Assembly (NCBI RefSeq): GCF_006345805.1
Contig: NC_043025.1
Span: 868,001-932,000, forward strand
Origin: Octopus sinensis
Lineage: Eukaryota
Length of the DNA: 64,000 bases
Reading direction: 5' to 3'
Below, in pieces: positions 1 through 64,000 of this stretch. The notes beneath the pieces are model-generated. The model ran no database searches, was not told the DNA's origin, and was given only the letters and a program-made list of their open reading frames with translations. Each line of letters starts with the position of its first letter. The first letter of the stretch is position 1. The translations under genes and the position numbers were made by a program.

Positions 1-14507: not shown

Positions 14508-15220
14508 GTAAGTATTTCCTGGCAATGGAACAGATAAACCAGTACATTTTCTATTTTGTATATAATCATATTTATATGTTTATTTCGTTTTAATTCTACC
14601 AATACATTATACTGTCGCTTGTGTTTTTGACAAAGGCCACACAATAAACAATATGCAGTTCTCAGGAGATCAAAGAAAGAACACGATTTTGATTACATTC
14701 CCATGATTCGTAGTGTTGACATTTATACTTCACTGTTCACCCCCAACCTACCCCTCTTCGTTCCCTATTTTAAAGATTTGTGATCAATAGGAAAATATAG
14801 ATCTAAATAATGAAGTGAATGAATTCCATTTTGAAACTGTTACTTAGAAATAAGTGGAATTTATCTGTCTACCAACATCTTTTTCTCACTCTTCTAAGTC
14901 CGAATCAGTCAATATTACGAATGATTTCATAGAAAAATAACCTACAAACACACACCAACAGTGTATATATTATATTTCTGCAAATACTGATGGAATATTG
15001 CCACATATCTTCATAGAAAAAAAAGCTGTCAGGAAACGTAAATAATTCAAGTAACACATATACCATTACTAGGTGTTTTAGTCGCCTTTCACTCCCGTAT
15101 TTTATAAGATTTGGCAATTTCTTTGCCATACATCTCTCTGCATTAGCTACTTAAGAAGCAGACACATTTCCCCCTCAGCGAATATACAAAACTTTCTTTG
15201 TCTGTTGAAATTCATATATC

Positions 15221-15417
15221 ACTCTTTTACTTGACCGCGGCCATGCTGGAGCACTGCCTTTAGTCGATAAAATCGACCCCAGAACTTATTCTTTGTAAGC
15301 CTAGTACTTATTTGCCGAAACGCTAGATTACGGGAATGTAAACACACCAACATCGGTTGTGAAGCGATGGTGGAGGGACAAACACAGACAGACAAATACA
15401 CACACAAACACACAACA

Positions 15418-15468
<51 letters not shown>

Positions 15469-15629
15469 ACGGGCTCCTTTCAGTTTCCCTCTACCAAATC
15501 CACTCAAAAAGCATTGGTCAGTCCGAAGCTATAGTATAAGTCACTTGCCCAAAATGCCACGCAGTGGGACTGAACCCAGAACCATGTGGTTGGTAAGCAA
15601 GCTACTTACCACACATCTACTCCTGCGCC
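15221..15629 (-). mobile_element. tRNA-derived SINE (family B) with internal CA/TA microsatellite, near full length
   Basis: Minus-strand head ggcgcaggagtagatgtgtggtaagtagcttg...gggttcagtccc with A/B boxes. Other copies at ~8245-8510, 30761-31202, 31423-31812, ~37680-37830 and ~41885-42370. Confidence 0.85.
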
Positions 15630-15777
15630 TATTGTTCATAGATATTTATTTTTGGATTGCATAAATATTGATCTGTTTTCTTCAATTGACAAGCCTCAGA
15701 AGATTTTCTCTACTTTTACAAATGATCGTTTTTGTGAATGTTGTTATCATAATAATAATAATAATAATAATAATAAT

Positions 15778-15873
<96 letters not shown>

Positions 15874-15959
15874 AAGAAGCCTATAGAGCGCAGGTGATAT
15901 TATTGGAAAGGGGCAAAATAAGGGACAGAAAACTAGAACTACATGCACGATACATATTA

Positions 15960-16340
15960 TAAAGCCTCCCAAAATCATGGTGGAAAATATCTCATCAGCA
16001 TTGCCCAAATGATGTTGGCATCAGCTTTAAGATATACCCAAGGCCTGGGCCCCGTATTATCTGTCCACAACATAAATCAAACTCGCATCACATAACAACA
16101 ATACGGCAAAATTATTTCACCTCAAGTGGCCCCACTCCATTTAGCATGACACCAAAATACATTAAAGCAGAAAAAGACCCCCATAAAGTTCAAGAAGTAT
16201 TTTCAAATATCCTTCAAGAAATCCCGGATAAAACTCCAACACCAGGAAATGTCCCCGTAAACATCAACTCTCTCCTCGAGTGGGTCATATTGTCCGCATC
16301 CTGATTCACCCGGTAGTGGGATTACGTTAAACATGACCTG
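15960..16340 (+). mobile_element. Degenerate CR1/L2-like LINE 3' fragment, downstream of (AAT)n at ~15750-15870
   Basis: Frameshifted peptide pieces SGPTPFSMTPKYIKAEKDPHKF / ILQEIPDKTPTPGNVPVNINSLLEW match the typical CR1-group ORF2 C-terminal pattern. Confidence 0.55.
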
Positions 16341-16367
16341 CGCTAATACTGGCCCAAACCTATCATG

Positions 16368-16429
<62 letters not shown>

Positions 16430-16435
16430 AGATAT

Positions 16436-16468
<33 letters not shown>

Positions 16469-17171
16469 GTTTAACATCCGTTTTCCGTGCTAGCATGGGT
16501 TGGACGAAAATATATATATAAGTAATATTCGTAGGCACGCCAACATGAGTATCTGTCCGAATAGACTCTACTGCGAATGTTTAACCCCAAGAGAACAACT
16601 CCTCTAGCTAATTAACGATGCAGCGGTGCATCCGATTAATTGCGAGCAGGGGATCGAACCCCTACCATCTTATAGCAACAGGACCAGCAGACCAGGTCTG
16701 ATTTCAGGCTATTCCTGCCACTGCTCAGTACTGGACACCTCATCTGCTAATCTGTGGAGACAGGATGTATATAATAAAGTGTATATAATAAAGTATGTGT
16801 ATATAAAGAAATCTGTGTAGATATATTTGTTCAGAAGAAATGAGTTCGATGTTAGAAGTGAAATATATTTCTGGAATATATGCAGTTCACTGTGTGTCAA
16901 CCAATTTCTATGATGTATCAGGGTCAAGACAAACCTTTATCAATGTATGTATGCATGTGTGTGTATACTTGTATGTGTGTGTGTGTGTGTGTTTCTGCGT
17001 CATTTAACTACACAAAATGCTGTATCTATGTAATTGTTTAAAGAAGAGTTTCTGCTCTACTCTTGGTAGTTACTGATGTATCTTATAATATTCTCTATTC
17101 CGAACATGTAAATAATGTAATATTTGTTATAAATGAATGTTATTGATTGGATATTTCTGTTTTGTCCACAG

Positions 17172-17314
17172 ATGTTTGCGCTGCAGAAATAAAGCGGCCG
17201 CAACAAAAGTCCATCCATGTGGACACCTTGTAATATGTAAGGGATGTTCAAACGTTCCTCTTCAACAATGTCTGAAGTGCTTAAAACCTGTAATAACAAG
17301 CAGAGGTCGAGTTG
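17172..17314 (+). CDS. ANK-RING-death-domain gene, C3HC4 RING exon
   Basis: gtccacag|A...G|gtaag, phase 2 to 1. Reads CLRCRNKAAATKVHPCGHLVICKGCSNVPLQQCLKCLKPVITSRGRV with C-x2-C...C-x-H...C-x2-C...C-x2-C spacing. Confidence 0.93.
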
Positions 17315-18406
17315 GTAAGAATATTCTTTGCTGATCTGTCTGTTTGTCCTGCTTGTCCCATTGCCCTTATTGTGTAGAATAATATACTTCATGTTGTTAT
17401 GTAGACAGAGGTCTGCCATAATCTGGCAGATTTATGATAAAAGGTGTTCCTAGTGTCTGTTCTCTGTAATAGTATATCTCTCACACTACATCCACTAAAC
17501 ATTGACCTTATCCAAGTAGGAAACATGTCACACTTCAAGAAGGTTGTAGTCTGCAACGTAAAGATAATGGACGATTCTGCAAGATAATTAGTGAGTAACT
17601 GAAGTATCAATAAATCTCCATCAACACTATAATTAATTATGAGTTGTTAGAAGATAATTAAATACAACAGTACTTACAAGGACATCAGTGTCATCTTTGG
17701 CAAAGTATTAAATTCAGTAGAATATTTTAAAGGAGTAAAATTATATGTCACTAGTTTGAGACCTTTAACACACAATTCCATGTTGTTATGTTTGTAATTG
17801 GAGGATCTTAAGGCTAATAGAGACAGTTTTGTTTGTCAACCAACCAGATCATGAAACCTTCAAATATATCCTGAATAAGATGACATTCTGGTGAACTGTG
17901 AAGTTAAAATTAAAGATTATCAGCAACAATGTTTAACAAAGAGATTAGGTGTATATTTCTCCTTCTTGAAGTGGTTGTGACATGTATTTGTTGTTATATC
18001 TTTGATGAATAAATATGTTGACACTGGAATCAAACAGGTTGTTAGTGAAGATTAGAGTTTTGAGAATACATTTAGGGTCATAGATATAAGCAAGGAAACC
18101 AAAACCTACAGATAAACTGTTATTAGGTGATAATTAAGTGATATAATTACAGCATTGTTAGATTATGTAGGATATCTTAACAGAGAGAGGAAATTTACAA
18201 AGATCAACTAGAGTTCGTTTTGGAGCTAAATATTGGCTATTACATGGGTCCACTGTTGAAAGTATAAAAATATTGACCAAAAGCATTATGATCGCTGGTT
18301 GGCCATTGATGGTATGAATGTCTCTCAATAATAAAATATAGATTATTAATAAATATAAAGGGATTGTGCTATAAATAAATATAAAACTTGGAGACACATA
18401 TTTCAG

Positions 18407-18457
18407 AGAGTCCAAAGTTTGAAGAGAAGGGAGTGCAGACTGTGGCAGAGACAGTTG
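18407..18457 (+). pseudogene. Duplicated exon copy 1 (paralog of the first death-domain exon) with a mutated donor
   Basis: Intact acceptor atttcag| and a 51-nt frame ESPKFEEKGVQTVAETV, but the donor reads G|atgagt where paralogs have G|gtgagt. Confidence 0.7.
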
Positions 18458-20127
18458 ATGAGTTTAAAATTAGAGATCTTAATTAATTTCTATAGATTTT
18501 ACATTCACCTCAGCTATTTTGCGTATTAGAATGGTGGAGAACAAATCCCATCTCTAATTTCCATTTGAAAGGTTAGCTCTAAAGTAATTGTATTAAAAAT
18601 ATTATTGAAATTTCATAAAGTCATGGTTAACATGTTTGGTCAAATGGATAAATTAAAAGCCACAATAGAGTTAATATTGTCTTCTGGAAGAGGGAACTAT
18701 AATTTTTTTTTTAGGTGTTAACTCGTGAGTTAATAAGATAGTTGTTTGTTTTTCTACTAAGATTTTTCGTAAGTTTTCTGATAGGTTATTCTTGATGTTG
18801 TTATGTCGCCAGATGTCTGTCGTAATATGTTGTATTTTCTGAGGTTGTGTACCCTCAATGTCTCTGGTTAGAATACATTTTGTAGTTGCAAATTAGAAAA
18901 TTATAATTAAATGTTAACTCTGTATAAGAATATTCATCATGAACTTAATTTTATTAAATGTTAAATTTAGTATTGAACCGTGAATATCTGTTTATATTTA
19001 AACAAATTATTGGTGTTTATACAAAATATACAATCAGAAATTGAATTTGACTTGAATACACAAATCCTTGTTTGTAACTATATATAATATACACTTATTA
19101 CATTGTTTGAACAACATTTACCATCCATATAGTCATTCTTTTTCTCACTCTTGTTAGATTTTAGATGATATTAATGCTAAAAGAGGCACAGTTTTCTGAG
19201 TGTTTCACCCTTTGGTCTTGATTGTTGCGTTCAAATTATTTAATGAAAGTTAGTCATTGTTATTTGAACAGGAAATGAATTAATCATTAGTATTTGGCAG
19301 TGGACTTGGTTATATCTTTCTTCGTTTGCTCATGGAACTACCATAATATTAGCTGTGCTGAGACACAATCATATTCATTGTAATGAAGGCTATATGTTCT
19401 TTACTCAGATTATATACAATCTATATTGATATCTAGTATTGCACTGTCAAGCACAGTGCCATTGTATCACATATGTACCCAATTATCATGATAATTAATA
19501 AGCTATAATTCATTAACTCTCTTACATTTGTATGTCTGAAATGTAAACATATTTTGTGATAGGGACATCGTGTACCCTCACCTAACATTTTATATCTTGT
19601 TAGGGATCATGGTGGGGAAGGGTGTATGGTTTTGGTTGTGGAGATGGTTTTTAGGGGACAGATTGTGTGCGGGGTGGAGGGTATGCACATAAAGGACATG
19701 TCTTTATGGGCTCAGTTTTACTTAATTAGAGAGGAATGTTGATTAGTGAATTCTAGAGATGAGAGGACTGTGCCATGCCATAGATTGGCACAGTTATAAG
19801 AAAAGAAAGACAAGCTAAGAGAAAACTGTTATCAAGTGTTAATTAAATGAGATAATTGGTACACATTGTTAGAATATTTAATGTGTTTCTAGAGAGAGAG
19901 AGAGGAGAGGGGGATTTAGAAATGTTAGTCTCTTTTTATTGTGGACATATTGGCTATTACATGGGACCACTGTAGAAAGTACAGAAATATTGACCAAAAC
20001 CATAATGGTCAACATTTGACCAGTAACAACACAATTGAATGTCTCACAATAACAAGATAGAGATTAATAAAAATAAAGATACAGACATTTTATTATCAAA
20101 TGTAAAACTTGGAAATATTTATTTCAG

Positions 20128-20205
20128 GGGCTCCAAAGTCTGAAGACAGGTGTGTAAAAAAAGAGGCTACATGTCAGGAATTAGGGGCTGCATCTCAGGC
20201 AATTG
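20128..20205 (+). CDS. Duplicated exon copy 2, an intact phase 1-1 linker exon
   Basis: atttcag|GG...G|gtgagt, 78 nt, no stop; reads GAPKSEDRCVKKEATCQELGAASQAI. Confidence 0.7.
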
Positions 20206-20455
20206 GTGAGTATAAAATAATAGTTCCCAATTGATTTCTGTAAGGTTTTCTTCCCCCGAGTATATTGTGCTTGAAAGAATAACTGAAAACAGCTTCCATT
20301 CCTATTTTCCAATTGAACAATTATCTGTATAATAATTGAATTAAAGATATCGATTTACTGTGAGTTTATGAAATACCCATTGAGGTTAATGCTGTTGGTA
20401 ATAATGTTCAAATTAGAAGACACAATAGAGTTAATTTTGTCATTTGGTCACAGAA

Positions 20456-21291
20456 CGCATCATCATCATCATCATCACCATCATCATTTAACATCCGTTT
20501 CTTATGGTGGCATGGGTCGGACGATTTCACTGGCAAGGCAGTAGGCTGCGTCAGGCTGCAATGTGATCTGGCAAGGTTTCCACATATGTATGCCATTCCT
20601 AACGCCAACCACTCCGAGAGTGGGTGGGTGCTTTTTACGTGCCACCGACACAGGAGCAGTTGAAGTTGGGGCTGGCATCGACCACGTTCGGAAGGTGCTT
20701 TTTACGTGCCAACCGGCACAGGGAACAGTTGGGCGGCACTGGCAACAAACAATGTTTGAATGGTACTTATTATGTGCCACCGGCACGGGTGCCAGCCAGG
20801 CGGCACTGGCATCGGCCATAATTACAATTTGCATTTGATTTCGATCTTGATTTGATTTGATTGTGATTTCTGGTTTTTGGTTTTACTTGACTCAGAAATT
20901 CTTCTCAAGCGCAACTTATCACTCTGTGATTCAAGGGTACTTTTAAAAGGGGCTTGTTATGCGACACGTATAGGCTACAGCTGTGTGATCTCACTTCACT
21001 TGCCGGGTCCTTAATCACGTCATATTTCCAGAGGTCTCTGTCTCTTACCATTACCTCTGTGAGGCCCAACGTTTGAAGGTCGTTTCACCATGTCATCCCC
21101 TGTCTTCCTGGGTCACCCCTTTCCACGGGTTCGTTCCACTGTTAGGGTGCAACACTTCTTCCCACAGCTCTCCTCATCCATACCATGACCATACCAGTGC
21201 AGTTGTCTCTCTTGTACACCACATCTGATGCTTCTTATGTCTAACACTTCTCTCAGGCCTCTTCACTCTGCCTTGTGTGCACACTGACATC
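20456..21291 (-). mobile_element. 5'-truncated RTE-clade LINE 3' end with (GAT)n tail
   Basis: Minus-strand peptide LREVLDIRSIRCGVQERQLHWYGH..EESCGKKC..RGKG*PRKT (RTE C-terminal R.WYGH / RGRPRKTW pattern), followed by the 3' UTR and tail. Confidence 0.85.
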
Positions 21292-22344
21292 GTTGCGTTC
21301 AAATTATTTAATGGAAGTTAGTCATTGTTATTTGACCAGGAAATGAATTAATCATTAGTATTTGGCAGTGGACTTGGTTATATCTTTCTTCGTTTGCTCA
21401 TGGAACTACCATAATATTAGCTGTGCTGAGACACAATCATATTCATAGTAATGAAGGTTATATGTTCTTTACTCAGATTATATACAATCTATATTGATAT
21501 CTAATAATGACCGAGAACAGGTTCCAATGCTAGATTTCATTTGAATGCTTAGCTATAAAGAAATTCTGTTCTTCTACAACAACACAAATATCCAATAAAT
21601 GTACTTTATGCAAACATCAGTTACTCATTCACTCGCAGAAAGAAAGATACAAAAATTAAATATAAACCCTGAAACGGTTCTCTCCCGTTAAGGAGAATAT
21701 TCGCCCTGTTTGTCATCTCATTGTACTCATTCATTTTCTCTCCGTCTTTTCAAGAAAGATGCTGGTTAAAAGTTTCAATACAATAAATGATATCATCCTC
21801 ATCTTTTCTCATCTGCTCTCCATGCTCCCATACACTAGGTGGGTCATCACTGTCCAAGTCAGTTGTATCTGAAATTACTGCCAACCGTCATTTGTTGAGG
21901 AAAACATCTCACTTAAACATTGCAGCTTTTCTAAGGTGGTAGACCCTTTCTAACCCCAACCACTTTATAAAAGGTCCTGGGTATATTTTATTGTCGCACA
22001 AGCATTAGAAATGATCATCAATTTCCCAACAATATCAAACGTTCCTTTCTACTTGTGGTGTCATCTTTCCTAGTTTCCACCAACCACTTCCTAGTGTGTT
22101 CTGGGAGCATTTAATTATAGCACAAGTAGTAATCAAGTTGTGTTACATTCTACATAATTAGACGGTCCTCACTACTCTATGATGTTTTGGTTCACTGAAG
22201 CTGATGACATTTTCAGGAGGTGAGAAGGGAATGTGATGACAAAAGAATCAGGATGCGGGGAGAGAAATTTGCAATACCCCTCTCCCGGCTGTGGGGTCTT
22301 TGTCTTACATGTCTTTTGGCTAAATATGCCAGTACTTGTGCTTT

Positions 22345-22533
22345 ACACAAAGGGGCCACGTACACTCTGTGAGGTGGTTGGCATCAATAAGAACATCCTA
22401 CCGTAGAAAACCATGCCAAAGAAACCATCTGGGGCCTGGTGCAGTTGTCTGGCTTGTCAGATCCTGTCAAGATTTCCAACCCATTCCAGCATGGAAAACA
22501 AACTTTGAATGTTGATGATGATGATGATGATGT
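22345..22533 (+). mobile_element. RTE-type 3' tail fragment ending in (GAT)n
   Basis: ccaacccattccagcatggaaaac...gatgatgatg matches the tails of the RTE copies elsewhere in the window. Confidence 0.7.
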
Positions 22534-23432
22534 CTTCCAGTAACTCATCATAATTCTTTGTCTTAGATTGTTACCGTAGTTTCCTGTCTGGTATAACATA
22601 TTAGCTCAGTATAATAATATCGATTGTGGAAACCGGTTCAGTGATTTTGATAACATTCATATTGAACAGAGAACATATGTTCACATTTGAACAAAACATT
22701 GATGCTAGCATATGCAATACATGGAAAGGAATGAACGTATGAGATTCCAGTGTGACTTGAACTCACAACTCTTTTCTAACTATAAATATATAATTATCGC
22801 CTGTTACGATGTTTGAATAACGTTTACTGTCCATATAGACATCGTTATACTGACAATTGTTGGCTTTGAGATGGTTTCAATTGTAAGAGAGTCACTGTTT
22901 TCAGTCTTCCACATTTTGGTTTTACTTCCGACTTGATTGTTCTGTTGAAATTAGATCATGGAACCTGGTCATTGTTATTTGACCAAGAAAAGAATTCATC
23001 ATTAGTATTCGGTACTGGAAATGGTTACATTTTTCTATGGTTTCTCATGGAACTACCATAATATCAACTGTGCTGAGACACAACCATATTCATTGTAACA
23101 AATGTCACATGTTCTTCACACAGATTTTATACAATCTATATTGATAGTTAGTGTTTAAACGCCGCATTAACATGATAATTAATCAGCTATCATTCATTAA
23201 CTCTCTTAAACTTGTCTGTCTGGAAGTTTCATAGCATTATCTTGTACCCTCATCTGATATTTTACACCTTGTTACCCTCAAAGTTAACATAACTTTTACA
23301 TGGGTACACAACACATCCCTACGAACTAGTTTTTACAGCTGTATGCCCTTCCCACAATAATAAAGTGTTGATTATCAATAACTATAATGAAATTATACTA
23401 TAAAACGTAAAACTTGAAAATATTCATTTCAA

Positions 23433-23480
23433 AGACTCCAACTTCTGTGAAGGATGCCTTGACAACATCACAGCCAGTTG
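23433..23480 (+). pseudogene. Duplicated exon copy 3 with a mutated acceptor
   Basis: The acceptor reads atttcaa| (AG to AA) and the donor G|gtgaga is intact; 48-nt frame ETPTSVKDALTTSQPV. Using the AG 2 nt downstream gives 46 nt and a frameshift. Confidence 0.65.
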
Positions 23481-24339
23481 GTGAGAAGCAAATAACAGTA
23501 CCTCATGGATTTCTATAAATTTAACCTTCACCTGAGCATTTGTAGTTTATCAGAATGACTGAGGACAAGATCCATTCCTAATTTACATCTGAAATATTAG
23601 CTGTATAATAATTCTATTAGACATTTTGATATCAATGGAATTTCACAAAATATCCAACGGGGTTGGCATGGTTCGGAAAATGGATAATTTAGAAGACAAT
23701 AGAATTAATACTGTATTTTGAAACGGAGGACTAAAATATGTAGTTACTAAGTTTACTGATAGGTTATTGCTGTTGTTGCTATTTAGGCAAATATCTCTCA
23801 TAATGTGACAGATTTACAATGAAATGTGTTCCGTATGTGAACACCCTGCCTTTTTGTTTTCACTGATAAAAATTATCATTACATCCCCTAAACATTGTCT
23901 TTATCCATGTAAAAGCATTAGGTTTGATGCTGAGACAACCGTTTTCTCTCTCCCTCTCTCTCCAAGATAGACACTGATGACCCTCATCATTTATCATCTG
24001 ATGTCTATGCTCCTATCGATTGGATGGATGATTCCTATCCATGTCAGTTCTTATTAACAAATACTGTCCGCCTTGATTGGATGAGGAACACATTCCGGCT
24101 TTTCTATGGTGATGTGCCTTTCCTAACATCAACCACTTTAAAAAGGGCCTTGGGCACAATTTTGCTCCAAAAGCCCTAGAAAAATGATCATGTCGTCAAC
24201 AAAATTAAACGCTCCTCTTTAACTTCTACAAGGAAATTCTGTTTGCAGATACTGAGAACAGAAAGCTAAAATACAATAAAGATGAACTGGATGGATATAT
24301 GCAGGAGATCCAAAGCAAAAGCAATGATTCCCATTCATA

Positions 24340-25110
24340 GACAGTTTGAAATGTCCATTGAAACCAGCAATCAAATACCGATTGATTAGTTCAGACTAAT
24401 TTCAACCTTGAATATTGATGGCAAGATTTATAAGGTTGTATTCACAAAGAGATCAACTGTAAATCTACAGAATAATGAATATGGAACTAAAAGTATCTCG
24501 AAGACTGGAATCCTCTGGCATTCCTGGCTGTGTGGAACATGTGTCTTAAATCTAGGATGTGATACAAGACGGAAAGAAGAATAAAAGGGATTGAATGTTG
24601 TGTGATTTGATCTGGTTTATGGTTCTCTAGCAAACAAATTGTTGATGGAAGCAGTGGACCTGTTTTATATATGAGAAAAGATTAAGGATCTGATGAGGAG
24701 CTGCTATAACAATTTCAATATGCAGTTCTTGAGGAAAACTTTCTCGGCAGACTGGTATCATTTTGAAGCAGGAATTGCTGTAGTTTCTACAATATCAGTC
24801 ATTTGGTTTGTGATTGTTATGGAGATGTTACTTAAATCAGCAGATTGATAAGAAATGGCTCAAAGGAAAACACTCGAGAAGACATTAATGGATTACATAA
24901 CAATAGTAACAACAAATAAAAGGATATGCAAATAGTTCTGGATTAACTGGGTAGACTGAGGAACTTGGTGAAGAATGTGGTTCAATGCAAATGAGTAATG
25001 CAGCCCGTCATTTGTGAAAGGTCAGCAGAAACAAGTGAAGGTCAAAATAGCAGGAGAAACCCTGATGAAGTTTAAAGGAAAACTTGAAAAACTATTACGA
25101 CGATGGTACA
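24340..25110 (+). mobile_element. Highly degenerate reverse-transcriptase fragment of an RLE-type LINE (HERO/NeSL-like)
   Basis: Remnant motifs across stops and frameshifts: ISTLNIDGKIY, GIPGCVEHV, DLVYGS, WYHFEAGIAV..TISVIWFVIVMEMLLKSAD, LMDYITIV. Confidence 0.6.
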
Positions 25111-25978
25111 CTACCTAATTTTGCAATAAGAGTAAAGGCATTGAGATCAAGTCACAGAACGAAGATGGTTAAAAGAAACAAATATGCCAAACATTCTGGA
25201 AAATAAAGATTTGGAGCTCGCACTTTGTATTCCCGTCTTTCTTATATATTTTTGAGTATCAGTCCTTTTGTACCATTTCAGATGTCTTCACTGCAATAAT
25301 GTGTAGATGTCCAGTTGTATGTAGTGAATGGGGTTTTGTGCAAGTGTACATTGTTTTAGGACACCTGATATCACTTTTTGTGTCATCTTTGGAGAACTGA
25401 TCATTGCTCACCTTATTAAGGAGTCTTAAAATATTCCCTGCACCAGATAATGACCAGGTGAACTGGGATGTGGGATGATAAATTCAAGATTTCCAACAGC
25501 AAAGAGAACAGGTATTACGTTTATTTTACTTGAAGTGGGTGTGTCATGCAATTGTGACGAGATCTTTGGAGACCACATTGGATGATATTGGACTTTAGCA
25601 GAAGATGAGGAGAATGGTGGTTAGTGAAGTGTAGAGTTCAGAGGACAGTCACATGTCATAGATTTGGTACAGATATATGAAAGGAGAGAGAGAACTATGA
25701 AATGATAATTGAATGAAATAATTGCAACATTGTTAGATTATGTAGGATGTCTCTGTTAAAGAGAAACAAGGTTTCGGAAAGTTAGTCTATTTTGTTGCGG
25801 GCCTAAATATTGAGCTATTACCTGGTCCCACAATGGAAAGTATAAAAATACTGAGCAAAACCCTAGTGGTTACCAGCCAACCACTGATGATAACAATGTC
25901 CAACAATAAACTACAGAATATTTATAGAGATAAATAAGTTTTACAATAAATTATAAAAGCTGGAAATATTTATTTCAG

Positions 25979-26050
25979 AGAGTCCAGTTCTGAAGGAGAA
26001 AGATCTTCTGAGAGTGGCTAAGAGGTTAGGACGTGATTGGTGGCAAATAG
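25979..26050 (+). CDS. Duplicated exon copy 4: N-terminal death-domain exon
   Basis: atttcag|AG...G|gtgagt, 72 nt, phase 1-1. Reads ESPVLKEKDLLRVAKRLGRDWWQI (death-domain helix 1-2 motif VA..LG.DW). Confidence 0.9.
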
Positions 26051-26639
26051 GTGAGTATATTTGATTTCTATATATTTTACTTTCACCTGATCTATTTTAT
26101 TTGTCAGAATGAATGAGAACAAGTTACATTCCTCATTTCCAATTGATAGGTTATCTGTATGACAATTTTATTTACGATATTCCTGATATTTCATAAAATA
26201 TCCACTGAGGTTAGCATGGTTGGTAATAATGGATAAACTAGAAACACAAATGGCGTTTAATATTATCTTTTGGAAGAGGGAACTAAAATATATGTTTAAG
26301 GGTAAACAGGTGAGTGAATTTGTTTCACATTTTCTTTAGGTTCACTGTTAGGTTATTGTAATGAAGGACAAGTACCAAAGTTAACATCTAAAACAAAGCA
26401 TCTTTCTTCAACAGATTATTTATTGGGTTATTGTGTTGGAAGCTGATAATTCCAATTTATTTTGCCATTTTGCAATGACTTTACCACATGACATATGTCT
26501 AAATGCTTCAATAAAAGAGATTTAATAAAGGTGACACAGCGAAATCCTATCATTCTCCTCAGGCGAAAACAGAGAATTCCTTTAAGGGAATTTACCAGAA
26601 AATGAACATTCACAAGTCAAGCCGAACTGCAGGGGGCAT

Positions 26640-27250
26640 CTCTCATTGAGACTGACATAATAATAACTGAATAGGCTCTGTAGAATTGATCGAACCTGGA
26701 GTTCATTGGAGAAGTTTGAAATGGGATTGAGTTTGACTTAGAATTATCGACTGTTGGACAATCACTGATCATTCGATTTCCAGTGTCCTCTTGGGAACTT
26801 TGCAAGGTAGTAGATGACACAGAGGGACAGTACTTTCATGACCCTTTGAATACCAGTTCTAAATCTAACAGAATATGACAGATGTATGGGGTTCTTCTAG
26901 GGTCTTTGGAGTAATGTTACTCAATAGGATTTACAGTTCAGAGATCTGGGAGTCTCTCCAAGTTGAACCACATCTCCTCCACATCTGTGGTACCTCGGAC
27001 ATGTGATCAGGGTGTTGCAGGAATGAATTACAGGACAGGTTCTCAAAGTCAAACCAATGGAACAGGGTACCGAGGGGGAGGCCAAGAAAGAAATGGTTGG
27101 ATGATATCCATAGTCTTAGTTCTTCACATCATAGAATACAAGCAGAATGTCTAATGATGGATGCTTCTGATAGGACCCTATGGAGGAGGTGCCTGAGGAC
27201 TCTTTCCCCACAGCCCTTTCAAGAATATTGAGCAGAGGAAATGGATGGAT
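26640..27250 (+). mobile_element. Old RTE-like LINE C-terminal fragment
   Basis: Remnants WYLGHVIRV and G.RPRKKWLDDI across frameshifts. Confidence 0.5.
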
Positions 27251-27580
27251 CATATGCTTTCACTGTTGGAGGTCAATGTTAATTCTTGAGGTTCTGATAT
27301 ACTTTTGCCTTCACAAAAGTTTTCCTGCCCTCGTTTACCATATATTTCTCAAGTATAATTTTCAATTAATTTTCTTTAAAAATCTCGTTTAATTCAAACT
27401 CTTTGTTATTTTTGTCAATAGAAAACAATGTCTATATTTTTCCTGTTTCTTAGCTATTTCTTTTTTTACTTCTCTATTGATAAAGTTTGTTTGTTATATT
27501 CATAACAACCTACAGTACACAGCGTTTTATGTTATTGTCAATGTTGTTGCATTCATTTCTTATTGTTGTGTCTTTTGCAG

Positions 27581-27780
27581 TTATTGTTTTAGAAGTTGAT
27601 ACAACTAAACTGAAAATTGATGATGAGTCTAATGTCACTGTAAAACAAGGCTACATGATTCTTTACGAATGGTTCAAAAATTGCGACCCAGAAACACGGA
27701 CACACGCAACATTACGTGCAGCTCTTGAAGAAGCTGAATGTTTCGCTGCGATGGAATGTCTGTCATTAGACGCAAAGTGA
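27581..27780 (+). CDS. ANK-RING-death-domain gene, terminal exon (rest of the death domain plus stop)
   Basis: tcttttgcag|TT, phase 1. Reads (V)IVLEVDTTKLKIDDESNVTVKQGYMILYEWFKNCDPETRTHATLRAALEEAECFAAMECLSLDAK*, with the typical Q...ML..W and T...L..AL death-domain motifs. AATAAA at 28023-28028 is a candidate polyA signal. Confidence 0.9.
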
Positions 27781-29424
27781 ATTTCTGTGTAACTGTTGTT
27801 GTTTAGCCTCAGATTAACCTTGACCAAACAGAGACTTATGATCAAACGCATTCCAGTCAGGACCATCATGCCTATTTCCAAAGAGAACCCACAACCACAT
27901 TGTCCAATATGCCCTTCTGTACAGTGATATCGTGTGAATTTAGCTGCTAATTCTAGCAGGTATATCAGCCACATAGTGATCCCTTCACTGGTTTGGCTCC
28001 TTTGTTAAAAATTCACATTTAAAATAAAGACAAACTTTGAAATGTTCATTTATTGTTGTTGCTGTTGTTGTATATCTAACCCCCCCCTAAGCAACCCCAT
28101 TGTTATATAGACAGCTTTAATATCTTCTGCTATATTGATAGCTATCTACCTTCATGTTTATCTGAGAGTAGAATGCCTGGTATATATATATATTGATGCC
28201 TTTTCCCTTTATATATCCTATAGAGATAGTATTTCTATATAATACATGATGTATCTAAGGATATATCTCACTTTGTCCTGTTGTGGTTTAAGACAGGCCT
28301 CTCCAAAGTGGTGGTGGTTGAATAAAAAATCAGGGGGTTTTGAGTGCAATATACAATATTTTAATTTTATATTCTTACTTTATGACCTTCGTTATTTACT
28401 AATGACTGCAATTTCCGTCAGTAAAAATAAAACTTCACTATTATACATATGAAAATAAATCAAAAAAATTATAATTAAACAATAGCTGTGCTGAAAAAGT
28501 CTGAGATAATAAAATAATGACACAACATTTGTTGTTTTAATTGCATGTGTCTCCCTCTTTTTAAATAACTTCAGATAAAGGAAGAGTACAATTCTTCCCT
28601 ACAATATTTACCTTCATATTACTCCACTGTTATTTTAATTTGAAATTAGATTTCAAGTTCTTACAGCAGAGACCAAGATTAAATAAGTAAAACACATGAG
28701 ACCTTTATGTACATTATAAGATGTGACAGGAAGCTCTACCGAGCAGACTTTTGTGGAATTGGAAAGGAAGATTCATAAGTATTCTCCACTTTTTATTGGA
28801 TTCTTTTGTGATAGAAGTGAACAAACCTGATTGTTTTCAAATTAAATAATCAAGATATTTAAATTAGATAAAAAGAAACTTTATTCAGAAATTGATAATT
28901 ACTATTAAAGCAAAACGAAATTTTACCGGTGAGTGTGTTAATAATAAGGCACTAAAAGAGAATGACTCTCCCCAGACACAACAAAATTATTTTGTATCAA
29001 ACTTTGTACAAAATTATTCTAAATAAATTGATAACATAAGTTTCTGATTTTTTGCTTGGATAACTGGGGGAGAAATTCTATTCACACATTATATGCCATG
29101 TAATACACAACAAAATAATAAGGCTGTTCAAAGCTATAGGTTACTGTTTATATAGACCAGCTGGAGCAAATTTAGTTTAACATTTAATGCGTAACAATAA
29201 ACTCATTTATAAAAGTGTTAGTTTTCTATAAAGTGAGAAAACGTAAGACTTTTAGTGACTTTATAAAACTAAAAAGAGTAACTTCAAACTTTGATGACCC
29301 CAGACAAATTCCTTTACTGACTGAGATCTTCATCTTGTTCTGGTCAATGACTGTCAAAGTAATTTTCATATTTTAAAAGCATCAAAAGAAAAATTGTTGC
29401 CTAGAGAAGAGAGGTTGAATTTGT

Positions 29425-29850
29425 CATCCGACTCGTAGCCGATGCCAGCACCGCCTGTTGGCTTCCGTGCCGGTGGCACATAAAATACACCAATCCGACC
29501 GTGGCCGTTGCCAGCCTCGCCTGGCACCTGTGCAGGTGGCACGTAAAAAGCCACTACACTCACGGAGTGGTGGCGTTAGGAAGGGCATCCAGCTGTAGAA
29601 ACACTGCCAGATAAGACTGGAGCCTGGTGCAGCCTTCTGGCTTCCCAGATCCCCGGTCGAACTGTCCAACCCATGCTAGCATGGAGAACGGACGTTAAAC
29701 GACGATGATGATGATAAAGCACAGAGAATAATGATGGACTGGACATTTCTTTAGATTAATGATCAGAGGATCCCTAAACAGATGATATATGCTAAACTTC
29801 TTTATGGAAAGAGCCCCCAGCAGAAACGAAGACTACGATTTAAGGACTGT
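29425..29850 (+). mobile_element. RTE 3' UTR/tail copy (to ~29715) followed by a separate BovB-like RTE coding fragment
   Basis: The tail ends cggacgttaaacgacgatgatgatgat and is near-identical to 39105-39396. The fragment after it reads INDQRIPKQMIYAKLLYGKSPQQKRRLRFKDC. Confidence 0.75.
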
Positions 29851-29906
29851 ATATATATGTATTATATATATAATATATATATATATATTATATATATATA
29901 TATATA

Positions 29907-30132
29907 TACTAAGCAATTAAGGGTTTGCAACAAATTGCCTCACCACACACCGAATTAGAAATAGCAGTCAAAGAGTTATAGCTATTCTTTCTACTAAAAG
30001 GGGGATCTCAGTTGCTAAACCCTTAATTGCTTAGTATTACTTTAATTTTCCTCGAATGAGGCTTTTACATGCCGAAATCTACTTGTTGTAATTAATAATT
30101 ATTCCAATTAATTAATTTCACCTTTATTGTTA

Positions 30133-30135
<3 letters not shown>
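29907..30135. repeat. Short foldback copy of part of the 600-bp unit found at 31.8-33.7 kb
   Basis: tactaagcaattaagggtttgcaac...ctactaaaagggggatctcag is followed immediately by the reverse-complement continuation; flanked by (TA)n. Confidence 0.75.
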
Positions 30136-30209
<74 letters not shown>

Positions 30210-30425
30210 TAAACTGAGCGGATACTTACCAGGCTGAAAAATGTACTTTAATGAGGTCAATTGGTTCGACTAAAAATCCTGCAAGGCGGTAACCCAGCAT
30301 GGCCGCAATTTAATGACTGAAACAATTAAAAAAAAAGAAGCATAGCAATATACGAAAATTGTCATCGATGTCAACAACTTCTCCGTCCCGCTTTCACAAA
30401 TTCAGCGAAACAGAAATGAAAGCAC

Positions 30426-30476
<51 letters not shown>

Positions 30477-30760
30477 TGGCTGACCCACACACTCATACAA
30501 TTTCTTCAGAATGTCACGGTTTTAAGGTCAACATTTTTAAAGCATAAATAGCTACGAGTGTGCGTCTTTGCATGTATCTATATGTGTGGGTGTTTGTGCG
30601 TGTGTGAGCACAGTCCACCCATACCCAAGGTGGTCGCATCGTCTCATTTGACCCAGCCACGAAATTTTTTTTCTCCCTCGAGTGTTCCGGATCCCATTAA
30701 TGAACTAATTTGCATACAACCAGTCAGAGCTCACCTTCAACTTGTTCTCAGGTTAATAAA

Positions 30761-30926
30761 CAGGAGTGTCTGTATGGGAAGTAGCTCGCTTACCAACCAC
30801 ATGGTTCCGTGTTCAATCCCACTACATGGTACCATGGGCAAATGTCTTCTACCATAGCCTACGGACCGACCAAAGCTTTGTCAGTGGATTTTGTACACGG
30901 AAACAGAAGGAAGCCCGTCGTATATA

Positions 30927-30983
<57 letters not shown>

Positions 30984-31218
30984 GTGTGTGTGTATGTTAC
31001 TGTGTCTGTGTTTGTCCTCCCAACATAGTTTCACAACCGATGCTGGTGTGTTTGCGTCCCCTTAACTTAGCGGTTCGGTATAGGAGACCGATAGAATAAG
31101 TACTAGGTTTACAAATAATAGGTCCTCGGGTCGATCTACTGGACAAAAGTCGGTGTGCTCCAGCATGGCCACAGTCAAATGACTGAAACATGTAAAAGAG
31201 AGTATACAATATATATAG

Positions 31219-31271
<53 letters not shown>

Positions 31272-31274
31272 CAA

Positions 31275-31317
<43 letters not shown>

Positions 31318-31810
31318 TATATATATACATACAACCATATATGTATACATATATATATATATATACATGGTTATAATTCGGAATGGTCATTTGGCAGTTT
31401 AGGCAATAAATATATAAACATAGTCGCTGGAGTGGCAGTGTGGCTTGCTAACCAACCACATGGTTCTGGGTTCAGTCCCACTGCGTGGCATCTTGGGCAT
31501 GTGTCTTCTGCTATAGCCCCGGGCCGACCAAAGCCTTTGAGTGGATTTTGGTAGACGGAAACTGAAAGAAGCCTATCGTATACATGTACATATATATATA
31601 TATATGTGTGTGTGTGTTTGTGTCTCTGTGTTTGTCCTCCTAGCATTGCTTGGCAACCGATGCTGGTGTGTGTACGTCCCCGTCACTTAGCGGTTCGGCA
31701 AAAGAGACCGATAGAATAAGTACTGGGCTTACAAAGAATAAGTCCCGGGGTCGATTTGCTCGACTAAAGCTGGTGCTCCAGCATGGCCGCAGTCAAATGA
31801 CTGAAACAAG

Positions 31811-31812
<2 letters not shown>
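30761..31812 (+). mobile_element. Two tandem family-B SINEs (30761-31202 and 31423-31812) with TA microsatellites
   Basis: Both have a tRNA-like head with B box and the cagcatggcc...aatgactgaaac 3' end. Confidence 0.85.
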
Positions 31813-31846
<34 letters not shown>

Positions 31847-32136
31847 TTATCCGTAATAATGAAGGGTGAAATTAATTAATTTGGAATAATTATCAATTAC
31901 ACCAAGTAGTCTTCGGCATGTAAAAGCCTCATTCGAGGAAAATTTAAGTAATACTAAGCAATAAAGGGTTTAGCAACGAATTGCCTTACACATACCGAAT
32001 TTAGAAATAGCAGTCAAAGAGTTATAGCTATTTCTTCTACTAAAAAGGGAGATCTCAGTAAAAAACAGCAATTGGAAGGCAGACACAAACAGGTAAGAGA
32101 GAATGAATTGACGGCAATCTATCATTCATTTTAAGT

Positions 32137-32247
32137 TATCTACGGACGTACGTTTCGAAATCAAGTTTTTAGGAAAGCATAAGAATTAAATATTAAATAT
32201 TAAATAATTCTATCTTACCGAAACTTCTTTTCTCTTCAGCGTAGATA
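32137..32247 (-). ncRNA. Type I hammerhead ribozyme, copy 1
   Basis: Minus strand: UAUCUACG-CUGAAGA-[extended stem II GAAAAGAAGUUU...AAACUUGAUUUC]-GAAA-CG-UA-CG-UC-CGUAGAUA. It has an 8-bp stem I, the full core, a GUC triplet and a short palindromic stem III. Confidence 0.82.
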
Positions 32248-32736
32248 GAATACTATAATCATAAATGATTATATATTGAATTTTGAGATACTAGAAGGCA
32301 CCAACTCAACTCAGTATCAGAGCGAGCTAGAATCCGCAACTAGTATCATCGAATTCAATGTGTGAATGAAACGATTGTGTCACAGCCCCTTCCCACCCGC
32401 GTGTAGCCAAAACAAGATGCTGTGGTCATCTACTGAGATAAAATATGGTTATCCGTAATAATGAAGGGTGAAATTAATTAATTTGGAATAATTATCAATT
32501 ACACCAAGTAGTCTTCGGCATGTAAAAGCCTCAATCGAGGAAAATTTAAGTAATACTAAGCAATAAAGGTTTAGCAACGAATTGCCTTACCACATACCGA
32601 ATTTAGAAATAGCAGTCAAAGAGTTATAGCTATTTCTTCTACTAAAAAGGGAGATCTCAGTAAAAACAGCAATTGGAAGGCAGACAAACAGGTAAGAGAG
32701 AATGAATTGACGGCAATCTATCATACATTTTTAAGT

Positions 32737-32845
32737 TATCTACGGACGTACGTTTCGAAATCAAGTTTTTAGGAAAGCATAAGAATTAAATATTAAATAT
32801 TAAATAATTCTATCTTACCGAAACTTCTTTTCTCTTCAGCGTAGA
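32737..32845 (-). ncRNA. Type I hammerhead ribozyme, copy 2
   Basis: Same core exactly 600 nt from copy 1; 6-bp stem I UCUACG/CGUAGA. Confidence 0.8.
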
Positions 32846-33366
32846 ATACTATAATCATAAATGATTATATATTGAATTTGAGATACTAGAAGGCACCAAC
32901 TCAACTCAGTATCAGAGCGAGCTAGAATCCGCAACTAGTATCACCGAATTCAATGTGTGAATGAAACGATTGTGTCACCAGCCTTTTAGTAGAAGAAATA
33001 GCTATAACTCTTTGACTGCTATTTCTAAACTCGGTATGTGGTAAGGCAATATTGCTTAGTATTACTTAAATTTTCCTCGAATGAGGCTTTTACATGCCGA
33101 AGACTACTTGGTGTAATTGATAATTATTCCAAATTAATTAATTTCACCCTTCATTATTACGGATAACCATATTTTATCTCAGTAGATGACCACAGCATCT
33201 TGTTTTGGCTACACGCGGGTGGGAAGGGGCTGGTGACACAATCGTTTCATTCACACATTGAATTCGGTGATACTAGTTGCGGATTCTAGCTCGCTCTGAT
33301 ACTGAGTTGAGTTGGTGCCTTCTAGTATCTCAAAATTCAATATATAATCATTTATGATTATAGTAT

Positions 33367-33473
33367 TCTACGCTGAAGAGAAAAGAAGTTTCGGTAAGAT
33401 AGAATTATTTAATATTTAATATTTAATTCTTATGCTTTCCTAAAAACTTGATTTCGAAACGTACGTCCGTAGA
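33367..33473 (+). ncRNA. Type I hammerhead ribozyme, copy 3 (inverted arm)
   Basis: tctacg CTGAAGA (33373-33379) ... GAAA (33456-33459) cg ta c GTC (33465-33467) cgtaga. Confidence 0.8.
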
Positions 33474-34202
33474 TAACTAAAAAATGAATGATAGATTGCC
33501 GTCAATTCATTCTCTCTTACCTGTTTGTGTCTGCCTTCCAATTGCTGTTTTTACTGAGATCTCCCCCCCTTTTTAGTAGAAGAAATAGCTATAACTCGTT
33601 GACTGCTATTTCTAAATTCGGTATGTGGTAAGGCAATTCGTTGCTAAACCCTTTATTGCTTAGTATATATATATAGATAGACATATATAGATATATATAT
33701 ATGTATCTATATATCTATCTATCTATTTATCTATCTATCTTTATATATACCTTTATAAATGTCTATATATCTTCATACATACATACATACATACATACAT
33801 ACATACATACATACATACATACATACATAGGTGTATATACTCAGACACGCATATCTGAAACAAAATAGTAACAAAGGTTGTACTAGATAATTATTACTTT
33901 ATATAGTTGTGGCGTGTAATTAAATGTAAATTATAAGCTAGTTGATGTTTAATTGTTAAAGGTATCAGCAGGAAGCTTGCATGCGTATGTGTGTCTGTTG
34001 ATGCGCCAATGCTCGTGTCCCCTTCGCAAGCGAAAAACGAACCCATTTCAATTCGAAACTCTCACGTCGGTTTTATATGACGCAAGGGAAGAAATTCTAG
34101 ATGTTATTTTTTATACCCGCCAGGCTTCATCAGGTGTCTTGGGGAAATTTGAAACCTGAGTTCACATTCCTAAGGTATTTTTATGTACCTGTATCTATAG
34201 TT

Positions 34203-34242
<40 letters not shown>

Positions 34243-34264
34243 GCACACATATATGTATATATAC

Positions 34265-34309
<45 letters not shown>

Positions 34310-34409
34310 TAGACAGACAGAGAAGTATAAAGACAAGTAGTGTGTATGTTCATACACTTCTTGTGCGCCTGTATGAATAGCAGACAATAACAAAAGAAAA
34401 TCCAAAAAA

Positions 34410-34966
34410 TTAACGAGAAAATATCATAGAAGCCAGAATATTTTTTGTCTTTGGAAAAGGTGAAGATATATTTATGCCTCACTTAAGTTTAATACCTTCA
34501 AATATCCCTTCGAGCTCAAACGACTTCAATTTCCAATACGTCAGTCTCTTGCGATGAGTACCAAGATCAGACATTCAAAGTACTTCTTTGCAATTAGAGA
34601 AGGGTTGTTTTTCACACAGACATATCCTGGGGTTCCAGAGTGGGGAGCAAAGACAATTTTTCATTTTCACCCCTACAGGTAAAACTCAAACCAATGTCTA
34701 TAAGGACGTTTTTAGCATGGGATCAACGGACAAGATTTGCAGAATGAATAAAAACTTTAAATTGAAATTGTCAACGCAGCACTATATTCGCATAAGAAAA
34801 TGTGTTTCTATTTTTTGGTTGTTGTAATACTGAAGTTCAATAAATCTGTTGTGTCTGGAGAGAATCATTTTTTTTTTGTGCCTTATTATGTAAAAACACT
34901 CACCGGTAAAATTCCCACTTTTTTCTTATTTTTATTGTCCTAAAATTTTCGTTGCGTCTTGCAACC
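34410..34966 (+). mobile_element. Helitron-type 3' remnant (PIF1-like helicase C-terminus plus non-coding end)
   Basis: Remnants IPSNIPFELKRLQFPIRQSLAMS and LQLEKGCFSH...FIFTPTGKTQTNVYKDVF match PIF1/Helitron helicase C-terminal motifs. The non-coding end recurs at ~28910-28985 and ~63060-63130. Confidence 0.7.
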
Positions 34967-34982
34967 TATATACATATGTATG

Positions 34983-35055
<73 letters not shown>

Positions 35056-35350
35056 ATACATATATATATATATATATATGTGGGTAGTAAAGAAATAGGT
35101 ATTTCGTCTGCCGTTACGTTCTGAGTTCAAATCCCGCCGAGGTCGATTTTGCCTTTCATCCCTTCGGATGTTATAATATAACACACTAACCGGTAAAATT
35201 CCCACTTTTTTCTTATTTTTATTGTACTTGCAACCTATATATATATATATCTATATATAAAATATTATTAGAGACAAAACCACTATTTTGCAAAACAAAC
35301 AAGGAAAGACTTAATCAATACATAAAATTTAATAAAAGTAAAAAAAACCG

Positions 35351-35393
35351 CCACTACAATCGTTTCTTGTCTTGATCGACAATCTTCAGGTGG
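35351..35393 (-). ncRNA. Minimal type I hammerhead ribozyme (43 nt)
   Basis: Minus strand CCAC-CUGAAGA-UUGUC-gaucaa-GACAA-GAAA-CG-au-UG-UA-GUGG: 4-bp stem I, perfect 5-bp stem II, GUA triplet and a near-palindromic stem III. Confidence 0.75.
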
Positions 35394-36194
35394 ACTTCCA
35401 ATCTAAAAAATCAAAATTTTTAAAATATAAAAATAATAATTTTAAATAATTAAAGTATAAAGGAAAAATATAAGTATATAATCCATATATAACCTATATA
35501 TAATCCATATCGAAAATATAGACAAATTACCACGAATTCCCTAAAAAAAACATGAAAACAAAACTCTTAAAACATATAACGATAAAATCTCCCTTGCTAA
35601 ACTCTATAACAAACATATAAAGTAAAACCCCCTAACCTAAAACATTCACACACAAATACACACACGTAAACCACAGACTCACGACTTATACACATACCTA
35701 TACTAACTTATAAACCTCAATATACACCAAAACCCACTCCCTCCCCACACAGACAAATTAACACATACATCCCAAAACTAAATAACAAACCCTATACACA
35801 TTCACAGACAAAAACACACATCACACGCAAAACACTCACACACAAAAGATACATATACTCCTCACATATACGCCTATACATACTCACTAAACTCGACATA
35901 TACAACAATACTTACACACCCACAAAAAACATTATATACATTTATGAGCTTTAACTCACCTTAGCATCTCTAACAAACAACTTGCAGTAACCCAATCCAT
36001 TCTCTATGCCTACCTCACTACTACACTATTCCATTCACATTCCAAGCAACGCTAGTCCAACACCGGTTATTCACGTGGCAAAACGAACACCACTCAAAAA
36101 TTATGAATGAAACAATGTAAAAAAATAACCAACACCTAAAATAGACAAAATACCACGAATTATATATATATAATATATATATATATATATTATA

Positions 36195-36282
<88 letters not shown>

Positions 36283-36319
36283 ATATATATATATATATAT
36301 AATATATTATATATATATA

Positions 36320-37420
36320 GGTTGCAAGTACAATAAAAATAAGAAAAAAGTGGGGAATTTTACCGGTTAGTGTGTTATATTATAACATCCGAAGGGATGA
36401 AAGGCAAAATCGACCTCGGCGGAATTTGAACTCAGAACGTAACGGCAGACGAAATACCTATTTCTTTTACTACCCACAGGGGCTAAACACAGAGAGGACA
36501 AACAAGGACAGACAAACGGATTTAAGTCGTCTAATCGACCCCAGTGCGTAATGTGGTACTTATTTAATGGACCCCGAAAGAATGAAAAGCAAGTCGACCT
36601 CGGCGGAATTTGAACTCAGAACGTAACGGCAGACGAAATACCTATTTCTTACTACCACAGGGGCTAAACACAGACGGGACAAACAAGGACAGACAAACGG
36701 ATTAAGTCGACTATATCGACCCCAGTGCGTAACTGGTACTTATTTAATGGACCCCGAAAGGATGAAAGGCAAAGTCGACCTCGGCGGAATTTGAACTCAG
36801 AACGTAACGGCAGACGAAATACCTATTTCTTTACTACCCATAAGGGGATAAACACAGACGGACAAACAAGGACAGACAAACGGATTAAGTCGACTATATC
36901 GACCCCAGTGCGTAACTGGTACTTATTTAATGGACCCCGAAAGGATGAAAGGCAAAGTCGACCTCGGCGGAATTTGAACTCAGAACGTAACGGCAGACGA
37001 AATACCTATTTCTTTACTACCCACAAGGGGCTAAACACAGAGAGGACAAACAAGGACAGACAAACGGATTAAGTCGTCTGTATCGACCCCAGTGCGTAAC
37101 TGGTACTTATTTAATGGACCCCGAAAGGATGAAAGGCAAAGTCGACCTCGGCGGAATTTGAACTCAGAACCTAACGGCAGACGAAATACCTATTTCTTTA
37201 CTACCCACAAGGGGCTAAACACAGAGAGGACAAACAAGGACAGACAAACGGATTAAGTCGTCTGTATCGACCCCAGTGCGTAACTGGTACTTATTTAATG
37301 GACCCCGAAAGGATGAAAGGCAAAGTCGACCTCGGCGGAATTTGAACCCAGAACGTAAAGGCAGACGAAATACTGCTAAGCATTTCGCCCGGCGTGCAAA
37401 CGTTTCTGCCAGCTCGCGCC
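36320..37420 (-). repeat. SINE-derived tandem array, ~184-bp unit, six copies of the anchor motif
   Basis: cgacctcggcggaatttgaa recurs at 36411, 36595, 36776, 36959, 37143 and 37327. Only the last unit carries the intact SINE head (to ~37420). Confidence 0.9.
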
Positions 37421-38140
37421 TTAATAAAAGCGAAATTCCCTTGTGCCTGTGACCCCTGTCCCTCAGTCTACATAGACATATTCTACCCTTTTGGAATCAG
37501 GATGATCCCAGGATTGAAACTCTGCTCTTCATTTGGTTCTTGAAGATCCAGCATTGGGATCTGGTTTAAAACCATTTTGGCTGCTATTTCTAGCAGTAAG
37601 CCACAGTGGGAGGTACAAGAGTTACGTCCCTTAGTTTAAAGTGTTACCAAGGAATTTGTAGTTTTTCACTTTTCTCAGTTATTAGACTGCGGCCACGCTG
37701 GGGCACCGCATTGAAGAATTTTAATCCAAGAAATTGACACCAGTTATTTCTCATTTTTGTCTGGTAGATTTTATTGGCCTTTTACAGCGAACCGCTAAGT
37801 CACATGGAGATAAACGTAAACGACGGACACACACACAAAGCCACAATACACGAACGCACACACACACACACATACATACATACATACATACGTACATACG
37901 TACATGCATACGTATATACATACGTACATACGTACATACATACACATACATACATACATACGTACATACGTACATGCATACGTATATACAGACGTACATA
38001 CGTACATATACGCATACATAATACATACATAATACATATATACATACACACATACTTACGTACATACGTACATACACACACACATCCGAACATACATACA
38101 TAATACATACATACATACCACATACATACACACAGAAATG

Positions 38141-38179
<39 letters not shown>

Positions 38180-38203
38180 TATACATATATACACATATAC
38201 ATA

Positions 38204-38235
<32 letters not shown>

Positions 38236-38236
<1 letters not shown>

Positions 38237-39000
38237 CATCATCGTTTAACGTCAGTTTTCCATGCTAGCATGGGTTGGTGACGGTTCGACCGTCGTCTGG
38301 AAGCCAGGAGGCTGCACCAGGCTCCAATCTGATCAGGTATTGTCTCTACAGCTGGATGCCCTTCCTAACGCCAACCACTCTGAGTTTAGAGGGCGCTTCT
38401 TTCGTGCCACCAGCACAGGTACCCCAGGAGGCTGGCAATGGCCACAATCGGTTGTTGCTTTTTATGTGCCCCCAGCACGGAAGCCAGTCAAGACGGCGGT
38501 GGCATCAGCCTCGTTGAGATGGTGTTTGTATGTGCCACTGGCACGGGTATCACAACTACAATTTCCATTTGATCTTATTTCGATGTTGATGTACTTGACT
38601 CAGTAGGTCTCCTCAAGCACAGCAGGTAACCCTACGATCCAAGGTAAGCACAGTAGGCCGTCCTGCGATCCAAGGTATTTTCGATGGGTTGGGGCTGTTA
38701 TGTGAAGCTGGTGCAGGGAAACAGCCTCACGTTATTTGTCGTGTCTTCGCTGTCACAGCATATCTCCAGAGGTCTCGGTCTTTCGTCATTGCCTCTGTGA
38801 GGCCCAACGCTCGAAGTCAAGCTTGATCACCTCATTCCATGTCTTCCTAGGTCTACTTCTACCCCGGATTCCTTCAACTGTTTGGGAGTGGCACTTCTTC
38901 GCACATCTCTCCTCATCCATCCGGAGTACATGACTATACCAGCGCAAACTTCTTTCTTGCATGCCACATCCGATGCTTGTTATGTCCAGCATTTCTCTCA
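38236..39000 (-). mobile_element. 5'-truncated RTE LINE 3' end
   Basis: ORF 38786-39001 contains LRWYSHVLRMDEERCAKKC...RGRSRPRKTW, followed by the 3' UTR and (GAT)n tail. Confidence 0.85.
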
Positions 39001-39034
39001 TATATATATATATTTTATATATATATTATATATA

Positions 39035-39396
39035 TTCAATTCGAATCGAAATCCAATTGAACCAGCCAGGACCCCTGGTCTGGTGGTACGTAAAAAGCAC
39101 TATCCGACTCGTGGCCGATGCCAGCACCGCCTCGACTGGCTTCCGTGCCGGTGGCACGTAAAATGCACCAATCCGACCGTGGCCGTTGCCACTCTCGCCT
39201 GGCACATGTGCAGGTGGCACGTAAAAAGCACCTACTACACTCACGGAGTGGTTGGCGTTAGGAAGGGCATCCAGCTGTAGAAACATTGCTAGATAAGACT
39301 GGAGCCTGGTGCAGCCTTCTGGCTTCCCAGATCCCCGGTCGAACCGTCCAACCCATGCTAGCATGGAGAAGAATGACATTAAACAATGATGATGAT
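39035..39396 (+). mobile_element. RTE 3' UTR/tail copy in the opposite orientation
   Basis: Same 3' UTR family, ending cccatgctagcatgga...gatgatgat. Confidence 0.8.

Positions 39397-64000: not shown

What the first reader, a model, noticed from the sequence alone, without database searches (positions are those of the whole stretch)
17780..26400. Four-fold tandem duplication of the first death-domain exon creates a cassette of symmetric micro-exons between RING and death domain
Seen: four paralogous intron-exon-intron blocks (~18150-18800, ~19845-20450, ~23340-23790, ~25730-26360), with further shared flanking segments (19224/21292/22965; ~21700/~23880). Each contains a phase 1-1 exon of 51, 78, 48 or 72 nt after the same ...atttca(g)| acceptor context. 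Peptides ESPKFEEK.., GAPKSEDR.., ETPTSVKD.. and ESPVLKEK..VAKRLGRDWWQI share the N-terminal pattern, but only copy 4 keeps the death-domain helix. All lengths are multiples of 3 and stop-free. Inference: exon duplication is manufacturing a variable-length linker, or alternative death-domain N-termini, that can be included or skipped without frameshift - a small combinatorial-splicing system in a putative immune signalling gene.
Basis: partly seen in the sequence, partly recalled or inferred. Interest (0 to 1): 0.8.

Follow-up and report, generated by a model that had tools for sequence, protein, structure and literature searches.

The report
Duplicated death-domain exon cassettes in octopus
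An octopus ankyrin-RING-death-domain gene carries four old tandem copies of its first death-domain exon; in this locus only one extra copy still looks spliceable, adding a floppy in-frame spacer, which is a tidy but ordinary example of exon duplication.

Summary
The four paralogous intron-exon-intron blocks are real. They share 66-73% identity over about 600 bp and occur nowhere else in the window. The stated exon lengths (51, 78, 48, 72 nt), the 1-1 phase and the open frames all check out.

The "same acceptor" claim does not hold. Copy 1 has ATGAGT instead of GTGAGT at the donor. Copy 3 has TTTCAA instead of TTTCAG at the acceptor. Both lesions are shared with the closest Octopus vulgaris and O. 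sinensis loci. Neither copy is used in any gene model at those loci, and no copy-3-like peptide occurs in any of the 91 family proteins collected. Only copy 2 (20128-20205) and the true death-domain exon 1 (copy 4) keep canonical splice sites.

Octopus Ank-RING-death genes carry 0 to about 7 such cassettes. Annotated isoforms in three species differ by exactly whole cassettes. The copy-2 unit is present 1, 2, 3 and 3 times in four near-identical loci. AlphaFold predicts the cassettes as disordered. They show no sign of purifying selection.

Verdict: a variable-length disordered spacer made by tandem exon duplication, and a new member of a known kind. Separately, the spliceable exons diverge about twice as fast as the introns, which I could not explain.

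The parts
2255..2412 (+). Ankyrin-repeat exon of the host gene. The gene probably starts upstream of the window.
   Evidence: tblastn of family proteins; Pfam Ank E=3e-13; donor GG|gtaagt.
12505..12717 (+). Ankyrin-repeat exon
   Evidence: tblastn, 73-87% identity to O. sinensis models.
14332..14508 (+). Ankyrin/linker exon
   Evidence: tblastn, up to 93% identity; acceptor tag|, donor CAG|gtaagt.
17172..17314 (+). RING (C3HC4) exon. It ends with one base of a split codon, i.e. phase 1.
   Evidence: Pfam zf-C3HC4_3 E=3.6e-5; tblastn; acceptor cag|, donor G|gtaaga.
18114..18800 (+). Repeat copy 1 (block). Its flanks are closest to those of copy 4.
   Evidence: blastn 70.5% to copy 4 over 628 nt, E=1e-71; flank tree.
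18407..18457 (+). Copy-1 pseudo-exon, 51 nt, ESPKFEEKGVQTVAETV. The acceptor is intact; the donor is mutated (ATGAGT).
   Evidence: The same lesion and an identical 51 nt are found in O. sinensis L003 and O. vulgaris L005. Not used by models P0026, P0025 or P0081.
19221..19441 (+). Start (repeat D1) of the ~2.07-kb copy-2 duplication unit
   Evidence: Three copies at 19221/21289/22936. The unit spacing of 2068 nt equals the spacing of copy-2 exons in L001 and L003.
19823..20447 (+). Repeat copy 2 (block)
20128..20205 (+). Copy-2 cassette exon, 78 nt, GAPKSEDRCVKKEATCQELGAASQAI, with canonical cag| and |gtgagt. It is the only extra copy likely to be spliced.
   Evidence: The same exon type is included in models P0081, P0026, P0001/2, P0020-22 and P0028. 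Predicted disordered, pLDDT 32-37.
20455..21290 (+). Dispersed-repeat (transposon-like) fragment carried inside the copy-2 unit
   Evidence: Copies at 29467-29715, 38237-39396 and 45368-45737 in the window.
21289..21509 (+). Remnant start of a second copy-2 unit (97% identical to 19221-19441), truncated. Related loci have 2-3 full units here.
23350..23790 (+). Repeat copy 3 (block, 5' part shortened)
23433..23480 (+). Copy-3 pseudo-exon, 48 nt, ETPTSVKDALTTSQPV. The acceptor is mutated (TTTCAA); the donor is intact.
   Evidence: The same CAA occurs in L001, L002 and L003. No copy-3-like peptide in any of 91 family proteins. Use of the AG at +2 gives a stop codon.
25689..26319 (+). Repeat copy 4 (block)
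25979..26050 (+). Death-domain exon 1, 72 nt, ESPVLKEKDLLRVAKRLGRDWWQI. It encodes helix 1 and the start of helix 2.
   Evidence: Canonical sites; aligns to PIDD and FADD death domains; helix 80-101 in the model.
27581..27780 (+). Last exon: the rest of the death domain plus the TGA stop
   Evidence: tblastn up to 95% identity; AlphaFold pLDDT 84-93.

Best explanation
The window holds one member of an Octopus-specific family of ankyrin-RING-death-domain proteins. The databases call them 'MIB2-like'.

Origin (shown). The intron between the RING exon and the death domain contains an array made by repeated tandem duplication of a segment carrying death-domain exon 1 and its splice sites. That exon is phase 1-1 and its copies stayed multiples of three, so any copy that keeps both splice sites is spliced in as an in-frame cassette.

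What the cassettes do (inferred). Each adds 16-26 residues of intrinsically disordered spacer between the E3 RING and the death domain. Skipping a cassette gives shorter isoforms.

How copy number changes (inferred from the locus comparison). Unequal crossing-over between units keeps changing the number. The 2.07-kb copy-2 unit occurs 1 time plus a remnant here, and 2, 3 and 3 times in three loci that are 96-99% identical.

State of this locus (splice sites shown, transcripts inferred). The array is mostly decayed. Copy 1 lost its donor (G to A at +1) and copy 3 lost its acceptor (G to A at -1). Both changes predate the O. vulgaris / O. sinensis split. The expected transcripts are RING-c2-c4-last and RING-c4-last, possibly with rare skipping of c4. 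The path RING-c2-c4 is inferred from the annotated model at the collinear O. vulgaris locus, not from transcripts of this locus.
For: - Four blocks, found only here.
- Homologous acceptors and donors in all copies.
- Splice-site lesions shared across loci.
- The collinear O. vulgaris locus L005 has the model P0081 = RING -> c2-type -> c4. The collinear O. sinensis locus L003 has P0026 = RING -> c2 -> c2 -> c4 -> last.
- Isoform sets differ by whole cassettes: O. sinensis XP_029656669/XP_036355654/XP_036355655 and XP_029656895-7; O. bimaculoides XP_014776758/763/764 and XP_014768682/XP_052833829.
- Alternative forms in the O. vulgaris annotation were added by PASA from Iso-Seq and RNA-seq assemblies (PMC10700109).
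- Relatives carry 0 to about 7 cassettes.
- Cassettes are predicted disordered: pLDDT 32-37 for c2 and 25-29 for a four-cassette array.
- The death fold is confirmed. The top four Foldseek hits are death domains, including RIPK1 at TM 0.70. Pfam Death scores 40-45 bits in relatives.
- Copy 2 shares the raised divergence of the spliceable exons, while copies 1 and 3 do not.
Against: - No transcript data for this locus were available. Inclusion of copy 2 rests on gene models at other loci, several of which are visibly imperfect (read-through tails such as GEYI and GEYKIIVPN).
- The cassette peptides show no purifying selection. Exon identity is at or below flank identity, and pN/pS is about 0.6-1.
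- One annotated cassette (ARPIFEDK... in L003, model P0025) has a CTGAGT donor in the assembly. So an assembly-level splice-site lesion does not always stop an exon being annotated.
Confidence: 0.72

Rival explanations
1. All three extra copies, including copy 2, are neutral intronic relics. Their appearance in gene models is an artefact of predictors that accept any in-frame ORF with splice-like borders.
For: There is no purifying selection on the cassette peptides. They are predicted disordered. Several models are clearly faulty. Many family models join RING directly to the last exon or to death-domain exon 1.
Against: Cassette-specific isoform sets appear in three independently annotated species. 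PASA transcript-based alternative forms were used for O. vulgaris. All seven genomic copy-2-type exons examined keep CAG/GTGAGT and an open 78-nt frame. Arrays of exactly 17-aa units persist in O. bimaculoides as well as in O. sinensis.
Confidence: 0.1
2. One reading: all four copies are live cassette exons, and combinatorial inclusion gives up to 16 in-frame isoforms at this locus.
For: All four are multiples of three and stop-free in frame. Copies 1 and 3 have not decayed: 0/99 differences vs L005 and 2/99 vs L003. One annotated cassette elsewhere has a non-GT donor in the assembly.
Against: Copy 1's donor is ATGAGT, which is not a U12 AT-AC consensus either. Copy 3's acceptor is CAA. Both states are fixed in every locus examined. 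Neither copy is used in models at the collinear loci, and no copy-3 peptide occurs in any of 91 family proteins or in the final database search.
Confidence: 0.05
3. Copies 1 and 3 are kept as 'poison' or terminal exons. Using copy 1's acceptor without a donor ends the protein at ...AETVDEFKIRDLN*. Using copy 3's AG at +2 puts a stop at the copy-3/copy-4 junction. Either route gives an Ank-RING protein without a death domain, or a transcript destined for decay. That would be a way to switch off death-domain coupling.
For: The frames were worked out. O. sinensis model P0016 enters a copy-1-type exon and runs on into the intron. Copies 1 and 3 are slightly more conserved than the surrounding non-coding DNA vs L005 (0/99 against 3.1%).
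Against: P0016 is a partial model on a 12-kb contig. The conservation signal is marginal: about three differences would be expected by chance, and vs L003 it is 2/99, which is background. ATTAAA/AATAAA hexamers after copy 1 are unremarkable in DNA this AT-rich.
Confidence: 0.1
4. The blocks are copies of a mobile element that happens to carry an exon-like ORF (exonised transposon).
For: The intron is full of dispersed repeats, and the copy-2 unit itself carries one.
Against: The 600-bp block occurs only between the RING and death-domain exons, always in the sense orientation. This holds in the window and in five related loci with 10-kb flanks. It contains a bona fide part of a death domain.
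Confidence: 0.02

Closest known systems
Tandem exon duplication giving alternatively spliced, phase-symmetric exons that encode disordered regions (general principle; Schad, Kalmar & Tompa 2013, PMC3632108; tandem exon duplication surveys such as PMC8373072)
   Same: Adjacent homologous exons with homologous intron flanks. Phase 1-1 symmetry. The product is predicted disordered. Annotated isoforms include or skip the exons.
   Different: The source exon here is not a linker exon. It is the first exon of a folded death domain; the copies lost the helix-forming part and became spacer. Copy number still differs between loci that are 96-99% identical.
Differentially spliced spacer-exon arrays such as the titin PEVK exons (from my own knowledge, not tested here)
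   Same: It works like this: an array of short in-frame exons, made by duplication, whose inclusion sets the length of an unstructured segment.
   Different: The scale is far smaller (0 to about 7 units). No mechanical role is implied, and there is no evidence of regulated tissue-specific inclusion.
Mutually exclusive exon clusters from exon duplication (e.g. Dscam1, ATE1; PMC6071210, PMC7797038)
   Same: Origin by tandem exon duplication. O. sinensis isoforms X6, X7 and X8 each use a different single copy-2-type exon.
   Different: The copies are not exclusive. Two or three occur together with copy 4 in P0001, P0002, P0026 and P0028. They do not replace an equivalent part of a fold.
Mind bomb 2 (MIB2) E3 ligase, the name given by the databases
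   Same: Ankyrin repeats followed by a C-terminal C3HC4 RING of the zf-C3HC4_3 type.
   Different: Full-length relatives show no MIB/HERC2 or ZZ domain hits. The family has a C-terminal death domain, which as far as I know MIB2 lacks.
Mollusc RING + death-domain proteins: oyster IAPs with BIR-DD-RING architecture (PMC8917759)
   Same: Lineage-specific expanded families in molluscs that combine a death domain with an E3 RING.
   Different: Different order (here RING comes before the death domain) and different partner domains (ankyrin, not BIR). No cassette array is reported there.

Membership tests
Tandemly duplicated exons | Neighbouring copies in one gene, on the same strand, with homology extending into both flanking introns | tested here: met
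   Four blocks of about 600 bp. Flanks are 67-72% identical, and acceptor and donor positions are homologous.
Tandemly duplicated exons | Same intron phase on both sides, with lengths that keep the frame | tested here: met
   51, 78, 48 and 72 nt, all phase 1-1. Every combination stays in frame.
Cassette (skippable) exon | Canonical AG acceptor and GT donor | tested here: inconclusive
   Met for copy 2 and copy 4. Not met for copy 1 (donor AT) or copy 3 (acceptor AA).
Cassette (skippable) exon | Transcripts both with and without the exon | not testable with these tools
   There are no RNA data for this locus. Indirect evidence: annotated isoform sets at paralogous loci differ by whole cassettes.
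Mutually exclusive exon cluster | Exactly one copy per transcript, with copies interchangeable within the fold | tested here: not met
   Two or three cassettes plus copy 4 occur together in P0001, P0002, P0026, P0028 and P0044. The cassettes lack the LG.DW motif.
Death domain (Pfam PF00531) | Sequence match above Pfam's gathering score | tested here: inconclusive
   The window's own sequence scores 13.6 bits against a cut-off of 22.6. Homologues of the same family score 39.6-45.1 bits.
Death domain (Pfam PF00531) | Death-fold helical bundle | tested here: met
   AlphaFold pLDDT 84-93 over the domain. The top four Foldseek PDB hits are death domains (p84, FADD, RIPK1 at TM 0.70 / 3.0 A, TNFR1) with prob 0.9-1.0, though E is only 0.2-0.95.
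Mind bomb 2 (MIB2) | MIB/HERC2 and ZZ domains N-terminal to the ankyrin repeats | tested here: not met
   Pfam scans of full-length relatives (P0044 545 aa, P0056, P0071) give only Ank, RING and Death. The window's own N-terminus lies outside the window.
Exonised transposable element | Copies dispersed at unrelated sites | tested here: not met
   No copies outside the RING-to-death-domain intron in the window or in five related loci.

The most novel reading that the evidence does not exclude
The Octopus Ank-RING-death family may be a deliberately fast-diversifying system. Its spliceable coding exons, including the live cassette, differ between 96-99%-identical loci about 2-2.4 times more than the introns do. 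This holds at synonymous as well as non-synonymous sites and at non-CpG sites. The splice-dead copies sit at or below the intron rate. On top of that come cassette copy-number turnover and exchange of the whole 3' module between paralogues. Together these could reflect exon-targeted diversification (short-tract gene conversion or selection) of a signalling adaptor whose spacer length and sequence are tuned by splicing. A technical cause has not been excluded: assembly polishing with mis-mapped reads from many paralogues would also inflate exon differences.
Probability: 0.12. Interest if true: 0.65.

Novelty: new member of a known kind. Interest (0 to 1): 0.35.

Why it matters
This is a clear, datable example of part of a folded domain being recycled into a disordered spacer. 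A death-domain helix exon is duplicated, loses its helix motif, and becomes a spacer whose length then varies by unequal crossing-over and exon skipping. It also shows that in-frame, stop-free duplicated exons can be splice-dead. Counting such copies as isoform capacity overstates diversity: here four candidates reduce to one live cassette. For octopus biology it flags a large, rapidly changing Ank-RING-death family whose 'MIB2-like' label is misleading and which may couple ubiquitin ligation to death-domain signalling complexes. None of this is conceptually new.

Tried and rejected
1. New internal donor. From the first alignment I thought the cassettes had gained a new donor inside the ancestral exon. 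Rejected: the window's copy 4 has a 17-nt intronic deletion after GTGAGTATA, and with L004's copy 4 as a guide all donors line up as homologous.
2. U12-type AT-AC splicing for copy 1. The donor ATGAGT lacks the ATATCC consensus (read directly from the sequence).
3. Transposon origin of the blocks. No dispersed copies.
4. CpG decay as the cause of the faster exon divergence. The excess persists at non-CpG sites.
5. Exon-specific gene conversion. Four-gamete incompatibilities are as frequent in the intron (65/171) as in the exons (21/66), so the test does not discriminate.
6. Look-ups of the loci for P0020, P0023 and P0028 failed, because only the longest product of each gene is indexed.
7. The last protein search, using an all-inclusive c1+c2+c3+c4 query, found no model with a spliced copy-1 or copy-3 junction. 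This is weak negative evidence only.
8. Literature searches found no paper on this octopus family.


Full report
**What the sequence is**

The window is AT-rich eukaryotic DNA. Conceptual translation of the exons flanking the finding finds only Octopus proteins (O. vulgaris, O. sinensis, O. bimaculoides), annotated 'E3 ubiquitin-protein ligase MIB2-like' or 'uncharacterized'.

One gene of this family lies on the + strand. Its exons are:

| Exon | Coordinates |
|---|---|
| Ankyrin | ~2255-2412 |
| Ankyrin | 12505-12717 |
| Ankyrin/linker | 14332-14508 |
| RING | 17172-17314 |
| Last exon | 27581-27780 |

The four repeat copies lie between the RING exon and the last exon.

In the 3' region the window is 98.2-98.8% identical (substitutions only) to two O. 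vulgaris loci, L001 and L005. All three are about 96.8% identical to O. sinensis L003. The window is therefore most likely a member of a young tandem paralogue cluster in the O. vulgaris lineage. No annotated protein is identical to its product.

**Checking the observation**

The four blocks are real. Pairwise blastn gives 66-73% identity over 390-640 nt, with E from 1e-23 to 1e-72, and there are no other copies in the 64 kb. The extra shared segments exist too: 19221/21289/22936 and 21797-22046 ~ 23982-24216. Exon lengths, phase and peptides are as stated, and every combination stays in frame.

The splice sites are not all alike:

| Copy | Acceptor | Donor |
|---|---|---|
| 1 | cag\| | TTG\|ATGAGT (not GT) |
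| 2 | cag\| | \|gtgagt |
| 3 | tttcaa\| (not AG) | \|gtgaga |
| 4 | cag\| | \|gtgagt |

For copy 1, the nearby GTs would give 46- or 56-nt exons that shift the frame. For copy 3, the AG 2 nt downstream gives a 46-nt exon and a TGA at the junction with copy 4.

**Related loci**

I fetched five family loci.

- **L003** (O. sinensis chromosome CM016885.1) is collinear with the window from 10993 to 29426.
- **L005** (O. vulgaris) is collinear with the window from about 1.8 to 34 kb.
- **Copy 1** in both L003 and L005 has an identical 51-nt exon and the same ATGAGT.
- **Copy 3** has the same CAA acceptor in L001, L002 and L003; L005 also has a copy-3 block.
- **Use in models.** Neither copy 1 nor copy 3 is used by the models at these loci. 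P0081 reads RING -> copy-2 type -> copy 4. P0026 reads RING -> c2 -> c2 -> c4 -> last.
- **Copy-3 peptide.** No copy-3-like peptide occurs in any of the 91 family proteins collected. A final search with an all-inclusive query found none either.
- **Copy 2.** All seven genomic copy-2-type exons examined keep CAG/GTGAGT and an open 78-nt frame.

**Family-level picture**

The cassettes are a long-standing feature of the family. Models carry from none to about seven units between RING and death domain:

| Model | Cassettes |
|---|---|
| P0063 | none |
| P0044 | four 17-18-aa units |
| P0051 | five 17-aa units plus a degenerate 24-aa copy of death-domain exon 1 |
| P0071 | six 17-aa units |
| P0053 | four 26-aa units |

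P0045 contains KNPNFEEKQRETMAKRV, which is intermediate between a cassette and helix 1 (EKDLLRVAKRL). That supports derivation of the cassettes from death-domain exon 1.

Annotated isoform sets differ by exactly whole cassettes:

- O. sinensis LOC115230672 X1/X2/X3: skip of the 17-aa cassette, or skip of death-domain exon 1.
- O. sinensis MIB2-like X6/X7/X8: a different single copy-2-type exon in each.
- O. bimaculoides XP_014776758 / 763 / 764: 5, 4 or 3 cassettes.
- O. bimaculoides XP_014768682.2 vs XP_052833829.1: +/- one cassette.

For O. vulgaris, alternative forms were added by PASA from Iso-Seq and RNA-seq assemblies (PMC10700109). I could not inspect reads myself.

**Age and turnover**

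Intron flanks of the four types differ by 26-31%, against 1-7% between corresponding copies in different loci. The four types are therefore several-fold older than the split of these loci.

The copy-2 unit, in contrast, is young and unstable. It is a 2.07-kb segment that includes a dispersed-repeat fragment. It is present once plus a truncated restart (21289-21509) in the window, twice in L003, and three times in both L001 and L005.

A further 17-aa cassette (ARPIFEDK...) is present in L002, L003 and L005 but absent from the window.

L001 shares the window's 3' module from about 18.9 kb onward at 94-98% identity. Its RING region is only about 65% identical and it has no copy 1. This points to exchange of the 3' module between paralogues.

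**What the cassettes encode**

The death domain is real.

- Pfam Death is sub-threshold for the window's own sequence but scores 40-45 bits in relatives, with the match starting inside the copy-4-type exon.
- phmmer against the PDB finds mainly death domains, weakly.
- An AlphaFold model of RING+c2+c4+last has pLDDT 84-93 over the domain. Its top four PDB matches are death domains, including RIPK1 at TM 0.70 and 3.0 A.

The copy-2 cassette has pLDDT 32-37. A four-cassette array in P0044 has pLDDT 25-29 with no secondary structure. The cassettes therefore look like disordered spacer.

**Selection**

Within the window the exon parts of the copies are less alike (40-59%) than the flanks (67-72%). 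Among copy-2-type copies, exon identity (90-97%) is at or below flank identity (94.5-99%). There is no sign of purifying selection on the peptides.

Unexpectedly, all spliceable exons of the gene diverge faster than the non-coding DNA:

| Comparison | Spliceable exons (diffs/sites) | Non-coding (diffs/sites) | p |
|---|---|---|---|
| Window vs L003 | 58/667 | 570/15127 | 2e-8 |
| Window vs L005 | 55/877 | 448/14606 | 3e-6 |

- The excess holds at non-CpG sites.
- pS is 0.11, pN is 0.08, and pN/pS is 0.77-1.15.
- Copy 2 shares the excess: 7/78 vs L003 and 5/78 vs L005.
- Copies 1 and 3 do not: 2/99 vs L003 and 0/99 vs L005, with p=0.016 and p=0.004 against the spliceable exons.

That contrast fits copy 2 being a live exon and copies 1 and 3 not, but the numbers are small. 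Recombination signals are as common in the intron as in the exons. An assembly-polishing artefact in a multi-copy family cannot be excluded. I leave the cause open.

**Mechanism and verdict**

- **Shown:** tandem duplication of death-domain exon 1; phase symmetry; the splice-site states and their conservation across loci; copy-number differences between near-identical loci; predicted disorder; the death fold.
- **Inferred:** copy 2 is included or skipped in transcripts of this locus; copies 1 and 3 are silent; unequal crossing-over drives the copy-number changes; the spacer tunes how the RING and death domain are coupled.

This fits a known principle: phase-symmetric exons that encode disordered regions often arise by internal tandem duplication and tend to be alternatively spliced (PMC3632108). 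It is not a mutually exclusive exon system, not an exonised transposon, and not a true MIB2 orthologue.

It is a new member of a known kind. The 'four-exon combinatorial system' is overstated for this locus, and the immune role is conjecture.

Noticed in passing
window exons 12505-12717, 14332-14508, 17172-17314, 20128-20205, 25979-26050, 27581-27777 vs L003 and L005: The spliceable coding exons are 2-2.4 times more diverged than the surrounding introns between 96-99%-identical loci. This holds at synonymous, non-synonymous and non-CpG sites, and the 200-nt flanks sit at background level. The cause is unknown. Candidates are short-tract gene conversion, selection, or a polishing artefact in a multi-copy family.
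   Followed up: partly
window ~18700-18923 (boundary) vs L001: From about 18.9 kb onward the window is 94-98% identical to O. vulgaris locus L001. L001's RING-exon region is only about 65% identical and it has no copy 1. The cassette + death-domain 3' module seems to have been exchanged or copied between paralogues with different 5' halves.
   Followed up: partly
window 17172-17314: The RING exon looks mosaic. Its first half (…HPCGHLVICKGC…) matches the O. sinensis X6-X8 gene (P0020-22). Its second half (…QQCLKCLKPVIT.RGRV) matches L003/P0026.
   Followed up: no
L003 20284-20334 and L005 ~51910-51960: The ARPIFEDKEVQTVEEPR cassette has a CTGAGT donor in both of these assemblies but GTGAGT in L002. 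O. sinensis model P0025 (isoform X5) still contains the peptide, which maps at 100% identity to L003. This may be a polymorphism, a paralogue mix-up, or non-canonical splicing.
   Followed up: no
window 3032-7445: A 4.4-kb (GAT)n microsatellite (about 1,470 units, 82% matches) lies inside an intron of the gene. Other long simple repeats: (TCTA)n at 8632-9034, (TTA)n at 52166-53412, (CAA)n at 56730-57482.
   Followed up: no
window 36389-37373: A tandem array of 5.4 copies of a 184-nt unit (95% matches). The nature of the unit was not determined.
   Followed up: no
window 50020-50464 (- strand) and 53623-53856 (- strand): Retroelement debris: reverse-transcriptase fragments (Pfam RVT_1, E=5e-7 and 7e-5) and a weak GIY-YIG nuclease match (E=5e-4).
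   Followed up: partly
window ~1700-1860: A run of N (assembly gap) interrupts the sequence upstream of the first ankyrin exon seen.
   Followed up: no
window 26459-27515 vs L002: About 1 kb of the intron between death-domain exon 1 and the last exon is present in the window, L001, L003 and L005 but absent from O. sinensis L002. This is an insertion/deletion difference between paralogues.
   Followed up: no
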